Source: an uncultured Clostridia bacterium
GTDB lineage: Bacteria > Bacillota > Clostridia > TANB77 > CAG-508
Assembly (NCBI GenBank): GCA_946529215.1
Contig: CAMMZC010000001.1
Span: forward strand, 158,180 to 222,179
DNA length: 64,000 bases
Direction of reading: 5' to 3'
In this document: one piece after another, positions 1-64,000 of the stretch
How positions within the stretch are numbered: position 1 is the first letter of the stretch
How the letters are laid out: the number at the start of each line of letters is the position of its first letter
Position numbers and translations under genes: made by a program
The notes under the pieces: generated by a model
The model's input: the letters and a program-made list of their open reading frames with translations, nothing else
What the model was told of the DNA's origin: nothing
Databases searched by the model: none

Positions 1-80
1 TATTTGATAGTTACATAATTTAAGAACTTTATGTGTTAAACTATAACATATATTCCATACTGTAAAATTTAATCAAATAA

Positions 81-938
81 TTATTTTCTCATTTGTTGTA
101 ACAATTGTTCTTTTTTTTCTATACTTTCTTTTAGTCTTTTTATTTCTTCAATAAAAAATGTATTTTCATCTTTGCTTTTCAATTCTAAAAATCTTATAAA
201 CATATCTATTAATTTTCCTTCTTGAATATCTTCAAATAAAACTGTATTATAAGGAACTGTATTTATTATTTCTTTTGATTTTATAATACTTCTAGTTATG
301 TTTTTTGCATTATATTTAGATTTTTCATCATATTTTCCAAGTGTAATTATAGTATTGGCTTTTTTTAATAATATCCCTTCTGATATTGTTCCAATTAAAC
401 TATTTATATTATCTACCTTTTGTGTGGTCATAGCTACAACTACATCAGCGGCACTTAATATTTCGATTTTCGATTTTTTTTCTAATTCTCTATCTATATC
501 TATTATTACTGTATCATAAACTTGTTTTGACAAATTTATAATTTGTAAATATTGTTTTTGTATTTCTTTATATTGTTCTTCAGTTCCATTATATCCTTGT
601 AAAACCTCAAATCTTCCTTTTAAAGCAACTCTCGTATAATCTGTTATTATGTCTGGTGTTATTCTATTACTTCTTATTATTCTATCTAGACCTTCAATTC
701 CATTATCATTAACTGCCAAAGAATTAGTATTAGGTCCAAATAGTCCTGACCTCTTTTTAGATTGAGGAGGCCATAGTGCTTTTCTTATTTCACTATTATT
801 CAAAGAAGTTGATATAAATAGAATTCTTTTATTTTGCATAATTCCCATATAGGTTGCGAGCGAAATTGCTGATACAGTATTTCCAGTTTGATCTTTGCAA
901 TTTGTATAAAATGCTATTACTGCCATTATTACTATCAT
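81..938 (-). CDS. ParA/MinD-superfamily (CpaE-like) pilus-assembly ATPase homologue with degenerate Walker A
   Basis: 285-aa ORF. N-terminal KDQTGNTVSAISLA sits where the deviant Walker A KGGxGKT of MinD/ParA/CpaE lies but lacks the key Gly/Lys. Last of three co-directional genes after a CpaB-like gene. Start (938 or 926) uncertain. Confidence 0.4.
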   Translation of the reverse strand: MIVIMAVIAFYTNCKDQTGNTVSAISLATYMGIMQNKRILFISTSLNNSEIRKALWPPQSKKRSGLFGPNTNSLAVNDNGIEGLDRIIRSNRITPDIITDYTRVALKGRFEVLQGYNGTEEQYKEIQKQYLQIINLSKQVYDTVIIDIDRELEKKSKIEILSAADVVVAMTTQKVDNINSLIGTISEGILLKKANTIITLGKYDEKSKYNAKNITRSIIKSKEIINTVPYNTVLFEDIQEGKLIDMFIRFLELKSKDENTFFIEEIKRLKESIEKKEQLLQQMRK

Positions 939-996
939 TCCCTTCTATAGAGGTATAAATTTCAAATATAATTTTTTTAAACTTTCCTCTTAGCAA

Positions 997-1701
997 TTAA
1001 TTGTTTTCTCTTTCTTTAATAATTTTTCTAATTTTATTTGTACTTATATCACCCAAAATATTTTGTACTATATATATTATGCTTTCTTGATATTCAGGGA
1101 TAAGTTTTTTCAATCTAGCTTTATAAACTCTTTGATTATCTTCTATTAGCATTTGGTTTTCATCTAAACATGGTACATATAGTGTAAAATCATTCCATAT
1201 AACTCTTGTATCCATAGATAGATAATTAAGATATTCTTCATCTTCTTTTTTCATATTATAGTTCATTAAAATTTTTGATAAATTTAAGTTTATAGACAAT
1301 TTTTTTAGTATTTCTACACCTTTTCTTAATGAATAAATATCAAACCTAGTAACAAAATAATTTTTCCCTGCTTCTTCTATCTCAAAATTTTCTATCATTT
1401 CTTCTGTATCTATATCTATAAGCATATAGTCATAATTTAAATTATCAATATCTTCATTTCCTCTAACTCCAAGATATCCTGCTATATCTGCTATATTTCT
1501 AAATCCAATAGCATAGTCAACATTATCAAAATCTGTAACATATGACTTAGTAGGATCTATAGCTGGAACTATATACTTTGATTTTTGTAAAATTGTAGTG
1601 TCAACAACTATTACTTTTTTTCCTATTAGTTCTAATGTTTTTGCTATATATGCAATTAAATCTGTCTTATCAGTTGCTCCTATAAATCCTATTTTTTTCA
1701 T
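997..1701 (-). CDS. second ParA/MinD-like protein (degenerate P-loop GATDKTD)
   Basis: 234-aa ORF beginning MKKIGFIGATDKTDLIAYIAKTL..KKVIVVD, the MinD/ParA N-terminal beta-strand/P-loop/helix pattern without a canonical GKT. RBS GAAAGGAAAC precedes the ATG at 1701. Confidence 0.4.
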   Translation of the reverse strand: MKKIGFIGATDKTDLIAYIAKTLELIGKKVIVVDTTILQKSKYIVPAIDPTKSYVTDFDNVDYAIGFRNIADIAGYLGVRGNEDIDNLNYDYMLIDIDTEEMIENFEIEEAGKNYFVTRFDIYSLRKGVEILKKLSINLNLSKILMNYNMKKEDEEYLNYLSMDTRVIWNDFTLYVPCLDENQMLIEDNQRVYKARLKKLIPEYQESIIYIVQNILGDISTNKIRKIIKERENN

Positions 1702-1777
1702 AAATGTTTCCTTTCTATTTTTTAGTTAAATTCTTATATAATAGGAAATGGTAACTTTCCTTTGAAAATAAAATCCA

Positions 1778-2887
1778 TTATTGTTGAGTTACAGGTAATG
1801 TTTGTAAGTAAGATTTTCTTTGTTCTTGTGATGCTGTTATACTTGCCTCTGACTTAGAGCCTATATTTTCACTCTTTCCATCGTCAGTAACAGATTTATC
1901 AATTGCGTCTCTTATAGCTTGTCTTTTTTGAATAATTCCATTTATTGCTTTTCTTACCATATTAGGATCATTATCTAGCATTGTTTGCACTGAACGATTA
2001 GGATAATATGTAATTGTTGCCGGTTTTTGATTTCCTGCTTCTGTATATCTTGTAGCATATAATTTTGATCCCTCTATTTGATAATTTTCTACAATTGCAC
2101 ATGATAATAATAAAATTTCTTCTTCCGTTAAATTCATTTGAATTGTGTCAGATAAATATTGTCCATTCACAACAGGTATAGAAACTTTTTTTCTAGATGT
2201 AACTATATAATTTTGTCCATTTGGAAGCATTAATCTTACATCTATATATTCATTAGGTTTTAAATCTACAGGCAATGATATTACATTATATTCTTCTTTT
2301 CTTAAATCATTTGTAGTAACTTCGTCTGAAGGAACTATTGCATCTTTTGTAATAACAGTATTAGCCTTCATATTTATTTTAGCAATTACATAATCTACTT
2401 TTGCGACTTCTATATATACTTTTTGATTATTTTTATCTAAATAAAAAGCTTTGTCTCCGCCACTCAAAGTTGTAGCAGGTTCATTTTCGCCATCTTTATA
2501 TAAAATTTTATCTCCTTCTTGTCCTTCAAATTTGTAATAATAATAGTTTTTTCCACTTGATGGTGTATTAATGTTTCTTCCCTGTGTATCAACAATTTCC
2601 GCATCTTTAATCATATTATTTACATCTGCTGTAGCATTTGATGGTATAGCTGTATTTGATACATTTCTTCTTTCAAACATATTTGGTAATAGTGTTTCTC
2701 CTGATTCTACATCTTGTTTCAGAACATATACTTCTGTTGTTGAAAGTTTATATTTTTGTATTTCGTCTTGTTGACTCTTAATTTTTAAATACAAAAAAGC
2801 TACTACTAATGCTGCTATTATCAACATCAATAGCATTCCTAATAAAAATGATATTCTTGATTTTCTTTGCATTGGGTTTGTTGCCAT
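1778..2887 (-). CDS. CpaB/RcpC-like (SAF-domain) Flp/Tad pilus assembly protein, N-terminal membrane anchor
   Basis: 369-aa ORF with a single N-terminal TM (ISFLLGMLLMLIIAALVVAFLYL), then a VYVLKQDVESGETLLPNMF segment resembling the SAF domain of CpaB. Strong RBS TAGGAGGAA. Followed by ParA-like genes as in Tad loci. Confidence 0.45.
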   Translation of the reverse strand: MATNPMQRKSRISFLLGMLLMLIIAALVVAFLYLKIKSQQDEIQKYKLSTTEVYVLKQDVESGETLLPNMFERRNVSNTAIPSNATADVNNMIKDAEIVDTQGRNINTPSSGKNYYYYKFEGQEGDKILYKDGENEPATTLSGGDKAFYLDKNNQKVYIEVAKVDYVIAKINMKANTVITKDAIVPSDEVTTNDLRKEEYNVISLPVDLKPNEYIDVRLMLPNGQNYIVTSRKKVSIPVVNGQYLSDTIQMNLTEEEILLLSCAIVENYQIEGSKLYATRYTEAGNQKPATITYYPNRSVQTMLDNDPNMVRKAINGIIQKRQAIRDAIDKSVTDDGKSENIGSKSEASITASQEQRKSYLQTLPVTQQ

Positions 2888-3080
2888 ATTTAATTCCTCC
2901 TAAAAATTACATTATAATTTGATCTTATATTCAACTTTAATTTTACAACATTTTGTTTTCAATTTCAACAAAATATTCTTATGTTACATAAATTTAATAT
3001 TTTTGTAACATTTTTGTAATATTATATATAACTGTTTTATTTATATAATTTCAAAATAAAAACTAACTTCTGTCAATATA

Positions 3081-4799
3081 CTATACGTAAATCGTCTGAT
3101 TATTCTTATAAATTACAAGTCCTGGTTTATTACCTGGAACCTTTTTTACAAAACTTACTTTACAATAATCGACTGGCACATTTGAAGAATTTTTTGCCTT
3201 GCTATGTTCAGCTGCAATTCTTGCTGCCTCATAAATTATATTTTCTGGTACAAGTTCATTTGGATTTGTTTTTAAAATAACATGACTTCCATGAACATCT
3301 TTGGTATGAAACCACAAATCATCTTTTTTGGCAAACTTATTGGTTAAATAGTCATTTTCTTTGTTGTTTCTTCCTACATAAATTGTAAAACCATCTATTA
3401 TATATTTTATAGGATTAAATTTTGCAAATTTATCTGAAGTTGTTTTACTTGGTTTTTTCGATTTTGTTTTTTTATTTTCAAAAAATTTTTGAAAAATCTC
3501 ATTTTCTGCAATTTCATTATAAATTTCCTGAACATCTTCAATATTTTTGCAATTTTCGAGTTCATATATTGTACTTTCTATATAATCTATTTCCTCAATA
3601 GTTTCTATTTTTTGCTGTTTTACAATTTCAGATGCATTTTTAAGTTTAGAATATTTTTTAAAAAATCTCTTTGCATTATGTTGTGGAGTATACTTTTTAT
3701 CTAAAGAAATCTCTATTAACTCATTATTTTTGTAATAATTTTCTAAAGAAATTTTATCTACATTATAATTAGGAATTTTATATAAATTTGCAGTAATCAA
3801 TTCCCCATACAATTTATATTTATCCATATTTTTGCATTCAGATAGCTTTTCATCAATATTAACCAGACGTTTTTCATATTTTTTTAAAGTTGATAAAATA
3901 ATATTAAGTAAAGTATTTCTATAATTTATAAAAATCTCACTATTTTCTTTTTTAAAGTAAAAATCATCTAAACTAAAATTCAAAGAAAACTTATTATTAC
4001 TTTCTTCTTTAGCAAAAGTCAAGCAATAATCTTTTGGAATACCATTTTTTTCTGATATGACTTTTATTTCCAAATTCTTTTTATTTAAGATATCTACAAT
4101 AACGTCATAAACACGATGTGCAATGGATTTTGTTGATAAATAATCGTTTTTTGTCTCAAATTGATTTATTACTTCTTTTAGATTCATTAAACTAATTCCA
4201 TTATATTTTTTCGAAATAGAATCTAGTACATCGATATCATCTTCTAGACTTAACTTTGAATAAAAATCTTCAAAGTTTTTCGCTTCTAAAAAATCAAATT
4301 TGTTTCTTGTGGGTTCAAAATATCTAGCTGTAGGATAAATATCTCTTTGAGCATTTTCTTCAATTGATGTATGTCTAATGCTATCAATTATAATTCCATT
4401 TTTATCTATCAAAACTATATTGCTGTGTTTGCTCATAAGCTCTACAATTAAAGTTTTCTTTTCTATTTTATTCGAATTTTCACTGTTTTCTAAATCTATA
4501 AATACTATTCTTTCTAACGCTTTTGTGTATATTTTTTTTATTTTATAACCTAAAATATGCTTACGTAGTAACATACAAAAATTAGGTGCAACTTGCGGAT
4601 TTTTTAGGTTATTTGTTGTTATATGTATCCTATAATTATTTGAAGAAATACATGCTAAAAGTGCTATATTTGTAAAATTTCCATAAAGTCCTAAAACAAC
4701 AGTATTTTTATCTGGTTGATATATTTTATCTATTTTATAATCTATTAAATTTTGCAATTCATCTACAACTTTTTTTGTTACTATTCCATCAAAAGCCAT
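3081..4799 (-). CDS. rqcH: ribosome quality-control protein RqcH (NFACT / FbpA family)
   Basis: MAFDGIVTKKVVDEL N-terminus typical of NFACT-N, and C-terminal DUF814-like WFHTKDVHGSHVILK. The ATG at 4799 is preceded by GAGGAGAG, so the annotated ORF start at 4862 is probably too long. Confidence 0.85.
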   Translation of the reverse strand: MAFDGIVTKKVVDELQNLIDYKIDKIYQPDKNTVVLGLYGNFTNIALLACISSNNYRIHITTNNLKNPQVAPNFCMLLRKHILGYKIKKIYTKALERIVFIDLENSENSNKIEKKTLIVELMSKHSNIVLIDKNGIIIDSIRHTSIEENAQRDIYPTARYFEPTRNKFDFLEAKNFEDFYSKLSLEDDIDVLDSISKKYNGISLMNLKEVINQFETKNDYLSTKSIAHRVYDVIVDILNKKNLEIKVISEKNGIPKDYCLTFAKEESNNKFSLNFSLDDFYFKKENSEIFINYRNTLLNIILSTLKKYEKRLVNIDEKLSECKNMDKYKLYGELITANLYKIPNYNVDKISLENYYKNNELIEISLDKKYTPQHNAKRFFKKYSKLKNASEIVKQQKIETIEEIDYIESTIYELENCKNIEDVQEIYNEIAENEIFQKFFENKKTKSKKPSKTTSDKFAKFNPIKYIIDGFTIYVGRNNKENDYLTNKFAKKDDLWFHTKDVHGSHVILKTNPNELVPENIIYEAARIAAEHSKAKNSSNVPVDYCKVSFVKKVPGNKPGLVIYKNNQTIYV

Positions 4800-5018
4800 A
4801 AGTATCACTCTCCTCTTAAGTATTATATCATATTTGTCAAGTGTATTAAAAGGCAGGAGCACAATTCCTGCCTTTATGTATTACTTTTTGGACAAGCCAC
4901 TCAAAGTAAAACTATAAAACCAAGAATAATACCCCTGTCTTTAAAAATTTAAACAATACTTTATTAATCATTCTAAATCTATAATTTAAAATATTTGCTA
5001 CTTATAATCAAGCATTAC

Positions 5019-5225
5019 TTATCTGTTTATCATATTGTTTTCAACTTGTTGAATCATTTTTTTAACCATATTTCCACCGATTCTACCAGCGTCTCTTGCA
5101 GATATATCTCCATTGTATCCATCTTTTAAGTTAACTCCAACTTCGCTAGCTACTTCATATTTGAATCTATCTAAAGCATTCATAGCTTCTGGAACTAATT
5201 TCTTATTACTATTGTTGTTTGCCAT
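5019..5225 (-). CDS. alpha/beta-type small acid-soluble spore protein (SASP)
   Basis: 68 aa. KLVPEAMNALDRFKYEVASEVGV and GDISARDAGRIGGNMVKKMI are the two conserved SASP alpha/beta blocks. Confidence 0.9.
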   Translation of the reverse strand: MANNNSNKKLVPEAMNALDRFKYEVASEVGVNLKDGYNGDISARDAGRIGGNMVKKMIQQVENNMINR

Positions 5226-5710
5226 TTTAATTCACCTCCTGTTAATATTAACATTTTAGAAAAATCTTAATATTTTTTATTTTATTTATAAGATGACGTA
5301 ATTTAATGTATAAATACATTTTAAAATACAGTAACTCTTATAAATATTGAAAAGCAATTTGCTTTTTCTAAAATTATGATATGCATTTTAAAATTTTATA
5401 AACAGGAAATTTTTTGAAAAATTTAATTTAAAAATTTTTAAAAAATATTGCAATTCATAACTTATAAAATATAAATTTGCATAAGGGAATAATATTATTT
5501 TCCAAAAAAATTTGTAAAGCATTTTTCTAACCAAACAAATTGTGTGAAACTTACTATAATAATACTTCTAATATTGTCGAAATTCGTGAATAAGCCATTT
5601 TTATTTAAAAAGTTTTTTCTTTTGATTAAAAACACCGTCAAAATGCATTGTGATCAATCCTCAGCTTAGTGCCAAAAAATGGGGTGCGTCGAAATTTTTT
5701 TATAAAATTA

Positions 5711-5739
5711 TTGAATTTTTGTAAAAATAAAGTTATAAT
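5711..5739 (+). promoter_or_regulatory. sigma-A type promoter upstream of glmM
   Basis: TTGAAT (5711-5716), 17-nt spacer, TATAAT (5734-5739). Gives a leader of about 155 nt. Confidence 0.5.
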
Positions 5740-5902
5740 GCATATAACAAATTTCAAATTTATATATTAAAAAAGAATATAAATTTTTATAGAAACTGCA
5801 AAAATTAAAAAAAGTCACCAGTGTTATTTTAAATATTTTAAGTGGTTTATAGGTAAATCCTCTATTAAAAACCTAAATATATTATACAAGGATTTGATTA
5901 TA

Positions 5903-7267
5903 ATGAGAAAATATTTTGGAACAGATGGAATTAGAAGAATTGCAAATACTGAATTAACACCAAATTTAGTTTTTAAAGTTGCAAAAGCAGGAGCTTATGT
6001 GCTTTCAAAACATACAAACCATACACCAACTATTTTAATTGGAAGAGATACACGTATTTCTGGCACACTTATTGAAAGTGCAATGGTTGCAGGTTTTTTG
6101 AGTTATGGTGCAAATGTTAAACTTCTTGGAGTAATTCCAACACCTGCAGTTGCATATTTAACAAGAAAATTAAATGCAGATGCAAGTGTTGTAATTTCTG
6201 CATCACACAATACCTACGAATTCAATGGAATTAAATTTTTTAGTAATAAAGGCACAAAAATTTCAGATGATTTAGAAGAAGAAATTGAAGAAATTATGGA
6301 GTCTAATAAATTAGACGATTTAACCGCTGTTGGCGATAAAATTGGTATATCTGAATATGCTTTAGATTTAGTAAATGAATATGTATATTTCTTTAGAAAA
6401 AATTTTGACGATGTTTTTGAAAAATATAATAATAATAAATTTATTGTTGGAATAGATACCGCAAATGGTGCCACTTACAAAGTTGCAGAAAAAGTATTTA
6501 AATCTTTAGGGATTAATTATAAAATAATTAACAATTCGCCTAATGGAATAAATATCAATCAGAATTGTGGTTCTACTCATCTGGAAGGATTAAAAAAATT
6601 TGTAGTAGAAAACAATTTAAGTCTTGGAATTGCCTATGATGGTGATGGTGACAGATGTCTTGCAATTGATGAAAATGGAGAAGAAATTGATGGAGACAAA
6701 TTAATGGCTATAATTTCTCAAAATCTAAGAAAACACGGAAAGCTAAATAAAGACACAATTGTCGGAACTGTAATGAGTAATCTTGGACTAAATAAATATT
6801 GTAGAGATAATGACTTAGAATTTTTACAAACAAAAGTTGGAGACAGATATGTTTTAGAAGAGATGCAAAAAAACGGATTTAATTTAGGTGGTGAGCAATC
6901 TGGTCATATAATTTTGCTTGATTATAACCCTACAGGAGACGGAATTTTAACATCTTTAATGCTTATAAAATCAATTTTTGAAGAAACCAAAAAAGCTTCA
7001 GAATTAGGAACATTAGTTAAAAAATACCCTCAAATTTTGGTTAATGCCAAAGTAAATTCAGACAAAAAATATGATTATGAAAAAGATGAAGAAATAAAAA
7101 CAGAAATAACAAAACTAGAAAAAGAATTTGCAGGAAATGGCAGAGTATTAATTAGGCCTTCTGGCACAGAACCTCTTGTTAGAGTAATGATTGAAGGTGA
7201 AAATCAAGAATATATTTCTCAAAAAGCAACAGAACTTGCAAAATTCATTGAAGAGAAATTAAAATAA
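5903..7267 (+). CDS. glmM: phosphoglucosamine mutase
   Basis: MRKYFGTDGIRR start, active-site SASHNTYEFNGIKFF, GDGDRCLAID metal loop. The ATG at 5903 follows AAGGA. Confidence 0.95.
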   Translation: MRKYFGTDGIRRIANTELTPNLVFKVAKAGAYVLSKHTNHTPTILIGRDTRISGTLIESAMVAGFLSYGANVKLLGVIPTPAVAYLTRKLNADASVVISASHNTYEFNGIKFFSNKGTKISDDLEEEIEEIMESNKLDDLTAVGDKIGISEYALDLVNEYVYFFRKNFDDVFEKYNNNKFIVGIDTANGATYKVAEKVFKSLGINYKIINNSPNGININQNCGSTHLEGLKKFVVENNLSLGIAYDGDGDRCLAIDENGEEIDGDKLMAIISQNLRKHGKLNKDTIVGTVMSNLGLNKYCRDNDLEFLQTKVGDRYVLEEMQKNGFNLGGEQSGHIILLDYNPTGDGILTSLMLIKSIFEETKKASELGTLVKKYPQILVNAKVNSDKKYDYEKDEEIKTEITKLEKEFAGNGRVLIRPSGTEPLVRVMIEGENQEYISQKATELAKFIEEKLK

Positions 7268-7359
7268 ATGTTACAGCAAATATTTATAAAGTTTCATAAT
7301 AAGACCACTAAAAAGTAAAAACGTTCTATAAAACACAACAGGAAATTTTTCAAAAAGTC

Positions 7360-7388
7360 TTGCCAAATGTTAAAATATGTGATAAAAT
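7360..7388 (+). promoter_or_regulatory. sigma-A type promoter of rpsT
   Basis: TTGCCA, 17 nt, TAAAAT. Confidence 0.5.
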
Positions 7389-7429
7389 AGTTGATGTTAT
7401 ATAAAAGAGCAATAAAAGGAGGTGCAAAA

Positions 7430-7699
7430 ATGCCAAACATTAAATCAGCTAAAAAAAGAGTTAAAATAATAGAAAAGAAAACTTTAAGAAACAATATGAT
7501 CAAATCAGCTTACAAAACATCAGTTAAAAAATTCGAAGCTGCTATAGAAGCTGGAAATTTAGAAGAAGCTAAAACACTATTTTCAGAAGCTACAAAGAAA
7601 ATAGATCAAGCTTGTTCAAAAGGTGTTATTGTTAAAAATACTGCAGCTAGAAAAAAATCAAATCTAGCTAAAAAATTAAATACTGCAACTGTAGCTTAA
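7430..7699 (+). CDS. rpsT: 30S ribosomal protein S20
   Basis: [21 protein letters not shown] is the S20 signature N-terminus. AAAGGAGGTG RBS precedes the ATG at 7430. Confidence 0.95.
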
Positions 7700-7745
7700 G
7701 ATTACAGTAATTTGTTTAAAAAATTATGCATAGTTTTTTAAAATA

Positions 7746-7787
7746 AAAAGCTTTTGACTTTAAATTGTCAAATGCTTTTTATTTTTA
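7746..7787 (+). terminator. rho-independent terminator after rpsT
   Basis: Stem AGCTTTTGAC / GTCAAATGCT followed by TTTTTATTTTT. Confidence 0.6.
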
Positions 7788-7868
7788 TTAAAAACAAATC
7801 ATTTTAAATTTCCAATATAACTATTAAATCAAGATTTAACTGTAATTTGTTTAATTTTTCAAAAATTA

Positions 7869-7897
7869 TTGAAATATTATCAAAATTATTATATAAT
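7869..7897 (+). promoter_or_regulatory. sigma-A promoter of serS
   Basis: TTGAAA (7869-7874), 17 nt, TATAAT (7892-7897). Confidence 0.55.
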
Positions 7898-7959
7898 ATA
7901 GTTCATAAATATAACAGATTCATCCAAGCATAAAGCATAAATGAAAGGAAGTATGTATT

Positions 7960-9246
7960 ATGATAGATATCAAATTTTTAAGAGAAAATCCAGATGTAGT
8001 AAAAGAAAATATCAAAAAGAAATTTCAAGATCACAAATTAAAATTAGTTGATGAAGTATTAGAGCTTGATGTAAAAAACAGAGAAGCTAAATTAAATGGA
8101 GATAATTTAAGAAGTGAAAGAAAATCTTTAAGCTCTCAAATTGGTAATTTGATGAGAGAAGGTAAAAAAGATGAAGCTGAAGAAATTAAAAAACAAGTTG
8201 AAGCTATAAATAAAAAATTGGAATTAAATGAAAAAGTAGAAAATGAATATTCTGAAGAAATAAAACAAAGAATGATGAAAATTCCAAATATTATGCATGA
8301 GTCTGTTCCAATCGGTGAAGATGATAGCAAAAATGTTGAAATTGAAAAATTTGGAGAACCTATTGTTCCAGATTACGAAATTCCATATCATGGTGAAATA
8401 ATGGAAGCTATTGGAGGGCTTGATTTAGATAGTGCTCGCCGTGTTGCAGGAAATGGTTTTTATTATTTAGTTGGAGATTTGGCAAGACTTCATTCTGCAG
8501 TTCTAACTTATGCTAGAGATTTTATGATAAATAAAGGATTTACATACTGCATTCCCCCTTATATGATTCGTTCAGATGTTGTTACAGGTGTTATGAGTTT
8601 TGAAGAAATGGATGCTATGATGTACAAAATTGAAGGCGAAGATTTATATTTAATTGGTACAAGTGAGCATTCTATGATTGGTAGATTTAAAGATCAAATC
8701 CTAAAAAAAGAAGATATGCCATACACAATGACTTCTTATTCTCCATGTTTTAGAAAAGAAAAAGGTGCTCATGGTATTGAAGAACGTGGTGTTTACAGAA
8801 TTCATCAATTTGAAAAACAGGAAATGATTGTTGTATGTGAACCTGAAGATAGTTGGGAATGGTATGATAAAATGTGGTCATATACAGTAGAATTCTTTAG
8901 AAGTATGAATATTCCTGTTAGAACTTTGGAATGTTGCTCTGGAGATTTGGCAGATCTTAAAGCAAAATCTTGTGATGTTGAGGCTTGGTCTCCTCGTCAA
9001 AAAAAATATTTTGAAGTTGGAAGTTGCTCAAACCTTACAGATGCACAAGCTCGTCGTCTTGGAATTAGAATTAAAGGTGAAAATGGAAACTATTTTGCAC
9101 ATACTTTAAACAATACTGTAGTTGCCCCACCTCGTATGCTAATTGCAATTGTTGAAAATAACTACCAGCCTGATGGAAGTGTAATAATTCCAGAAGTTTT
9201 AAGACCATATATGGGAGGACTTGAAAAATTAGAACCAAAACATTAA
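7960..9246 (+). CDS. serS: seryl-tRNA synthetase
   Basis: 428 aa. N-terminal coiled-coil arm (MIDIKFLRENPDVVKENIKKK) and class II core motifs (YSPCFRKEKGAHG, RIHQFEKQE, GSCSN). Confidence 0.95.
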   Translation: MIDIKFLRENPDVVKENIKKKFQDHKLKLVDEVLELDVKNREAKLNGDNLRSERKSLSSQIGNLMREGKKDEAEEIKKQVEAINKKLELNEKVENEYSEEIKQRMMKIPNIMHESVPIGEDDSKNVEIEKFGEPIVPDYEIPYHGEIMEAIGGLDLDSARRVAGNGFYYLVGDLARLHSAVLTYARDFMINKGFTYCIPPYMIRSDVVTGVMSFEEMDAMMYKIEGEDLYLIGTSEHSMIGRFKDQILKKEDMPYTMTSYSPCFRKEKGAHGIEERGVYRIHQFEKQEMIVVCEPEDSWEWYDKMWSYTVEFFRSMNIPVRTLECCSGDLADLKAKSCDVEAWSPRQKKYFEVGSCSNLTDAQARRLGIRIKGENGNYFAHTLNNTVVAPPRMLIAIVENNYQPDGSVIIPEVLRPYMGGLEKLEPKH

Positions 9247-9344
9247 AACCTCGGACAAATTTATGCTTTCAAGAATGTTCAGTCAATTAAGCTTATTACT
9301 TAAAAGACAGCTAATAAAATTTAAATAATTCAACGGAGGTACTG

Positions 9345-10151
9345 ATGAAAAAAAGTGACATTATTTTAAGCTTTATATTTTTTATAGGTATTGTTGTTTT
9401 AGCAGTTTTATTGCCAATTGCACTTAAAACTGCTAAATCATATGCTGTCTCAGATGCATGTGCAGATAGCTTTATAAAATTTCAGCAAGAAAACACAGAA
9501 ACTATTTTTTCTATAGATAAAATAACGTATTTTAGTAGCTGTAACGCTAAAAGTGATACAAATTCTAACTCATCTTTCACAATTTCAGATTTGTACCAAT
9601 ATACAGATATTGCTATATTTTTAAATCCAAATAGTGAAAACTTCACAAGCAAAAACACTCTAAAATCAGTTACTATTAGTGATATAAAATACGACCTAAA
9701 GCCTAGCATAGGCACACAAAATTTGTATTACAAAGGTATCTCTGAATTTGCTAAGACACAGTTTTTCGAAGAAAACTTAATAAAAGATTCAATAACTTTT
9801 GAAACTACATCAGAAAATGAGATTGATTACTCAAAGCCTGTTTTATACAATAATTGTGCAAATCCTATTACTTTGTGCTATGTAAACTCCAAGCTCAAAG
9901 ACAATTACACATTTTCAAATGATATTTCAAATTTAACTTATAATGGCTCTTTACTAAAAATGTGTGGAATTACTTTAAGTTCACTAAATTGTCAAATTAG
10001 TTTTACAATTACAATCACAAACAATTTAGATGAAAAGTATTCTTGTCCACTTATTTTAAATATTCCACTTTCTACAGAAGAAAGCACAATTTATGATGGT
10101 ACTTTAACAATTAAAGACTCAGTAAATTATAAATTTATAAAAAAGTTGTAG
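9345..10151 (+). CDS. hypothetical membrane-anchored/secreted protein
   Basis: 268-aa ORF with GGAGG RBS and an N-terminal hydrophobic anchor (IILSFIFFIGIVVLAVLLPIAL). The remainder is Ser/Thr/Asn-rich. No motif recognised. No terminator between serS and this gene. Confidence 0.5.
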   Translation: MKKSDIILSFIFFIGIVVLAVLLPIALKTAKSYAVSDACADSFIKFQQENTETIFSIDKITYFSSCNAKSDTNSNSSFTISDLYQYTDIAIFLNPNSENFTSKNTLKSVTISDIKYDLKPSIGTQNLYYKGISEFAKTQFFEENLIKDSITFETTSENEIDYSKPVLYNNCANPITLCYVNSKLKDNYTFSNDISNLTYNGSLLKMCGITLSSLNCQISFTITITNNLDEKYSCPLILNIPLSTEESTIYDGTLTIKDSVNYKFIKKL

Positions 10152-10168
10152 AATTCTACAACTTTTTT
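10140..10168. terminator. bidirectional terminator shared by convergent genes
   Basis: AAAAA-GTTGTAGAATTCTACAAC-TTTTTT, a perfect 18-nt palindrome. Both TAG stop codons (10149-10151 plus, 10156-10158 minus) lie inside it. Confidence 0.7.
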
Positions 10169-10830
10169 ACTATAATTTCATTTTGATTTTTATAAATACT
10201 ATTTTCAGGAATAACCCCTCTTACACAAGAAAGAGGATAAATATTTGAATTTTTCCCAATAATAGTTCCTGGATTTAGAACTGAATTACATCCTACTTCT
10301 ACACCATCTCCTAAAAATGCACCTACTTTTCTAAGATTCGTTTCTATTATTTTTTCGCACTCTCCTGTTCTCTTCTTAATTTGAACGTTACTTTTATCAG
10401 CCTTCACATTAGAAGTCATACTACCTGCTCCCATATGAGATTTGTACCCCAAAATTGAATCTCCTACATAATTATAATGAGGTACTTGCACATTATTAAA
10501 AAGTATAACATTTTTTAGTTCTGTTGAATTTCCTACAACAACATTTTTTCCAACAATTGCTTTACCTCTAATAAATGCACAATGTCTAATTTCTGCATTT
10601 TCATCAATTATTGCAGGTCCTGTAATACTTGCTGTTGAAGCTATTTTGGCAGATTTTGCTACCCAAATATTATCACCAATTTGTTCATATTTTTCTTTAT
10701 CTAATATTGGTCCGATTTCTAAAATATAATCATTTATTTTAGGCAAGATTTCCCATGGATATTTTTCAGTTGATAGTATTTGTTTTGCTATTGTTTCGTC
10801 TAAATTATATAAATCTTTTATTTCCAACAT
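10156..10830 (-). CDS. left-handed beta-helix (hexapeptide-repeat) acyl/acetyltransferase, GlmU C-terminal-domain-like
   Basis: 224 aa with many hexapeptide repeats (IDENAEIRHCAFIRGKAIVGKNVVVGNSTELKNVILFNNVQV...). Immediately downstream of a UDP-sugar pyrophosphorylase gene. Confidence 0.7.
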   Translation of the reverse strand: MLEIKDLYNLDETIAKQILSTEKYPWEILPKINDYILEIGPILDKEKYEQIGDNIWVAKSAKIASTASITGPAIIDENAEIRHCAFIRGKAIVGKNVVVGNSTELKNVILFNNVQVPHYNYVGDSILGYKSHMGAGSMTSNVKADKSNVQIKKRTGECEKIIETNLRKVGAFLGDGVEVGCNSVLNPGTIIGKNSNIYPLSCVRGVIPENSIYKNQNEIIVKKL

Positions 10831-10865
10831 CTTCTTTCTCCTTCCCTCTTCATATGCAAGACTAT

Positions 10866-12104
10866 TTATACTTCATAATATTTCTCATATATCTCTTTTG
10901 CTGTTTCAGGGCTATCAACACCGGTTGCATTTTTTATAGGTGCAAATTCTTCTTCTCTTTTAACTCTTAAAATAACCATATCATCTAAATATTCAAATCC
11001 ATCAAAAATAAATGCCTCAAACTTTAAACTATTAGGTTCTTCTGGTAAAACTTCTTTAATGTTTTCGCCTAAATATGAGTTTTTCTTAATAGCACAATGA
11101 TAATCGAATTTGTAATCTGCCATTTTTTCTAGTGTTTCTATATTAAACAAATGTCCTACTATGTTTGATTCTCCATATAAAAGCTCACCATCTTCATCTT
11201 CTGCATATATCATTTTTTTATCCATATCTATATATTCTATTATTGCAGGCTTTCCATTTTTTTTGCAAAAAATTCCAACTTTTTCTTCTGGATATGCTTT
11301 TTTTACAGATTTTGAAGCACTTGGTACATTATTTTTTATTGCTAAGCCAAGCAAAATTTCATCTGTCATATTTGCCATAATATTATCTACACCACAAACA
11401 TAAACCCATTTTATATTATGGGATTTCATATCTTCTATCATTTTAGAATTTTTTAAAGCAATAAATACTCCTCCATTTCCATCTGAAGCTTCTTTTACTT
11501 TATAACTAGAATCTATTAATAAATTTCCCTCAAAATCTAAAATTGGTAAAACATTTTGCGTAAAAAATTTGACTTTTTCTTTATTATAACCAAAATATTC
11601 ATTCTTTTCAAAAAAATTAATTGTCTCATCATTATTTTCTACACTTGTCATTATATACCAATATACTTCTTTACCATATTTTGCAGTTGTCTTTTTTAAT
11701 GTGTTTGCCAATATTTCAAAAATATATTTTCCGTTTTCTCCTACATCTAATTTAAATGTACCTTTTGGACCTTTCCATCCTAGTCTTGTTCCTTGTCCTC
11801 CTGCCATTGTAACTACTGCATATTGATTTTGTCTAAAGATCTTTTCTCCTATTTTTTCTATTTCTTGTCTTTGTTTACTATTAAGCTTATTTTTATCTAT
11901 GTATTTTATTGGTTCTATGTTATCCTTTCTTTTATTTTTACCATTTCTGTTTTCATATAATCTATGTATTTGTTCAAAATCCACTTTCAAAATGTCTCTT
12001 GCAAGCTCTTCTTGTTTTTCTATATCTATATTTTCTAAAATCTTTAAAATTTTAGATTGATTATTTTCTTTCAAAATTTTTTTTGCTTGTTCTACTCTTT
12101 TCAA
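10866..12104 (-). CDS. UDPGP-family (eukaryote-type UAP1-like) UDP-N-acetylhexosamine/UDP-sugar pyrophosphorylase
   Basis: MAGGQGTRLGWKGPKGTF nucleotide-binding loop and overall UDPGP layout. Start is ambiguous: GTG 12137, ATG 12122, or TTG 12104. Only TTG 12104 follows a strong AGGAGAGGA RBS. Confidence 0.8.
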   Translation of the reverse strand: MKRVEQAKKILKENNQSKILKILENIDIEKQEELARDILKVDFEQIHRLYENRNGKNKRKDNIEPIKYIDKNKLNSKQRQEIEKIGEKIFRQNQYAVVTMAGGQGTRLGWKGPKGTFKLDVGENGKYIFEILANTLKKTTAKYGKEVYWYIMTSVENNDETINFFEKNEYFGYNKEKVKFFTQNVLPILDFEGNLLIDSSYKVKEASDGNGGVFIALKNSKMIEDMKSHNIKWVYVCGVDNIMANMTDEILLGLAIKNNVPSASKSVKKAYPEEKVGIFCKKNGKPAIIEYIDMDKKMIYAEDEDGELLYGESNIVGHLFNIETLEKMADYKFDYHCAIKKNSYLGENIKEVLPEEPNSLKFEAFIFDGFEYLDDMVILRVKREEEFAPIKNATGVDSPETAKEIYEKYYEV

Positions 12105-12280
12105 CTTAGATCCTCTCCTCATATAATGTGTATGCACTCATTATACAATAATTAACTAATTATTTCAACTCTTTTTTAAAAAATACTTATTACTGTAAAA
12201 ATTCAACTATTACAATTTACATCCACATCAAATACCATATAATTGTAATAGAATATTTAAAAGTCTCATATAATTTACAG

Positions 12281-13612
12281 GTGATATCTTTGAGACGTAT
12301 TAAAGTGTTTTTATTGAATTCAATAATAATAGTCGTATCTTCATTTATATTACAAATAATAAGATTTACCTTCAATATTTATGTATCTAACAATGTATCT
12401 TCAGAAACTCTTGGAGTTTTTGAACTAATAATGGCTACATATTATTTTGGGATAACTTTGGCTTCTTCTGGAATAAATATATCTTGTATAAAAGTAGTAT
12501 CTGAAGAATTAGCATTTGGAAATTTAGACGGAGTCAAAAACTCATCAAAAAAATGTATAAAAATCAGCATTTTTCTTTCATTAATTGCAAGTGCTATATT
12601 TTATTTTAATGCAGATTTTATAGTAAAATATTGTTTTCAATATAAAGTTCAAAAATCTATTGTAAATTTAATTTGCATAGCACTTCCTCTAATCTCTGTA
12701 TCTTCGGCTATTACTGGATATTTTATTGCCGTAAGAAGACCATATAAGACTGTGCTAGGACAATTTATGGAACAGCTTTCAAAACTCATATCTACATTTT
12801 TTTTGTTTAATTTTTTTAAACCAGCTTCCATAGAAAATATATGCTACATTTTAATTTTGTGTGACCTAATTTCAGAAATAATATCTTTTATTTATTTATT
12901 AATCATATACTGTTTTGACTTAAGAAAATATTTTTTTAACACTCAAAAAAAATATGAAATTAATAATTTTGCACGAATTTTTAAAATACTTGTACCTGTA
13001 GCACTTACATCATACATTAAATCAGGAATTTCTACATTAAAGCAATTAATAATCCCTTCAAGTATTACAAAAAGTGGAAAAAATATAAATGAAGCTCTTA
13101 GTGATTATGGACAAATTTCAGGTATGGCAATGCCAATAATAATGTTTCCATCTACATTCCTAATTGCAATTTCAAGTCTACTTATTCCAGAATTTTCAAG
13201 ATATTATGTAAAAAAGGATTACCAAAAAATTAGATATTATACAGATAAGCTTTTAATTTCTTCTTTTTTGTTTGCATTGTTGTTAAGCTTTATATTATAT
13301 ATTTTTGCAGACAACATTAGCTTTTTGGTTTATCATAGACTTGATATTGGCATTTATATAAAAATCTTTTCTATACTTATTCCTTCTACTTATATTGATA
13401 TTGTAATAGATAATATATTGAAAGGCCTTGATAAACAAACTGTTGTAATGATAATAAATATTACCGATTTAATATTTAGCACTGTTTTTATTTTAATTTT
13501 TGTTCCTATATATGGAATTAAAGCCTATATATTTTCAATTTTTTTCAGTGAAATATCAAATTTAATTTTAGGATTATTTTATCTTTTAAAATTAGAAAAA
13601 AATTTAAAATAA
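12281..13612 (+). CDS. MOP-superfamily flippase, SpoVB/MurJ-like polysaccharide or peptidoglycan-precursor exporter
   Basis: 443 aa and polytopic (about 12-14 hydrophobic segments). The N-terminus pattern is like stage V sporulation protein B. Next to ylbJ. Start could be GTG 12281 or TTG 12290 (AGGTGA upstream). Confidence 0.6.
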   Translation: MISLRRIKVFLLNSIIIVVSSFILQIIRFTFNIYVSNNVSSETLGVFELIMATYYFGITLASSGINISCIKVVSEELAFGNLDGVKNSSKKCIKISIFLSLIASAIFYFNADFIVKYCFQYKVQKSIVNLICIALPLISVSSAITGYFIAVRRPYKTVLGQFMEQLSKLISTFFLFNFFKPASIENICYILILCDLISEIISFIYLLIIYCFDLRKYFFNTQKKYEINNFARIFKILVPVALTSYIKSGISTLKQLIIPSSITKSGKNINEALSDYGQISGMAMPIIMFPSTFLIAISSLLIPEFSRYYVKKDYQKIRYYTDKLLISSFLFALLLSFILYIFADNISFLVYHRLDIGIYIKIFSILIPSTYIDIVIDNILKGLDKQTVVMIINITDLIFSTVFILIFVPIYGIKAYIFSIFFSEISNLILGLFYLLKLEKNLK

Positions 13613-13655
13613 GATATTAATTTAAAAAAGATTTTTTTATAACTATAAGTAAAAT

Positions 13656-14711
13656 ATGAAAGGAATGGATATTTATATGATTTATGTTATTAAAATTAGA
13701 AAATATATTTTGTCTATATTAATACTAGTTTTTACTATATGTTTAGTAATTTTCTCTTCTTCTAATCTACTAGCCGCAAAGTCTGGATTACTTTTATGGG
13801 CAACATCTGTTGTTCCATCATTATTTCCCTTCTTTGTCGCAACAGAACTTATTTCTTATACCAATATTCCTAAAATTTTAGGAAAAATATTTAATAGTTT
13901 TATGAAGCCATTATTTAATATTGGTGGAGAAGGCTCTTTTGCACTTATTATGGGAATTATAAGTGGATACCCTATTGGAGCCAAGATTGTGTGTGATTTT
14001 AGAAAAAAAGATATTTTATCTAAAGAAGAATGTGAAAGACTTTTAAGTTTTACTAATAATTCTGGTCCTTTATTTATTCTAGGGACTGTTGGAATAAATA
14101 TGTTTGGAAGTACAGAAATAGGCTTTTTACTTTTAATTACACATTTACTTGCATGTTTTACAGTAGGATTTATTTTTAGATTTTGGAAAAAAAATTATAC
14201 CTCTAGCAATAATAAAAAAGTCATCTTCTCCGAATCTAAAAAATTATCTTTATCTAATTTAGGAGAAGTACTCTCAAATTCAATTTTTAATGCTACATCT
14301 ACTATTATGACAATTGGTGGATTTATTGTGCTTTTTTCTGTAATAATATCTATAATAAAAAAAAGTAAACTCTTAAAAATACTAACATTTATATTTTATC
14401 CTCTTTCTTATATATCACATATTCCTTCAAATTTAATTGCACCATTTTTTATTGGAATATTAGAAATAACAAATGGAATTTCAATAATTTCAAGTATTCA
14501 TATACGAGCTATATCTATTAATATTATTCTGTCAGCTTTTTTACTCGGATTAGGAGGTGTATCGGTATTTTTACAAGTCTTAAGTATTGTTTCTAAAACA
14601 GACTTATCTATAAAACCTTATTTTATTGGAAAAATATTACAAGGATTTTTAGCTGCATTTTATACATTTATATTTATACAAATCTTTCCCATATTTAATT
14701 TAAATTTGTAA
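13656..14711 (+). CDS. ylbJ: sporulation integral membrane protein YlbJ (nucleoside-recognition-domain family)
   Basis: LLWATSVVPSLFPFFVATELISYT... GEGSFALIMGIISGYPIGAKIV ... LSFTNNSGPLFILGTVG match the YlbJ family pattern. Start may be 13656 or 13677. Confidence 0.8.
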   Translation: MKGMDIYMIYVIKIRKYILSILILVFTICLVIFSSSNLLAAKSGLLLWATSVVPSLFPFFVATELISYTNIPKILGKIFNSFMKPLFNIGGEGSFALIMGIISGYPIGAKIVCDFRKKDILSKEECERLLSFTNNSGPLFILGTVGINMFGSTEIGFLLLITHLLACFTVGFIFRFWKKNYTSSNNKKVIFSESKKLSLSNLGEVLSNSIFNATSTIMTIGGFIVLFSVIISIIKKSKLLKILTFIFYPLSYISHIPSNLIAPFFIGILEITNGISIISSIHIRAISINIILSAFLLGLGGVSVFLQVLSIVSKTDLSIKPYFIGKILQGFLAAFYTFIFIQIFPIFNLNL

Positions 14712-14838
14712 TAATTAAAAATATTTAGAATATTTTTAATTAGAAGGTGTTAATTAATATATTGTACAAAACTCTTATTAAATATTTTTTCATAGCTATA
14801 AATACCTTTAAATGAATTTAGAAAGGATTGAGATTTAA

Positions 14839-15054
14839 TTGGAAAAGGATTTTAATGATTTACAAAACAATTTTGGGTATCAAAATGGATTCGATCCAAA
14901 TGATATTTATAAAGACCCTATGTTTAACCCAATAGCTCAATATGAGCAAGCTTATACATACTATAAATATTTATGTATGCAAATGGATTATAAAATTAAG
15001 TGTAAAGAATATGAAAAACTATGCTCTAGTTTTTCTTTAAATAAAAATACCTAA
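14839..15054 (+). CDS. small hypothetical protein (TTG start)
   Basis: 71-aa ORF, Tyr/Cys-containing (AQYEQAYTYYKYLCMQMDYKIKCKEYEKLC), followed by a strong terminator. No family recognised and coding status is uncertain. Confidence 0.3.
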   Translation: MEKDFNDLQNNFGYQNGFDPNDIYKDPMFNPIAQYEQAYTYYKYLCMQMDYKIKCKEYEKLCSSFSLNKNT

Positions 15055-15105
15055 AAAAAGAGTGTGATTGAATATTCTAATTACGAATATTTTCACACTC
15101 TTTTT
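15055..15105. terminator. bidirectional hairpin terminator
   Basis: AAAAAGAGTGTGA ... TCACACTCTTTTT, with an inner GAATATT/AATATTC extension. Confidence 0.65.
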
Positions 15106-15172
15106 GATAATGTAAAATAAAGTGTATAAGTTTGGTACCTTAAACTTACACACTTTACTTGACAAAGTCCAA

Positions 15173-15646
15173 TTATATATTATTATATTCTCTTACTTTC
15201 TTTAATGAATATCCAGCAACAATTGCACCAATTATGATAACTACTGGTAAAACTTTGTTGTCTTCAATTCCAGTATAAGCTAAAGAATTAACCTCACTTT
15301 TATTTTCTTCTTCGTCTTCATTTGAATTTAATGTTGTTGTTGCACTTCCTGTACTAAGTGATGTACTATCTGTTCCTGTTCCAGAGTTTTCTGTTCCAGT
15401 TGTTCCTGTTCCAGTTGTTCCTGTACCAGAGTTTTCTGTTCCTGTTGTTGTTCCAGAGTTTTCTGTTCCAGTTGTGCCTGTATTATCTGTACTACTACCT
15501 GTTTCTGGAACTCCTGCATTTTCCCATTCTGATGCATTTGTACTTGAAAAATCATCTGCAGCAAATACAACAGAAGTTAAGTTCGCAATTAATAGTACAC
15601 TTAAAATAATTACTAATACAACTTTTAATAAACCTATTTTTCTCAT
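15173..15646 (-). CDS. sortase-anchored surface protein with Thr/Gly/Asn-rich tandem repeats (LAYTG sorting signal)
   Basis: Signal peptide (MRKIGLLKVVLVIILSVLLIANLTSVVFA). Repeats GTTGTENSGTTTGTENSGTGTTGTGTTGTENSGTGT are encoded by near-tandem DNA repeats at about 15358-15480. C-terminal LAYTG, hydrophobic segment and KKVREY tail. AGGAGG RBS. Confidence 0.7.
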   Translation of the reverse strand: MRKIGLLKVVLVIILSVLLIANLTSVVFAADDFSSTNASEWENAGVPETGSSTDNTGTTGTENSGTTTGTENSGTGTTGTGTTGTENSGTGTDSTSLSTGSATTTLNSNEDEEENKSEVNSLAYTGIEDNKVLPVVIIIGAIVAGYSLKKVREYNNI

Positions 15647-15799
15647 ATTTTTTCCTCCTAAAAAAATAATTTATAATCTACATTTTTTATTATACTCTCT
15701 TTTTATTATTTTGTCAAATTATTTTTTTTATTTAATTATTACATTTATATTTCATTTTTATTTCATTTTTATTACAGAGTAATTAATATTACTGTCTGT

Positions 15800-16150
15800 T
15801 TATGCATTTTTTGCAATATTTACAATTTCAGTAAATGCTTTTGGATCGCTTATAGCGACTTCTGCAAGCATTTTTCTATTTATAGATACATTTGCTTTTT
15901 TAAGTCCTGCTATCATTTTACTATATGTAGTTCCATTCATTCTTGCTGCAGCATTTATTCTTGCAATCCATAATTTTCTAAAATCACTCTTTCTATCTTT
16001 TCTTCCAACATAAGAATAAGATAATGATTTTAAAACTGCTTGATTTGCATTTCTAAATCTATAATGTTTTGCTCCAAAATATCCCTTTGCTAATTTCATT
16101 ATTTTTTTATGTCTTTTTCTTGTTATTTTAGCTGTTTTAACTCTTGCCAT
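15800..16150 (-). CDS. rplT: 50S ribosomal protein L20
   Basis: [26 protein letters not shown] signature. Confidence 0.95.
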
Positions 16151-16170
16151 CTTTATTCTCTCCTTTCTGA

Positions 16171-16374
16171 TTAATTACCATATGGTAATAATTTTTTTAT
16201 TGTATTTTCACATGTTTTATCAGCATACGCTCCTGGACGTCTTGCAGATAATTTTTGTCTTTTAGTTTTGTTTGCTAATAAATGTCTTCTATTAGCTGTT
16301 GTTCTTTTTACTTTTCCTGTAGCTGTTAAAGAATATCTTTTCTTTGCAGCTTTATTTGTTTTCATTTTTGGCAT
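16171..16374 (-). CDS. rpmI: 50S ribosomal protein L35
   Basis: [14 protein letters not shown] signature, between infC and rplT. Confidence 0.95.
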
Positions 16375-16483
16375 AATAATTCTCCTTGTATGTAATATTT
16401 AGGTTTTTTTAGGATACCTATAAACCTCTATATTTAGTAGAAATTTTATGATTACATAATTAATCTACTATATTTTATATGTA

Positions 16484-16993
16484 TTAAGCTTTTTTAGCTA
16501 ACATAATAAACATATTTCTTCCTTCTAATTTAGGACTTTTCTCAACAACAGAAATATCTGAAAGTTCTTCAATAAATTTGTTTAAAACTGTTTCTCCTGC
16601 TTTAGAATTATTAATTTCTCTTCCTCTAAATCTTACTGTTATTTTTAATTTATTTCCACTCTCAATGAACTTTCTAGCATTTTTGGCTTTAAATCCAAAA
16701 TCGTGTTCTTCAATATTTGGAGTAATTCTAATTTCTTTTATTTCTGTTATTTTTTGTTTCTTCTTTGCTTCTTTTTCTTTTTTGGCCTGTTCAAATTTGT
16801 ATTTACCATAGTTCATTATTTTACAAACCACTGGCTTAGAATTTGGAGCAACTAAAACTAAATCTAATTTTTTTTCTTCAGCCATATCCATAGCTTCATT
16901 AAAACTCTTTACTCCAAGTTTTTCTCCGTTTTCTCCTATTAATTGAACTTCTCTTGCTCTTATTTGACCATTTATTGGCAATTCTTGTTTAAT
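16484..16993 (-). CDS. infC: translation initiation factor IF-3 (ATT start codon)
   Basis: IKQELPINGQIRAREVQLIGENGEKLGV onward is IF-3. GGAGGTG lies 6 nt upstream of an in-frame ATT at 16993. The upstream ATGs of the long ORF overlap or lie upstream of that RBS. Confidence 0.9.
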   Translation of the reverse strand: MKQELPINGQIRAREVQLIGENGEKLGVKSFNEAMDMAEEKKLDLVLVAPNSKPVVCKIMNYGKYKFEQAKKEKEAKKKQKITEIKEIRITPNIEEHDFGFKAKNARKFIESGNKLKITVRFRGREINNSKAGETVLNKFIEELSDISVVEKSPKLEGRNMFIMLAKKA

Positions 16994-17185
16994 ATAAAAC
17001 ACCTCCATATAATAAAAAAATTGACTTATTACAAGCCAATCCACAAAATAAGATATATAAAAATCTAATGATTTTCTTACATAACTATTAATAGAAAAAT
17101 CAAATAGTTCTTTATTAATTAAACTTACTTTTTACCTCTTTCCGAATAGGTCAAGGTGAAGAGTGGATAACTCTTGCTTGCAACA
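16994..17185 (-). promoter_or_regulatory. infC-rpmI-rplT leader, candidate L20-binding attenuator (L20 leader)
   Basis: Untranslated leader of about 190 nt between a perfect promoter and infC, the position of the Firmicute L20 leader. Structure was not verified by covariance model. Confidence 0.45.
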
Positions 17186-17190
17186 AACAT

Positions 17191-17219
17191 ATTATATACT
17201 ATTTTTTTGTTCTTGTCAA
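17191..17219 (-). promoter_or_regulatory. sigma-A promoter of the infC operon
   Basis: On the minus strand, TTGACA (17219-17214), 17 nt, TATAAT (17196-17191). Confidence 0.6.
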
Positions 17220-17246
17220 CCATTTTTGTTAAATTATTTCTAAATT

Positions 17247-17714
17247 TCAATATTTTTCCAAACACACAGCATTTGGATACAATTTTTTCATACTTTTCCA
17301 ATGAACAATAAATAAATTTGATATCGGGTATAAAAATTTCCCTGTTAATGTTTTTCTAGTAATATTTGCATAAGTTTCTATATATATAATCTTTTTTCCA
17401 AATATTTTTCCAAAATAGCATATTGGTACAGCAGTATGAGTACCTGTTGATACAATAACATCTGGTCTTATTTTTAAAAATAAAATAAATGATTTTATAA
17501 TAACAAAAATATATTTGAAAATATAGCTAAAAAGCTTGCTTCTTGTAGAATATGGTACATAAAATACCCTTCCTTTATATCTTTTTTGTAAATACTTGGT
17601 CGTTTCACTCTTTTCTGTAATAATTGTGTATTCATAATTTTTAAATAGAGGCTCCAAACTCATTAATTCACTTAAATGCCCACCTATGCTTGAAATGAAC
17701 AATACTTTTTTCAA
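17247..17714 (-). CDS. Alg14-like membrane subunit of a two-part glycosyltransferase (PssD/Cps14F family)
   Basis: 155 aa. MKKVLFISSIGGHLSELMSL ... VSTGTHTAVPICYFGKIFGKKIIYIETYAN matches the Alg14/PssD pattern. TTG start 8 nt after GGAGGA. Confidence 0.7.
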   Translation of the reverse strand: MKKVLFISSIGGHLSELMSLEPLFKNYEYTIITEKSETTKYLQKRYKGRVFYVPYSTRSKLFSYIFKYIFVIIKSFILFLKIRPDVIVSTGTHTAVPICYFGKIFGKKIIYIETYANITRKTLTGKFLYPISNLFIVHWKSMKKLYPNAVCLEKY

Positions 17715-17831
17715 ATTAAAAATCCTCCAAAATAAATAATATATACTATTTATTTTGTGGATTTTATAAAATATTATACATAATTGTTTAACAATTCAAA
17801 AATTTTTTATAAGCTTAAGACGAAGGTTTCA

Positions 17832-17858
17832 GGTTCCTTTTTTTCCTCCGTCCCAAAA
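17832..17858. repeat. copy a of dispersed GGTTCC/CCTCCGTCCC palindromic repeat family
   Basis: GGTTCC-T7-CCTCCGTCCCAAAA, 7 nt downstream of the dnaJ stop. Compare 36314, 46953 and 56112. Confidence 0.6.
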
Positions 17859-17864
17859 TTAACT

Positions 17865-19028
17865 TTACCCAAAAATTCCTCTCTTTTTAATTGGAGGTTG
17901 TTCATTCATTGTTTTTGCAAGTTCTGTCAATAGTTCTCTTTGCTCTTTTGTAAGTCTTTTTGGTGTTTGAACAACAACATTGAATACAAAATTTCCAACA
18001 TAAGAAGAATTAAGGCTTTTGAATCCTTTCCCTCTAACTACAAATTGTGTTCCTGTTTGTGTTCCTTCTGGAATTCTGTATTTTTCTTTTTTTCCATCTA
18101 CCATTGGTACTTCAATATCAGCTCCTAAAGTGGCTTGTGTAATAGTTATTGGAATATCACAAATTACGTTATTTCCATCTCTTTTATAAATACTATGTTT
18201 TTTAACTCTTAATGTTATGTATATATCTCCTGCAGGTCCACCTTTTGTTCCTGGATTTCCTTGTCCTCTTAAGACTACTGTTTGATTATCTCCTATTCCT
18301 GCAGGAATTTTAACTCTAACTTTAGGCATTTTTCTTACAGTACCTTTTCCATGACACATATCACAAGGTTCTTGGATAACTTCACCTGTTCCATGACATT
18401 CTGGACAAGTTCTAGTTGTTTGAATTTGACCCAAAATTGTAGTTTGCATTTGTCTTATTTGTCCTGTACCATTACAAGCTTTACATTTAACAGGATTTGT
18501 TCCAGGTTTTGCTCCTGTTCCATGACATGTAGAACATGTTTCTTGTCTTGTAATTGTAACTTCTTTTTCCACACCCATAAAAGCTTCTTCAAATGTTATC
18601 TCTAAATTAAGATTTAAATCTTCACCTTTACGTGGTCCATTATTTCTTCTAGAGTTTGCTCTTTGTCCTCCAAATCCTCCACCAAAGAATGATGAGAATA
18701 TGTCTCCTAAGTCGCCAAAATCATCCCATCCAGAGCTTGTGTATGAATAATATCCATTACCTCCTCCAAATGGTCCTCCTGCCCCTCCGAAGCCAGCTTG
18801 AGGATCGGCAGTTCCAAATTGATCATACATTCTTCTTTTTTGAGGGTCAGAAAGTACCTCATATGCTTCATTTACTTCTTTAAATTTTTGTTCTGCTTCT
18901 TTTTTATTATTAGGGTTTGCATCTGGATGCCACTTTTTTGCCATTTTTCTATATGCCTTTTTTAGTTCATCATCAGTTGCTGATTTAGATACTCCTAATA
19001 TTTCATAATAATCTTTTTTTTCTGCCAT
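17865..19028 (-). CDS. dnaJ: chaperone DnaJ
   Basis: J-domain (DYYEILGV...HPD), G/F-rich region, four CxxCxGxG zinc repeats. Confidence 0.95.
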
Positions 19029-19030
19029 TT

Positions 19031-19597
19031 TTATCCTCCTTGTATTTCTTGGTCACATTGGCTTTCATTATTTATTCTTGCTTTTTCTATTTCTGATTTT
19101 ATAAAGTCTACTATTTTTCTTATTTTCTCTTTTTCTGATTCATCTATATCAGAATCATACATATCTTTAATAATGGGATCATAATATTTCCATTCTCTTT
19201 TTTTGCTGTCTATAAAATCCAAATTATCTTTACTTAATGAATAAGTACAATATATTAGCATTTTTTGTTCTCTTTGTTCTTTAGGAATCATTAAGTCCTT
19301 TGAATTACCTTCATCAACTAAGATGTATCCTGCATATAATAAAAATTCATGTTTTGGAATTTCTTTACCTATTTTTCTTTGTATTTTATTTAATATATCA
19401 TAATATCTTTGTTCACTAAATATTCTATCAGCAATATCAGGATGCCCTCTATCTATGCCTATTTTAATATTTTCATTTTTACCATTTGGACATTTATAAT
19501 ATCTTGTTTTGTCTTCTGCATCGCCTTTAATAAATTTATTTAGATTATTTATACTCCTTTTTAATGTGTTTAAAAAATTTATTTTATCTTCCTTCAT
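19031..19597 (-). CDS. hypothetical protein, paralogue of the upstream 153-aa ORF, embedded between dnaK and dnaJ
   Basis: 188 aa. Shares [16 protein letters not shown] / [19 protein letters not shown] with LLYYLGFIALDEGNKKS / IKDIYEDLDENEKSR of ORF 19709-20170. Its last codons (CAAGGAGGATAA) form the dnaJ RBS. Confidence 0.6.
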
Positions 19598-19708
19598 AAT
19601 TTAACCACACTTTCGACATCTACATTTTCAAATATTTCAAATACTTTCATTTCTCAATTTTTTACTTCTTTGTCAATAAGCCAAATCATTGTAATAGTCC
19701 CGTCTCTT

Positions 19709-20170
19709 TTATTTGTCTTGTTCATTTGGCTGTTTTTCAACTAATCTTTTATATTGTTCAAGTACTTGTGCACATCTAGATTTTTCATTCTCGTCTAAAT
19801 CTTCATATATATCTTTTATTAGAACATCTGGATATCTTTCTAATTTTTTTCTTAACTTTTCTACTCTATTTTTTGTTTTTTCATTTAATGATTTTGAAAT
19901 ATATAAAAGTGATTTTTTATTTCCTTCATCTAAAGCTATAAAACCTAAATAATATAATAAAGTACTAGATGATTCTCCATCTATTAGTAAGCTTTTTAAT
20001 AATTTAGATTTTTCAACTATATCATCTGCCCCTTGAATGTGATTTTTTCCCTCTTCTATAAATATACTTTTTCCTTCAGGCGTTATTATTGATTTTGTTG
20101 TTTTAACTTGTTTTTCCGCTTTCTCTCTTTGATCAATATTTTTCATAAATATATATCTTTTTGAGCTCAT
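19709..20170 (-). CDS. hypothetical protein, paralogue of ORF 19031-19597
   Basis: 153 aa. AGGAG RBS 7 nt upstream of the ATG. Motifs as described for its paralogue. Confidence 0.6.
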   Translation of the reverse strand: MSSKRYIFMKNIDQREKAEKQVKTTKSIITPEGKSIFIEEGKNHIQGADDIVEKSKLLKSLLIDGESSSTLLYYLGFIALDEGNKKSLLYISKSLNEKTKNRVEKLRKKLERYPDVLIKDIYEDLDENEKSRCAQVLEQYKRLVEKQPNEQDK

Positions 20171-20193
20171 TTCATAACTCCTATTAAATATTA

Positions 20194-20214
20194 GGCGGAT
20201 TTAAAAACTCCGCC
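20194..20214 (-). terminator. GC-rich hairpin just after dnaK (partial terminator/processing site)
   Basis: GGCGGA-N9-TCCGCC. The T-run lies on the plus side, and on the minus-sense RNA it is followed only by UAAUAUUUAAU, so it is probably leaky. Confidence 0.4.
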
Positions 20215-20221
20215 TTTTTTA

Positions 20222-22123
<1,902 letters not shown>

Positions 22124-22179
22124 TTATATAATTTTTATTTGCTTTCTTTTGTGTTATATATGTTTAAAAAATTAATATC

Positions 22180-22707
22180 TTATTGATTAACTATAACCAT
22201 ACTGTGTCTAAGTATCTTAGATCCTAATTTATAGCCCTTTCTATATTCTTGTACAATTTCTTGTGATTGTTTTGTATCATCTTGCACACTTCCTACTGCT
22301 TCATGTACGCTTGGATCGAACATTTCTCCAATTGCTGGAATTTCTTCTACATTATTTTTGCTTAAAAATTCTTTGAATTGCTTTTCTACAAGCTCTACTC
22401 CTTGCTTATATGCTTCGTCCTTACATTCAGCATTTACAGCCATTTGAAGATTATCCAGTAATGGTAATATATTTACTATTATATCCCCAAGTACTGAATT
22501 GTATAAGCCTTCTCTTTCTTTTTGTGTTCTTTTTTTATAATTTTCAAATTCTGCAAATACTCTTTTATATCTGTCATCTAACTCATCTAGTTCTATTTGC
22601 TTTTTTTGAAGTTCAGATTTTTCTTCGTTTTGCTTTATTTCATTATTTTTTTCTTCGTTTGTTACTTCTTCTTTTATTTCTTCTGTTTTATTTTCACTTT
22701 CTGCCAT
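22180..22707 (-). CDS. grpE: nucleotide exchange factor GrpE
   Basis: RVFAEFENYKKRTQKE and C-terminal GYKLGSKILRHSMV motifs. ATG at 22707 lies 7 nt after GGAGG. Confidence 0.9.
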   Translation of the reverse strand: MAESENKTEEIKEEVTNEEKNNEIKQNEEKSELQKKQIELDELDDRYKRVFAEFENYKKRTQKEREGLYNSVLGDIIVNILPLLDNLQMAVNAECKDEAYKQGVELVEKQFKEFLSKNNVEEIPAIGEMFDPSVHEAVGSVQDDTKQSQEIVQEYRKGYKLGSKILRHSMVIVNQ

Positions 22708-22781
22708 TTTCAAACCTCCTTTGTTTTGCTTTGTACAATATACTTTTCGTACTATTTTTACTGCTTTAATCTAGAGTAATT

Positions 22782-22808
22782 TTAGCACTCTGAAAGTGCT
22801 TTTGCTAA
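22782..22808. promoter_or_regulatory. variant CIRCE operator 1 (downstream of the grpE promoter -10)
   Basis: 27 nt in 9-9-9 geometry. Minus-sense TTAGCAAAA-GCACTTTCA-GAGTGCTAA against consensus TTAGCACTC-N9-GAGTGCTAA. Confidence 0.6.
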
Positions 22809-22819
22809 TTACGTTATAT

Positions 22820-22848
22820 ATCATATAACTTTTTTTAGCACTTGTCAA
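22820..22848 (-). promoter_or_regulatory. sigma-A promoter for grpE-dnaK inside the hrcA-grpE spacer
   Basis: Minus strand TTGACA (22848-22843), 17 nt, TATGAT (22825-22820). The -35 lies in the spacer of CIRCE-like element 2. Confidence 0.55.
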
Positions 22849-22861
22849 GTGTTTTTGCTAA
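22835..22861. promoter_or_regulatory. variant CIRCE operator 2 (overlaps the -35)
   Basis: Minus-sense TTAGCAAAA-ACACTTGAC-AAGTGCTAA, 27 nt, beginning 6 nt after the hrcA stop. Confidence 0.55.
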
Positions 22862-22866
22862 AAATT

Positions 22867-23871
22867 TTATTTTTTCTCATTCAGCTTTTTACTAATATAT
22901 TTCATTATAGAAATAACTTTTGCGTAGTCCATTCTTTTTGGTCCAATAATTCCAATTGTTCCCATATCTTTGTTGTCAACTTTATGTTTAAAAGTAACTA
23001 CACTAAAATCTTTAAGTTCTTCTTTTTCATTTTCTTCTCCAATATATATGTTTATATCATCTGCAAAGCCAGAGTTTAGCATATCTGCCATAAGATCTTT
23101 TGTATCTATTATGCTCATAAAGTTTTTTGCAACATCTAAGCTATTAAATTCAGGTAAATCAAGTTCTCTTCTTGCTCCTTCTAAATATATTTTTTCCTCT
23201 TCAAAAAGAACTTTTTTAATTTGCTCAATTATAGGCTTAATAACCTTTACAGAACCTTTCATTTCTTTGTATAAATATTCTTCTAATGGACCATCTATTT
23301 TTTCTATTGGTTGATTTTGCAATTTGTTGTTAAACATATAATTCAAAGTCTCTACTTGTTTTTCTGAAATATCTTCATCAAATTTAATTATTGTTTCTTT
23401 TACCATTCCTGTATCTGTCATAATAATTGCTAAAACCATTCTCGTTCCAAGCAAAACAAATTTTATTTCTTTTATTATTTGCTCTGTAGTTTTAGGTCCA
23501 ATTGTAACAGCTGTATAATGTGTCATTTCTGAAATTGTTGTTGCTGTAATCTTTGTTAAGTCTTCTATTTCATGTACTTTTGTTTCTAGCTTTTCACTTA
23601 TATATTTAATCTCGTCTAGACTTATTCTATCATCTTGCATAAGCTCATCTACATAGAATCTGTAGCCTTTTGCTGAAGGCACTCTTCCGCTTGAAGTGTG
23701 AACTTTATCTAAATATCCACCTTTTTCAAGATCTGCCATCTCATTCCTAATTGTTGCACTACTACAATTTAAATCATATTTGTTCATTATCGAATTTGAA
23801 CTTACAGGCTCAGCAGAATTTATGTATTCTTCTACTATAGCTTGCAATACTTTTCTTTTTCTTTCTTCCAT
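22867..23871 (-). CDS. hrcA: heat-inducible transcription repressor HrcA
   Basis: MEERKRKVLQAIVEEYINSAEPVSSNSI winged-helix N-terminus. Gene order hrcA-grpE-dnaK. Confidence 0.9.
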   Translation of the reverse strand: MEERKRKVLQAIVEEYINSAEPVSSNSIMNKYDLNCSSATIRNEMADLEKGGYLDKVHTSSGRVPSAKGYRFYVDELMQDDRISLDEIKYISEKLETKVHEIEDLTKITATTISEMTHYTAVTIGPKTTEQIIKEIKFVLLGTRMVLAIIMTDTGMVKETIIKFDEDISEKQVETLNYMFNNKLQNQPIEKIDGPLEEYLYKEMKGSVKVIKPIIEQIKKVLFEEEKIYLEGARRELDLPEFNSLDVAKNFMSIIDTKDLMADMLNSGFADDINIYIGEENEKEELKDFSVVTFKHKVDNKDMGTIGIIGPKRMDYAKVISIMKYISKKLNEKK

Positions 23872-23986
23872 TTTTTAAAGCTCCTTTCTTGATTAGCGCT
23901 AATACACGCTTTTCTAAACTGTATATTTTTTTCGAGTATCTTCTTTAATTAGTAAATAGTTATACTTTTCACATAATTCTATATGT

Positions 23987-24658
23987 CTATTTAAACTTTT
24001 CTATTCTTTCTTTTTCGTTATTAGATAACTCCTTAAACCACTTTGTCAAACCTGATGAATCGTTCTTTCTAATAAACTCGAAATATTTTACTCTATCTTC
24101 TTTTGTTATAACAACAGGTGGAATATCATTTTTTATTAATTCATAATTCATTAAAAGTCTACCTGTTCTACCATTTCCATCTTCAAAAGGATGTATTTTT
24201 TCAAATTCTATGTGATATCTTGCAATTTTTGTAAAAATATCTTGTTCATCATTGTTGTAATTATACACAAAATAGTTCATCAAATTTGGAATTTTTTCAG
24301 GTGCAGGTGGAATATGTTCACTTCCTCTAATAAAAACCTGCACAGTCCTGTATCCTTGTGTCTCTTTAATATCTTTATTAATTGTTTCATTTATTTTCTT
24401 TATAAATCTTTCATCAAAAGGCTCATTATTTTTTATGTTATCAAATACTAATTCTAAAGCCTTTTTGTGATTTATAGCTTCATATATTTCTCTTGGTTCT
24501 TTTCCCTGTATCTTAAAACTATTGTCATTGTATAAAATTGCATAAGTTTCGGCATAAGTAAGAGTGCTTCCTTCAATTGCATTTGAATGATATGTGCTTC
24601 TTGTAATTAAATCTTCTAAATATTCTTTGTTTTCTAATATAAAATTTAATATGTTCAT
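23987..24658 (-). CDS. fic: Fic/Fido-domain protein with N-terminal inhibitory helix motif
   Basis: HPFEDGNGRTGRLL matches HxFx(D/E)GNGRxxR. SNAIEG near the N-terminus matches the (S/T)xxxE(G/N) auto-inhibition motif. Confidence 0.85.
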   Translation of the reverse strand: MNILNFILENKEYLEDLITRSTYHSNAIEGSTLTYAETYAILYNDNSFKIQGKEPREIYEAINHKKALELVFDNIKNNEPFDERFIKKINETINKDIKETQGYRTVQVFIRGSEHIPPAPEKIPNLMNYFVYNYNNDEQDIFTKIARYHIEFEKIHPFEDGNGRTGRLLMNYELIKNDIPPVVITKEDRVKYFEFIRKNDSSGLTKWFKELSNNEKERIEKFK

Positions 24659-24705
24659 TTAATCACATTCTCCTTCCAAATTTTTCTCATTTACTACTAG
24701 TACTT

Positions 24706-24748
24706 ATTTTACACTTTTATTTTAGCAAAGTCAAGAATAATTTGCTAA
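24706..24748 (-). promoter_or_regulatory. fic(-hrcA) promoter overlapped by a third TTAGCA-N15-TGCTAA palindrome
   Basis: Minus strand TTGACT (24734-24729), 17 nt, TAAAAT (24711-24706). The 27-nt palindrome TTAGCAAAG-TCAAGAATA-ATTTGCTAA occupies 24722-24748. Confidence 0.5.
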
Positions 24749-24847
24749 TTTTTAAAATATTTGCTAGAACGCCTTAAAGATAGTGTATAATACAGTGTGT
24801 AAATTTAAAAAAGCACACTGTATTTTTGTGTGCAGAAAGAAGGTAAA

Positions 24848-25618
24848 ATGGAATATTTAACATTGAATGAAATAACTAAAAGAAAATTGGATGAAACCTA
24901 TGTGGTTGTTTATGCAATAAAAAATGAATTAAATATAAAGAAAGCTGATATTATTGAAAAAAATGATATATACACTTTAATCGGTGTTGATATTAAAGGT
25001 ATTAGACATCTTCTAAATATTTATGCTGATAAAATTAATAACAGCCATTTCTGGCTTGATTGCTTTGAAGGTCTTAAAACAAGAGGTGTTAAGAATATTT
25101 TATTTTTGTCTGTTGATGATAATAAAAATATGAAAAGGACTGCAAAAATCGCATTTCCTAACATTACTTTTACTGATTCTTTAACATCCATTTATCCTAA
25201 ATTTTACAAATACATTTCAGAACGTTCTTCTAAAAATATTGCTGGTAAAATTAAGGAATTGTATATTCAGAAAACTCTTGATGAATATAAAAAAGTATTT
25301 AAATTGTTTTCAGAAAAATATAATAATGTTATTCATAAAAGTCTAATTGCTAAATATTTAAATAATGTCGAAAATACATATAAATATAGTCAAAATATCA
25401 GAAATCTTCTCTTTAAACACTCGGCAAATGTTCAATATTATGATAAAATAAGGTTGACTTTTGATGATACTAAATATATAAATAGTTTTGAGGATTTATT
25501 CAATCAATTAGATGATAACAAATATAAATATTTTGGATATACCTCTTTTCAAAAGAAAGAGTGGACTTTAATTTTGAATGACCTAATTCAAATATATCCA
25601 GATATAGAATTTATCTAA
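24848..25618 (+). CDS. truncated, catalytically degenerate IS256-transposase-like protein (passenger/accessory ORF)
   Basis: Colinear with residues ~175-400 of the neighbouring transposase (YTLIGVDIKGIRHLLNIY..HFWLDCFEGLKTRGVKNILFLSVDD versus YVIIGVDVNGYKDILGLW..CFWSNVFEDLKERGVEDILYMSSDG). The first Asp and the Glu of the DDE triad are replaced. ATG at 24848 follows AAGAAGG. Confidence 0.6.
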   Translation: MEYLTLNEITKRKLDETYVVVYAIKNELNIKKADIIEKNDIYTLIGVDIKGIRHLLNIYADKINNSHFWLDCFEGLKTRGVKNILFLSVDDNKNMKRTAKIAFPNITFTDSLTSIYPKFYKYISERSSKNIAGKIKELYIQKTLDEYKKVFKLFSEKYNNVIHKSLIAKYLNNVENTYKYSQNIRNLLFKHSANVQYYDKIRLTFDDTKYINSFEDLFNQLDDNKYKYFGYTSFQKKEWTLILNDLIQIYPDIEFI

Positions 25619-25639
25619 GAAATAAAGGAGAAAATAAAA

Positions 25640-26899
25640 ATGGCTAAGAAAAAAAAGGAAAATAAAAGTGTTAACGAATTAATAATTGATGAAGCTGTTA
25701 AGCAGTTTAAGGAAGGTAAAATTAAGAATAGTTTAGATGTTGAAAGTTATCTCGATAGTCTTCTACAACCTCTAATGCAAAAACTTTTAGATACCGAATT
25801 AGAAAATCATTTACAATATTCTAAATATACTCACCTTAAAGGCAAGAAAATTACAAATTCTCGTAACGGCTATTGCAAAACTAAAAATGTAAAAACTAAG
25901 TATGGTAATATAAAAATTAAGACTCCTAGAGATAGAAATGCAACTTTTAATCCAGTAATAATTGAAAAAGGACAAACTACTTTAACTGGATTTGAAGATA
26001 AATGCATAGCCCTTTACGCTAAAGGCATGAGTGTTAGAGATATTGAAAAAACTCTAAAAGAAATTTATGGTGTTAAAATTAATAAAGATCAAATTACAAC
26101 TTTAATTTCTGCTGTATCTAAAGAGACTGAAAAATGGAAAAGTAGAAAGCTAAAGTCAATGTATGTCTTTACTTATGCTGATTGCTTGTATATACCCATT
26201 AAAGATGACTTAACCACTTCAAAGAGAGCTGTGTATGTCATAATTGGTGTGGATGTTAATGGGTACAAAGATATTTTAGGATTGTGGATTGATGATACTG
26301 AATCTGCATGCTTTTGGAGTAATGTTTTTGAAGACTTAAAAGAACGTGGTGTTGAAGACATTTTGTATATGTCTAGTGATGGTATTGCAGGTTTTAAGGG
26401 GTCTTTAGAGCGTGTATTTCCACAAACACAAAGTCAGAGATGTGTTGTTCACTTAGTACGCAATATTTACAGTCTATGTCCTAAAAAAGATGCTAGTAAA
26501 ATTATCGCAGATTACAAAAAAATATATACTAGCTCAAGCTTAGAAGAAGCCAATTTGCATCTTAAAAATTTTGAAAGTAAATATAAAAAAGATCATAGTA
26601 GAATTGTAAAGAAAGCTCAAGACTTTATGCAATATTTAGAGCCTTTATTTGAGTTGCCTGATGAAATTAGAAAGTGTATATATACTTCAAACGCAGTAGA
26701 ATCAGTAAATTCTGCATTAAGAAAAGTTACTCGCGGAAAAGGTGCTTTTCCAAGTGAAAGCTCCGTTTACAAAGTTCTATACTTAAGAATAAAAGAATTA
26801 AAAGAAAAATGGAAAAAACCTATACCAAAATGGAAAATTATTCAGTCTCAAATTTCTATTCTATTTGGTGTAAGGTATATTAAGCATCTTGAAATATAG
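25640..26899 (+). CDS. IS256-family (Mutator-type) DDE transposase
   Basis: 419 aa. NGYCKTKNVKTKYGNIKIKTPRDRNATFNP, YADCLYIPIK, MSSDGIAGF and TSNAVESVNSALRK are typical IS256 blocks. Confidence 0.9.
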   Translation: MAKKKKENKSVNELIIDEAVKQFKEGKIKNSLDVESYLDSLLQPLMQKLLDTELENHLQYSKYTHLKGKKITNSRNGYCKTKNVKTKYGNIKIKTPRDRNATFNPVIIEKGQTTLTGFEDKCIALYAKGMSVRDIEKTLKEIYGVKINKDQITTLISAVSKETEKWKSRKLKSMYVFTYADCLYIPIKDDLTTSKRAVYVIIGVDVNGYKDILGLWIDDTESACFWSNVFEDLKERGVEDILYMSSDGIAGFKGSLERVFPQTQSQRCVVHLVRNIYSLCPKKDASKIIADYKKIYTSSSLEEANLHLKNFESKYKKDHSRIVKKAQDFMQYLEPLFELPDEIRKCIYTSNAVESVNSALRKVTRGKGAFPSESSVYKVLYLRIKELKEKWKKPIPKWKIIQSQISILFGVRYIKHLEI

Positions 26900-26967
26900 A
26901 TGTTGTAGCACATTGACAATTAAATAAGAAAAGTAGCATAGCATTATGTTTACTATACTACTTCGTA

Positions 26968-27053
26968 AAAATAAAATTAAAAAAATTTACACACTAATCT
27001 TGACAAGCTCAAAATAAAATTAAAAAAATTTACACACTAATCTTGACAAGCTC
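26968..27053. repeat. perfect 43-bp tandem duplication containing the IS right inverted repeat
   Basis: AAAATAAAATTAAAAAAATTTACACACTAATCTTGACAAGCTC occurs at 26968-27010 and 27011-27053. Confidence 0.9.
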
Positions 27054-27071
27054 TCTACATTTTTTAAATTT

Positions 27072-28547
27072 CTATTGTTTAAATTTCCAAGCATTCGTTC
27101 CATTTGGTTCTAATTGGATATCAGATGCTAAAGAAACTACGGAACGCACCCCAAGGCTGCTGGTGCCCTCACTACCATCTGAATCAGCTAAGCTACCGCT
27201 GCCCACATAACCATTAAGGACAACGCGCACATCGAAATTCGCATAGCGAGAGTTCGCATTCACACACCTAGAGGCAAGCCAGTAATATTTACTATCTGTA
27301 TTATTAAAAAGCATATCTCTTTCAGGTGAATTATTTGCTATTCCTGTTATTGCAGAAGTATTACTACTTTTGGTTAATGTTTCTGGATAATAATAATAGT
27401 CTGTACTTGTCAAACTTGTTATTTCTACAGGAGATGCTGTAGTTGCACTTGCTATATATGGTGATTTTTTCCAACTATTTGTATTAAAATCATACCAAGA
27501 AAATGCATTTTGAAAGTCTCCATAAGATGAATTTGTTACATTATGCGAACTTAAATTTCCTGTTTTTCCATTTGTTGATTCATATTTTGGTTTATCTGAG
27601 CCAACCCATGAATATGTTACTTGATTTCCGTATTCATATAATTGATTTTTTCCATATTTATTTCCACTTGCTATTTGTTCTGCTGTTGGATTTTTTATTC
27701 CTTCTGCATTTGGATTATATCTAGTTATTTTATTTATATCATCCACATTTACACTTCTTGCTCCTACTGCATGTGTTCCATGTCCATATAATCCTGCTAT
27801 TTTATTTAACTCTGTTTCTGCATTTTGGTACGCTGTTCTTCCTTTTAAATAGAAGTATAAACTATTATCACTTAATGGCACTAAATCAGCAGATATAAGT
27901 TCTACTTTACCGTTCTTTACACCAAGCACTCTCCATTTATTGTCTCCTGTATATTTTGTTAAATCAAATGTCTGGTCTCCATATCCATTATCTGCTACAT
28001 TTGATTTTATTGTTGTATTATTAGTATCTGTTGTATCTACTCCTGCTAATGCATTATAATTTACATAGTCACCTATCTGTAATTTTACCTTTCCATCAGG
28101 GCTTACTATTTTTCCTTCACTATCTTGTGTCCATTCGCCACTTGAATCTCCTCCTTCTGAGGAATCTCCTCCTGATACTGTTCCATCAAAATTGTAGTCT
28201 TTTCCTTTTATCGTAACTTTATTTTCATTAAAATGTAAAGTGTAATTTCCTGATCCAAATTCGCTATTTAGAGCTGTTGTTAACTCTTCTTCTGTGAGTT
28301 CTCCTTTTCCTGCTGCTAATGCACCTAAATATGCAATTTGTACTCTTTCTGCAATTGATTTTTCTCTAGTTATATCTCTTGCTTGTCCTGCTTTATTAAG
28401 AATCGAGTTATCTCCAGCTAGCATTGCTATTGATATCCCAGCAAGTATAAGTAATACTATAATTGTGATAACAAGTGCTATAAGAGTTATACCATTTGTG
28501 CCTTTCTTTTTAATTTTGTTTGTCTGTTTTTTGAATGTTTTTTTCAT
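27072..28547 (-). CDS. pilin-like (prepilin-type N-terminal hydrophobic helix) secreted/surface protein with a lectin-like C-terminal module
   Basis: N-terminus KKKGTNGITLIALVITIIVLLILAGISIAML resembles a class III (type IV pilin/pseudopilin) signal but has Ala rather than Glu at +5. The C-terminal YYWLASRCV...GVRSVVSL motif is coded by a GC-rich island. Confidence 0.55.
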   Translation of the reverse strand: MKKTFKKQTNKIKKKGTNGITLIALVITIIVLLILAGISIAMLAGDNSILNKAGQARDITREKSIAERVQIAYLGALAAGKGELTEEELTTALNSEFGSGNYTLHFNENKVTIKGKDYNFDGTVSGGDSSEGGDSSGEWTQDSEGKIVSPDGKVKLQIGDYVNYNALAGVDTTDTNNTTIKSNVADNGYGDQTFDLTKYTGDNKWRVLGVKNGKVELISADLVPLSDNSLYFYLKGRTAYQNAETELNKIAGLYGHGTHAVGARSVNVDDINKITRYNPNAEGIKNPTAEQIASGNKYGKNQLYEYGNQVTYSWVGSDKPKYESTNGKTGNLSSHNVTNSSYGDFQNAFSWYDFNTNSWKKSPYIASATTASPVEITSLTSTDYYYYPETLTKSSNTSAITGIANNSPERDMLFNNTDSKYYWLASRCVNANSRYANFDVRVVLNGYVGSGSLADSDGSEGTSSLGVRSVVSLASDIQLEPNGTNAWKFKQ

Positions 28548-28793
28548 CTTACGTTCTTCCTTTCTTTTTTTATATTTATTTTATACATACATTCTATACT
28601 ATTATTTTTTATTTTTCAATACTTTTTTTAAAAAATCCACCTAAAACTTTATTTGCAAAACTTTTAGATTTTAAAGAAGATACTTTAAATACTACTTTGT
28701 TAAGTGAGTTTAAGAATTTATCTAAAAAAGATAGAAATGTATTGAAAAATGTTATTGTTCATTTAGATAAGAATTATTAATATAGAAGATTTT

Positions 28794-28823
28794 AAAAAGC
28801 GCAAGAGAATTCTTGCACTTTTT
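28794..28823 (-). terminator. terminator of the MazF-like gene
   Basis: Stem AGCGCAAGA/TCTTGCACT. The single non-Watson-Crick pair is G-U only on the minus-sense RNA. The stem is followed on the minus strand by a U-run. Confidence 0.55.
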
Positions 28824-28826
28824 AAT

Positions 28827-29327
28827 TTATTCATTATTATTTGAGTCTTTTTCTAACAGAGAATTTTTATATTTTTCTACATTCTCTTTTTCTATACTTC
28901 CTATTTTAAATAATATTTGATTAGCGTTTAATTTATATATTACATCTGTTTTTACTAAACTATCTTTATTTAATCCATTTTCTTCACTTTTGTTTATAAG
29001 TTTGTTACTTCCATATTTTAATTTGTCTAGTTGTGAAGAAATTAGCATACCAAAATAATCTATAGGAACTACTAGATTATTTTCATCTACTATAACAAAT
29101 AAATGATTTTGACCTTTTTGACCATTTTCATATATAAAATTTTTCACAAATACTATGTCGCCAATTGAATAATGATTATATTCTGTTGTATCTTCGCTAA
29201 TAAAAAAATCTTCTTCTCCTTTATGCCATTCATTTTGAACGGGATATTCTTCAAACGCTTCTTGTAATTCTTTAACTTTACCTCTTTTGTAAGCCATTTT
29301 TAAAAATTCACTCAAATTATTTTCCAT
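28827..29327 (-). CDS. PemK/MazF-like toxin-fold protein with a ~55-aa N-terminal extension
   Basis: GDIVFVKNF..GQKGQNHLFVIVD...LVVPIDYF...LNKDSLVKTDVIYKLNANQILFKIGSIEKENVEKYKNSL follows the MazF/PemK pattern (GDI.. / RP.lVls / vvPiT / S.v..dqi..l....l..kiG.l). AGGAGG RBS. Assignment is by eye only. Confidence 0.45.
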   Translation of the reverse strand: MENNLSEFLKMAYKRGKVKELQEAFEEYPVQNEWHKGEEDFFISEDTTEYNHYSIGDIVFVKNFIYENGQKGQNHLFVIVDENNLVVPIDYFGMLISSQLDKLKYGSNKLINKSEENGLNKDSLVKTDVIYKLNANQILFKIGSIEKENVEKYKNSLLEKDSNNNE

Positions 29328-29421
29328 AATACACCTCCTAAAATTTAAAATAACCTAAATAAATAACTTAATTATTATAAATAATTACGAAACAAAATCT
29401 CATTACTAATACACTATAAAT

Positions 29422-29489
29422 ATAATAACATATTTTTTTTGCTTCTTCAAGTATTTTTGTCGAAAAAGCAAAAAAATTTTTCGACAAAA
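29422..29489 (-). promoter_or_regulatory. promoter of the MazF-like gene with an upstream inverted TTTTGTCGA pair
   Basis: Minus strand TTGAAG (29450-29445), 17 nt, TATTAT (29427-29422). Palindrome TTTTGTCGAAAAA-N9-TTTTTCGACAAAA at 29455-29489. Confidence 0.4.
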
Positions 29490-29710
29490 TAAGACATTTT
29501 CTCTATATTACATATTATTCATTTTCTTATACCTAATCAGTAAACATTAATTATTATTATATTTGCATTTAAAAAGCGTGTGTTATCTATCGAACTATTA
29601 CTACTTCTAAATTACTATTTATTGTGTTTATAACAATATATTATCTTTTGATTTCATATTTAATTTTTAGCAGACTATATAACTATTTGCTAAAATTTTA
29701 TCAAAATCGC

Positions 29711-29739
29711 TTGACTTTAGTCTTTTTTTATTGTATGAT
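29711..29739 (+). promoter_or_regulatory. sigma-A promoter of clpE
   Basis: TTGACT, 17 nt, TATGAT. Confidence 0.55.
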
Positions 29740-29751
29740 ATAAGATAATTG

Positions 29752-29829
29752 ATTAATATATAATTCATTTAATTTATGACTTATGTCGCTTTCGCTCTGG
29801 CGCATAAATTACATAAATTATATATTAAT
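29752..29829 (+). promoter_or_regulatory. long leader hairpin (27-nt arms, 25/27 complementary) between the clpE promoter and RBS
   Basis: ATTAATATATAATTCATTTAATTTATG (29752-29778) pairs with CATAAATTACATAAATTATATATTAAT (29803-29829), leaving a 24-nt GC-richer loop. Confidence 0.5.
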
Positions 29830-29861
29830 TACAATAAAAGAAAGAGAAATGAGGAAAAATT

Positions 29862-32270
29862 ATGTTATGTAATATATGTAAGAAAAATCCAGCTGTTATT
29901 TTCTCAAGTAAAGAGGAAAATGGCACAAGGAAAATGGAAGGATTATGCATAAGTTGTGCTAAAAAGCAAGGAATTAATACAGATGAATACCTTAAAGCTC
30001 AATCTGAAGCACAAGCTCAAAATTTAAATAATGGACTTGAAGATTTATTTCAGCATCTTGCAGAAAGCCTAAATGGTATAGATGGAGTGGATTTTGAGGC
30101 TATGGCTTTTCCAGATATGGGAAATATGAATTTTAACAATAATCGTAATGAAGATGATTCAAATAATGAAGAAGATAGTGATGAAGAAGATCAAAATTTA
30201 AATCATCCTCATATTTTTGCAGGAGCAATTCCACTTGGTTCCATTTTTGGAAGTTTAAATAATTTTAGACAAAATAATGGTCAAGATGATGTTGCAAATT
30301 CAGGTTCAAATGTTAAGAAAAAAGTTAAACCTGAAAAGAAAAAAAATGCAAATAAAAAGAAAAAATATCTTGATACTTTTGGAACAAATTTAACTGCAAA
30401 AGCTAAAAATGGCGAGTTAGATATGGTTGTTGGGCGTGACAGAGAACTTCAAAGAGTTATTCAAATTTTAAATAGACGTACAAAAAATAATCCTTGCTTA
30501 ATTGGTGAGCCTGGTGTTGGAAAAACTGCAATTGCACAAGGATTGGCGATTAAAATTGCAAATCAAAAAGTACCTGTAAAACTTTTAAATAAAGAAGTTT
30601 ATCTTTTAGATATGACCGCAGTTATTGCAGGAACTCAATTTAGAGGTCAATTTGAGTCAAGAATGAAAGGTATTATAGAAGAATGTATTCATTATGGAAA
30701 TATCATTTTAGTAATTGATGAAGTTCACTCTATAATCGGTGCAGGAGCAGGCGGAGAAAATGATTCTATGAATGCTGCAAATATTTTAAAACCTGCCTTA
30801 GCAAATGGTCAAATTCAATTAATTGGTACAACTACAATTAAAGAATATCGTAAATATATAGAAAAAGATACAGCTTTAGAGCGTAGATTTCAACAAGTTA
30901 TGATAGATGAACCTTCTTCAGATGATGCGATAGACATCTTAAAAGGAATTAAAAAATATTATGAAGATTATCATAAAGTAAAAATTTCAAATGAAGTAAT
31001 TAAACAAACTGTTCTAATGTCTGAAAAATACATACATGACAGATTTTTGCCAGATAAAGCAATCGACATTTTAGATGAAGCTTGTTCTAGAATTAACTTA
31101 GAAAATGTAGATTTATTTAGACTAGAGGTATTAAAAAACCAGTTAAAGAAAATTCAAGAAGAAAAAGAAGATGCTGCAAATGCTGACTCTACAGAAGATT
31201 ATCAAAAAGCAGCTCAACTTAAAACTGAAGAATGTAAATTAATTGAAGATATTGACAGAATAAATTCTACTATGGAAATTAAAAGTCTTACAGTTCAAGA
31301 CATTGCAGGTGTTATAGAAAGTTGGACAAAAATTCCTGTTAAAAAAATCACAGAAAAAGAAACAGAAAAATTATTAAACTTAGAAGAAAATCTTCATAAA
31401 AGAATTATAGGTCAAGAAGATGCAGTTTCTGCTGTATCTCGTGCAATTAGAAGAAACAGAGCAGGCTTAAAAAGCACTCAAAGGCCACCTTCATTTATAT
31501 TTGTAGGTCCTACAGGTGTTGGAAAAACTGAACTTGCCAAAAGTCTTGCTTACGAAATGTTTGGAACAGAAGAATCTATTATTCGAATAGATATGTCGGA
31601 ATATATGGAAAGTAACTCAACAGCTAAATTAATTGGTGCTCCTCCAGGATATATTGGTTATGATGATGCAGGTCAACTTACAGAAAAAGTTAAACGTAAA
31701 CCTTATTCAATTATCCTTTTAGATGAAATTGAAAAAGCTCACCCAGATGTATTTAACTTGCTTCTTCAAATACTTGATGATGGTAGATTAACAGACTCTC
31801 AAGGAAATACTGTAAGCTTCCAAAACACAATTATAATTATGACATCAAATGCAGGTTCAAATTTAAACAACAATTCTATTGGTTTTGGAAATGAAACAGT
31901 TGATAAAGGTAAAATTGAAGACAGATTAAAAGATACCTTTAGACCTGAATTTTTAAACAGAGTAGATGAAATAATAGTATTTAATTCATTAAATAAAGAA
32001 CAATTATTACAAATTGTTGATTTAATGCTTAATGATACTAAAAAAGTTCTTCTTGAAAAAGATATTACTATGGAAGTTTCAAAAGTTGCTAAAGAATATA
32101 TCTTGGAAAAGGGAACAAATCTTAAATTTGGTGCTCGTCCTCTACGCCGTGCAATTCAAAGATATGTTGAAGATGAGATTTCTGAAAAAATCTTACGTGG
32201 AGAAATTAAAAATGGCCAAACAATTAAGATTGAATATAATTCTGACAAGTTAGAAATTGTAGGAGAATAA
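29862..32270 (+). CDS. clpE: ATP-dependent Clp protease ATP-binding subunit ClpE (Hsp100 with N-terminal zinc ribbon)
   Basis: [10 protein letters not shown]...[11 protein letters not shown] gives CxxC-N22-CxxC, as in ClpE. Two AAA+ modules ([22 protein letters not shown]), a UVR-like middle motif ([13 protein letters not shown]) and a ClpP-docking SIGFG loop. No Clp_N repeats. An Asn/Asp/Glu-rich linker is present. Confidence 0.85.
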
Positions 32271-32273
32271 TTT

Positions 32274-32321
32274 AAAAGCTAGATATTAATGATTACATTG
32301 TCATTCATATCTAGCTTTTTT
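32274..32321. terminator. bidirectional terminator between clpE and the transketolase-N gene
   Basis: AAAAGCTAGATAT ... ATATCTAGCTTTTTT. Confidence 0.75.
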
Positions 32322-32389
32322 AGTTATTGTATTTAATGTTTTTACAATATTCAAAAGTATTTCATACTTTTATAGTATTAAAAATTCCC

Positions 32390-33202
32390 TTAGTTCAAAT
32401 CTTTTAGAGCCTGTAAATACTGTTCTTCATTTGGAGCCTTTCCATGCCATTCTACCTTGTTTTCCATAAAAGAAACACCTTTGCCTTTTATCGTTTTAGC
32501 TACAATACATGTTGGCTTCCCCTTTACTTGTTTTGCTTCATCAAAAGCATTTATAATTTGCTCTATATCATTTCCATCAATACTTATTACATTAAAGCCA
32601 AAACTTTTGAATTTTTCATCTATAGGGTATGAACTCATAACTTCTTCTATTGTTCCATCTATTTGCAAATTATTGTTATCTACAATTACACATAAATTAT
32701 CTAATTTATATTTGTTCGCAGTCATTGCAGCTTCCCAAATTTGCCCTTCTTCTATTTCGCCATCTCCTAAAATAGCATAAACTCTATAGTCTTTGTTGTC
32801 CATCTTTCCTGCAATTGCCATTCCATTTGCAACAGATAGACCTTGACCCAAAGAACCTGATGTCATATCTACCCCTGGTATTTGATTTAAATCTGGATGT
32901 CCTTGCAAAATGCTATCTAGCTTTCTAAATGTTTTTAGCTTTTCTTTTTCGAAATATCCTCTTTCAGCTAATGCCGCATACAAGCCAGAAGAACAATGTC
33001 CTTTAGATAAAACTAGTCTATCTCTATCTTCCCATCTTGGATTTTTTTCATCTATTCTTAGTTCTTTAAAATATAGTACTGCTAAAATATCTGCTATAGA
33101 AAGTGCTCCACCTGGATGACCAGATTTTGCATTATACACTTCTTCTATTATATCTTTTCTAATTTCTTTGGCTTTTTGGTTTAAAAATTCTATATTATCC
33201 AT
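32390..33202 (-). CDS. transketolase, N-terminal (TPP-binding PP-domain) subunit only
   Basis: 270 aa. SGHPGGALSIADILAVLYF, GHCSSGLYAALA and GDGEIEEGQIWEA are motifs of split transketolase subunit A. No C-terminal subunit gene follows; a terminator and then the clpE 3' end come next. Confidence 0.85.
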   Translation of the reverse strand: MDNIEFLNQKAKEIRKDIIEEVYNAKSGHPGGALSIADILAVLYFKELRIDEKNPRWEDRDRLVLSKGHCSSGLYAALAERGYFEKEKLKTFRKLDSILQGHPDLNQIPGVDMTSGSLGQGLSVANGMAIAGKMDNKDYRVYAILGDGEIEEGQIWEAAMTANKYKLDNLCVIVDNNNLQIDGTIEEVMSSYPIDEKFKSFGFNVISIDGNDIEQIINAFDEAKQVKGKPTCIVAKTIKGKGVSFMENKVEWHGKAPNEEQYLQALKDLN

Positions 33203-33217
33203 TTATATATTCTCCTA

Positions 33218-33784
33218 TCAAGATTTTTCTGATTCTAGTTCTTCAATAACAATCTGATGATTCTCATCCATCTTATACCTTGGAAGTTCAGGCAATTCAT
33301 CTAAAGAAGAATAACCAAACATTCTCAAAAACTCATCTGTTGTTTTATATGACATAGGTTTTCCTGGTAAATCTAACTTTCCAGCTTCTTCTATTAATCC
33401 ATATTCTAGTAACTTGTAAATCGTAGCATCTACACTTACTCCTCTTATTGCTTCTATCTCTGCTCTTGAAATCTTTGGATTATATGCAATTATAGAAAGA
33501 GTTTCTAATGCAGCATTTGAAAGTTTTGGCTTGTTTCTTTTATCTATTATTTGATAGATATATTCATAATTTTCTTTTTTAGTACATAACTGATACCCAC
33601 CATTTAAACTTATTAATTCAATTCCCCTATTTTGCGATTTATATTCTTCTTTCATTTTTTCTAATATTTTCTCTAAGTCTTTTTTAGATATTTCTAAAGC
33701 AAATTCCATTTCTTCTATTGCAACCATTCTCCCTGCCGCAAATAGCATACTTTCTATTATTGATTCTATTTTTTCTATTTCCAT
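33218..33784 (-). CDS. scpB: segregation and condensation protein B
   Basis: IESIIESMLFAAGRMVAIEEM..., LSNAALETLSIIAYNPKISRAEIEAIRGV. Typical ScpB tandem winged helices. Confidence 0.85.
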   Translation of the reverse strand: MEIEKIESIIESMLFAAGRMVAIEEMEFALEISKKDLEKILEKMKEEYKSQNRGIELISLNGGYQLCTKKENYEYIYQIIDKRNKPKLSNAALETLSIIAYNPKISRAEIEAIRGVSVDATIYKLLEYGLIEEAGKLDLPGKPMSYKTTDEFLRMFGYSSLDELPELPRYKMDENHQIVIEELESEKS

Positions 33785-33810
33785 GCTTTATCCCTTCTTT
33801 TTTGATATTA

Positions 33811-35187
33811 CTAATATCCTCTATATTCCATTTCATCTTTTTCCCAGTTATTTGGCTCATATACTGTACCAGTGAACCAAATATCTTTTGTATTTTTATC
33901 TCTAATTAAAAACATAAATGGTTTATTAATAATTATTTCTACCGGCTGTTTAGGTTCTTCTAACATTGCACTAGTTTCCATCACAAAAGCCGTAACAGCA
34001 GCCGCTTTAACTCCTTTTTCTGTAAAATCAATATTAGCCTTATGTAGTGCATCACTTACATATAATTTTTCATCTGCATTTGCCATATTTTCAAAATTTG
34101 CCAAATTCATATCAAACGCATCAGTTATTCCTAACCTAATTAAATCATCTTTCAATTTTAAGTCATAGTCAAATGAAAATTTAGGAATATATACAATTAC
34201 CCCATCTTTTTCCTTATCTGCTGTTTTAAAATTCTTATCTATTTCATTCATTTTGTCTATACTAAAATTATTTACATATTGTTTTAAATCTTCATCTGGC
34301 ATTATAGCAACAAATTCAAAATTTGTTTTACCATATTGTTTTAAATTCATTTTTAAAGCCGTAGTTTTTTCACCTAAATAATATGAAATGCTGTTTTCTG
34401 ATGTTTCTTTTGACATTGTAGTTGCTTGCATTTGTGTTCCATCTTCTTTATAAAAAGGACTACCATGTGTAGCATTGTCATCAAATCTATCTTTCCACTC
34501 CATATCTATTGCTAAGGCATTTACTAATACCATTTTTGCATCTGCCACTATTTGATCATTTAGCATATTTTTGATAATTCCTAAAGTTTTATTTTCTATC
34601 CATTGATTAATATTTTTCGCATTTTCAAATCTGTCTTGCAATATTTCAGCATTGTATTTACTTGCTAGTATATTATTATATGTTGGATTAACTTTTGAAT
34701 AAAACGTCTCCCTTACAAATACTCCATTTGCTAGTGATAATACATTGTCTATATTTTGATACTTTGTTAAACTTAATTTAGATGTTACTTTATCTATTTG
34801 ACTTAATGTATTTTCTTTCGCCCCTTCTTGTAACATTTTTAATGCATATTTTATTGATAATGGACTATAAATCATATTCTTTCCTTCATTCTCCATTTTT
34901 AAAAAACAAAAATCAAAAGAATTGTTATCTACAGTCTGTGCTACTTGTGATTTAACTGTATTTTGTACTATTGGTGGTTTTATTGTATTTTCTGTTATTT
35001 CATTTGATATATTCAAATTTTGATTTGCTATAACTTTTTGATCACTTTTATTATTACTGAATTTAAGCCAAATAACCACACCCAATAGTATTATTATTAA
35101 TACAAAAAGTATTTCAATAATTGTTATTATTTTTACTGTACCTCTTTCGTTTTTCATAATCTCTTTCTCCTTTTTTATTTTTTTCAT
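33811..35187 (-). CDS. membrane-anchored serpin (serine protease inhibitor family)
   Basis: 458 aa. N-terminal TM (IITIIEILFVLIIILLGVVIWL), a serpin core, the hinge/reactive-centre loop EKGVKAAAVTAFVMETSAML, and the C-terminal INKPFMFLIRD signature. Confidence 0.85.
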   Translation of the reverse strand: MKKIKKEKEIMKNERGTVKIITIIEILFVLIIILLGVVIWLKFSNNKSDQKVIANQNLNISNEITENTIKPPIVQNTVKSQVAQTVDNNSFDFCFLKMENEGKNMIYSPLSIKYALKMLQEGAKENTLSQIDKVTSKLSLTKYQNIDNVLSLANGVFVRETFYSKVNPTYNNILASKYNAEILQDRFENAKNINQWIENKTLGIIKNMLNDQIVADAKMVLVNALAIDMEWKDRFDDNATHGSPFYKEDGTQMQATTMSKETSENSISYYLGEKTTALKMNLKQYGKTNFEFVAIMPDEDLKQYVNNFSIDKMNEIDKNFKTADKEKDGVIVYIPKFSFDYDLKLKDDLIRLGITDAFDMNLANFENMANADEKLYVSDALHKANIDFTEKGVKAAAVTAFVMETSAMLEEPKQPVEIIINKPFMFLIRDKNTKDIWFTGTVYEPNNWEKDEMEYRGY

Positions 35188-35289
35188 TTTTAATTCTACT
35201 ATACAAACAAAAAAAAAGCAAGAGATTATTATAAATAATTCAAAAAGAAGCAGTTACCAACCAACTACTTCTTTTGCATTTTATTTAAA

Positions 35290-36675
35290 CTAATAAGTTT
35301 CCCCCACCAAATCATAATCCCTAAAATCAGTAATCTTGCAATTTACAAATTTATTTAGTTTTAAATCAGTATTTTTAATATACACCACCCCATCTATATC
35401 TGGTGCATCTAATTTAGTCCTGCCTATTACATATTTTCTATCAAAAGACTTAGCTTCAATTAATACTTCTTGTTTTGTTCCAATTTTTGCTTTCATCTTT
35501 TCTCTAGAAATTTGTTGTTGTAAACTCATAATTTTATTGAATCTTGATTTTTTCGTCATGTGATGTATTTGATTTGGCATAGTGGCTGCTGGAGTTCCGT
35601 CTTCTTTTGAATATTCAAAAACTCCTAATTTATCGAATTTTGCTTTTTCTACAAAATCATATAATTCTTCAAATTGTTCTTTTGTTTCTCCAGGAAATCC
35701 TACAATTAAACTTGTTCTTAATGTTACATTTGGAATTTCTTTTCTTATTTTTGAAAGTAGATTTTCTATATTTTGTTTTGTAGTTTTTCTATTCATTTTT
35801 TTCAAAACTTCATCTGATATGTGCTGAATTGGAATATCAAAATATTTTGCAATTTTCTCCTCATTTTTTACAACTTGTATTAATTCATCTGTAATTCCTT
35901 CTGGATATGAATACAAAAATCTAATCCAATGAATTCCATCTATTTTGCATAGCTTTTTTAGTAACTCTGCAAGTTTAGATTTTCCATATAAGTCAACTCC
36001 ATATTTTGTTGTATCTTGTGCAATAATAATTAATTCTTTAATTCCTTGTTTTGCTATATTTTCCGCTTCTTTTATAATCTCCTCCATAGGTCTGCTAATA
36101 AACAAGCCTCTAATATATGGAATTGCACAATATGTGCACAAATTACTACAACCTTCTCCGATTTTCAAATAAGCATAGTTCTCTCCTGTAGAAATTGTTC
36201 GTTGTAGATATTCTTGCTCTTTAAACATTGGCAATTTACGAATTTTCTTTTTGGTATTCCCATCAATTTCTGTATTGTTTTTAGTTTGCAATCTCTTTTC
36301 TGTTTTTGAACAAGGTTCCTTTTTTCCTCCGTCCCAAAAAGGAACCTTCTCCCACATTTTATCATAATCTTCTATTTTTAAGAATAGATCTACCTCAGGT
36401 AGTGCTTTTACTAATTCGTCATAATATCTTTGCACTAAACAGCCCATTACAATTAAATACTTGCATCTTTTTTTCTTGTATTCTGCCATTTCAAGAATTG
36501 TGTTTATTGCTTCTTCTTTAGCTGATTCTATAAATCCACAAGTATTTATTACTATTATTTCTGCTTCTTGTGGGTTATTTACTATTTCAAATCTATGCTC
36601 TTTAAATTTTCCAATTGTTACTTCTGTATCTATTAAGTTTTTGCTACAACCAAGTGATATAAATCCTACTTTCAT
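35290..36675 (-). CDS. rimO: ribosomal protein S12 methylthiotransferase RimO (radical SAM MTTase)
   Basis: MKVGFISLGCSKNLIDTE N-terminal MTTase domain, CSNLCTYC radical-SAM cluster, C-terminal TRAM. It contains an extra linker segment encoded partly by the dispersed palindromic repeat. Start is 36675, or possibly 36687. Confidence 0.85.
   Translation of the reverse strand: MKVGFISLGCSKNLIDTEVTIGKFKEHRFEIVNNPQEAEIIVINTCGFIESAKEEAINTILEMAEYKKKRCKYLIVMGCLVQRYYDELVKALPEVDLFLKIEDYDKMWEKVPFWDGGKKEPCSKTEKRLQTKNNTEIDGNTKKKIRKLPMFKEQEYLQRTISTGENYAYLKIGEGCSNLCTYCAIPYIRGLFISRPMEEIIKEAENIAKQGIKELIIIAQDTTKYGVDLYGKSKLAELLKKLCKIDGIHWIRFLYSYPEGITDELIQVVKNEEKIAKYFDIPIQHISDEVLKKMNRKTTKQNIENLLSKIRKEIPNVTLRTSLIVGFPGETKEQFEELYDFVEKAKFDKLGVFEYSKEDGTPAATMPNQIHHMTKKSRFNKIMSLQQQISREKMKAKIGTKQEVLIEAKSFDRKYVIGRTKLDAPDIDGVVYIKNTDLKLNKFVNCKITDFRDYDLVGETY
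36314..36346. repeat. copy b of the GGTTCC/CCTCCGTCCC palindromic repeat, inside the rimO coding sequence
   Basis: GGTTCC-T6-CCTCCGTCCCAAAAAGGAACC, translated in-frame on the minus strand as VPFWDGGKKEP. Confidence 0.7.
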
Positions 36676-36770
36676 TATTACTAACATTCCTTTCCATCAA
36701 GCTACTAAATTTGATAAAAATTAACTTGTTTCGTTTCTTTCAAAATATTTATCCATTTTATCATATTTAT

Positions 36771-37649
36771 TTACTCTTTATATAGTTTTATATTTCCTTT
36801 TCTATATTCTTCCAAAACCTTTAAATATATTTCATTTTGAACAATTCTAATTTTTTTAGGGTGAACTAAATATCTTAAACTTAGCTCTATATGTGATTCT
36901 ACAATCCTTGTGTATACTATTGGATCAAGATTGTTGTAGTAAATTCTATATTCTACTGTTGCATCATCTACTTGATTTTCCATCTTTTTTGGGATCTCTT
37001 TTAAAATCTCGTTTTCTTCCAAAATGTCATATAGAATTGCTTTTGTCTCTTCTAAATTAGAATCTAGTTCTACATTTATTTTTATTTCATCCCATATATA
37101 TTTAAATGCCTTTGTAAAATTTTTTGTAGGTTCTGAAAATACAGCTGAGTTTGGTATATGTACTATTTTTCCTGTACTTTGTTCATATTCACTACCATCT
37201 GCAATTTCTAGCATTTCAAATCCTAAAGAATGTATTGTAATTACATCACCTTTTATTCCTTTAATTTCGATTCTATCTTCTACTTCAAGTATCTTTTTCG
37301 CATTTATATATATTCCTGCAAAGAAATTAAAGATTATTTCCCTTAAAGCAATTGTTACAGCTGCAGAAACAAAACTTATTAATGTCATTAAGCTTTTGAT
37401 TTGTTCTTTCCATATTAAAATTACAACTAACCAGCAAATTACTGTTAAAGAAATTTTTATTTTTCTATTTCTAAAATATTTCTTTTTATCACTTACATTT
37501 AATTTTGAATACATTTTTCTTATTAAAAATTTTAATATATCAAAAAATAAAAATGCTAAAATTGTAAGTATTGTTAAATGGATGTATTCTTTGTTTATAC
37601 CTGTATCTTGGCTAATATATTTAGAAATTTCTTCAAAAAAATTTAACAT
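36771..37649 (-). CDS. MscS-family mechanosensitive channel
   Basis: Three N-terminal TMs, then the beta-domain IEIKGIKGDVITIHSLGFEMLEI...GKIVHIPNSAVF. Confidence 0.8.
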   Translation of the reverse strand: MLNFFEEISKYISQDTGINKEYIHLTILTILAFLFFDILKFLIRKMYSKLNVSDKKKYFRNRKIKISLTVICWLVVILIWKEQIKSLMTLISFVSAAVTIALREIIFNFFAGIYINAKKILEVEDRIEIKGIKGDVITIHSLGFEMLEIADGSEYEQSTGKIVHIPNSAVFSEPTKNFTKAFKYIWDEIKINVELDSNLEETKAILYDILEENEILKEIPKKMENQVDDATVEYRIYYNNLDPIVYTRIVESHIELSLRYLVHPKKIRIVQNEIYLKVLEEYRKGNIKLYKE

Positions 37650-37657
37650 TTTTCCTC

Positions 37658-38896
37658 CTAATCTTTTACATTCTCATCTGGCACATAATATTTTGTTCCT
37701 AGCATTTTATCAGGCAAATATTGTTGTTCAACAACATGTCCTGGATAGTCATGTGGGTATTTGTAACCAATGCTATATCCTAAATTTTTCATTCCTTCAG
37801 CTGGTGCATTTCTAATATGCATTGGAATTGTTCCTGTATCTTTGCTTGAGACATCTTCTAGAGCTTTATCAATTCCTAAGTATGTAGCATTTGATTTTTT
37901 AGAATTTGCAACATATACAGCAGCTTCTGCTAAAATTATTCTTGCTTCTGGCATTCCAACCATATGTACTGCTTGCATTGCGGAATTTGCTACTACTAAT
38001 GCATTTGGATTTGCTAAACCTACATCTTCTGCACTACAAATTACAATTCTTCTTGCCAAAAACATTGGGTCTTCTCCTCCTTGCAAAGCTCTTGCTAAAT
38101 AAAACAAAACTGCATCAGGGTCTGAACCTCTCATGGATTTTATAAATGCACTTATGTTGTCATAATGTGAATCTCCAGATTTATCAAATACTGCCTTTTT
38201 GGTTTGCACACAATTTTGAAGAATTTCATCTGTTATAACAATTTCTCCATTTTCATTCATAGAAGTTGTAAGTGTTGCAATTTCTAAGGCATTTAAAGCT
38301 GTTCTTACATCTCCCCCAGAAATATTGCTAAGTTTTTCTAATGTTTCATCTTCAATTTTTATGTTATATTCTCCAAGTCCTTCTTTTTTAGTTAACGCCA
38401 TTTTTAAAACTTTAAAAATATCATTTTGAGTTAATGGTTCAAGTTTTACTACCATAGAACGCGAAATCAAAGCCTTGTTTACCTCAAAATATGGATTTTC
38501 TGTTGTTGCTCCAATTAAAATTATAGTTCCATTTTCCACATAAGGAAGTAATGCATCTTGCTGAAGTTTATTAAATCTATGTATCTCATCTATAAATAAT
38601 ATTGCCTTCCCTGTAGGATTTAGCATAAAGTTTTTTGTTTCTTCAATAACAGCTTTTATATCTGCAACTCCTGCAGTTACTGCATTTATTTTATAGAATT
38701 TATATTTAGTTGTTTCAGATATAACCTGTGCAAGAGATGTTTTTCCACACCCTGGAGGTCCAAATAAAATTAAACTTGAAAGTCTATCTGCTTTTATTGT
38801 TCTATATAAAATTTTATCTTTTCCTAAAACATGCTCTTGCCCTACATATTCTTCTAGTGTTTTAGGGCGTACTCTATAAGCTAGAGGTTCATTCAT
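37658..38896 (-). CDS. rarA: replication-associated recombination protein A (RarA/MgsA AAA+ ATPase)
   Basis: PLAYRVRPKTLEEYVGQEHVLG, GPPGCGKTSLA, DEIHRFNK and the C-terminal MgsA domain. The ATG at 38896 has better RBS spacing than 38905. Confidence 0.9.
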   Translation of the reverse strand: MNEPLAYRVRPKTLEEYVGQEHVLGKDKILYRTIKADRLSSLILFGPPGCGKTSLAQVISETTKYKFYKINAVTAGVADIKAVIEETKNFMLNPTGKAILFIDEIHRFNKLQQDALLPYVENGTIILIGATTENPYFEVNKALISRSMVVKLEPLTQNDIFKVLKMALTKKEGLGEYNIKIEDETLEKLSNISGGDVRTALNALEIATLTTSMNENGEIVITDEILQNCVQTKKAVFDKSGDSHYDNISAFIKSMRGSDPDAVLFYLARALQGGEDPMFLARRIVICSAEDVGLANPNALVVANSAMQAVHMVGMPEARIILAEAAVYVANSKKSNATYLGIDKALEDVSSKDTGTIPMHIRNAPAEGMKNLGYSIGYKYPHDYPGHVVEQQYLPDKMLGTKYYVPDENVKD

Positions 38897-39011
38897 TATT
38901 AACATTCCTTTCCTTTAAAGCACAATTTTCATTATCAATTTTCAAATAATTTTATATAATATTTTTGTTTTATATGAAAGAACTATCTTTTTAAAAAGAT
39001 AGCTCTTTTTC

Positions 39012-40424
39012 TTATTCTATAAAATGGTTATTATTAAATGTTCCTGAAAGTCTTTTATTATTTGCTCCATCCATTTTAGAATTGCTTAATCTTTTTTTCT
39101 TTTTAACAAAGTTATCTGTTTTTTTGATGTTTTTCATTTCAGATTTAGTCTCATTTTCATAGTGATGTCTTACACCTGTATTTCGATATTTGCTATATTT
39201 AACAGCATAATATATTATTCCTCCTAATAAAAATAGCCATGGCCACCATGTGTTTTTTTGTAAAACTTTGTAAATAGTCAAAATAGCAGCTAGTATTCCT
39301 GCTAATTCTACTAGTCCTGAAACAGCCAATAATTTAGGCATGTGAATTGGAACACTTCCCATAGTCTCTTTTGTTCTTGCATTTACTGCCACATAATGTA
39401 ATAAATTTTTATCACCTTTTTTTTCTAAATAGCTATATAGCCAAACAGGTAAATATGCAGATTTCCATTGTTGTCCTTTAACTTCTAATTCTTCTGAATC
39501 CCATCTAACACCACGGTCATAAAATTCTATTGTAGAATTAGCTGAATGTCTTGCTATGTCTTTACATTGTTCTTTAACTAAAGGTTTTAATTCTTCCACA
39601 TTTATGTCTCTTTTTTCTGATGTATATCCTTTTATATAATTTGAATCCCATTTTACACAATTTTCTGTATCAAAAGGCATAATTGAATTAATTATGTTGT
39701 TTGTTTTTCCTTTTGCATTATCAATTTTATCTTTACTAGATTCTACTGTTAATCCTTCTATTGTTATATCAAAATCTCTTTCTACATCATATAAATCTGC
39801 ATCATAATATGTTTCTGTATGATCATTGATTCTTACTGAATAACTATCTGTTTCATGCTCTCCTTGACCTTTTAGGTTACTGTGTGCATTTACGTCTACA
39901 ATCATATATGGTAAATAAACTCCCATAACATTTTCTGCTTTAAATTCTTGTCTGAATTTAGGATGTGCAAAAAATTTTCTCTTTCCAACAAATCCTTCTA
40001 TGGCTTCTTTGGCCTCTTTTTTTGATATTTTAAATGGTAGTACAGTATCTGGTACAGCACCATTTGGAATCTGTTCATTTATTGATAATGTATTTCTACA
40101 CCAATGGCATCTTGCTTGAGTAGAACTTGCTGTATCTATTACTACTTCTGCTCCACAACTTGTGCATTTAAGAGTTATTATATCTTTTGTATCTGCTATA
40201 ATATCTGAGGCTCCAGAGCCAATTACTTCTCCTTCAAGATTTTCTATATTTGATTCCATACTATCAAATTTTTCTGGTTCGAATTCATGTCTACAAAAAT
40301 TACATCTTAATTTTCCGTTCTTCGTATTTAAAGAAATATCAGTAGCACCACATTTTGGGCATTTTGTTTGACCATCTTTAGCTCCAACATCTGTTTTTAT
40401 AACATTTTTTTCATTTTCTTCCAT
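39012..40424 (-). CDS. zinc-ribbon membrane protein (two CxxC...CxxC ribbons, C-terminal TM pair), YdjG-like partner of the upstream SPFH protein
   Basis: CPKCGATD..CNFCRHEF and CTSCGAEV..CHWCRNTL. Two C-terminal hydrophobic helices. The ATG at 40424 lies 6 nt after AAGGAG. Confidence 0.5.
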   Translation of the reverse strand: MEENEKNVIKTDVGAKDGQTKCPKCGATDISLNTKNGKLRCNFCRHEFEPEKFDSMESNIENLEGEVIGSGASDIIADTKDIITLKCTSCGAEVVIDTASSTQARCHWCRNTLSINEQIPNGAVPDTVLPFKISKKEAKEAIEGFVGKRKFFAHPKFRQEFKAENVMGVYLPYMIVDVNAHSNLKGQGEHETDSYSVRINDHTETYYDADLYDVERDFDITIEGLTVESSKDKIDNAKGKTNNIINSIMPFDTENCVKWDSNYIKGYTSEKRDINVEELKPLVKEQCKDIARHSANSTIEFYDRGVRWDSEELEVKGQQWKSAYLPVWLYSYLEKKGDKNLLHYVAVNARTKETMGSVPIHMPKLLAVSGLVELAGILAAILTIYKVLQKNTWWPWLFLLGGIIYYAVKYSKYRNTGVRHHYENETKSEMKNIKKTDNFVKKKKRLSNSKMDGANNKRLSGTFNNNHFIE

Positions 40425-40478
40425 ATATATCTCCTTATAGTGCATTATTCACATAGTGAATCTTTGCACATTAGATTT

Positions 40479-41633
40479 TTATAATCCCAAAAGTTCTTTT
40501 TTCTTAGCATCAAATTCTTCCTGAGTAATTATTCCATCATCTAATAATTTTTTATATTTTGTAATTTCCTCATAAGGATCTTTTTCTGGTTGAGAGTTTT
40601 GAGTTGGTTGTTGCATATTTCCCATTACTCCTCCAACACTATTTACTCCCATTCCCATAAATGCCATTCCTTGTGCTCCTCCATTTTCACCTGCAGCTTG
40701 GAACCCTCTAGCTACAGATTGTTGCATAAATGAATTTCCTCTAGCACCTGATAAAGCATCTGCTTTTTTAACATCACTAAGTAATTTTTTAGAATCTTCA
40801 TCATATTCTATAGCTGTAATTGCAACTTTAATTATTTCTAGACCTCTTGAAGATTTCCATTGATATGCTTCTTCTACTGCTTGTGATAAGCTTTGTGCAA
40901 ATCCGATTTGATCTCCTTGTATTTTTGTGATTCTATTTCCTTTACTTGGATCATTAGTATAATTTGAAAATGCAGCTGATAAGCTTCCTACAACTTCATT
41001 AAATAATTGCTCTCCTGCAGGATTATCCATATCTGCAAAATCAAAAACTTCTCCTGTTGGTCTTAAATATTCCATTGGAACAAAATTTTTAACAAATAAT
41101 ATTGGGTCAATTATTTGCATTGTATATGTACCTCTTGTTATTGCTCCTACTTGTGCATTCATATATGCATCATCCCAATATATTTCTGATTGTGTACCAA
41201 ATTTATTTCCTGGTATTTCTTTTAGATTTACATAGAATACCATTTGTTCACTTCCAGGAATTCCACCAAATTTAAATCTTTCCCATGAAGTTTTTATTGT
41301 AGACGAAATAATTCCATTTCCTGCAAATAAAGATTGAGAATTTTGATCATCAGATTGATATATAAATCCTCCAGGCTCTGTTATACATCCTGTTATTGCT
41401 CCATCTTGCATTGTAATTAATGCACATCCATCTGGTACAACTATTTTACTTCCATTTGTAATAATATTTTCTGATCCTTTTGTGTTTGAACCTCTTCCAT
41501 TATCTGTTCCTTTTCTTTCTGCGCCAAATATAGCAGCTGTTGCTGATACCCCACTTCTAGGAACAATAAAATCCTTCCATTGATCTGCAAATGTTCCTCC
41601 TAATGCTCCTGCAAATGCTTTAATAAATCCCAT
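40479..41633 (-). CDS. SPFH/band-7-like protein of the YdjI (COG4260, virion-core-protein-like) family with a C-terminal SHOCT domain
   Basis: MGFIKAFAGALGGTFADQWKDFI N-terminus is typical of YdjI-like proteins. C-terminal YKKLLDDGIITQEEFDAKKKELLGL is a SHOCT motif. Confidence 0.65.
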   Translation of the reverse strand: MGFIKAFAGALGGTFADQWKDFIVPRSGVSATAAIFGAERKGTDNGRGSNTKGSENIITNGSKIVVPDGCALITMQDGAITGCITEPGGFIYQSDDQNSQSLFAGNGIISSTIKTSWERFKFGGIPGSEQMVFYVNLKEIPGNKFGTQSEIYWDDAYMNAQVGAITRGTYTMQIIDPILFVKNFVPMEYLRPTGEVFDFADMDNPAGEQLFNEVVGSLSAAFSNYTNDPSKGNRITKIQGDQIGFAQSLSQAVEEAYQWKSSRGLEIIKVAITAIEYDEDSKKLLSDVKKADALSGARGNSFMQQSVARGFQAAGENGGAQGMAFMGMGVNSVGGVMGNMQQPTQNSQPEKDPYEEITKYKKLLDDGIITQEEFDAKKKELLGL

Positions 41634-41728
41634 AATTTATTCCTCCTTTAAATTCTTTTAATATTACTTATTATATGCTATACCTTTTTTCAAATTCTGC
41701 TTTTGTAAAATCTTCCCTCCTTTCTTTT

Positions 41729-42817
41729 TTACTTAATAAACATTGCATCTCCAAAACTGAAAAATCTATATTTTTCTCTTACTGCTTCATTATAAGCTTT
41801 TAAAACATATTCTCTTCCAGCTAATGCTGATACAAGCATTAATAATGTTGATTTTGGTAAATGAAAATTTGTTATTAATCCATCTACACATTTAAACTTA
41901 TATCCTGGATAAATATATATTCCTGTGTCTCCCTCTGTAGCTTGAACAAACCCAGTTTCTTCCGATGCTATTGTCTCTAATACTCTACATGATGTTGTTC
42001 CAACAGCAATTATTCTCCCTCCTGATTTTTTCGTTTCATTTATTTTATCTGCATCTTCTTGTTTAATGTAAAAATGTTCTGTATGCATCTCGTGATCTTC
42101 TATATTTTCTTCTTTAACAGGTCTAAATGTCCCTATTCCTACATGTAAAGTTACATTTGCAATTTTTACACCTTTTTCTTTTATTTTTTGTAAAAGTTCT
42201 GGTGTAAAGTGAAGTCCTGCTGTAGGTGCTGCTGCTGATCCATCATATTTTGCATATACTGTTTGGTATCTATCTTTTTGTTTTAAACTTTCATGTATAT
42301 ATGGTGGAAGTGGCATAAGTCCTATTTTGTCTAATATTTCGTTAAAAATTCCATCATATTCAAATTTTACCTTTCTTGTTCCACCATTCATTATATCTAA
42401 TATAGTAGCTTTTAATAAGCAATCTTTTTGCTTTTTTTCTTCTTTTTTTACTAAATCTTCACTATTTTCCTCTTTGAATGTATCGTATCCAAAATTTACT
42501 ACTGTTCCTGGTTTTAATTTATTTCCAGGTCTTACTATTGCCTCCCAAACATCCCCTTCAAGCTGTTTTAACAATACAAATTCAACATTTGCACCTGTTT
42601 CTTTCTTTCCATAAAGCCTTGCTGGAATTACTTTTGTGTTATTTCTAACTAAACAGTCTCCTGGTCTTAAATAATCTATAATATCTTTGAAAATTTTATG
42701 TTCTATTGTTTCATTATCTCGATTTAATACCATTAACCTTGATTCATCTCTTTTTTCTATTGGCACTTGTGCAATTAATTCTTCTGGTAAAAAATAATCA
42801 AATTCCTCTAATTTCAC
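41729..42817 (-). CDS. queA: S-adenosylmethionine:tRNA ribosyltransferase-isomerase
   Basis: [31 protein letters not shown] and [13 protein letters not shown] motifs. Confidence 0.95.
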
Positions 42818-42912
42818 TTTAATTTCTCCTTTAATTTCTAAGTAATAATATTGATTAAGTTGCCATTATTTTATCACAAATACCATAAAAAGTAAAGGAA
42901 TAATTTGGCTTT

Positions 42913-43395
42913 TTATATTTTATCAATAAAATTTTTTATTATATAAATTATTTCATCTGATTTTGGATTTTCATATTTTTTTGGTACAAACTCTTTTGCT
43001 TTTTTTAAAGCTTTATCAAGTTTGGAAACATCATCTACACCTATGATCCACCCTCTTTTATTAAACTCTTGCTCTATATCTTTCTGGTGGTCATTTATAT
43101 GTTCTCTATATTTTTTTATTCTTGGAACTGCAATAACTTTTTTATGATTTTTAAGTGACATTTCTATAGAGCCTACCCCTGCATGTGTTATTATCAAATT
43201 TGCTTTTTTTATTAATTTTTCTACAATCTCTTTTGATGTAACATCAAAAATTTTCATTTTATCAGATTTATATTTAGTAAAACCAGCTTGTACAATTACT
43301 TCTTCATTTATATTACCGTTTTCTATGTTTTTTTCAATCTCATCTAATAATCTATGAAAATCATTATTTTGAGTTCCAAGCATAACAAAAATCAT
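42913..43395 (-). CDS. Alg13-like catalytic subunit of a two-part glycosyltransferase (Glyco_tran_28_C; PssE/Cps14G family)
   Basis: MIFVMLGTQNNDFHRLL ... ITHAGVGSIEMSL pattern. The ATG at 43395 lies 8 nt after AAGAGG. Confidence 0.7.
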   Translation of the reverse strand: MIFVMLGTQNNDFHRLLDEIEKNIENGNINEEVIVQAGFTKYKSDKMKIFDVTSKEIVEKLIKKANLIITHAGVGSIEMSLKNHKKVIAVPRIKKYREHINDHQKDIEQEFNKRGWIIGVDDVSKLDKALKKAKEFVPKKYENPKSDEIIYIIKNFIDKI

Positions 43396-43632
43396 AATCA
43401 CAACCTCTTTTATTTTCGGATTTTCGCTTATTCAAATTTTATCCTTTTTCTCGAGTATCATATCTAATTTAGAATATTGATAAAATTTCCTATTAAAAAT
43501 TCCATTTGTTTTTAATTACTGCATTTATAAGCTTTATATTTATTTTGTTTTTTTTAAAATAATTTATTCATGTTATATTTTTTTATTTTTTGGTCAAAAT
43601 AGTATTGTTTAATTTGATGAAAGGATTTTGAT

Positions 43633-44388
43633 ATGAAAAAATACATTTTATGGATAATTTTAGCAATAGCAATTATTTTGGGACTTATTTATTTTTTTAA
43701 TAGAAATGATAATTTAGAAAATAATACAAACTATAATTCTACACGTACCTCTCAAAATATGACTGCTGATTTAAACTCTACTGATAATAACGAAATAGAG
43801 TCACCTAAAGAAGAAAACAAAGACGAAAAAAATGAAGATTACAATAATGATTCTAATAAAATAGATTCAGAAAGCACGCATTCTAATGAAGATGAAAAAA
43901 AAGAGGCTTCTCAAAAGAATACATCAAAAGAATCTGAAATATCTTCCTTTACGACTAAAATATATACCAAAGACTCTGATAGACAAAACAATCTTACAAT
44001 TGCCTGTTCTACCTTAAATAATACAACTATCGAAAATGGTAAAACTTTTTCTTTTTCTAAAACAGTAGGAAGAGCAACTTCTGGCAAAGGATATAAAAAA
44101 GCTGATGTTTTTAGAAATGGAGACGTTGTAGAAGCTCTTGGTGGTGGACTTTGCCAAGTAAGTACTACATTATATAATGCAGTTTTAAAAATTCCTAAAC
44201 TCAAAGTTACAGAAAGACACCCTCATAGTAACAAAGTTCCATATATAAAATCTGGCAAAGATGCAGCAGTATCTTTTGGAGCTCAAGATTTTAAATTTGT
44301 TAATAATACTGGAAATACTATAAAAATAAAAGCTACTAATACCAAAAACAATGTAACAGTAAAAATTTTTAAATTAGAAACAAATTAA
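43633..44388 (+). CDS. VanW-family protein with N-terminal anchor and acidic low-complexity linker
   Basis: GGGLCQVSTTLYNAVL and ERHPHSNKVPY are VanW-domain motifs. Confidence 0.75.
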   Translation: MKKYILWIILAIAIILGLIYFFNRNDNLENNTNYNSTRTSQNMTADLNSTDNNEIESPKEENKDEKNEDYNNDSNKIDSESTHSNEDEKKEASQKNTSKESEISSFTTKIYTKDSDRQNNLTIACSTLNNTTIENGKTFSFSKTVGRATSGKGYKKADVFRNGDVVEALGGGLCQVSTTLYNAVLKIPKLKVTERHPHSNKVPYIKSGKDAAVSFGAQDFKFVNNTGNTIKIKATNTKNNVTVKIFKLETN

Positions 44389-44413
44389 ATTCTAATTATA
44401 ATATCTATGAGTT

Positions 44414-44455
44414 AATATAATAGGAAAGTATAGCTTTCCTATTATATTCTTTATT
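44414..44455 (+). terminator. rho-independent terminator after the VanW gene
   Basis: AATATAATAGGAAAG-TATA-GCTTTCCTATTATATT, then CTTTATTTT. Confidence 0.6.
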
Positions 44456-44585
44456 TTCAAATTAACAAAGACATTTTTACTTGAATATCCTCCTATTTTA
44501 TGCTAAAATATTATCAAAAATAAGGTAGGAAATTTTTCTTTTTATATCTAAAAATTTTCTATTTAGTAAAAAGGACTGAAAAAAA

Positions 44586-46952
44586 ATGAATACAAATTAT
44601 TTAAAAAAATTAGAGTTTGATAAAATCCTGCAGAACTTATCTGAATATTGTCATACATATATAGGAAAAGAAAAAGTTTTAAGCTTATATCCTTCTTCAG
44701 ATAAAGAGTTTGTTAAAAAGAATTTATCTGAAACATCTCAAGCCGTGAGTTTAATTGAGAGGAATTCTACTCCCCCACTTTCAGAGATTGAAGATATAAG
44801 AGTATATATAAAAATGCTTGAAAGTTCAAACACTTTGACTGCAAAGGCTTTGCTTGATATCTGTAATATTTTAAATATGGCAGATGAGTTAAAAACGTAT
44901 TTTTCTAACTTTTTAGATGATGAATCTTATGAAAATTTAAGGATTTATTTTAATGAGCTTTATACCAATCCTTCTGTTGTAGATAAAATAAAAAAATCAA
45001 TTATAGATTCTGAAACTATTGCAGATAATGCATCTTCTACACTTTCTTCAATTAGAAGACATATTAGGCAAGCAGAACAAGATATAAAAAACAAATTAAA
45101 TTCTATTTTGCATTCCTCTTATGCAAAATATATGCAAGAAAATGTTGTTACAATTAGAAATGATAGATTTGTAATACCTGTTAAGCAAGAGTATAGAAGT
45201 CAAATAAAAGGGTTTGTGCATGATATTTCAAGCACAGGTTCAACTGTTTTTATTGAACCTATTTCTGTGTTTGAGGCAAATAATACAATAAATAATTTAA
45301 AAGTAGATGAAGCTGCAGAAATAGAAAGAATTTTGCAAAATTTAAGTTCTTTGCTCTTCCCTTACACAAATGAACTTTTTGCAGATATTGAAGCAATTGG
45401 AACTCTTGATTTTATTTTTGCAAAAGCAAAATACTCGAATTCTATTAAAGGAATTACTCCTATTATAAATGATACCAAATATGTTAATTTAATTAAAGCA
45501 CGCCACCCTTTAATCAACCCTCTAGAAGTTGTTCCTATTTCAATTAATATTGGAAAAGATTACAATCTTCTTATAATAACAGGTCCAAATACTGGTGGTA
45601 AAACAGTAAGTTTAAAAACCGTTGGCCTACTAGAAGCTATGGCTTGTAGTGGACTTAATATCCCTGCTGAAGAAAAATCTAGTATTTATGTTTTTGATGA
45701 AATTTATGCAGATATTGGAGATGACCAAAGTATAGCAGATTCTTTAAGTACATTTTCTAGTCATATGAAAAATATTTCTCGTATTGTAGAAAATGCAACT
45801 CCTGAAAGTCTTATACTAGTTGATGAATTAGGTTCTGGAACAGATCCATTAGAAGGAGCAAATCTTGCAATAAGTATTTTGGAATTTTTCAAAAATTCAG
45901 ATATTTTGTGTTTAGCTACAACCCACTATCAAGAACTAAAAAAATATGCATTAGTAACAGAAAATGTGCAAAATGCAAGTGTTGAGTTTGATATAGAAAA
46001 CCTAAAACCTACATATAAGCTTTTAATTGGAATTCCTGGAAAAAGTAATGCTTTTGCAATTAGTGAAAAATTAGGTTTAAAAAAAGAAATTATACAAAAA
46101 GCTCAAAGCTTGCTTGATAAAAAAGACATAGATTTCGAAACCTTGCTAAAAAGTATTTATGATGACAAAATAAAAATTGAAAAAGAAAAATCTGAGATTG
46201 AAAAAAATCTTCATCAAGTAGAACTTCTTAAAAATAATCTTCAAAGAGATGATACTCGCGTTCGTGAGCAAGAAAAAGAGATTATTAACAAAGCAAAACT
46301 TGAAGCAAGGCAAATTCTTTTAGATGCAAAAGATGATGCGACTTCAATGATATCAAAGATGAAAGAAATTTCTGAAAATTCTACAGAACTAAAAGAATTA
46401 AATAATATGAGAAATAGTTTAAATAACTCTATTAAAAATATTTCTCTTCAAGGAAATGATGAGCTAAATATTACTCCTTTAGATGAAAACGAAATTGTAG
46501 TTGGAGCAAAAGTTTTTGTAAGTACTCTTGGTCAAAATGGTATTGTTTTAACTAAAATAAGCAAATCTAAAGAAGTTCAAGTTCAAATCGGATTAATAAA
46601 AACAAATATTCCAATTAAGTTTTTAGAAAAACCTAAAAATATGAAAAATGACTTAAGCACTCCTAATATTACTGCTTCTTATGGTTCAAATGTTTCAAAA
46701 ACAAGAACAGTAAATTCAGAAATAAATGTAATTGGTCTTACGGTTGATGAAGCAATACCATTAGTTGACAAATTCATAGATGACTGCTTTTTAGCCAAAC
46801 TTCAAACTGCAAGAATAGTTCATGGAAAAGGAACAGGCAAACTACGTCAGGGAATTCATACATTTTTGAAAAAGAATAAAAGAGTTAAATCTTTTAGAAT
46901 TGGAACTTATGGTGAAGGTGAAATGGGAGTAACAATTGTAGAATTAAAATAA
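44586..46952 (+). CDS. mutS2: endonuclease MutS2 (MutS-family ATPase with C-terminal Smr domain)
   Basis: 788 aa. ITGPNTGGKTV Walker A, DELGSGTDP, C-terminal Smr (IVHGKGTGKLRQGI). Confidence 0.95.
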   Translation: MNTNYLKKLEFDKILQNLSEYCHTYIGKEKVLSLYPSSDKEFVKKNLSETSQAVSLIERNSTPPLSEIEDIRVYIKMLESSNTLTAKALLDICNILNMADELKTYFSNFLDDESYENLRIYFNELYTNPSVVDKIKKSIIDSETIADNASSTLSSIRRHIRQAEQDIKNKLNSILHSSYAKYMQENVVTIRNDRFVIPVKQEYRSQIKGFVHDISSTGSTVFIEPISVFEANNTINNLKVDEAAEIERILQNLSSLLFPYTNELFADIEAIGTLDFIFAKAKYSNSIKGITPIINDTKYVNLIKARHPLINPLEVVPISINIGKDYNLLIITGPNTGGKTVSLKTVGLLEAMACSGLNIPAEEKSSIYVFDEIYADIGDDQSIADSLSTFSSHMKNISRIVENATPESLILVDELGSGTDPLEGANLAISILEFFKNSDILCLATTHYQELKKYALVTENVQNASVEFDIENLKPTYKLLIGIPGKSNAFAISEKLGLKKEIIQKAQSLLDKKDIDFETLLKSIYDDKIKIEKEKSEIEKNLHQVELLKNNLQRDDTRVREQEKEIINKAKLEARQILLDAKDDATSMISKMKEISENSTELKELNNMRNSLNNSIKNISLQGNDELNITPLDENEIVVGAKVFVSTLGQNGIVLTKISKSKEVQVQIGLIKTNIPIKFLEKPKNMKNDLSTPNITASYGSNVSKTRTVNSEINVIGLTVDEAIPLVDKFIDDCFLAKLQTARIVHGKGTGKLRQGIHTFLKKNKRVKSFRIGTYGEGEMGVTIVELK

Positions 46953-47022
46953 GGTTCCTTTTGGGGACGGAGCAAAAATTCACTTTGAAATTGTGAGTGA
47001 ATTTTTCCTCCGTCCCCAAAAT
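46953..47022. repeat. copy c (full-length hairpin form) of the GGTTCC/GGGGACGGAG repeat family, also a bidirectional terminator
   Basis: GGTTCCTTTTGGGGACGGAG-CAAAAATTCAC..GTGAATTTTT-CCTCCGTCCCCAAAA. Starts directly after the mutS2 stop codon and ends 5 nt before the stop of the convergent HD gene. Confidence 0.7.
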
Positions 47023-47026
47023 CCCT

Positions 47027-47590
47027 TTAAATATTAAAAAAGTAAGTTGATTCTAAATCTGCCTCATGCATAAGTAAAGCAATAGGATATTTTTTGTATG
47101 CTTCTCCTATTGTTCCATATAATTCTTTTGGTTCTGTATAGCCCATATGCCAACGAATTGCATATTTTTCTTCTGGTGTAAGCTTTATATATTCTGTAAT
47201 CATCATTACAGATTTTTCTCCATGTCCATAAGGAATTGTGTCTTCTACTGTATAGTATGGGACTTTTTCCCATACTCCCAAAGCATTTTTTGCATTTCTA
47301 AAATCTACTTTATAGAAATTTGTTTTGCAAATATCATGTAATAAAGCAATTATTATTAATGATTCTTGTGGTATATTTATTGGCACAAATGATGTTTCTA
47401 CTTTATGTTTTAATATTTCATAAACTTTCATACTGTGTTCCATTAATCCTTTTTCGTAACTTCCATGAAATCTAGTGCTTGCAGGTGCCTTAAAAAAATC
47501 TGATTTTTTTAAAAAATCTATTAAATCTTCTATTCCCTCCCTTTTTGTACTTCTTAATAATTCTATAAATTCTTGTTCCATTTTTTCCAT
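47027..47590 (-). CDS. HD-domain phosphohydrolase
   Basis: 187 aa. ..RFHGSYEKGLMEHS.. and ALLHDICK give the H...HD metal-binding pattern. Confidence 0.6.
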   Translation of the reverse strand: MEKMEQEFIELLRSTKREGIEDLIDFLKKSDFFKAPASTRFHGSYEKGLMEHSMKVYEILKHKVETSFVPINIPQESLIIIALLHDICKTNFYKVDFRNAKNALGVWEKVPYYTVEDTIPYGHGEKSVMMITEYIKLTPEEKYAIRWHMGYTEPKELYGTIGEAYKKYPIALLMHEADLESTYFFNI

Positions 47591-47709
47591 CCTTCTTTCT
47601 ATATTTTTAAGGGTAGTCTAAATTACTCTAAACCACCCTTTTAATAGTCTTTAAATTCTTCTATTCTACAACTACATTTATTTTGTAGTTCTTAATAATC
47701 TACACATCA

Positions 47710-48366
47710 CTAATTGCTTTCTAATTGCTGTTTTATTTTTGCAGCCTTCTTTTTTATTCTTTGAATTGCAGTATCCACAGATTTCACTTTAGTTTTTAGT
47801 TTGTCTGCAATTGTTACATAAGAATATCCATTTTTGTAAAATTTAAGAACATCTTTTTCAAAATCACTTAAACTATTATCTATATTTTTTTCTACTAAAT
47901 CTATATATTCTTTTTGAGTAATAATCTCTAGCGGATCTTCTGCTCCTTTTTTTGTATCTAACACTTCCATTATAGTTGTTTCTCCATTTTCATCTTCATC
48001 ATAAGCTGCAGCATTTAAAGAAACTGAAGAATTCAAAGGCAAGTGCTTTTGTCTGTTAGAGTTCTTTACAGCAGTAATCAACTGTCTTTCTATGCAAATT
48101 GTTGCAAAAGTCTTGAAAGAATTTTGCTTTTGCTTATCAAATGACTTTACTGCCTTATATAGCCCTATATAGCCCTCTTGAACAATATCTTCTTTTTCAG
48201 AACCAACCATAAAAAACTTGCTGGCTTTCATATTAACAATGTCTTTGTATCTGCCCATTAAACAATCTAAAGCCACATTGTTTTGGTTATTTATTGCTTC
48301 ATTTATTAAGTTTTCATCTGTCATATCTTTATATTTTTCTAATTGAAAAATATCTGTTTCTGCCAT
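47710..48366 (-). CDS. sigH: RNA polymerase sporulation sigma factor SigH
   Basis: 218 aa. EDIVQEGYIGLYKAVKSFDKQKQNSFKTFATICIERQLITAVKNSNRQKH is the characteristic SigH region 2. C-terminal HTH. Confidence 0.8.
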   Translation of the reverse strand: MAETDIFQLEKYKDMTDENLINEAINNQNNVALDCLMGRYKDIVNMKASKFFMVGSEKEDIVQEGYIGLYKAVKSFDKQKQNSFKTFATICIERQLITAVKNSNRQKHLPLNSSVSLNAAAYDEDENGETTIMEVLDTKKGAEDPLEIITQKEYIDLVEKNIDNSLSDFEKDVLKFYKNGYSYVTIADKLKTKVKSVDTAIQRIKKKAAKIKQQLESN

Positions 48367-48398
48367 GTTTTATGCTCCTCCATCACTATGTTAGCTTT

Positions 48399-48427
48399 AT
48401 TATATTAATAAAAAATAGCAATGTCAA
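48399..48427 (-). promoter_or_regulatory. sigma-A promoter of sigH
   Basis: Minus strand TTGACA (48427-48422), 17 nt, TATAAT (48404-48399). Confidence 0.6.
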
Positions 48428-48445
48428 GAGTTTTAGAAAATTTTA

Positions 48446-48474
48446 TTGACATTTTTCGCACATTTGCATATAAT
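48446..48474 (+). promoter_or_regulatory. sigma-A promoter of asd (divergent from sigH)
   Basis: TTGACA, 17 nt, TATAAT. Confidence 0.6.
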
Positions 48475-48586
48475 ATAAAATGTAATAATATTTTCAAATT
48501 AATTAATTTGATTTTTTAATAATTAAGTTATAATTTACTATTAATATTTCTTTATATAAATTATAACTTCAATAGAAGGTGACTTT

Positions 48587-49573
48587 ATGAGTAAAACATA
48601 CAAATTAGCAATAGTCGGAGCTACAGGGTTGGTTGGAAGAACAGCCTTGAAAGTTTTAGAAGAAAAAAATCTTCCAAATTTTGAATACAAATTATTTTGT
48701 TCAAAAAAATCAGCAGGAACAAAACTTACATTTATGGGAAAAGAATATATCGCGGAAGAACTAACAGAAAAATCTTTTGATGAAGGTTTTGATTTTGCAA
48801 TATTTTCTGCAGGTGGCAATACATCAAAACATTTTGCACCTATTGCAGTATCTAAAGGATGTATAGTAATTGATAATAGTAGTGCATTTAGAATGGATGA
48901 AAATGTTCCACTTGTTGTGCCTGAAGTAAATCCTGAAGATATTTCTTGGAATAAAGGAATTATAGCAAATCCAAATTGTTCTACAATTCAAGCCGTTGTT
49001 CCTCTAAAACCTTTAGATGATAAATATAAAATAAAAAGAATTGTTTATTCAACATATCAAGCATGTTCTGGAGCAGGTCTTAGAGGTGTTGAAGACCTTA
49101 TAACAAAGGCTAAAGGAAATGACTTAAAAAAATTTGCACACCCTATTTACAACAATTGCCTACCTCATATTGATGTGTTTGAAGAAGATGGTTACACAAA
49201 AGAAGAACACAAGATGATTAATGAAACAAGAAAAATTCTTGGCAGACAAGATATAAGGATTACAGCAACAACTGTAAGAGTTCCTGTAGAAAATTGTCAT
49301 AGTGAAGCTATAAACATAGAATTCGAAAATGATTTTGTTTTAGAAGATGTTATTAACTTGCTTAAAAATTCACCAGGAATTATTGTTCAAGATGATGTTT
49401 CAAACAACATCTACCCTCTTTCTACAAATGCAAATGGTCATGATGAAGTTTTTGTTGGAAGAATAAGAAGAGATTTTAGCAACCCAAATTCTTTAAATTT
49501 ATGGGTTGTAGCAGATAATATAAGAAAAGGTGCAGCAAGCAATGCAATTCAAATTTTAGAAAAACTTATATAA
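48587..49573 (+). CDS. asd: aspartate-semialdehyde dehydrogenase
   Basis: KLAIVGATGLVGR Rossmann motif, active-site IANPNCSTIQ, and C-terminal DNIRKGAASNAIQI. Confidence 0.92.
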   Translation: MSKTYKLAIVGATGLVGRTALKVLEEKNLPNFEYKLFCSKKSAGTKLTFMGKEYIAEELTEKSFDEGFDFAIFSAGGNTSKHFAPIAVSKGCIVIDNSSAFRMDENVPLVVPEVNPEDISWNKGIIANPNCSTIQAVVPLKPLDDKYKIKRIVYSTYQACSGAGLRGVEDLITKAKGNDLKKFAHPIYNNCLPHIDVFEEDGYTKEEHKMINETRKILGRQDIRITATTVRVPVENCHSEAINIEFENDFVLEDVINLLKNSPGIIVQDDVSNNIYPLSTNANGHDEVFVGRIRRDFSNPNSLNLWVVADNIRKGAASNAIQILEKLI

Positions 49574-49588
49574 ATTAATTATCATAAT

Positions 49589-49764
49589 TGAATATATAAA
49601 TATTTTTCGAATAATCTTAAGTAACTTTCATTTACACTAAAAACTTCTAACTAATTTTGCAAGCACCCTCAAAAAAATTTGTTTTGAGATTCCCTTGCAA
49701 AATTATTAAGATTTTTTAAGTTATTCAGTTAATTAAGATTATTACTCAAAATATTATATATTCA
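49589..49764. other. 176-nt imperfect palindrome (rod-like hairpin): structured RNA, extended terminator or MITE-like element
   Basis: Nested complementary blocks: TGAATATATAAATATTTT/AAAATATTATATATTCA, GAATAATCTTAAGTAACT/AGTTAATTAAGATTATTAC, AATTTTGCAAG/CTTGCAAAATT and CTCAAAA/TTTTGAG, around a 7-nt apical loop. Confidence 0.5.
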
Positions 49765-49804
49765 TTTAATAATCTAAATTATTTAGTAAAAAAAGGAGAT
49801 ACAA

Positions 49805-50887
49805 ATGAGTATTCAAAATGAATTAAGAAAAGAAGGAATAGAAATAATAACCAAACTTGACCCATTAATTTCAAATGATATATGTAAAAATGTTTCTCGT
49901 AGAATTGTAGAAACTTTTCCAAACTTTGAAATTACTGAAGAAGAGCTTTGTAAAGAACTTTCACAAATAACTATGTACAGAGCTAAAATGATTGAAGGAA
50001 TGGCAGAAGCAAATTATTATTATAAAGATTCTTCTATCTACTTTAACGAAAATATAGATTATTCAGATATTGAAGAATTTGCAATTCATGAATGTATTCA
50101 TCATATTCAAAAAATCCAAGATGATGATGGTAAATTATTAAAACTTGGTCTATGTACCTATAATAATCTTAAACCTACAGGGCTAGCCTTAAATGAAGCC
50201 GCTGTTCAATATACTTCATGCATTATAATTGGAGTAGATGCAGATTTTGAAAAATATTATGGAATTTCTCTTGTAACACCTAGTCCTTCATACTACCCTC
50301 TTGAATGTAGTTTGCTAAATCAACTTATATTTTTCACAGGAAAAGATATATTATTTAAAAGTACCCTATTTTCTACAGATGATTTTAAAAATAAAATTAT
50401 AGAGATAACTTCTGAAAAAACATACAAAAAGCTTTTAGTTTTATTAGATAGTATATTAAAATATGAAGAAAAAATAGTTATTTTAAACAATAAAGCTTTT
50501 TCTTTAAAAGATGGAGATTCAAAAGCTGATAACATTAATAAAAAAATAGAAAATTTAAAAGAAAAAATTTCTAACAATTACTTAAAAACACAAAATATAA
50601 TAATAAAAGAGTTTTTCGAATATGAATTTAATAAAATTTCTAACCTTGAAGAATTAGAGCAATTTAGACATAAATTATCAGATTTTGCTGAATTAATTGG
50701 AACAACGGAAGATTACACATTTTTTGATAATTATTATGTAGAAACAATGAATAGTTTAGAGCATAAATGTAATATGTTGGAAAATGGTGGTCAAGAAACA
50801 GCACTATCTAAAAAACGTACAAATCCAATTTTGGCGTTTTTGCAAAAATTGTTCAAATATAAAAATTCGAAAGAATTTGATATATGA
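49805..50887 (+). CDS. hypothetical protein with HExxH (putative zinc-metallopeptidase) motif
   Basis: 360 aa. EFAIHECIHHIQ contains H-E-x-x-H. The C-terminal half looks helical/coiled. AAGGAG RBS. Confidence 0.45.
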   Translation: MSIQNELRKEGIEIITKLDPLISNDICKNVSRRIVETFPNFEITEEELCKELSQITMYRAKMIEGMAEANYYYKDSSIYFNENIDYSDIEEFAIHECIHHIQKIQDDDGKLLKLGLCTYNNLKPTGLALNEAAVQYTSCIIIGVDADFEKYYGISLVTPSPSYYPLECSLLNQLIFFTGKDILFKSTLFSTDDFKNKIIEITSEKTYKKLLVLLDSILKYEEKIVILNNKAFSLKDGDSKADNINKKIENLKEKISNNYLKTQNIIIKEFFEYEFNKISNLEELEQFRHKLSDFAELIGTTEDYTFFDNYYVETMNSLEHKCNMLENGGQETALSKKRTNPILAFLQKLFKYKNSKEFDI

Positions 50888-50930
50888 GAACAACAGGAGC
50901 GTGATTGAATTTTTATTGTCTTAAAATTAT

Positions 50931-51635
50931 TCACACGCTCCGTCTTTGTTCTAGAAATTCAATTATTTTTTTATTATAATTCAAATTTTCACTATACATA
51001 TTTTCAATATCAACAATATCTTTTAAATCATTATTTTTAAATATTTGTTGAATATCTATATCTTTCGAAAAATATGTAACCTCTTTATATACTTTGGATT
51101 TTTTATTTTTAGAAAAAATAGCTATAATCTTGTTGTCTTCAATTATGTTATTTTTCAAATTGTCTTGAATTAATGTTTTAGGATAATAATATTTCATTTT
51201 TTCATTATTAGAATTTAACTTTGAAAAACCTAAACAGAAGTGTGTATTTCCAACGACTTTCTCAATTTTAATATTTAACTTATTTTCATTATATTCACCT
51301 ATTCTTTTAGCACTTTTACTAATATACATTGCATTTTCTAAAATTTCTAATTTTAATTGAGTAAACTGCTTATCTTTAATTTTTATACTATTAGGTGAAA
51401 TTCTATTTTTTAAACATTCTTTAAAAAACTCTTCTGCATTCTTTTTATACTTTATTCCTGTAAAATGTAAAAAGTTTTGCCCTAAAAATAATGTTTCTAT
51501 AAATTCTATTTTTCTATTTTTCTTGTCTTTAAAAATAAATATAATATTTTTATTTAAAAGATTCGTCTTATATTTTTTTGCGCTTTCACATATTCTATTT
51601 ATTATTTCTTTGTTGTTATAATTATTGTAATACAT
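50931..51635 (-). CDS. uncharacterised 234-aa protein, candidate nuclease toxin (NFLHFTG motif, possibly PBECR/BECR-fold)
   Basis: RBS TAGGAGATAT before the ATG at 51635. Motif block FIETLFLGQNFLHFTGIKY ... RIGEY ... HFCLGFSK ... YYYPKTLIQD recalls (from memory, unverified) the PBECR4 family. Preceded by a repeat array and a terminator hairpin. Confidence 0.5.
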   Translation of the reverse strand: MYYNNYNNKEIINRICESAKKYKTNLLNKNIIFIFKDKKNRKIEFIETLFLGQNFLHFTGIKYKKNAEEFFKECLKNRISPNSIKIKDKQFTQLKLEILENAMYISKSAKRIGEYNENKLNIKIEKVVGNTHFCLGFSKLNSNNEKMKYYYPKTLIQDNLKNNIIEDNKIIAIFSKNKKSKVYKEVTYFSKDIDIQQIFKNNDLKDIVDIENMYSENLNYNKKIIEFLEQRRSV

Positions 51636-51659
51636 ATATCTCCTATCTCATAAACTTAT

Positions 51660-51700
51660 AAATGGGCAATATTTTGTTCAACTCAAAATACTACCCATTT
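51660..51700 (-). terminator. hairpin (attenuator/terminator) between the repeat array and the 234-aa ORF
   Basis: Minus-sense AAAUGGGUAGUAUUUU-GAGUUGAAC-AAAAUAUUGCCCAUUU. This is 16 bp with two G-U pairs on the minus strand. The same positions would be C-A/A-C mismatches on the plus strand. Followed by AUAAGUUUAU. Confidence 0.55.
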
Positions 51701-51709
51701 AATGTACGG

Positions 51710-51861
51710 TTTTTCCGTTGTGTAGTCAACAACAGGTCTATTCACCCTGCACTAATTCCTACATTGTCTTGCAGTCTGGCCTGCATTACTTGTTTAGGTT
51801 CCAGATTTTTCCGTTGTGTAGTCAACAACAGGTCTATTCACCCTGCACTAATTCCTACATT
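51710..51861 (-). ncRNA. two identical 56-nt direct repeats (96-nt period), candidate repeat-type antitoxin RNA
   Basis: TTTTTCCGTTGTGTAGTCAACAACAGGTCTATTCACCCTGCACTAATTCCTACATT at 51710-51765 and 51806-51861 (56/56 identical), separated by a 40-nt unique spacer. Lies between a perfect promoter and a hairpin. The strand is inferred from that promoter and hairpin. Confidence 0.55.
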
Positions 51862-51895
51862 ATTATAGAGCCGTACCTCTTTTTATACTATATTC

Positions 51896-51924
51896 ATTTT
51901 ACTATAAAATTATGTAAATGTCAA
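51896..51924 (-). promoter_or_regulatory. sigma-A promoter driving the repeat array
   Basis: Minus strand TTGACA (51924-51919), 17 nt, TAAAAT (51901-51896). Confidence 0.6.
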
Positions 51925-51934
51925 GAAAAACATT

Positions 51935-51953
51935 TCGACAAAAATCGACAAAA
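51935..51953. promoter_or_regulatory. two direct TCGACAAAA repeats with 10-nt period, 10 nt upstream of the -35
   Basis: TCGACAAAA at 51935-51943 and 51945-51953. The same 9-mer pair occurs in inverted arrangement at 29455-29489. Confidence 0.35.
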
Positions 51954-52017
51954 TATTGAAATAGCAAGAATTTAATGTAAATTTAGAATTCTTAAATTTG
52001 CATTTTTTCTAAAATAT

Positions 52018-53109
52018 TTAAGGTTTTATCGAAACTTTTGCACTCTTTGGACAAATATTAATCCAAGTGTTTCCATCATTTACTTCTAAAACTTCTCCTG
52101 TTGTAGCATTTGTATATATAGTTTTACTTCTTCTATTTTCTTTTTTACATTTAATTTTTATTGCTTTTCCATTAGTAATATAATATCCATCAAATGTTCC
52201 TATATTGTGTAAATCTTGTCTATCCTTTGTCGTTCCATCATTTAGTTGTGAATTATTTGCAAACATTATTATAATATTTTTTGTTGTAATACTTTTTCCT
52301 GTTGTGTAATCTTTTTGAAGAACTCCTCTTGCATATCTTGTATATCTACCAGTTTTCGAATCATATTTATATGTAACATTTTGCATATATGAATGTGGTA
52401 TTTTTACTTCTGTAGCTTTTTGTCCATCTGCAAGTTCTACTTCTTCACTTGCATATTTTAATACACTTGAAACATTTGAAGTAGTTTTATAATTGTTCTT
52501 TTTTGCAGCTTGCAAAATTGTTTTTGTAGAAGTCATTGCATTGTGTGGAGCTTTTTTTGCAGAAATTCTCCAAAATGTTGGCTTTCCATAATAAATTCCA
52601 TTTATATTGTTTATTCCTAAACTAGAAATATCATTTTTAGCTTTTGGGCTCCATCCATAATGTGCATAAATCGCATCATTTTCCATTACGTAGTCTAAGA
52701 AGTAATGTCTTGAACTACGTACAGGTCCTATAGTATCTACATCTTGTCCTTTAAATAATGCCATTAACCTTGTTTCTCCACCTTCTACAATTATTTCATA
52801 AACAAGATATGTTTTGTTTAGTCCTGCTTGTGGCCATGCTCCTTTATGGTTATCTATCATTACAGCAATTGGTCTGTCATCACCTTTAAAAATCTCCGCT
52901 TCTTTTTTTACTTCCATTTGTGGTTCTTCTGTTACTTCATTTTCGGTAACATCATTTTCAACATCATTTGATTGTGCAATTTGTGTATTTTGAGCATTCT
53001 TTTTATCTAAAAATATTTTTGTTCCCAAAACAGCTCCTAAAATTACTATTACTGCTATAATAGCGATTATAAAAATACTTTTTTTAGACTTTCTTTCTTT
53101 TCTTGACAT
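52018..53109 (-). CDS. DUF3048-family (YerB-like) secreted/anchored protein
   Basis: N-terminal anchor, then RPIAVMIDNHKGAWPQAGLNKTYLVYEIIVEGGETRLMALF, characteristic of DUF3048. Confidence 0.75.
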   Translation of the reverse strand: MSRKERKSKKSIFIIAIIAVIVILGAVLGTKIFLDKKNAQNTQIAQSNDVENDVTENEVTEEPQMEVKKEAEIFKGDDRPIAVMIDNHKGAWPQAGLNKTYLVYEIIVEGGETRLMALFKGQDVDTIGPVRSSRHYFLDYVMENDAIYAHYGWSPKAKNDISSLGINNINGIYYGKPTFWRISAKKAPHNAMTSTKTILQAAKKNNYKTTSNVSSVLKYASEEVELADGQKATEVKIPHSYMQNVTYKYDSKTGRYTRYARGVLQKDYTTGKSITTKNIIIMFANNSQLNDGTTKDRQDLHNIGTFDGYYITNGKAIKIKCKKENRRSKTIYTNATTGEVLEVNDGNTWINICPKSAKVSIKP

Positions 53110-53121
53110 ACCAAATACCTC

Positions 53122-53601
53122 CTAATTTCTTGTTATATTAAGCTTATTTAACACATTTTCTTCTTTAGGTCTCATTCTAAGCTTATCTGCTTCTTTTATA
53201 TGGTCATATCCCATCAAGTGATAAAAACTATGGACTACCATATATGCAAGTTCTCTTTCAAAACTATGTCCATATTCTTTAGCTTGAACTTCTACTTGAG
53301 GAATTGAAATTACCATATCTCCTAAAATGTCTATATTTTCAAAATCTTTATTTTTTATTTTTGTTTCTAATTCCTCTTTTTCAAACATTGGAAATGACAA
53401 TACATCTGTTTCTTTATCTATGTTTCTATATTCTCTATTATATTTCCTTATGTTTTCAGGTGTTGTAAGAGTAATACTTATATAAAGTTTTGAATCTTCT
53501 AAACCTTCTACTTTAAAACATTCCTCTACAACCTTTTTTATTATTTCTTCATATTCTTTTTTTTCTTCAATATCTAAGTATTGAATTTCGAACTTGTCCA
53601 T
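53122..53601 (-). CDS. ybeY: rRNA maturation endoribonuclease YbeY
   Basis: HSFYHLMGYDH zinc-binding motif, 159 aa. Confidence 0.9.
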   Translation of the reverse strand: MDKFEIQYLDIEEKKEYEEIIKKVVEECFKVEGLEDSKLYISITLTTPENIRKYNREYRNIDKETDVLSFPMFEKEELETKIKNKDFENIDILGDMVISIPQVEVQAKEYGHSFERELAYMVVHSFYHLMGYDHIKEADKLRMRPKEENVLNKLNITRN

Positions 53602-53661
53602 TTTTACTCCTTAAAATTTGTAACTTATCTGTATACTATCATAAAATTCTAAGACCCAAAA

Positions 53662-54897
53662 CTAAAATATGCTTTTATTATTTTCTGCCAATTCTCTTAT
53701 TTTTGTTTTAGAACTATATCTTCCTTCAGACTTAAAGTTATCTATTTGTTTCATAACTCCATAATCGACTAACTTTCTCTTGTAATATTTTATTAAACCT
53801 GAATAATCATATTTTGTATCTTGTATTTTTGTCATATCATTTTTTATAAACAATACTTCTTTTTGCTTAATATATTCTATATAATCTGTCTCTTTAAGTT
53901 TTTCAATGCCTTTAAATTCTTGCCAAAAATTCTTAAAGCTTTCTCTTTCTTTCATATCATTCCAATAAACTTTAGTTGATAACATTCTTGTATTATACTC
54001 TTCTATTACATTTATTAAAGTATTGTAAGCTTTTTCTCTCTTTGCAGCAATTTTTGTATCTTGTACCAAAGCTCTTGCATCTTTTAAAATCTTATTATAA
54101 CACTGTTCTGCAACAGCAAGTGGTAAACTATGTGTGAATAATTTTCTGCTAATTGCTAGTAAAAACATATTTTTTTCTATTTGGTCTCTTTGATCTAATT
54201 TTCCAACAGAAAATCCTTCATATTTATCATATTCTTTTTTTATCTCGTTATATTGATCTTTATCTATTTCAAATTTTAAAGGTAAAATATTTCTAATGTA
54301 TTCTTCCAATGTATTAAAAATTTTTATATAAATCCACTCTTTGCTTGAGTCATAAACATTTGTAGTATCTGCAAGTTTTATAGAATAATTTTTTAAAATT
54401 CCTTTATATAACCAATCCATTTTAGATACATAAAATTTATTGTATTTATCTATTAATTTATCTTTTTTTGAAATTCTTACATTTTGAGCATCAAGTTCTA
54501 TTAAATATTTTTGTTTTCTAAATTTATATTCTACATATTCATTTTCTTTTAAAGATATTACCCCATAATACCTAGATAATGCATCTTTTTCGAAATCTGT
54601 CGCAGTATTATTCTTTACTTTTTTATAAACTGAATCCATTACATATTTATCAAGTGACTCTAAATATGCAGTATATGCTGATTCATATTTTTTTTCTAAG
54701 TTATCTTTTTCATCTGCTTCATAGTCATCAGATGTAAATTTATCAAATGCTTTAATCATAAGATTTCTTTTGCTAGAAATCAACAATCCATTTATTCCTA
54801 CTTTTGTTGGTATTAAAATTTTATTTATTGTAGTTGTTAATTTTGTAAAAAATGTTTTATTCGCTCCTGTTATTTTCAAACTCTTCTCTTCTACCAT
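53662..54897 (-). CDS. hypothetical protein (411 aa, Lys/Tyr/Glu-rich)
   Basis: Long ORF between yqfD and ybeY with 14-nt spacing to yqfD. No motif recognised. Confidence 0.5.
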   Translation of the reverse strand: MVEEKSLKITGANKTFFTKLTTTINKILIPTKVGINGLLISSKRNLMIKAFDKFTSDDYEADEKDNLEKKYESAYTAYLESLDKYVMDSVYKKVKNNTATDFEKDALSRYYGVISLKENEYVEYKFRKQKYLIELDAQNVRISKKDKLIDKYNKFYVSKMDWLYKGILKNYSIKLADTTNVYDSSKEWIYIKIFNTLEEYIRNILPLKFEIDKDQYNEIKKEYDKYEGFSVGKLDQRDQIEKNMFLLAISRKLFTHSLPLAVAEQCYNKILKDARALVQDTKIAAKREKAYNTLINVIEEYNTRMLSTKVYWNDMKERESFKNFWQEFKGIEKLKETDYIEYIKQKEVLFIKNDMTKIQDTKYDYSGLIKYYKRKLVDYGVMKQIDNFKSEGRYSSKTKIRELAENNKSIF

Positions 54898-54911
54898 AGT
54901 TTCTCATCCTT

Positions 54912-56096
54912 TCAAAATTCAATTTTTTTATATGTTTCTATATTTTCTAATACCTCGTAGGTTACACACACTTCAACACTATCTTCATGCTCAATTGTAT
55001 CAACTTTTGTTTCAAGTATGTTTTCTTTATTTGCTATATCTTTTTCAATCGCTCTGCTTAATTGTTCTTTTCCTAATTCAATTGCTTCTTCTTTATTGTA
55101 TTTTTGCATTTCTTTTACTTGTTCTTTATTTGTTATTTCCACTACAGAAATAGGCAAATAAAAATTAGAAAATACTTTTAATTTTTTTTCTGTATATATT
55201 GTATCATAAATTTTAAATTTTGAAAGGGTTTTGTAAAAATTTATTTGAAAATTATTGAATTTTATTTGAAACTTTTTTTCTTCATCTCCTGTATCCTTTA
55301 GTTTTTCTTGATTTAGATAAATTCTCTCACTTTTATAATATTTTATTTTTGCCTGAACGAATCCAAGACTATGCACATATCTTTTGTCTGTATATTTTCC
55401 TTCCATATATCCTGCAATTAAAATATCTCCTTCATTCACTTCATCTCCTTCATTTACTACAGCTGTACCATTTTGCGCAATTATTTTTGTAATAATACCA
55501 GATTTTTTTGCTACTATATTGCAGTAATCCGAATTATCTAGTAAATCAGGTTTTTCATCTGCTTTTACAGCTTTTATAATTACATTTGTACCTTTTAAGT
55601 CAATTCCAATCCATGAAATATCATTCCTTTTAAGCCTAAGTTCATTAATTAATTTTTCTTTTTCTATTTTTGATTTAAGTACCCCTTTTCTTAATCCCAA
55701 ATCTGCTAAATCTTCCTCAATTTGCTCTATTTGTAAATTATCTTCAACCTGAACTTCTATATTCCACACATATTTTGAACTTGTATATATAGCAAATGCA
55801 ATTATAATTAAAAAAATTGCAAATATTTTTCTTTTTTTATATCTATGTAAAATAAACGGTATTCCTTTTTTCTTATTTATTTTTATTTTGCAATTTGTTT
55901 TTCTTGCTATATTTTTAAGTTTTTTAAAATCTTTTATTCCTATATTTAAGTAGAGTTTTACTCCTTTTTTTCTTTTTAAATTCCATATAAATATTTTTTT
56001 GTTTTGGCATATATTTATAAATCGCTCAATATAGTAGCCTTCAACCTCTATTCTTACATAGCCAAATATTAATCTTAGCAAAATTCCTATATACAT
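54912..56096 (-). CDS. yqfD: sporulation protein YqfD
   Basis: GYVRIEVEGYYIERFINICQNKKIFIWNLKRK N-terminus, a central TM, and YqfD-like C-terminal domain. AAAGGAG RBS. Confidence 0.85.
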   Translation of the reverse strand: MYIGILLRLIFGYVRIEVEGYYIERFINICQNKKIFIWNLKRKKGVKLYLNIGIKDFKKLKNIARKTNCKIKINKKKGIPFILHRYKKRKIFAIFLIIIAFAIYTSSKYVWNIEVQVEDNLQIEQIEEDLADLGLRKGVLKSKIEKEKLINELRLKRNDISWIGIDLKGTNVIIKAVKADEKPDLLDNSDYCNIVAKKSGIITKIIAQNGTAVVNEGDEVNEGDILIAGYMEGKYTDKRYVHSLGFVQAKIKYYKSERIYLNQEKLKDTGDEEKKFQIKFNNFQINFYKTLSKFKIYDTIYTEKKLKVFSNFYLPISVVEITNKEQVKEMQKYNKEEAIELGKEQLSRAIEKDIANKENILETKVDTIEHEDSVEVCVTYEVLENIETYKKIEF

Positions 56097-56111
56097 GTAG
56101 GCTCCTTTCTG

Positions 56112-56137
56112 GGTTCCTTTTGGGGACGGAGGAAAAA
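56112..56137. repeat. copy d of the GGTTCC/GGGGACGGAGG repeat family
   Basis: GGTTCCTTTTGGGGACGGAGGAAAAA, 16 nt upstream of the yqfD start. Confidence 0.6.
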
Positions 56138-56208
56138 ATCCACCTCACATCCGTTATTGTCGATTCTTTTGCACATTAACTTCTTTATTTAATTTTATGT
56201 TTTAAGCG

Positions 56209-56250
56209 CAAAAAAATACCTACAGATTTAAGTACTAAAATCTGTAGATA
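56209..56250 (-). terminator. rho-independent terminator of the alpha-2-macroglobulin-like gene
   Basis: Minus-sense stem TATCTACAGATTT/AAATCTGTAGGTA followed by UUUUUUU. Confidence 0.7.
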
Positions 56251-56261
56251 TTTTCAACTCT

Positions 56262-59200
56262 CTATTTCACATTAATTTCTATTGGCATAGATTTGCCTTC
56301 AACATTAGGATTGTAATAGTCATAAGCTCTTACATTCATACCAGTTATTTTCACAGGATAGCTTGCTCTAAAGTTTACGCCCAAGTTTACCACTTGACCT
56401 ACTTCAAAGTTTCTTAAATAGATATTAACTCCTGTGTATGACATCTCATATTTTTCTATTATACCTTTACTTTCTAATAACATTAAACTTTCTTCATTTA
56501 CTACAAATCCTTGTGGTATAGCAATTGTAACCATACCATTTAAAATAGTATTTTCACTTCTGTTTATTACTCTAACATTTGTTTTTAATAATTCATTTAC
56601 TTTTAAATTATTATTACATTGTACAGATACTTCGATATTATCATTTTGAGTATTTACCTTTTCATAAGGTATATAATACTCTTCAACAACTTCATAATAT
56701 GCATTTCCTTTTTCCATATCTATACTTAGTTTATTTTCTTTATTTAAATTTTCAAATGTTACTTCATATAGTTCAAGTGGATTATCTTTAATTTCTATTT
56801 TTCTTTCATCTGAATTCATTTTTACTGCTATTGTTTGATTTTCTAAACTTCCTTTACTATTGTTTTCATTTAATGCTTTTAATACAAGAATTGTTGCTTG
56901 TGTACTATACCATGTTCCCCTTGTATCTTTTTTACTTATTAAATAATCTATAAACCTTTTATTAGTTTCTTTGCTATATGAACCTTTAGATAAAGCCATT
57001 GATGTAAGTGCAACAGTTTGTATAGTTTGAACATCATATCTTGATCCATAATAATCCATAGTATTTGATGTAATATATGCTTTATTTCCATCTATATTTG
57101 TGTTATTTACCAATCTTTTTAGTACATTATTTAATTCTTTATCTTTTACATTAGCTAAAATATTTGCTACTAATGCAAGTGTATAATTATCATCTATGCT
57201 GTCTATTTTTCCTTTTAAATAAGTTACAGATTTACTTAATCTTTCATCATTTGGATTACTTTCTGATAATGCCCAGGTTATATAAGCATTTAATGCTAAA
57301 TTTTCTTTTGAATTAGCTCCTCCTAGATGATAACCTGTAATCGTAAATGTACCATTCGTATTTTGCTTTTTGTATAAATAATTTGTCATTTTTTCTATAA
57401 CACTTTTATCTACATTATATACTTTACTCAAATCAGTTACTTCCATAAGACCATAAGCTGTTAAAACTGTTTCTGCAGGAGATTCTCCATATAGTGAATA
57501 TCCGCCACTTTCTCCTTTAACCTCATAAGTTAAAAGTTTTTGATATCCTGAAGATATATAAGAAATTGCCTTATTTCTTATCTCTTCATTTACTATCCCT
57601 TTATCTTCCAAATATTTTAATGCTAAAATATTTGGATATAAACTTGAAGAAATTTGCTCAAAACATCCTGTTGGCATTCTAAATATATTTTCCATTCCTT
57701 CAACTATTTGTGACATCGTTCCTGAATAGATTTTTACTTTTGCTTTTGCAGTATTTTCTATTATATCATCTAGAAATAATATATCTTCTGATATATCTCC
57801 ATCCAAGTTACCTGTAGAAACTACCTTTTCTAGCTTATATCCTTTTGTAGAAACATTACATTCTTTTTCAACTATATCTGTCAATGTATTGCTAGATACT
57901 TCTGCTCTAAATTTATTATTACCAGCTTTTAAAACTGTTATTGGTACATATACCATATTCGAAGACTTTGCATTTACATTTATTGTTATATTATTATTAT
58001 CTATTTTAAACCAATCTTCTTGCTTAACTTTTAATGTTGTATTTATTTGTTTATCTGTGTAATTATATATTGTTACTGGAATACTTACATTATCAGTTTC
58101 GACTAAATTTTTTGGTAATTCAAAATCTATAAAAAACTCTTTAAATACTTTTACATCATTTAATACTCCATATCCTATTCTTCCATCTTTTGTATTTCCA
58201 ATTGTTTGAATAGTCCATGTTGTAATATTATCACTTAATTTTAAATTTAAATTAGCTTGTCCATTTGTTGTTATTAATTCAGGAATAAAGCACATACTTT
58301 CTAAAAATAAATTTCTTATATTATCGTCTTTTGTAGCTTTTACTTTTTCTCCTATTTTAACTTCATCTTTTACTGAATTTGTTTCATCAATACTTGTTGC
58401 AAAATTAACTCCAAATCTATCAAAAATTGATGAATTAGATTTATCTGTTTCTGCTGCTCCAACTATATCTTGTGGGTTTATTCCAATTGGATCTTCACCT
58501 GTTGCAGTTATCATATCCACTTCTCTTGAAACTGAAGAATTGCTAATAGAACCAGAAAAATTTTTAATTGCAATTATTGTATTATATATTAAAAACATAA
58601 TTCCTAATATAATTAATACTAATAATAAAATTGTTTTGGAATTATTCTCTTTTAATTTATCTTCATTTGATTTATTAAACAAATAATTAAAACCATATAT
58701 ACCAATCAAAATTATTGGTACTATTATTCCATCTATACTTATTATTCCTTGTATAAATGCACCTATAGTAAAAGAAATAACAAGTGCTCCAATAAATTTT
58801 AGAAAATATATTATCTCATTTGTTATAATTATCATGTACTTGTTTATTTTTAAATTTTTTGCTTCACTTACTCTAGCTAAAATTGCATAGGTTAGTAATA
58901 ATATAGCAAAAATAATGCCAATCCATAAAGCTGATACTTCTAAAACAATTATTAAAAATCCAAATAACATAAATACTAAATATACTAAAATTATTGTTAA
59001 TGATGTTTTAAACAGTTTTTCATTTAGTTTAAATAATAGCGCAATATATATTGCCAAACCTATTGCTGTTATTAATACAACTGGAATCCATGTATAATCT
59101 ATTCTCCAAAAATATTCTTCTTTTATACTTACGAATAATGTTAATAATATTAAGTCAAACATTGCAAAATTAACTATATGTTTTATAACATTTCTAAAAA

Positions 59201-61205
59201 ACTTAAACTTTCTACACAAAAATGTTATAATTGTTATTACAATAATTGCAATCGAAATAATTGAAATTATAGCTGATTTTTGTTCTTGCTTTTTATTATA
59301 CATTTCTGTTTCCGATATATTTATATCTTTATTTCCTTGTTTTAGAAGAAGAGCCATCACTGTCTGTTCTGATACATCATCCATTATACAAGAATATAAA
59401 GTAGCTGCATCTAGATCATTTGAAAACTTAATATTTTGCAGAGCTAATTTCACATTATCTATAGATAGATCGTTATTGGCTAAGCTCAAAATAGAATTAT
59501 CTAACATACTTACAAGTAGTGCTGCATCTGTTCCATTTTTATTTTCATCTACTGCATTAAAGGAAATATTTATATTTTCTCTAGGTTTATATTGTTTTTT
59601 ATCTGTGTTTATACTTATATTTAGTTGTTTGGATGGTTTTATAAAAATTGTCTTTTTAAATGTGTTTTTGTTTGAATTATAAAAATAATAATTACTTTTA
59701 TTTGTATTATCTGTTACATAGATATCAACTAATCCATAAGTATCATCCAAATTTATTGTTGTATCTTCTAAATCTGTACTTAACATTTTTATTAATTTAT
59801 CATCTTTAAAGAAATAAATATTTTTTGCACTTTCTGTTATAGAAGAAATTTTTATTTTTATATCTTCACCTTGCTGATATTTTGCTTTATTAGTTGAAAC
59901 CAAAAGATTTCTTTGCTCTGTTTCTAAAGATATATTTTTTCTTACTTGATTATTCCTTATATCTTGTGCAACTATATTGAATTGTCTCGTGTTATTTGAA
60001 TAATTTTTATAACTTTCATAATAATTTGTATTATTATTTATTTGTTGTATATCTATTGAAAATTTCCCAATACCATTTTCATCTGTTGCTATTTGTTTTG
60101 TAAAATTATTTGATGATATTGTAACATAAGTCTTTACTGGCGTTCCATCTGCTTTGTTGGTAAATACATATATATCATTCTTTTTTCCAATAGCTAATTT
60201 TCCATATTCAGGAAGTAACTTTACTTCAAATATATCTGTTCCTGCTGTAAAACTACTTGATGCTTCTACATAATAGTTTGAAGAATCTACTGCTTCAACT
60301 TTTATATTATAAGTTTTAGCTTCTTTTATTTGATAATCTATTGTTGCTATTCCTTGGAAATCTGTTTTTAAATCTTTATATTTTTCATTATTAATAAAAA
60401 CCTTAAGATTAGCATTTTTAACAGTTTCTCCAAAAAAATAATTTGAATGAAATGTTATTTTGGCAGTTTGTCCAACTAAATAGTTTTGTTTATCGTAATC
60501 TATTTTCACTTCATATTTAGGAGTAACATAAGGATTTACTTTAAATTGTTTTGTTGTTTCGTTTTCTTTTGTTTTTACTACCAATTTATATAAACCACTA
60601 TTTACTTCATTAGCTAGTGAAAATTTCCCACTAATTATACCATAATCAGATGATTTAACATTTTCATTATATACTTTATTGTCATTTCCATCATATATAC
60701 TAACATTTATGTCTTTACTTATAGGTTCATCATTTTGTTTACTAGTTAATAAAGCTCTGTAATTTACTATATCTCCAGGTTTATATATTCCCTTATCTAA
60801 AGTAATAGTAACATTTTCAAGATTTCCATCTGAAATATAAATTTCTTTTTGTATAGTATCTTTTCCTGCTTTGCTAGATACTTTGGCTTCTAAAAGATAA
60901 TTTCCAGTCTCAATCTTTGGAATACTTAAAATAGCACTATTACCATCATATTTTATTTTTACGTCTTTTATAGTTTTCCCTTTTGAATCTAGTAATTTTA
61001 AATTTGTTTTTGTATCTAAATCTACGCCTTTGTCTTGTGCAATAATAGATACATATAAATCACTTTCTGTATAAGCTTTACTTGATGTATTAATTTTTAT
61101 ACATTGTTTACCACTAACAATCCAATTGTATGTATTAAATATAGCTATTATAACAATTGCAATAAAAACTAATAAAACTATACATTTTGCAACTTTTTTT
61201 CGCAT
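56262..61205 (-). CDS. alpha-2-macroglobulin-family thioester protein with an internal multi-pass membrane domain
   Basis: N-terminal anchor, then repeated Ig-like (MG-type) segments. About 8 hydrophobic helices are encoded at about 58565-59280. Further MG-like segments and the thioester motif PTGCFEQ follow (CFEQ codons 57654-57665). Start is ATG 61205, 5 nt after GGGGG. Confidence 0.8.
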   Translation of the reverse strand: MRKKVAKCIVLLVFIAIVIIAIFNTYNWIVSGKQCIKINTSSKAYTESDLYVSIIAQDKGVDLDTKTNLKLLDSKGKTIKDVKIKYDGNSAILSIPKIETGNYLLEAKVSSKAGKDTIQKEIYISDGNLENVTITLDKGIYKPGDIVNYRALLTSKQNDEPISKDINVSIYDGNDNKVYNENVKSSDYGIISGKFSLANEVNSGLYKLVVKTKENETTKQFKVNPYVTPKYEVKIDYDKQNYLVGQTAKITFHSNYFFGETVKNANLKVFINNEKYKDLKTDFQGIATIDYQIKEAKTYNIKVEAVDSSNYYVEASSSFTAGTDIFEVKLLPEYGKLAIGKKNDIYVFTNKADGTPVKTYVTISSNNFTKQIATDENGIGKFSIDIQQINNNTNYYESYKNYSNNTRQFNIVAQDIRNNQVRKNISLETEQRNLLVSTNKAKYQQGEDIKIKISSITESAKNIYFFKDDKLIKMLSTDLEDTTINLDDTYGLVDIYVTDNTNKSNYYFYNSNKNTFKKTIFIKPSKQLNISINTDKKQYKPRENINISFNAVDENKNGTDAALLVSMLDNSILSLANNDLSIDNVKLALQNIKFSNDLDAATLYSCIMDDVSEQTVMALLLKQGNKDINISETEMYNKKQEQKSAIISIISIAIIVITIITFLCRKFKFFRNVIKHIVNFAMFDLILLTLFVSIKEEYFWRIDYTWIPVVLITAIGLAIYIALLFKLNEKLFKTSLTIILVYLVFMLFGFLIIVLEVSALWIGIIFAILLLTYAILARVSEAKNLKINKYMIIITNEIIYFLKFIGALVISFTIGAFIQGIISIDGIIVPIILIGIYGFNYLFNKSNEDKLKENNSKTILLLVLIILGIMFLIYNTIIAIKNFSGSISNSSVSREVDMITATGEDPIGINPQDIVGAAETDKSNSSIFDRFGVNFATSIDETNSVKDEVKIGEKVKATKDDNIRNLFLESMCFIPELITTNGQANLNLKLSDNITTWTIQTIGNTKDGRIGYGVLNDVKVFKEFFIDFELPKNLVETDNVSIPVTIYNYTDKQINTTLKVKQEDWFKIDNNNITINVNAKSSNMVYVPITVLKAGNNKFRAEVSSNTLTDIVEKECNVSTKGYKLEKVVSTGNLDGDISEDILFLDDIIENTAKAKVKIYSGTMSQIVEGMENIFRMPTGCFEQISSSLYPNILALKYLEDKGIVNEEIRNKAISYISSGYQKLLTYEVKGESGGYSLYGESPAETVLTAYGLMEVTDLSKVYNVDKSVIEKMTNYLYKKQNTNGTFTITGYHLGGANSKENLALNAYITWALSESNPNDERLSKSVTYLKGKIDSIDDNYTLALVANILANVKDKELNNVLKRLVNNTNIDGNKAYITSNTMDYYGSRYDVQTIQTVALTSMALSKGSYSKETNKRFIDYLISKKDTRGTWYSTQATILVLKALNENNSKGSLENQTIAVKMNSDERKIEIKDNPLELYEVTFENLNKENKLSIDMEKGNAYYEVVEEYYIPYEKVNTQNDNIEVSVQCNNNLKVNELLKTNVRVINRSENTILNGMVTIAIPQGFVVNEESLMLLESKGIIEKYEMSYTGVNIYLRNFEVGQVVNLGVNFRASYPVKITGMNVRAYDYYNPNVEGKSMPIEINVK

Positions 61206-61356
61206 AAAAACCCCCATTCTGATGCAGCAACACGCCTTAACTTGCATCCTTTTATTTTCTAAAAATAGTTTATCATATATGACAAATAATTACAATGTTT
61301 TTATGCAAAAAAATAAACATACTATTATAGTTAATTAGGATTTTTCATTCTATTTT

Positions 61357-61629
61357 TTATTCTATTTGTCTTTCAATATCTAACGACTCAATCTTTCCTG
61401 TAATCTTTAAACAATCTTCTGTCATCTTGTCAAGATTTAAACCAAATCCATTAATATTTATACTTCCTATATATGTGCTAAGTTTAATATAATAATCCTC
61501 ATACCCTAGAATTCCCTTATAATTTTCTATTATAAGTTCATTAAATCCTGTAATTGTAATTTTGGGTTCATTTGTATATGTTTCTTTTGGAAGCTCAAGC
61601 ATTCGATTTATTCTATTTATTCCTTTCAT
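61357..61629 (-). CDS. yqfC: sporulation protein YqfC (YabP/YqfC family)
   Basis: 90 aa. LELPKETYTNEPKITITGFNELIIENYKGILGYEDYYIKL matches the YqfC pattern. Confidence 0.8.
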   Translation of the reverse strand: MKGINRINRMLELPKETYTNEPKITITGFNELIIENYKGILGYEDYYIKLSTYIGSININGFGLNLDKMTEDCLKITGKIESLDIERQIE

Positions 61630-61671
61630 TGTAAAAACTCATCCTCTCCTTTTAAATAAAACATAATTTAT

Positions 61672-61862
61672 TTTTAGAAGAAAAAAGATAAATTTAAAGT
61701 GAAAGAGCTTAAATGAAGCAAATTACAATTTCTATTAAATATAAAATGGTGGTACCCTTGCAAATATGACAAGGGGGAACCATAAAATATTTAATTAGAA
61801 ATTGTATGAAGCGTAATGTAAAGCGGGGTTGAACGACAAAATTATCTTTTTTCTTCTGAAAC
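61672..61862. ncRNA. candidate structured ncRNA, 6S-RNA-like rod with a large central bubble
   Basis: Closing stem AGAAGAAAAAAGATAA (61676-61691) / TTATCTTTTTTCTTCT (61842-61857). Unpaired 33/36-nt bubble. Inner stem ACAATTTCTATTAAATA (61725-61741) / TATTTAATTAGAAATTGT (61788-61805). Apical ATGGT..CCCTTG-loop-CAAGGG..ACCAT. Strand not determined; two possible G-U pairs slightly favour plus. Confidence 0.4.
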
Positions 61863-61880
61863 TAACTATATATTTAATAA

Positions 61881-62688
61881 CTATTGCACAAACTCCTCCA
61901 AACTCCTAAATTCATAGCCTTCTTCTTTAACTTTTTTTATCATTTTATCCATAATATCTGCATTTGTTTTTGATGTTGCGTGTAAAAGCATTATTTCTCC
62001 ATTATGCAAATTAGAAATTATTTTGTCCATTGCGTCACTTTCACTTGGTTGCTTTTTTTCATCCCAATCTACATACGCAAATGACCACATTACTGTTTTA
62101 TAGCCTAAATCTTCACATAAACTTAAAGTTCTTTCACTATATTCGCCTTTTGGTGGTCTTAAGTATTTCATTTCATAATTATATTTTTCATATACAGATT
62201 GATGTAGTCCCATTACTTCTTTTTTTAACTCATCATCTGAAAGGCTTGGCATCGACTTGTGATTAATGGTGTGATTGCCGAACTATATGTTTTTCGTTTA
62301 TCATTCTCTGCAATAAATCAGATGCAGTATTTACATAATGAGCTGTAATAAAAAACGTTCCTTGCACATTATTCTCCTTTAGAGCATCTAGAATTTTTGT
62401 AGTATAACCTGCCTCATAGCCTAAGTCAAAAGTTAAATAAATATATTTTTTGTCTGACGATCCAAGTGCCATTCCATTATATTTATTTATTAGTTCCACA
62501 TTTTTTTGGCCTAAATTCGGTTGTTCATGATTATTTTTCCTTTGTATTCCCCATTCTATTTTTTTGTTATTTAAACCTGTCTCAGAATTCGTAGCTAATC
62601 CATTTTCATTTACTCCTGACATGTAACTTAATGTTATTATTAATGTAAGTAATCCACCTAAAATTATAGTTTTAATTTGCTTTTTCAT
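61881..62688 (-). pseudogene. PdaA-like polysaccharide deacetylase (NodB domain) disrupted by a 1-nt frameshift
   Basis: ORFs 62263-62688 and 61881-62252 are the N- and C-terminal parts of one deacetylase. Deleting one base near 62280 (GTTCGGCAA to GTTGGCAA) restores HIVGNHTINHKSMPSLSDDE, the conserved NodB His motif. Confidence 0.8.
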
Positions 62689-62817
62689 AATAATTTCTTC
62701 CCTTTCTTTTTTTAATTATATGTTTTAAGAATAAAAAAATAACTAAAAATTTAGGTAGAAATCATCATTTCTGATTTCTACCTAAACTATTGGCATTTAG
62801 CCTTAATCTTTAGTTAT

Positions 62818-63831
62818 TTATATAAAACTATTTATTCTATTTTTACTATTTCTTGGCTTAGCTAGCATTGGATAAAGCTCATATTTTATTTTAAAAATCT
62901 TAAAATCTTCCAATTCGTTTTTATCAAGGCAATCCAAATACACATCCAATTCATTCAAAGTTCTGCAAGCTGAAATTATAGCTGGATGTAAAAATCTTTT
63001 TTTCATCATCTCTAGTGCTAGTGTTACTGCATCTATAAAACTATATTTTTCTCTTTCTCTAGCTAATTTCATTGTTTCTCTGTATCTACTTGCAAATTGT
63101 ATTTTATAATCTGAAAAATCTCTTGTAAATCTATCATTTATTACATCATCTATTGAGTTGTATTTATTAGTTTCTTGATTAAAAATACTTATTACTTCCT
63201 CTGCTCTATATGGTAATACAACTTTTCCTTGTTTTTCAGATATTAAAAGTGTATTATTGTTTTTCAACTTAATATCACTTTCTTCTTTTTCTTCAGCAGT
63301 ATTCATCTTTGGCTCTTCATAGGAATTAGCGTTTTCATTTTCAAGCAAATATAAAATACTTGTATTTTCATTTAAAACTTTTTCCATTTCTTTTTCGTGT
63401 TCTTCTTTATTTTTTTCAAGTGTTTTTGCTAAATCACACATTAATCCATTTATATAGCTTTCTGTTACTTGTTCTTCAAAAACACTATTTGCTATATAAT
63501 TATTTCTAATTTCTTTATAATTTTGCTTCAAATTTTTTACTTTTTTCTTTCTTATTTTGTCATTAAAATCAATATCTTCAAGCAAATTGTTCAAAATCTC
63601 CAAATTACTGTTAATTACATCTATTTGTGTTTGAAATACTTGTATTTTATTTTCCATCTCTTCTTTATTTAGATTATTTTTATCTGTAATTCCATCTTCG
63701 AATACTTGCATAGTATCTAAATAAGTATTATATAAAGAAATTCTTTTGCTATATGAATTTTTATAATTTTCTAATTCTTTGTAATCAGCTTCCATTTGAG
63801 CTTTCAATTTTTTATTATTATAAAATATCAT
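62818..63831 (-). CDS. hypothetical coiled-coil protein
   Basis: 337-aa ORF. GAGGAG RBS. The start ATG overlaps the stop of the upstream partial ORF (TAATG). Confidence 0.5.
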   Translation of the reverse strand: MIFYNNKKLKAQMEADYKELENYKNSYSKRISLYNTYLDTMQVFEDGITDKNNLNKEEMENKIQVFQTQIDVINSNLEILNNLLEDIDFNDKIRKKKVKNLKQNYKEIRNNYIANSVFEEQVTESYINGLMCDLAKTLEKNKEEHEKEMEKVLNENTSILYLLENENANSYEEPKMNTAEEKEESDIKLKNNNTLLISEKQGKVVLPYRAEEVISIFNQETNKYNSIDDVINDRFTRDFSDYKIQFASRYRETMKLAREREKYSFIDAVTLALEMMKKRFLHPAIISACRTLNELDVYLDCLDKNELEDFKIFKIKYELYPMLAKPRNSKNRINSFI

Positions 63832-64000
63832 TAAGTATCATTCTCCTCATATTTTGGAACATTATATAATTTTCTTGCATTTTCTCTTGCTAAGATTTTT
63901 TCTTCTTTATCCTTATCTTTTGTATATGATATTATTATGATGATAATTAAAATTGCAATACCTGTTCCTGTAAACATTTCAGTTAATAATGTTCCTAATT
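63831..64000 (-). CDS. 3' end of a small or truncated membrane protein ORF (runs off the window)
   Basis: Minus-frame translation ...LGTLLTEMFTGTGIAILIIIIIISYTKDKDKEEKILARENARKLYNVPKYEENDT* is open to the window edge. The stop overlaps the next start. Confidence 0.3.
   Translation of the reverse strand, partial: LGTLLTEMFTGTGIAILIIIIIISYTKDKDKEEKILARENARKLYNVPKYEENDT

What the first reader, a model, noticed from the sequence alone, without database searches (positions are those of the whole stretch)
19031..20170. Two paralogous unknown genes inserted between dnaK and dnaJ and coupled to dnaJ translation
The conserved hrcA-grpE-dnaK-dnaJ operon is interrupted by 153-aa and 188-aa ORFs. They share motif blocks: LLY(Y/A)(L/G)G(F/Y)I(A/L)(L/V)DEGN and IKD(I/M)Y(E/D)..(L/I)DE(N/S)EK. 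The stop of the second lies 2 nt from the dnaJ ATG, and its last codons supply the dnaJ RBS (AAGGAGGATAA). Only a leaky-looking hairpin separates them from dnaK. They are therefore likely heat-shock co-expressed and could be chaperone cofactors or clients. I recognise no known domain.
Basis: partly seen in the sequence, partly recalled or inferred. Interest (0 to 1): 0.65.

Follow-up and report, generated by a model that had tools for sequence, protein, structure and literature searches.

The report
Fast-evolving gene family between dnaK and dnaJ
Two related, intact genes of an undescribed protein family sit inside the heat-shock chaperone operon of an uncultured ruminant-gut Clostridia bacterium; every relative whose neighbours could be read lies just after dnaK, and all but one lie between dnaK and dnaJ, so the family is probably tied to the chaperone system, though its function is untested.

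Summary
On the minus strand the order is hrcA, grpE, dnaK, ORF153 (19709-20170), ORF188 (19031-19597), dnaJ. The two ORFs are paralogues (BLASTP E=1e-9). ORF188's stop lies 2 nt before the dnaJ ATG, and its last codons carry the dnaJ GGAGG.

New findings:
- The 111-nt spacer between the ORFs is the deletion remnant of a third, remotely related paralogue.
- The family has no hit in Pfam, NCBIfam, PHROGs, PADLOC, PDB sequences, phages, plasmids or viral contigs. Only 32 clusters were found among 1.84 billion representative proteins.
- In 13 distinct loci, with DnaJ down to 73% identity, members lie between dnaK and dnaJ, in one to three copies. One further short contig is the exception: a Uma2 nuclease gene follows the member there.
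- AlphaFold gives confident compact alpha/beta models (pLDDT 92 and 87) with no significant structural match.
- Protein evolution is about 15 times faster than in DnaK or DnaJ at similar synonymous divergence (dN/dS 0.3-0.7). Some alleles look exchanged between lineages.
- A promoter flanked by two CIRCE-like operators precedes grpE.

The best reading is a clade-specific accessory or modulator of the DnaK-DnaJ system, comparable in concept to Thermus DafA or E. coli CbpM (confidence about 0.4). A conflict-type cargo in a recombination hotspot is the main rival. Expression is untested.

The parts
22867..23871 (-). hrcA, the heat-shock repressor and first gene of the cluster
   Evidence: ORF. 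The orthologue in L011 carries PF01628 HrcA.
22782..22861 (-). Promoter-like site TTGACA-17-TATGAT (22820-22848) bracketed by two CIRCE-like inverted repeats (22835-22861 and 22782-22808), just upstream of grpE
   Evidence: 2 matches to TTAGCA-N14-GTGCTAA against 0 in 100 shuffles. The same pair occurs upstream of grpE in L010 and L011.
22180..22713 (-). grpE
   Evidence: ORF. The orthologue in L011 carries PF01025.
20222..22120 (-). dnaK. The listed ORF is 632 aa. Relatives start at [10 protein letters not shown], so the likely start is 22081.
   Evidence: PF00012 in the L011 orthologue.
20193..20215 (-). Conserved GC hairpin after the dnaK stop (AGGCGGA, 9-nt loop, UCCGCCU). It has a weak U-tract on the coding strand and is probably an attenuator or mRNA-stability element.
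   Evidence: z=-2.99 for the 76-nt stretch. The GGCGGA/TCCGCC stem is conserved in L001, L002, L007, L010, L011, L015, L022 and L023 (near-identical in L024). In L019, L023 and L024 it lies after a family gene instead. No terminator was called.
19709..20170 (-). ORF153, family member of subtype A (17.9 kDa, pI 9.0, soluble). An AGGAG ribosome-binding site lies 8 nt upstream.
   Evidence: (AlphaFold pLDDT 86.5, pTM 0.75). Orthologues at 80% (L001) and 60% (L007) identity occupy the same position.
19598..19708 (-). Remnant of a third paralogue (ORF108 type, MVWFIDK...). About 47 nt of the 5' end are kept, with a 1-nt frameshift, plus about 45 nt of the 3' end. About 235 nt are deleted internally.
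   Evidence: DNA alignment with the intact ORF108 genes of L002 and L010 and the remnant in L001. The ORF108 type is a remote homologue of the main family (hhalign probability 94.8%, E=5e-8).
19031..19597 (-). ORF188, family member of subtype B (22.4 kDa, pI 6.8, soluble). Its stop lies 2 nt before the dnaJ ATG.
   Evidence: (AlphaFold pLDDT 91.6, pTM 0.80). Orthologues at 55-56% identity (BLASTP/tblastn) in L001, L002 and L010 show the same coupling.
19034..19041 (-). Shine-Dalgarno sequence of dnaJ (AAGGAGGA), lying inside the last codons (Q-G-G) of ORF188
   Evidence: Read directly. The junction CAAGGAGGATAAAAATGGCA is identical in L001 and L002.
17865..19028 (-). dnaJ
   Evidence: ORF. Orthologues carry PF00226, PF00684 and PF01556.

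Best explanation
ORF153 and ORF188, together with the decayed ORF108-type remnant between them, belong to an undescribed family of small, soluble alpha/beta proteins. The family is restricted to one clade of uncultured, very AT-rich gut Clostridia, and the dnaK-dnaJ intergenic slot is its home.

I infer that the genes are transcribed with grpE-dnaK-dnaJ from the CIRCE-controlled promoter upstream of grpE. In this genome ORF188 is translationally coupled to dnaJ, so it would be made in proportion to DnaJ.

The most likely role is a non-enzymatic accessory that binds DnaK and/or DnaJ and tunes the chaperone cycle. Possible modes are holding a resting DnaK-DnaJ complex, damping J-protein activity, or directing the system to particular clients. 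This would resemble DafA in Thermus or CbpM in E. coli in concept.

Shown here: the gene order, the paralogy, the conservation of position, the coding constraint, the confident fold prediction and the regulatory motifs. Inferred only: co-transcription, binding to DnaK or DnaJ, and any effect on chaperone activity.
For: 1. Position. Family members lie between dnaK and dnaJ in 13 distinct loci or alleles: window, L001, L002/L010, L007, L011, L015, L019, L021, L022, L023, L024, L027 and L028. These include members only 20-36% identical to the window proteins and a genome whose DnaJ is only 73% identical.
2. Absence elsewhere. There are no matches in phage or plasmid records, viral contigs, PHROGs or PADLOC.
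3. Operon embedding. Gaps to dnaJ are as small as 2 nt and the dnaJ SD lies inside ORF188. In other loci a member starts 1-23 nt after the dnaK stop.
4. Regulation. A CIRCE-flanked promoter lies upstream of grpE and no terminator-like site occurs through dnaJ.
5. Real proteins. The ORFs stay open against about 10% stop probability per codon. dN/dS is below 1 and falls to 0.14 in the ORF153 core. AlphaFold models have pLDDT 91.6 and 86.5.
6. Binding rather than catalysis. No polar residue is invariant across the family: His52, Asp95 and Glu96 are each replaced in some members.
7. Precedents exist for lineage-specific proteins that act on this machinery: DafA (PMC3727329) and HagF acting on HrcA (bioRxiv 10.1101/2025.05.30.657042).
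Against: There is no direct evidence of expression or of any interaction. DnaK and DnaJ are 93-98% identical among the close relatives while these proteins differ by 20-64% (dN about 15 times higher). That is unexpected for a partner docking on conserved chaperone surfaces. Copy number varies from 1 to 3, and pseudogene remnants and split genes occur, so no single copy is indispensable. Tight coupling to dnaJ is not universal. One member (L020) is followed by a Uma2 nuclease gene instead of dnaJ. No fold or sequence similarity to any known co-chaperone was found.
Confidence: 0.4

Rival explanations
1. The genes are conflict-type cargo in a recombination hotspot. They would be fast-evolving defence, counter-defence or immunity-like genes lodged between two ultra-conserved genes. 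Those flanks act as anchors for homologous exchange, and the genes borrow the stress- or phage-induced expression of the heat-shock operon. Their function would not be chaperone modulation.
For: Amino-acid divergence is about 15 times that of the flanks at similar dS, with dN/dS 0.4-0.7 and local values of 1 or more in the C-terminal helix. Tandem paralogues show birth-and-death: 1-3 copies, a deletion remnant and a split gene. Synonymous divergence of the ORF181 alleles among L001, L002 and L010 is 2-4% at two-fold sites, against 7-20% in the flanking dnaJ. This suggests the allele moved between lineages. Very different alleles (36-100% identity) sit next to nearly identical DnaK tails. A relative also has unknown genes inserted between hrcA and grpE, and a Uma2 nuclease gene follows one member.
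Against: No member matches any PADLOC or PHROG model. There are no hits in phages, plasmids or viral contigs. No catalytic-looking invariant residues, no partner toxin or effector gene, and no mobility genes were seen. Ordinary defence cargo is found at many genomic sites, whereas this family was seen only in this slot.
Confidence: 0.25
2. The proteins do something unrelated to chaperones, for example as a stress-induced small protein or a DnaK client. They would stay in the slot only through vertical inheritance and the convenience of an existing stress promoter.
For: The family is confined to one clade. Conserved position could therefore reflect shared ancestry rather than functional coupling. 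dS values similar to the flanks for the window versus L001 comparison fit vertical descent.
Against: The position is retained across loci whose DnaJ is only 73% identical, through repeated duplication, loss and allele replacement, and on either side of the hairpin. Such persistence despite turnover argues that the location matters.
Confidence: 0.2
3. The proteins themselves are dispensable or decaying. What matters would be the act of translating through the spacer, which sets dnaJ translation by coupling and so sets the DnaK:DnaJ ratio. Otherwise the ORFs are nearly neutral leftovers.
For: There is a 2-nt stop-start gap and the dnaJ SD lies inside ORF188. dN/dS of ORF188 (window versus relatives) is about 0.7, with windows near 1. 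One paralogue has already decayed.
Against: Reading frames of 141-230 codons are kept open where about 1 codon in 10 would be a stop by chance. Motifs and a confidently predicted fold are conserved among members of 20-30% identity. Coupling is absent in several loci, with gaps of 43-108 nt. The ORF153 core has dN/dS 0.14 and the ORF108 type 0.07-0.2.
Confidence: 0.1

Closest known systems
DafA, the DnaK-DnaJ assembly factor of Thermus thermophilus
   Same: It is a small, lineage-restricted protein encoded in the dnaK operon, without wide homologues, that acts by binding. It assembles a DnaK3-DnaJ3-DafA3 complex and is displaced by substrate (PMC3727329).
   Different: From my own knowledge, DafA is about 8 kDa and lies after dnaJ (dnaK-grpE-dnaJ-dafA). 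The proteins here are 12-26 kDa, lie between dnaK and dnaJ, occur as 1-3 paralogues and evolve very fast. Homology could not be tested because no DafA sequence or model was on hand. No interaction is shown here.
CbpM, modulator of the J-protein CbpA in E. coli
   Same: It is a small protein encoded next to, and co-expressed with, a J-domain co-chaperone that it regulates by direct binding (own knowledge).
   Different: CbpM lies downstream of cbpA. None of the 33 members scanned matched any Pfam family consistently. A role as a J-protein inhibitor is only a hypothesis here.
HagF of Chlamydia
   Same: It is a clade-specific small protein under HrcA control that feeds back on the heat-shock regulon by binding a core component, HrcA (bioRxiv 10.1101/2025.05.30.657042).
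   Different: HagF belongs to the HrcA regulon. Whether it lies inside the dnaK operon was not checked. Nothing suggests homology, and the target here is unknown.
Canonical hrcA-grpE-dnaK-dnaJ operon of low-GC Gram-positive bacteria
   Same: The gene order, the CIRCE-type operators and a stem-loop between dnaK and dnaJ are shared. That a stem-loop or attenuation between dnaK and dnaJ is common in Firmicutes is from my own knowledge.
   Different: Here the dnaK-dnaJ spacer holds protein-coding genes, and the CIRCE pair precedes grpE rather than hrcA.
ADF-H / gelsolin fold (actin-binding domains)
   Same: For both models, several of the top Foldseek hits against the PDB are cofilin, ADF or gelsolin domains. 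From own knowledge, these domains bind actin, which shares the ATPase fold of the DnaK nucleotide-binding domain.
   Different: The matches are not significant: E 0.25-5, probability at most 0.28, TM-score at most 0.32. This is a lead only, not a classification.

Membership tests
Any curated protein family (Pfam-A, NCBIfam) | A score above the family's gathering or curated cut-off | tested here: not met
   Window proteins: the best Pfam E-values are 0.13-0.9 and the best NCBIfam hit is 17 bits against a cut-off of 114. No family recurs among the 33 members scanned against Pfam or the 41 scanned against NCBIfam.
Known co-chaperones of DnaK (GrpE PF01025, J-domain PF00226, CbpM/MerR_2) | Sequence match to the family model | tested here: not met
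   No such hit appears. The neighbouring grpE and dnaJ genes do match their models.
DafA (Thermus) | Encoded in the dnaK operon | tested here: met
   The genes lie in the operon, between dnaK and dnaJ. The position differs from dafA, which lies after dnaJ (own knowledge).
DafA (Thermus) | [quoted passage not shown] | not testable with these tools
   No DafA sequence, model or structure was available. No multimer prediction or experiment was possible.
Phage or mobile-element gene families | A match to a PHROG, or presence in phage, plasmid or viral contigs | tested here: not met
   Searches (PHROGs; tblastn against phages and plasmids; IMG/VR) all gave nothing. Foldseek against BFVD gave a best E of 0.066.
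Known anti-phage defence systems (PADLOC) | A match to a defence-protein model | tested here: not met
   Window proteins: best E 0.004-0.014, about 12-13 bits. None of the 41 members matches at E<=0.001.
PD-(D/E)xK nucleases (top Foldseek hit for ORF188 was influenza PA-N) | Conserved catalytic D...(D/E)xK residues and fold similarity | tested here: not met
   Foldseek E=0.72, TM 0.24. There is no invariant acidic or lysine constellation. D95 and E96 are replaced in several members.
ADF-H / gelsolin fold | Significant structural superposition | tested here: inconclusive
   The hits recur in both models but are weak: probability at most 0.28 and TM at most 0.32.
The new dnaK-dnaJ spacer family defined here | Motifs (T)KYFxxPxGxxxYAxxGxxHxxIAxxI, FLxYxGYIxVDEG and YCSxSL; size 108-230 aa; located between dnaK and dnaJ | tested here: met
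   Both window ORFs match the family profile. They share the predicted fold order b-b-a-a-a-b-b-a-b-a and the genomic position.

The most novel reading that the evidence does not exclude
These proteins could be a new class of bacterial Hsp70-system cofactor with a fold not represented in the PDB. They would be made in step with DnaJ and dock on DnaK or DnaJ. In the boldest version, the core is a distant ADF/gelsolin-like module that grips the actin-fold nucleotide-binding domain of DnaK as cofilin or gelsolin grips actin. The rapid, mosaic evolution would then reflect an arms race, for example with phage proteins that hijack the host DnaK system.
Probability: 0.3. Interest if true: 0.75.

Novelty: new variant of a known kind. 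Interest (0 to 1): 0.55.

Why it matters
The DnaK-DnaJ-GrpE machine is among the most conserved and best studied systems in bacteria, and its operon is usually invariant. Extra, operon-encoded partners are known in only a few lineages, such as DafA and CbpM, and each has shown how the Hsp70 cycle can be gated.

Here a whole protein family appears to exist only in the dnaK-dnaJ slot. It has a confident but unmatched predicted fold, and it evolves about 15 times faster than its neighbours.

If it binds the chaperones, it is a new regulatory layer and a new fold for Hsp70 biology. If it does not, it shows that the core heat-shock operon can serve as a hotspot and expression platform for fast-evolving genes. 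Either outcome can be tested with recombinant proteins.

The limits are that the hosts are uncultured ruminant-gut Clostridia, the family is small, and nothing here shows function.

Tried and rejected
- Domain and family searches (Pfam, NCBIfam, PHROGs, PADLOC) on the two proteins and on up to 41 family members gave nothing.
- A profile search of PDB sequences gave nothing significant; the best hit was E=0.036, on a helicase tail.
- Foldseek of both AlphaFold models against the PDB, and of the ORF153 model against BFVD, gave no hit at E<=0.001. I do not accept the weak PA-N endonuclease or ADF/gelsolin hits as classifications.
- Phage or plasmid origin is rejected by tblastn and the viral-contig scans.
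- The expression test was inconclusive. No RNA run holds the ORF stretch itself. Rumen metatranscriptomes that share words with dnaK and dnaJ map at 90-95% identity, so they come from related taxa. At 98% identity essentially nothing of this strain is present.
- One contig-level 'joint' in run X18 appears to place dnaK next to dnaJ without the ORFs. It rests on 38-nt sides of short contigs, so I do not rely on it.
- The first metagenome scan, with the distant-subfamily alignment, found nothing.
- The unknown genes inserted between hrcA and grpE in L011 are not family members.
- Lower dS of the ORFs could in principle be a composition artefact. I rejected this because GC3 is the same (0.10-0.16) in the ORFs and the flanks.
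Full report
**1. What is there**

All genes lie on the minus strand, in this order:

| Gene | Coordinates |
|---|---|
| hrcA | 22867-23871 |
| grpE | 22180-22713 |
| dnaK | 20222-22120 (relatives start at [10 protein letters not shown], so the likely start is 22081) |
| ORF153 | 19709-20170 |
| ORF188 | 19031-19597 |
| dnaJ | 17865-19028 |

- The ORF188 stop codon (19031-19033) is 2 nt from the dnaJ ATG. The dnaJ GGAGG (19035-19039) lies in ORF188's last codons.
- A 7-bp GC hairpin (20193-20215) follows the dnaK stop. On the coding strand it lacks a U-run, and the terminator scan calls nothing between 17000 and 24500.
- ORF153 and ORF188 are paralogues: BLASTP E=1e-9, 31% identity. In a family alignment they align end to end.
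- The window has 26.9% GC, so about one random codon in ten is a stop. The chance of either frame staying open is 6e-8 or less, and 0 of 20000 shuffles stayed open.
- Two independent public assemblies carry identical ORF153 and ORF188, flanked by gene fragments where the dnaK 3' end and dnaJ 5' end are expected (L005, L006/L026).

**2. A third, decayed paralogue**

The 111-nt spacer between the two ORFs (19598-19708) aligns with both ends of an intact 108-aa gene (MVWFIDKEGKKW...). That gene occupies the same place in relatives L002 and L010.
- The window keeps about 47 nt of its 5' end, with a 1-nt frameshift, and about 45 nt of its 3' end. L001 keeps the 3' end only.
- This ORF108 type is a remote homologue of the ORF153/ORF188 family (hhalign probability 94.8%, E=5e-8 over 81 columns).

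The slot therefore once held three family members.

**3. How rare and how unknown the family is**

- Word-indexed searches of 5.8 billion proteins found only two to three clusters per protein.
- An exhaustive HMMER profile search of 1.84 billion representatives found 32 clusters at E<=0.001.
- A scan of one genome for each of 185,579 species, using motifs of the ORF153/188 type, found one locus (L010), in a 'Clostridia bacterium' MAG from goat omasum.
- DNA of the window recurs in bovine, sheep and goat gut metagenomes.
- The only names found for members were 'hypothetical protein' (two members carried a name).
- No member matches Pfam, NCBIfam, PHROGs or PADLOC.
- A family profile finds nothing credible among PDB sequences.
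- There are no tblastn hits in 50,697 phage or 72,556 plasmid records, and none in IMG/VR.

**4. Conserved position**

I read the neighbourhood of every member I could look up.

| Locus | Layout from dnaK to dnaJ |
|---|---|
| Window | hairpin, 153, remnant, 188 |
| L001 | hairpin, 154, remnant, 181 |
| L002, L010, L027 | hairpin, 108, 181; 1-2 nt between genes |
| L007 | hairpin, 151, then a 62 + 72 aa split gene |
| L011, L012 | hairpin, 120 (ORF108 type) |
| L015-L018 | hairpin, 157; DnaJ only 73% identical to the window's |
| L019 | 164, hairpin |
| L021 | hairpin, 161 |
| L022 | hairpin, 230 |
| L023 | 165 (1 nt after the dnaK stop), hairpin, 192 |
| L024 | 141, hairpin |
| L028 | 171 |

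- That makes 13 distinct arrangements or alleles, all between dnaK and dnaJ.
- The only deviation is L020, a 1-kb contig. There a Uma2 nuclease gene follows the member and the upstream side is missing.
- The GGCGGA/TCCGCC hairpin is conserved, but family genes can sit on either side of it.

**5. Regulation**

A TTGACA-17-TATGAT promoter-like site (22820-22848) lies between hrcA and grpE. It is bracketed by two CIRCE-like inverted repeats, TTAGCA-N14-GTGCTAA, at 22835-22861 and 22782-22808. None is expected by chance. The same pair precedes grpE in L010 and L011. Co-transcription of grpE-dnaK-ORFs-dnaJ under HrcA control is thus a reasonable inference, but it is not shown.

The RNA test failed. 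No RNA run holds the ORFs. Rumen metatranscriptomes that share dnaK and dnaJ words map mostly at 90-95% identity, so they come from other taxa, and they contain essentially nothing of this strain at 98%.

**6. The proteins**

- Both are hydrophilic and soluble, with no transmembrane segment (17.9 kDa, pI 9.0; 22.4 kDa, pI 6.8).
- With a 41-sequence alignment, AlphaFold2 gives confident models. ORF188 has pLDDT 91.6 and pTM 0.80; ORF153 has pLDDT 86.5 and pTM 0.75. Both share the element order beta-beta-alpha-alpha-alpha-beta-beta-alpha-beta followed by a long charged C-terminal helix. ORF188 adds an N-terminal helix.
- Foldseek finds no significant match in the PDB or BFVD. ADF/cofilin/gelsolin domains recur among the weak hits of both models (probability at most 0.28, TM at most 0.32). 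I record this as a lead only.
- The conserved motifs are (T)KYFxxPxGxxxYAxxGxxHxxIAxxI, FLxYxGYIxVDEG and YCSxSL. No polar residue is invariant across the family. This points to a binding protein rather than an enzyme.

**7. Evolution** (Nei-Gojobori estimates)

| Comparison | dS | dN | dN/dS |
|---|---|---|---|
| dnaJ, window vs L001 | 0.49 | 0.018 | 0.036 |
| dnaK 3' end, window vs L001 | 0.35 | 0.020 | 0.058 |
| ORF188, window vs L001 | 0.38 | 0.27 | 0.71 |
| ORF153, window vs L001 | 0.19 | 0.12 | 0.63 |
| ORF153, window vs L007 | 0.88 | 0.33 | 0.38 |
| ORF108 type (three pairs) | – | – | 0.07-0.20 |

- The ORFs are thus about as old as their flanks, yet they change protein sequence about 15 times faster.
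- Sliding windows show strong constraint in the ORF153 core (pN/pS 0.14 for codons 31-60) and ratios of 1 or more in the C-terminal helix. ORF188 runs at 0.5-1.0 throughout.
- GC3 is the same in the ORFs and the flanks, 0.10-0.16. Even so, the ORF181 alleles of L001, L002 and L010 differ at only 2-4% of two-fold sites, against 7-20% in the adjacent dnaJ.
- That pattern suggests alleles are exchanged between lineages, with the conserved chaperone genes as recombination anchors.
- Together with copy-number change and decay, the locus behaves as a hypervariable island in a highly conserved operon.

**8. Interpretation**

The strongest single fact is that the family is confined to the dnaK-dnaJ slot, despite duplication, loss, allele replacement and movement across the hairpin. 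It argues that the place matters, and therefore that the function is linked to DnaK-DnaJ. This is guilt by association, not proof.

I favour a non-enzymatic accessory or modulator of the chaperone pair (confidence about 0.4). In this genome it would be made in step with DnaJ through translational coupling. Conceptual precedents are Thermus DafA (PMC3727329), E. coli CbpM (own knowledge) and chlamydial HagF acting on HrcA (bioRxiv 10.1101/2025.05.30.657042).

The fast, mosaic evolution fits poorly with docking on near-invariant chaperone surfaces. It keeps alive a conflict-type reading, in which defence-, counter-defence- or immunity-like genes use the operon as a hotspot and stress-inducible platform (about 0.25). 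An unrelated function retained through vertical inheritance gets about 0.2. A mainly cis-acting or decaying role gets about 0.1.

**9. Novelty and score**

The family is undescribed in every library searched, and its predicted fold has no significant match. The idea of a lineage-specific, operon-encoded partner of the Hsp70 system is known, so I file it as a new variant of a known kind.

Interest is moderate (0.55). It is a clean, testable and somewhat surprising exception in a textbook operon. Against that, the family is small, it is confined to uncultured gut Clostridia, and there is no functional evidence.

Noticed in passing
window 23987-24658 (-): A Fic/DOC-domain gene (PF02661, E=9.6e-25; motif HPFEDGNGRTGR) lies directly upstream of hrcA on the same strand. 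From own knowledge, metazoan FICD AMPylates the Hsp70 BiP, so a Fic enzyme beside the dnaK cluster may deserve a look. In L011 the gene upstream of hrcA is a ClpB-like gene on the opposite strand, so this neighbourhood is not conserved there.
   Followed up: partly
window 22782-22861 (-): Two tandem CIRCE-like operators bracket a near-consensus promoter between hrcA and grpE rather than upstream of hrcA. The same pair precedes grpE in L010 and L011. Only these two matches to the relaxed CIRCE pattern occur in the 64-kb window.
   Followed up: partly
L011 3579-5087: In a relative, two further unknown genes (346 aa and 144 aa) are inserted between hrcA and the CIRCE/grpE unit. They have no Pfam hit and are not members of the spacer family. 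The heat-shock cluster of this clade seems prone to acquiring lineage-specific genes.
   Followed up: partly
L007 2791-3173: Where ORF188 would be, this relative has two overlapping short ORFs (62 and 72 aa). The first weakly matches the N-terminal part of the family (E=0.002 against 1000 sequences). It looks like a split or frameshifted fourth subtype. The 62-aa ORF is also called in L008 and L009, and the 72-aa ORF in L009.
   Followed up: partly
L020 598-1023: A Uma2-family putative restriction endonuclease gene (PF05685, E=3e-18) follows a family member (P0040). This is the only case where dnaJ is not the next gene. The contig is too short to see more.
   Followed up: no
window 15173-15646 (-): A 157-aa ORF has a signal peptide, Thr/Gly/Asn/Ser-rich repeats (TGTENSGT...), an LAYTG motif, a hydrophobic segment and a basic tail. 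It looks like a sortase-anchored surface protein.
   Followed up: no
window 20193-20219 (+): Read on the plus strand, the dnaK-proximal hairpin is followed by TTTTTT. It would therefore be a better intrinsic terminator for antisense transcription than for the operon itself.
   Followed up: no
window 22081-22120 (-): The longest dnaK ORF begins 13 codons upstream of the [10 protein letters not shown] start used in all relatives. The annotated start should probably be 22081.
   Followed up: no
window 19028/20223, metatranscriptome run X18: Two short RNA-derived contigs join the dnaJ start directly to the dnaK stop region, skipping 1194 nt. This may mean that related strains lack the spacer genes, or it may be an assembly chimera.
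   Followed up: no

Follow-up and report, generated by a model that had tools for sequence, protein, structure and literature searches.

We found that the gene of a solo PBECR4-domain protein, in a 64,000-nucleotide stretch of clostridial DNA (hereafter the window), is preceded by a structured leader RNA whose fold is kept by covariation in relatives from distant lineages. The interpretation originally proposed for this DNA, a type III-like toxin-antitoxin (TA) module, was upheld in all the parts that can be tested in silico, and we think it rather probable that the RNA and PBECR4 form a two-component module of the type III TA or abortive-infection kind, whose parts are not related to those of the known families. 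The wider proposal has, in our judgement, an even chance of being right, namely that PBECR4 and its leader represent a new and widespread type III-like family, in which the toxin would be a BECR-fold RNase and the antitoxin a single-chain, pseudo-twofold RNA with a domain-swapped double pseudoknot. Such a family would extend over Clostridia, Bacilli, Erysipelotrichia, Pasteurellaceae and dozens of Enterococcus plasmids, and its clostridial members may be wired to Spo0A via tandem 0A-like boxes. Neither Rfam 15 nor the literature that could be searched contained a description of the RNA/PBECR4 module.

Organisation of the locus

All the elements described below lie on the minus strand, and coordinates are those of the window. 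A consensus scan gave a promoter of the sigma-70/SigA type, TTGACA-17-TAAAAT (51896-51924), as the top promoter-like match in the region, with 11/12 matches, confirming the promoter that had been proposed at this place, which is near-consensus. The relatives have an equivalent promoter, whose distance to the 5' hairpin of the RNA is the same as in the window. At the other end of the locus, the predicted ribosome-binding site and ORF were both confirmed: AGGAG (51640-51644), read directly from the sequence, lies 4 nt 5' of the ATG of a 234-aa ORF (50931-51635), which matches PF18813 and encodes the solo PBECR4-domain protein, a putative toxin. Two small ORFs of the plus strand over the repeats (68 and 85 aa) were considered and rejected as by-products of the repeats, the covariation pattern being that of RNA helices.

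Between the leader RNA and the ORF, a terminator-like hairpin was detected by folding (51660-51700), with a 17-bp stem, a conserved loop GAGUUGAAC and a weak U-tract. An uninterrupted stem of 17-18 bp was obtained in minus-sense RNA only, while folding of the plus strand gave internal loops. This agrees with the earlier remark that the non-Watson-Crick positions of the hairpin are G-U only in the minus sense. An equivalent hairpin (-16 to -25 kcal/mol) was present in 15/15 clostridial loci, with differing stem sequences. The consensus scan did not call the window hairpin a terminator, and its weak U-tract means that efficient termination is not assured; relatives have canonical terminators made of a hairpin and a clear U-run.

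Repeats and covariation of the leader RNA

The two direct repeats described in the original prediction (51806-51861 and 51710-51765) proved to be identical at 56/56 positions on the minus strand, with a start-to-start spacing of 96 in the window. No further copy was found elsewhere in the 64-kb window, where shuffles expect 0 matches. A covariance model of the repeat unit, R1, matched with 71.1 bits (E 2.9e-15). When the window region and 10 related loci were compared with Rfam at a permissive threshold (E <= 1), the leader RNA had no match, and the only sub-threshold match was a RatA-like RNA located elsewhere in a Pediococcus plasmid and not in the leader. The repeats form the core parts of a structured RNA that is conserved and has no Rfam entry.

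Each core is made of the same parts. Unit 1 (51806-51861), which matches R1, contains a pseudoknot strand UGUAG (51859-51855), a first hairpin HP1 (51845-51829), a second hairpin HP2 with the sequence GUUG-ACUACA-CAAC (51826-51813) and an A-rich tract, GGAAAAA. In unit 2 (51710-51765), identical to unit 1 and recognised by the repeat comparison and the covariance model, the corresponding elements are at 51763-51759 (UGUAG), 51749-51733 (HP1) and 51730-51717 (HP2). Within each unit, HP1 is variable, with covariation at 5/5 pairs, and HP2 is invariant. The register GUUGU/ACAAC that had been proposed for the second hairpin is not conserved, since relatives keep GUUG/CAAC with the loop ACUACA.

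The 40 nt separating the repeats had been taken for a unique spacer. They correspond instead to a conserved structured element with its own pseudoknot (inter-unit element, 51771-51805), composed of a tail, a linker and a hairpin, and backed by covariation. The tail a1, UCUGG (51805-51801), pairs with the loop CCAGA (51779-51775) carried by the hairpin GCAG/CUGC (51784-51771), which gives an H-type pseudoknot, and the linker AAACAAG is conserved and unpaired. Six covarying types of the pairing between a1 and the inter-unit loop were found; in the whole-leader alignment, this pairing (helix 6) shows changes on both sides in 4/5 pairs, and the stem of the inter-unit hairpin is helix 7.

The RNA is closed by a long-range helix. 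A 5' hairpin, P0, with the sequence AGAG-GUACGG-CUCU (51867-51880), exposes a loop (51876-51871) that pairs with the 3' tail a2, CCGUAC (51704-51709). For this helix 2, 97.8% of the alignment cells were paired, with changes on both sides in 2 pairs, and covariants such as GUAUGG:CCAUAU and GUAUAG:CUAUAC were observed. In at least 10 other lineages, the P0 loop and the 3' tail have wholly different sequences and are still complementary.

A pseudoknot between UGUAG and the loop of the second hairpin (CUACA) had been predicted within one repeat. The pairing is real, but covariation puts it between the two units. The HP2 loop of each unit is paired to the 5' strand of the other one, with 97/97 Watson-Crick pairs in 11 lineages, whereas pairing within the unit would give 15 mismatches and 11 G-U pairs in the same lineages. 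The intra-unit pseudoknot was set aside for the inter-unit one, with which further lineages also agree. Over the whole-leader alignment, 98.2% of the cells were paired, compared to 17-41% when the partners were slid, and 15 pairs had changed on both sides, compared to 3.8 in shuffles. Covariation thus backs the nested helices and three pseudoknot helices, and the G-U pairs place the RNA on the sense strand of the gene. The segments that are both single-stranded and invariant are the A-rich tracts and the AAACAAG linker. Altogether, these results show that the leader folds as a closed, pseudo-twofold RNA with a domain-swapped double pseudoknot. To our knowledge, no antitoxin with such an architecture in a single chain has been described.

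The PBECR4 protein

The protein had been said to recall PBECR4-type nucleases and to be unlike ToxN and AbiQ, and both statements held. The ORF matches the Pfam family PBECR4 (PF18813) with E 4.7e-28 and 99.3 bits (cutoff 27) over profile positions 1-187 of 188, that is over its full length, and this is its only significant Pfam match; Abi_2 was not matched. There was no match in the PADLOC defence models or in NCBIfam, and a single weak match in PHROGs, to a family of unknown function. A sequence profile search of the PDB, including the solved ToxN, CptN and AbiQ chains, did not give any relative. An AF2 model of the protein (mean pLDDT 76, with residues 117-159 poor) had no Foldseek match in the PDB with E < 0.9, and matched two phage proteins of BFVD at E ~1e-8. 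The assignment of the BECR fold rests on Pfam and on the literature.

Relatives of the protein form 1687 clusters at 50% identity, mostly of 200-240 aa, and those used in our comparison also match PF18813. In an alignment of 25 diverse sequences, H57, G60, K95 and P152 were invariant, and position 154 was Thr in most sequences and Ser in most of the others. According to Iyer et al. 2017 (PMC5512222), the RNase signature of PBECR domains combines a His in the N-terminal helix region with a C-terminal Thr/Ser. Both are present in the protein (H57 and Thr/Ser 154), with H57 located within helix 52-59 of the AF2 model. With this signature and its PBECR4 match, the protein looks like an active RNase, and it is predicted to be a metal-independent BECR-fold endoRNase.

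Distribution and genomic context

Related loci were collected mostly by exact-protein look-ups and by tblastn against plasmids; pattern scans of genomes and metagenomes gave 7 loci only. In total, about 16 independent PBECR4 lineages were examined, from Clostridia, Enterococcus megaplasmids, Pediococcus, Lactiplantibacillus, Macrococcoides, Bacillus, Erysipelothrix and a 4.3-kb Avibacterium plasmid, and the same upstream RNA architecture was found in all except one. The homologues, whose identity goes from 93% down to ~21-32%, do carry an upstream repeat RNA and a terminator hairpin, so that the type III-like reading does not fail on this point. Their repeats differ in sequence and have one covarying architecture in common, and wherever the sequence upstream of a relative was available, the order promoter, repeats, terminator, RBS and ORF was found again, with one exception. 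A distant solo PBECR4 protein of 297 aa, encoded on an L. gasseri plasmid (L034), has no recognisable leader RNA, and the leader of another locus, L004, fits the architecture in its closing helix and in one pseudoknot. Depending on the lineage, the RNA contains 1, 2 or 3 units, with cores of 55-60 nt and a period of 57-103 nt across the family; compact relatives have their repeats in strict tandem, for instance with a 57-nt period in Avibacterium.

The RNA/PBECR4 pair was found on chromosomes, on plasmids and on one phage-like element. It is present on 79 Enterococcus-type plasmids, with carriers that are mostly E. faecium and megaplasmids of > 200 kb among them, and the 4.3-kb Avibacterium plasmid contains rep, mob and the module, and nothing else. 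One culturable host of the module is E. faecium NRRL B-2354, with plasmid pNB2354_1. No relatives were found in the IMG/VR viral contigs, searched with a protein pattern and with the core motif of the RNA. We then looked at the neighbours of the PBECR4 gene. None of the neighbouring proteins is conserved, and the flanks differ in every lineage examined, with genes for DUF3048, RelB/YafQ, glycosyltransferases, an HTH protein, MntP, a reverse transcriptase, Rep/Mob and a type III restriction subunit. Some loci adjoin RelB/YafQ, a reverse transcriptase, a restriction enzyme or a superinfection-exclusion gene, and these genomic contexts, like the plasmid ones above, are typical of TA and defence modules. 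No small ORF accompanying the PBECR4 gene is conserved across loci. The leader RNA is the sole constant partner of the PBECR4 gene.

Comparison with known RNA-antitoxin systems

Since 2012, type III TA systems have comprised three families with one toxin superfamily in common, and their known antitoxins are short repeats of 34-45 nt that are excised by the toxin. In ToxIN (including AbiQ/antiQ), CptIN and TenpIN, the common order is a promoter, direct RNA repeats, a Rho-independent terminator and an endoRNase gene. The same genetic layout, with the putative toxin ORF in last position, was found in the window and in its relatives, and covariation defines a pseudoknotted repeat RNA. The three families also have pseudoknotted repeat RNAs with conserved A-rich tracts and are likewise located on plasmids, chromosomes and phage-like elements. 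A low number of repeats is also seen in CptI and TenpI, with non-identical repeats in some members, as in tenpIN, and A-rich tracts are structural in the pseudoknots of both (PMC12283969). In contrast, the PBECR4 protein shows no detectable similarity to ToxN, CptN or TenpN, and its RNA units are longer (55-60 nt cores) and interlocked in one chain that is closed by a helix between the loop of the 5' hairpin and the 3' tail.

A mode of action similar to that of type III TA systems has recently been demonstrated for AbiF (PMC12373285). In C. difficile, two RNA motifs and a terminator (RCd22) lie upstream of this non-ToxN toxin; the RNA neutralises AbiF both in cis, through termination, and in trans, by binding to it, with two motifs bound by a protein dimer (PMC12373285). 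As in the PBECR4 locus, AbiF (Abi_2)/RCd22 and PbAbiF-ncRNA combine, in one transcription unit, a non-ToxN RNase with a structured two-motif ncRNA and a terminator. By this analogy, AbiF/RCd22 is the best mechanistic model for the PBECR4 locus, although the toxin is a HEPN-like Abi_2 protein there and would be a BECR PBECR4 protein here. The abiF motif RF03085 was matched neither by the window region nor by any of the 10 related loci (E <= 1), and the motifs of abiF RNA are independent hairpins on a single strand, whereas the PBECR4 RNA units pair with each other. BECR-fold RNases curbed by co-encoded inhibitors are known from the RelE/YoeB type II systems and from barnase-barstar; there the inhibitor is a protein, while that of PBECR4 would be an RNA.

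PBECR domains with the same PF18813 family and predicted His and Thr/Ser signature occur in polyvalent proteins of phages and conjugative elements (PMC5512222). Iyer, Burroughs, Anantharaman and Aravind (2017, PMC5512222) pointed out solo versions in phages and mobile elements; they present the PBECR domains as injected offensive effectors and do not describe an RNA partner, an immunity factor or any TA-like organisation. The domains of phage polyvalent proteins evidently work without the RNA (PMC5512222), which counts against a TA reading.

Proposed function of the RNA/PBECR4 pair

From the sequence layout, a single constitutive promoter would give an RNA of ~190 nt. Most transcripts would end at the hairpin 5' of the ORF and read-through would provide the PBECR4 mRNA, and the RNA would then be far in excess of the protein. 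Once folded into its closed, pseudo-twofold form, with the units swapping their 5' strands onto the HP2 loops and the 3' tail capping the loop of the 5' hairpin, the RNA would bind PBECR4, probably with one protomer per unit, and hold the RNase inactive. The RNase might perhaps also cut the RNA at the conserved A-rich tracts; the closed single-chain fold makes processing of a precursor by the toxin uncertain. A long RNA closed by long-range pairing is as compatible with an unprocessed single-chain inhibitor, or with a regulatory leader, as with a processed array. If transcription stops, because a phage takes over, the plasmid is lost or, possibly, sporulation is signalled, the RNA would decay faster than the protein, and the freed RNase would cleave cellular or phage RNA and lead to growth arrest.

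That the RNA works in cis only, as a 5' leader of the riboswitch or attenuator type that senses a ligand, a protein or a stress and sets the read-through of the terminator, without binding or inhibiting the protein, seems unlikely to us. Its position in the 5' UTR, immediately ahead of the terminator-like hairpin, would suit such a role, as would its aptamer-like complexity, with a highly conserved tertiary fold and invariant unpaired nucleotides, and RCd22 of AbiF likewise acts in cis via premature termination (PMC12373285). However, no conserved antiterminator pairing was seen by inspection, the 3' tail and the terminator stem being adjacent with no conserved overlap, and the presence of 1, 2 or 3 units according to the lineage is usual in repeat antitoxins and unusual in aptamers. 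Besides, a predicted RNase toxin encoded alone, for which no protein partner is conserved, would still have to be neutralised by something, and control in cis does not preclude inhibition in trans.

A functional ribonucleoprotein, in which the RNA would be a cofactor, guide or specificity element of PBECR4 and not its inhibitor, appears improbable to us. It would echo the proposed evolutionary route from AbiF to Cas13, the literature ties RNA-TA systems to RNA-guided nucleases (PMC12373285), the RNA and the gene are strictly linked over distant lineages, and the invariant single-stranded A-rich tracts and AAACAAG linker could touch the protein or a target. Contrarily, no segment that varies in the manner of a spacer could be seen in the RNA, where variability lies in internally covarying stems, and a terminator favouring RNA over protein is a signature of antitoxin stoichiometry.

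Finally, that the repeats act as DNA (iterons, att or recombination sites, a transposon end, operators) or are a recent chance duplication is hardly credible: the 100% identity of the window copies could alone suggest a recent duplication and the nearby tandem TGTCGAA boxes show that DNA repeats occur at the locus too, but this is contradicted by covariation, as compensatory changes keep the pairing in every helix, long-range ones included, the G-U pairs are strand-specific (which together exclude that they derive from an att site, an iteron or the end of a mobile element), the repeats are always placed between promoter and terminator in the gene-sense orientation, and the flanks differ in every lineage without element ends.

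If the antitoxin reading is true, RNA antitoxins arose repeatedly and for different nuclease folds, the RNA of PBECR4 being unrelated and far more elaborate. It would for the first time place the solo-PBECR4 family, with its ~1700 clusters at 50% identity, in a functional context, and would add a new class of structured RNA whose unusual interlocked topology is attractive to structural biology. The pair would then likely be a maintenance or defence module on the megaplasmids of Enterococcus faecium and on small plasmids of Pasteurellaceae.

Tandem boxes upstream of the promoter

Two boxes, TGTCGAT-N3-TGTCGAA (51934-51950), were read directly from the sequence of the minus strand and lie immediately 5' of the -35 hexamer. 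TGTCGAA occurs 6 times in the window, compared to 1.9 occurrences expected, and tandem TGTCGAA-type boxes upstream of the promoter are kept in 12-13/18 clostridial loci. The TGTCGAT/TGTCGAA pair matches what we take to be the consensus of the Spo0A '0A box', and it may be an operator.

A PBECR4 Gene Preceded by Repeats and a Hairpin

The module is flanked by a DUF3048 gene (52018-53109) and, on the plus strand, by a 360-aa ORF convergent with it (49805-50887). All its elements are on the minus strand: a TTGACA-17-TAAAAT promoter (51924-51896), the top promoter-like site of the region, two 100% identical 56-nt direct repeats (51861-51806 and 51765-51710), a long hairpin (51700-51660) that is uninterrupted only as minus-sense RNA, an AGGAG RBS, and a 234-aa ORF (51635-50931). 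The original prediction had listed the same promoter, repeats, hairpin, RBS, and ORF, and its description was accurate. At the level of sequence, the layout promoter-RNA-hairpin-RBS-ORF is established. The repeats have no further copies in the 64 kb, with 0 matches expected by chance. The 360-aa ORF contains an HExxH motif (IHECIHH) and has no Pfam match; it is missing from L021, the closest related locus, where tilS and ftsH are found instead.

The 234-aa protein matches Pfam PBECR4 ('phage-Barnase-EndoU-ColicinE5/D-RelE-like nuclease 4') along the entire profile (E 4.7e-28), as had been guessed from its sequence blocks. No match was found in PADLOC or NCBIfam, nor any relative of solved structure by sequence search. 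The family comprises 1687 clusters at 50% identity, chiefly solo proteins of 200-240 aa. Iyer et al. (2017) introduced PBECR domains as predicted metal-independent RNases whose signature combines a His, in the region of the N-terminal helix, with a C-terminal Thr/Ser; solo versions were recorded there from phages and mobile elements, and a partner was not described (PMC5512222). When 25 sequences were aligned, with identity down to ~21%, H57, G60, K95, and P152 were invariant, and position 154 was mostly Thr, with Ser in most of the remaining sequences. H57 sits within a helix of the AlphaFold2 model (pLDDT 76). The alignment shows that the predicted catalytic signature of PBECR RNases is retained. 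The model matches two unnamed phage proteins in BFVD; since the structure search gave no neighbour in the PDB, assignment to the BECR fold is based on Pfam and the literature.

The Repeat Cores Form a Conserved RNA Structure

We gathered loci encoding PBECR4 relatives and then read the regions upstream of the genes. It had been proposed to look among homologues for upstream repeats and a hairpin, and all clostridial relatives, at protein identities between 93% and 40%, carry them within the same leader. From the promoter, this leader runs through a 5' hairpin (P0), unit 1 and a tail, then an A-rich linker and a second hairpin, then unit 2 followed by another tail, and a 16-19-bp hairpin ahead of the RBS. 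Unit 1 consists of a UGUAG strand, the hairpins HP1 (variable) and HP2 (invariant, GUUG-ACUACA-CAAC), and a GGAAAAA tract. With RNAalifold and a covariance model of 31 cores, compensatory changes were seen in 5/5 HP1 pairs, and 98.7% of the cells were paired, against 24-50% with the partners slid. In the window, the covariance model hits the two repeats and nothing else; in relatives it gives two hits per locus, with one single-unit exception. This covariation shows that the predicted leader fold is under selection, on the sense strand, and it rules out that the repeats act at the DNA level.

In most clostridial loci, the terminator-like hairpin keeps its loop, GAGUUGAAC (51683-51677), on a covarying stem; this loop is similar to GUUGAC, the 5' half of HP2. 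These features hint at a function besides termination.

The Two Units Are Interlocked by Pseudoknots

We derived a structure by hand, using four types of brackets, and tested it on a whole-leader alignment of 15 loci. We observed that 98.2% of the cells were paired, against 17-41% when slid, and that 15 pairs had both sides changed (3.8 in shuffles). A closing helix joins the P0 loop (GUACGG) to the tail after unit 2 (CCGUAC) and covaries (GUAUGG:CCAUAU, GUAUAG:CUAUAC); it is complementary in all tabulated lineages, in L003 (a goat-rumen Clostridia MAG) after a corrected parse. The tail following unit 1 (UCUGG) and the inter-unit hairpin loop (CCAGA) form another helix, seen in six covarying types; the 40-nt spacer, originally taken as unique, is therefore a conserved pseudoknot element. 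The proposed UGUAG:CUACA pseudoknot is supported as a pairing but not within one repeat, since its partners lie in opposite units: where the units differ, as in loci L020/L027 and L026, the unit 1 strand pairs with the unit 2 loop and the unit 2 strand with the unit 1 loop. Across 11 lineages this inter-unit pairing was Watson-Crick in 97/97 cases, against 70 Watson-Crick, 11 G-U, and 15 mismatches for the rejected intra-unit pairing. To our knowledge, no antitoxin RNA with a domain-swapped double pseudoknot closed by a hairpin-loop:tail helix has been described.

The Leader Accompanies Distant PBECR4 Lineages

Distant loci came from tblastn against plasmids and phages and from inspection of further loci. 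The same leader topology, with unrelated sequences, was found in distant PBECR4 lineages: L003, the Erysipelothrix 'phage' phi1605, megaplasmids of E. faecium and E. durans, Macrococcoides, Pediococcus, Lactiplantibacillus, and Bacillus plasmids, and a 4.3-kb Avibacterium paragallinarum plasmid. It was also found with a second PBECR4 paralogue in locus L024. The Avibacterium repeats are strictly tandem (57 nt) and differ at 3 positions, two of which, in the pseudoknot strand and loop, compensate across units. In the three-unit leader of Bacillus sp. FDAARGOS_235 plasmid 3 (L035, 1165-1360), units 1 and 3 are swapped in the pseudoknot pairing, and in the middle unit, which is inserted, strand and loop pair with each other. 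In the single-unit leaders of L025 and L037, the strand and loop kept are exactly the complementary pair. That of L037 (Pediococcus pentosaceus LA0061 plasmid, 1356-1779), which keeps the unit 1 strand and the unit 2 loop, resembles what a deletion from repeat to repeat would leave of the two-unit form in locus L033, and the PBECR4 gene downstream is truncated to 98 aa.

In L024, the first module is followed ~1.4 kb downstream, on the same contig, by this diverged second paralogue (5040-5945), which has a compact two-unit leader to itself. Pseudoknot and tail sequences differ between the two leaders, which suggests that the leader-gene pairs would not cross-react. The leader of L004 fits the architecture partially; there, leader and gene are tandemly duplicated (652-2266, period ~1354 nt, leaders 93-94% identical), with the first copy of the gene apparently split into two ORFs. 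A distant homologue on an L. gasseri plasmid shows no such RNA at its locus.

None of these leaders has a match in Rfam 15. The E. faecium leader occurs in 79 plasmid records, without annotation, and immediately precedes the PBECR4 gene in those whose coordinates were compared. An E. faecium-type leader (96% identity) is also present in NZ_AP027740.1 (6789-6963), a 16.5-kb plasmid record labelled Methanobacterium petrolearium, which may reflect contamination, mislabelling, or recent transfer.

Flanking genes differ from lineage to lineage, and the sole conserved neighbour of the PBECR4 gene is the RNA; the predicted leader RNA and the gene are linked. They occur in settings typical of addiction and defence modules, on a minimal rep-mob plasmid and on conjugative megaplasmids, and at various loci next to RelB/YafQ, a reverse transcriptase, a type III restriction subunit, Fic, or a superinfection-exclusion gene.

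A Putative RNA Antitoxin

The type III-like RNA-antitoxin interpretation made originally is supported as far as sequence analysis reaches, and we consider this mechanism probable. By analogy with ToxIN, CptIN, and TenpIN (PMC12283969), most transcripts would stop at the hairpin, leaving the RNA in excess; the pseudo-twofold RNA would bind and inhibit PBECR4, plausibly with two protomers per RNA; and upon transcription shut-off, the RNA would decay and the RNase be freed. PBECR4 may cut the RNA at the A-rich tracts; an inhibitor that stays as one unprocessed chain would also fit the closed, interlocked fold. That the leader is purely cis-acting, like a riboswitch, seems unlikely to us, and an RNP in which the RNA serves as cofactor or guide even more so.

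As a putative RNA antitoxin and its toxin, leader and PBECR4 are predicted to use the working principle of type III systems. However, PBECR4 has no detectable homology to the toxins of toxIN, cptIN, and tenpIN, which bears out the early remark that the protein is unlike ToxN/AbiQ, so the module is not a member of these families. It also stands outside the AbiF/abiF-motif group, because it lacks both the Abi_2 domain and RF03085. In the searchable literature we found no account of an RNA that partners PBECR4. We rate the module as a candidate new toxin fold and new RNA family put to use on the type III principle.

Sequence Signals next to the Module

Just upstream of the module promoter, on the minus strand, lies a tandem direct repeat, TGTCGA(A/T)-N3-TGTCGAA (51934-51950). 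These boxes are kept in 12-13/18 clostridial loci, at equivalent positions in L021, L017, L014, L006, L022, L028, L020, L027, L023, L002, and L003, and their distance to the -35 hexamer varies. The window holds 6 copies of TGTCGAA (1.9 expected). The box sequence equals the Spo0A '0A box' consensus, TGNCGAA, and these candidate 0A-like boxes suggest a possible sporulation-linked control of the module. Another TGTCGAA pair, in inverted orientation and 22 nt apart, is located at 29458-29486.

RatA (RF01776) is a type I antitoxin RNA; a sub-threshold match to it (44.2 bits, gathering score 49) is found a short way downstream of the PBECR4 gene of Pediococcus in L033 (2225-2317, minus strand).

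Follow-up and report, generated by a model that had tools for sequence, protein, structure and literature searches.

The minus-strand gene at 56262..61205 of the window, the 64,000-nucleotide stretch of Clostridia DNA analysed here, encodes a protein in which a polytopic membrane block is inserted within the bait-region domain of an α2-macroglobulin (A2M)-like chain. The block follows the conserved helical start of that domain and precedes a hypervariable linker, the candidate bait. By its profile matches the protein is a member of the A2M/TEP/complement thioester superfamily, as the first-pass annotation had proposed in calling it a thioester-type A2M homologue: an HMM scan gave MG2, A2M and TED_complement, profile matches in the PDB were to CD109 (5.6e-70), A2ML1, A2M, TEP1 and C3, and the best Foldseek match was again CD109 (5.5e-15). 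Judged from these alignments, it resembles the eukaryotic type more than it does E. coli ECAM, and is best described as a eukaryote-like six-MG protein rather than an ECAM-like one fitted to Gram-positive cells. In the databases it is named only as a hypothetical protein.

The gene lies in an uninterrupted minus-strand ORF, listed as 56262..61247, and its complete coding sequence specifies 1647 aa plus a stop codon; it had been read earlier as a single 1647-aa gene, with the strand unnamed. The start codon is likely the ATG at 61205 (MRKKVAK...), which we prefer to the less likely in-frame ATG at 61247 because a GGGGG ribosome-binding site lies 6-10 nt upstream of it and because homologues begin with MKKK. 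Fifteen nt past the stop codon, at 56208..56247 on the minus strand, the sequence reads as an intrinsic terminator, a perfect hairpin of 10 bp with a T run behind it; a scan marked this hairpin on the plus strand only. At about 25% GC, the genome is biased towards Ile, Phe and Lys.

The N-terminal segment (residues 1-30, 61116..61205) consists of MRKK and a 16-residue hydrophobic stretch, with a hydropathy peak at residues 5-23. In agreement with the N-terminal anchor proposed earlier, the hydrophobic N-terminus spans residues ~5-27, and it is kept in all full-length homologues. Residues 1-30 could be either an N-in signal anchor or a signal peptide cleavable at a V-S-G|K site at residues 30-33. 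No lipobox-like motif occurs in the first 35 residues of any of 98 full-length family members. Residues 31-569 (59499..61115) comprise MG1 to MG5 plus the opening part of MG6, as seen in Pfam matches, profile alignments and the β strands of the AlphaFold model. The Pfam matches are MG2 at 134-223 (9.9e-17), a weak MG3 at 226-292, and A2M_BRD at 436-575, the last with a score of 22.2 bits that falls just under the curated cut-off of 22.7. In the profile alignments, residues 72-391 correspond to residues 40-394 of the C3 β chain (MG1-MG4), and residues 129-297 to CD109 residues 149-321. Thus the ~640 aa of MG-type repeats noted ahead of the helices are indeed an MG array of the superfamily, found by Pfam, profile and AlphaFold and by Foldseek to CD109, C5, C3 and A2ML1, and the six MG domains ahead of the bait-region domain, a eukaryote-type count, are in register with C3 and CD109. 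The helical start of the bait-region domain, residues 570-625 (59331..59498; LVSMLDNSIL...ALLLKQ), is modelled by AlphaFold as four short helices and shows the strongest conservation anywhere in the protein, with 72% mean pairwise identity, a fixed length and many invariant residues.

The membrane block that follows comprises residues 639-882 (58560..59291, ~245 aa), with eight hydropathy segments at residues ~639-661, 673-693, 706-725, 736-755, 759-781, 792-813, 825-844 and 858-882. Kyte-Doolittle hydropathy gives eight peaks between residues 644 and 883, matching the eight hydrophobic helices first placed at about 58565-59280. Each of the 120 listed homologues, of at least 120 that exist, has six to eight such peaks in the corresponding place. 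In its AlphaFold model the block is confidently helical (pLDDT 86.7, pTM 0.73) and has seven helices, TM3 and TM4 being drawn as a single 49-residue helix; in a larger model the two are separated by a one-residue break only. The number of passes matters because seven would put the TED half of the protein in the cytoplasm. The net charges of loops 1-2, 3-4, 5-6 and 7-8 are +3.1, +3.0, +2.9 and +1.6, and every other loop is negative, an alternation consistent with eight passes that leave both ends outside. The earlier claim of an even number of helices with both halves outside is thus favoured by the charge bias and opposed by the AlphaFold count.

The position of the block is well defined. It sits between the Pfam A2M_BRD match, which ends at residue 575, and the Pfam A2M match, which starts at residue 971; ECAM has ~70 residues in this place. 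The Foldseek alignments of the flanks are collinear with CD109, C5, C3, A2ML1 and ECAM, and those of the MG6/MG7 part run collinearly across the insertion, and both AlphaFold and Foldseek make the flanks two halves of one MG6/bait-region unit. As in the superfamily, then, the insert lies within MG6 and upstream of the segment entering MG6b/MG7, the A2M_BRD match here being marginal. The first-pass annotation had put a membrane domain roughly where the bait region would be expected. That position is borne out, but the bait is not replaced: the block lies inside the bait-region domain, and it is followed by a linker of residues 883-962 (58320..58559) rich in S, N, D, T and E. AlphaFold pLDDT is below 50 across residues 884-968. 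The linker is the most variable segment of the protein, with a length of 58-109 aa overall, 60-109 aa among the 116 homologues of the length survey, and a pairwise identity of 15%, compared with 64-72% in its flanks. Disorder and hypervariability match bait regions reported as "largely disordered" (PMC4498604; PMC9181621), and on this analysis the linker is likely the bait.

The chain continues with ~760 aa in which, as had been noted, further MG-like domains and a thioester motif are found. Residues 963-1120 (57846..58319) make up the second part of MG6 and MG7, with a Pfam A2M match at 971-1059 (E 1.9e-19) and β domains in the model. They open with the invariant R-N-x-F-L-E-S-M-C-F-x-P-E, which aligned to VRKHFPETWIW of CD109 and is the counterpart of the post-bait segment in A2M and CD109. 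Residues 1121-1520 (56646..57845) would be a CUB domain, judging by position, with an inserted thioester domain (TED) at residues 1160-1447 (window 56865-57728), where Pfam TED_complement matches over profile positions 8-311 of 312 (E 2.2e-39). The GCFEQ motif, residues 1180-1184 (57654..57668), which includes Cys1181 and Gln1184, is part of the PTGCFEQ pointed out earlier and lies inside this full-length TED match. GCFEQ is invariant in all 25 aligned sequences, CFEQ is present in 120 of 120 listed homologues, and its counterparts in the alignments are GCGEQ in CD109 and CLEQ in ECAM; a thioester may form between Cys1181 and Gln1184. The last domain, residues 1521-1647 (56265..56645), is probably of the receptor-binding type, MG8, by A2M_recep matches in homologues and by profile alignments that reach the C-termini of CD109 and A2M. 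The window protein itself has no separate CUB match and no significant A2M_recep match in Pfam. An invariant YDYYNP (Y1628-P1633) lies in this domain; the C-terminal domain of A2M also has a YDYY motif.

To our knowledge, the A2M family is otherwise soluble or lipid-anchored. Human CD109 (PDB 8s3o, 9fx2/9fx3) shares with the window protein the order six MG domains, bait region, MG7, CUB with TED inserted and C-terminal MG domain, CUB and the C-terminal MG domain being putative in the window protein; it also has a CxEQ motif and is likewise attached to the membrane at the cell surface. CD109 is, however, a eukaryotic protein held by a C-terminal GPI lipid, has no membrane-spanning helices, and its bait is a soluble loop. 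Human A2M and A2ML1 have the same domain order, a disordered bait, TED_complement and A2M_recep-type domains, the latter matched by homologues of the window protein, and a bait-region domain that is also inserted within MG6 (PMC9181621). They differ in that they are soluble proteins of plasma or epithelia (A2M forms a tetramer), in lacking a membrane segment and in having CGEQ as motif. The bacterial type I proteins ECAM (YfhM) and Salmonella SaA2M likewise have a CxEQ thioester motif and a disordered bait; they are monomers that face outwards from the cytoplasmic membrane, to which they are attached, and defence against foreign proteases has been proposed for them (PMC4498604). The likeness to ECAM is low, at 19% identity over 368 aa (E 1e-5, BLASTP). 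ECAM has ten MG domains, including the bacterial-specific bMG1, bMG2, bMG3, bMG5, bMG6 and bMG10 (PMC4498604); YfhM matches all of these in Pfam and the window protein none. ECAM is anchored to the Gram-negative inner membrane and operates with PBP1C (PMC4498604), and pbpC adjoins yfhM in E. coli K-12, whereas tblastn with E. coli PbpC found no pbpC anywhere in the 64-kb window, nor in 45 related loci taken with flanks of up to 8 kb on either side. Together with the absence of a lipobox and the presence of the eight-TM block, these differences uphold the distinction first drawn from the ECAM/YfhM type. ECAM belongs to the diderm periplasm, while all 44 loci of the window family are from Clostridia. 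The architecture had been thought undescribed, and the literature searched holds no description of a Gram-positive or polytopic A2M; reviews place bacterial A2Ms in Gram-negatives alone (PMC12939704; PMC4498604).

The survey of this architecture in Clostridia suggested earlier gave 44 genome loci, all of them uncultured gut Clostridia MAGs (from rabbit, human, sheep, deer, chicken and mouse) of a Gram-positive-type, spore-forming lineage that, from its taxonomy, would have a single membrane. The layout is kept in 44 of 44 loci and in all 120 listed homologues (45-74% identity). The habitat of these loci, the animal gut, is protease-rich. A tblastn search of 72,556 plasmids for carriage on mobile elements gave only a weak MG2 match in Meiothermus. 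Among the loci, one (L002) has a papain-type surface protease directly upstream of the gene, and another (L003) has an ORF of similar size at the same position.

We consider it somewhat more probable than not that the protein is a membrane-embedded, surface-exposed thioester protease trap with the hypervariable linker as bait. In such a trap the N-terminus would insert N-in or be cleaved as a signal peptide, leaving MG1-MG6 outside; the chain would then cross the membrane eight times within the bait-region domain and re-emerge outside, where the linker would lead from TM8 to the second half of MG6, with MG7, CUB, TED and MG8 following on the same side. Cutting of the linker by a host digestive protease or by that of a competitor would untether the C-terminal module from TM8. 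Untethering would permit the usual A2M rearrangement, exposing the Cys1181-Gln1184 thioester, which would bind the protease covalently at the membrane surface, and the N-terminal chain and the membrane block would hold the complex on the cell. The block would thereby be the equivalent of ECAM's lipid anchor and of outer-membrane confinement in Gram-negatives. Against this reading, a trap at the membrane lies beneath the peptidoglycan, so only small proteases that cross the wall could reach it.

The thioester might instead serve covalent surface attachment, with no protease inhibition, by coupling to the cell's own wall, host mucus or other cells in the manner of a C3/TEP-like opsonin or an adhesin. 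The catalytic His of C3 favours reaction with hydroxyl groups, and position 1293 of the window protein, near the catalytic His/Asn position of C3/A2M, is His in 19 and Asn in 4 of the 25 aligned sequences. The nearest solved relatives, moreover, include TEP1, C3 and cell-surface CD109. Insect TEP1 and complement C3/C4/C5 resemble the window protein, with its putative CUB, in their TED, MG and CUB domains, in a His/Asn-type residue near the thioester, and in that ANA or a bait is inserted at the equivalent point of MG6; they differ in being soluble opsonins that have either an anaphylatoxin domain or a short bait inserted there and, as far as we know, never a membrane domain. The Gram-positive thioester adhesins (TIE proteins; the TEDs of SfbI and Cpa) also carry a surface Cys-Gln thioester, but they are wall-anchored by LPXTG, lack an MG array and have a TED of an unrelated fold family, whereas the window TED is of the complement/A2M type. 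LPXTG was found in the last 60 residues of none of 120 listed sequences, and the protein would be held beneath the wall by one or two anchors. A hypervariable, disordered linker is, in addition, typical of a bait for multiple proteases. With this balance of evidence, covalent attachment is unlikely.

Gene context raised a sporulation role, in which a mother-cell protein would face the periplasm-like intermembrane space of the forespore and protect or shape cortex assembly. Neighbouring sporulation genes encode YabP, YqfD, a Spo0A_C-domain protein and SpoIIIAA. The window gene is flanked by a YabP-family gene on one side and yqfD on the other; four close relatives carry it directly upstream of a polysaccharide deacetylase-yabP-yqfD set; and in a clade at 40% identity spoIIIAA and spoIIIAB are a few genes downstream. 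The yabP/yqfD linkage is, however, limited to the window and these four relatives, and in a distant clade the A2M-like gene sits next to genes of housekeeping function: mreB, a miaB-like gene and gap-pgk-tpi-gpmI. Neighbour clustering in 46 loci gave at least three contexts and no conserved operon partner. The A2M-like gene also has an intergenic region and a terminator of its own, and a promoter scan, which gave fewer matches than in shuffled sequence, is uninformative in DNA as AT-rich as this. We regard a sporulation role as rather improbable.

About as improbable, in our judgement, is that the thioester machinery is vestigial or otherwise used and that the protein is mainly a structural scaffold of the surface or membrane. 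MagD of Pseudomonas (type II), which works inside the Mag operon complex, is similarly a large inner-membrane protein with MG domains and belongs to the A2M superfamily. Type II bacterial A2Ms such as MagD are reported to work without a thioester (PMC5764988). The middle residue of the window motif is Phe, in place of the Gly of most eukaryotic members, which might point the same way. Unlike MagD, the window family has an invariant thioester motif and no conserved operon. Even in sequences with as little as 39-45% identity, GCFEQ, the PTG...SSSLYP around it and the YDYYNP of the C-terminal domain do not vary, which speaks for the thioester site being under purifying selection.

More doubtful still is that the membrane block is an active module, a sensor, channel or transducer that passes bait cleavage or rearrangement into the cell and makes the protein a protease sensor. 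One helix would suffice as an anchor, yet the eight-helix architecture is conserved family-wide, the bait is joined directly to TM8, and conserved polar residues, though few, are concentrated where helices end on the cytoplasmic side (KH..N ahead of TM2, KKIFRTS between TM3 and TM4, NYLFN after TM7). On the other hand, the cytoplasmic loops are no longer than about 18 residues and carry no output domain, there is no conserved partner gene, no conserved buried charged residue was found in the block, and its pairwise identity is low, at 28%. Nor is there any likeness in fold or sequence to a transporter or receptor. Pfam on the block alone gave only noise at E values up to 10, with no family, and Foldseek of the block model against the PDB found no similar fold (best E 4.4, TM-scores ≤0.2). 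A profile search of 1.84 billion representative proteins found no block homologue outside the family; all 29 matches were family members or truncated ORFs or fragments, save P0140, a weak and apparently unrelated DUF805-like false positive. An internal 4+4 or 2+2 duplication was also rejected (hhalign probability 2-9%). We propose that the block is chiefly a lineage-specific anchor and platform, although, given its weak conservation and lack of known relatives, a mere-anchor role is an argument from absence. Finally, two genes fused by an assembly or sequencing error, or hydrophobicity due to AT codon bias, can be dismissed, since a continuous ORF of ~1650 aa with the same layout is present in at least 120 clusters of proteins and in 44 genomes assembled independently.

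A2M-family proteins are, in textbooks, soluble or lipid-tethered protease traps and opsonins. A polytopic domain within the bait-region domain means that an integral membrane machine can be built on the A2M scaffold. With one end of its bait fixed to a membrane helix, a protease trap of this kind would be a natural test of the role of bait untethering in activation. The narrowness of the family (~44 species-level genomes) and the uncultured state of the organisms restrict immediate experiments and reach. It is also conceivable, at long odds, that bait cleavage or the ensuing rearrangement is mechanically coupled to the eight-helix module and that the cell senses proteolytic attack; if the module were active in this way, the protein would be a bacterial, membrane-integrated counterpart of complement/TEP danger-sensing. 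The closer resemblance of the family to CD109, A2M and TEP than to ECAM reopens the relationship between bacterial and animal thioester proteins: a six-MG family seen solely in animal-gut Clostridia may reflect gene exchange between animals and gut bacteria, or it may be the bacterial lineage closest to the metazoan thioester proteins. In sum, a conserved A2M family occurs in gut bacteria of a presumably single-membrane kind, in contrast to the Gram-negative periplasm listed by the reviews cited above, and it may provide uncultured gut Clostridia with a defence against host digestive proteases.

The minus strand carries the alpha-2-macroglobulin (A2M) gene as a single long ORF (56262..61247 in the window's ORF list). 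Hardly any ribosome-binding site precedes the outer of its two candidate ATG codons, at 61247. GGGGG stands at the proper spacing before the inner one, at 61205, whose product, MRKKVAK..., begins as all relatives do (MKKK); this start makes the protein 1647 aa long, the length given in the first-pass annotation. Fifteen nt past the stop codon the sequence reads as a terminator (a 10-bp hairpin, then a T run; 56208-56247), and a 110-nt AT-rich spacer lies upstream, so that the gene looks like a separate transcription unit. Searching 5.8 billion proteins brought up 331 matches below 1e-10. The best 120 of these are nearly all 1630-1700 aa, match over the full length at 45-74% identity, and in 120/120 cases carry CFEQ and 6-8 hydropathy peaks at the same location. 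When one genome per species was scanned, 44 loci turned up, Candidatus Scatovivens included. Every one belongs to an uncultured Clostridia MAG from an animal gut (rabbit, Hadza humans, sheep, roe deer, chicken, mouse). The window protein is a family member, not an artefact; because the layout is kept in the best 120 of 331 matches and in the 44 loci, the earlier concern that a sequencing error had joined two ORFs does not hold. The sole name for family members in any source is "hypothetical protein".

Pfam matches comprise MG2 (residues 134-223, E 1e-16), a weak MG3 (226-292), A2M_BRD slightly under cut-off (436-575), A2M (971-1059, E 2e-19) and almost the entire TED_complement profile (1160-1447, E 2e-39). 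PTGCFEQ, including Cys1181, lies inside this TED, as the first-pass reading of the motif as a thioester site implied. When the family profile was compared with PDB sequences, eukaryotic members matched best (CD109 at 5.6e-70, A2ML1, A2M, TEP1, C3), and ECAM, the E. coli YfhM protein, was absent among the best 60 matches listed. In BLASTP the window protein is 19% identical to YfhM across a 368-residue alignment (E 1e-5). YfhM matches Pfam bMG1, A2M_bMG2, bMG3, bMG5, bMG6 and bMG10 and covers just one third of TED_complement, whereas the window protein matches none of the bMG families and covers nearly all of that profile. In a profile alignment residues 1-390 are in register with C3 MG1-MG4, which places six MG domains ahead of the bait-region domain, the eukaryotic count; bacterial A2Ms have eight (PMC4498604). 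A lipobox was found in 0/98 family members, and LPXTG was absent from the last 60 residues of the 120 best-listed homologues. In E. coli pbpC adjoins yfhM, but tblastn with E. coli PbpC found no pbpC in the window or in any of 45 related loci, taken with at most 8 kb of flank per side. By these sequence comparisons the protein belongs to the A2M/TEP superfamily and is not of the ECAM type.

Besides a hydrophobic N-terminal stretch, hydropathy shows eight peaks at residues 644-883 (window 58560-59291), essentially the block placed earlier at about 58565-59280. An AlphaFold model of residues 436-1125 (75 sequences, mean pLDDT 73) runs from beta domains (MG5 plus the start of MG6) through four short helices (570-622) and the membrane helices (pLDDT 83-91) to an 85-residue stretch, 884-968, with pLDDT below 50; beta domains, the remainder of MG6 and MG7, resume after 968. 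Helical segment 570-625 has the highest conservation in the protein (72% pairwise identity) and lies where the human bait-region domain begins with short helices (PMC9181621). The disordered linker after the block has the lowest (15% identity), varies from 58 to 109 residues, is rich in S/N/D/T/E, and ends at an invariant R-N-x-F-L-E-S-M-C-F-x-P-E, which a profile alignment places on "VRKHFPETWIW" of CD109, directly past the CD109 bait. By Foldseek the model is collinear over about 710-750 columns with CD109 (5.5e-15), C5, C3 and A2ML1, and also, ranked lower, with ECAM. The gap between Pfam A2M_BRD and Pfam A2M is about 70 residues in ECAM versus about 395 here. The conserved flanks, the collinearity and the longer gap thus make the block an insertion within the bait-region domain, N-terminal to a linker that has the hallmarks of a bait. 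The first-pass placement of the membrane domain roughly where the bait is expected therefore stands as to the domain, but the block does not replace the bait; a bait-like linker follows.

Modeled alone from 34 sequences, the block folds confidently (pLDDT 86.7, pTM 0.73). A Pfam scan of it up to E = 10 gave no match, Foldseek found no solved structure resembling it (best E 4.4; TM-scores at most 0.2), and no internal repeat was detectable. A block profile run against 1.84 billion representatives gave 29 matches, which were family members or fragments plus one unrelated protein. Across 34 homologues the four loops that follow TM1, TM3, TM5 and TM7 are net positive (+3.1, +3.0, +2.9 and +1.6), and the remaining loops and both flanking regions are net negative. 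Under the positive-inside rule such a pattern gives eight passes with both ends outside, in agreement with an N-in first helix (MRKK) and with MG6 halves that have to meet. The eight helices proposed earlier are thus supported by hydropathy and alternating loop charge, but DSSP on the AlphaFold models counts seven: TM3 and TM4 merge into a single 49-residue helix in the model of the block alone and are just one residue apart in that of residues 436-1125. The models merge them in spite of a conserved K/R-rich segment between them, and a TM3-TM4 hairpin seems physically more plausible than a single helix. The even number of passes, which would put both halves outside, is inferred. At the N-terminus, 16 hydrophobic residues precede a conserved W-I-V-x-G-K-Q. 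They may act as an anchor or be removed as a signal peptide, in which case the block would be the sole membrane attachment. A rival to a purely anchoring role is that the block is active in sensing or transducing. Its sequence conservation is low (28%), and its few conserved polar residues are located at predicted cytoplasmic helix ends.

The family shows no variation in GCFEQ, in the residues around it (PTG...SSSLYP) or in the C-terminal-domain motif YDYYNP. The nucleophile preference of the thioester is set by a catalytic His in C3 and by an Asn in A2M. Aligned by eye, residue 1293 of the TED (His1293; window 57327-57329, minus strand) falls near the position of these residues, which is only a lead; it is His in 19/25 and Asn in 4/25 sequences. 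The predicted thioester might serve covalent attachment to wall or host material rather than trapping. That it is vestigial is another rival reading of low probability. The invariant GCFEQ with its surroundings, YDYYNP and the His/Asn pattern at 1293 argue for selection on a working thioester.

The gene order in the window is a split polysaccharide deacetylase, a yabP-like gene, the A2M gene, yqfD, a 411-aa unknown and ybeY; in four close relatives the A2M gene is instead upstream of deacetylase-yabP-yqfD. The yabP-like (yqfC-type) and yqfD sporulation pair is adjacent in related loci L002, L015 and L025. In the window the pair (54912-56096 and 61357-61629, minus strand) is parted by the 5-kb A2M gene with its own terminator, which points to local rearrangement or insertion. 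The deacetylase (61881-62688, minus strand) consists of two ORFs in different frames, 62263-62688 and 61881-62252, matching Pfam profile positions 4-61 and 72-124; it is a single ORF of 267-307 aa in L002, L003, L015 and L025, and the split is a frameshift pseudogene or sequencing error. The 411-aa ORF (53662-54897, minus strand), between yqfD and ybeY and without a Pfam match, is kept at the same place in L002, L015 and L025 at 33-69% identity. A PBECR4-domain gene (phage barnase/EndoU/colicin-like nuclease; 50931-51635, minus strand) stands amid housekeeping genes and is absent from the related loci. In a 40%-identity clade the A2M gene is flanked by mreB/miaB-like/85-aa ORF and gap-pgk-tpi-gpmI. 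The clade's conserved ORF of about 85 aa, without a Pfam match, immediately precedes the A2M gene and shares its strand (L016 5561-5815; likewise in 15 other loci) and could be a partner or a mere syntenic neighbor. Elsewhere the neighbors are unrelated, often large surface proteins. In L002 one of these (4611-7901), with a papain-family cysteine protease domain and Big_3 repeats, is the immediate upstream neighbor, and the corresponding position in L003 is taken by an ORF of similar size (1048 aa); a protease gene beside a putative protease trap is notable, yet confined to these loci. In L001 an agr-like module (AgrB, histidine kinase, LytTR response regulator; 4735-7693) is directly upstream, and L002 and L025 share parts of this module (cluster c28). 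No conserved partner gene was found across the related loci, and tblastn did not find the A2M gene on 72,556 plasmids, its one match being a weak MG2 similarity in Meiothermus. Among the neighboring genes are those for YabP, YqfD, a Spo0A_C-domain protein and SpoIIIAA; the hosts are spore-forming Firmicutes, probably with a single membrane. A role in a sporulation compartment is a further rival reading; the genomic link to sporulation is weak.

Reviews up to 2026 describe bacterial A2Ms as Gram-negative, periplasmic and inner-membrane-anchored (PMC12939704, PMC4498604), and full-text literature searches turned up no description of any member that is Gram-positive or polytopic, in keeping with the earlier view that such a protein is undescribed. 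The family is narrow, its hosts are uncultured and its function is predicted, which limits the reach of the finding; its architecture and eukaryote-like character would be unexpected to a specialist. The best-supported reading, from homology and anatomy, is that of a membrane-embedded putative thioester protease trap of gut Clostridia. The trap would sit at the outside of the cytoplasmic membrane, with the hypervariable linker acting as bait and the block as a lineage-specific anchor and platform.
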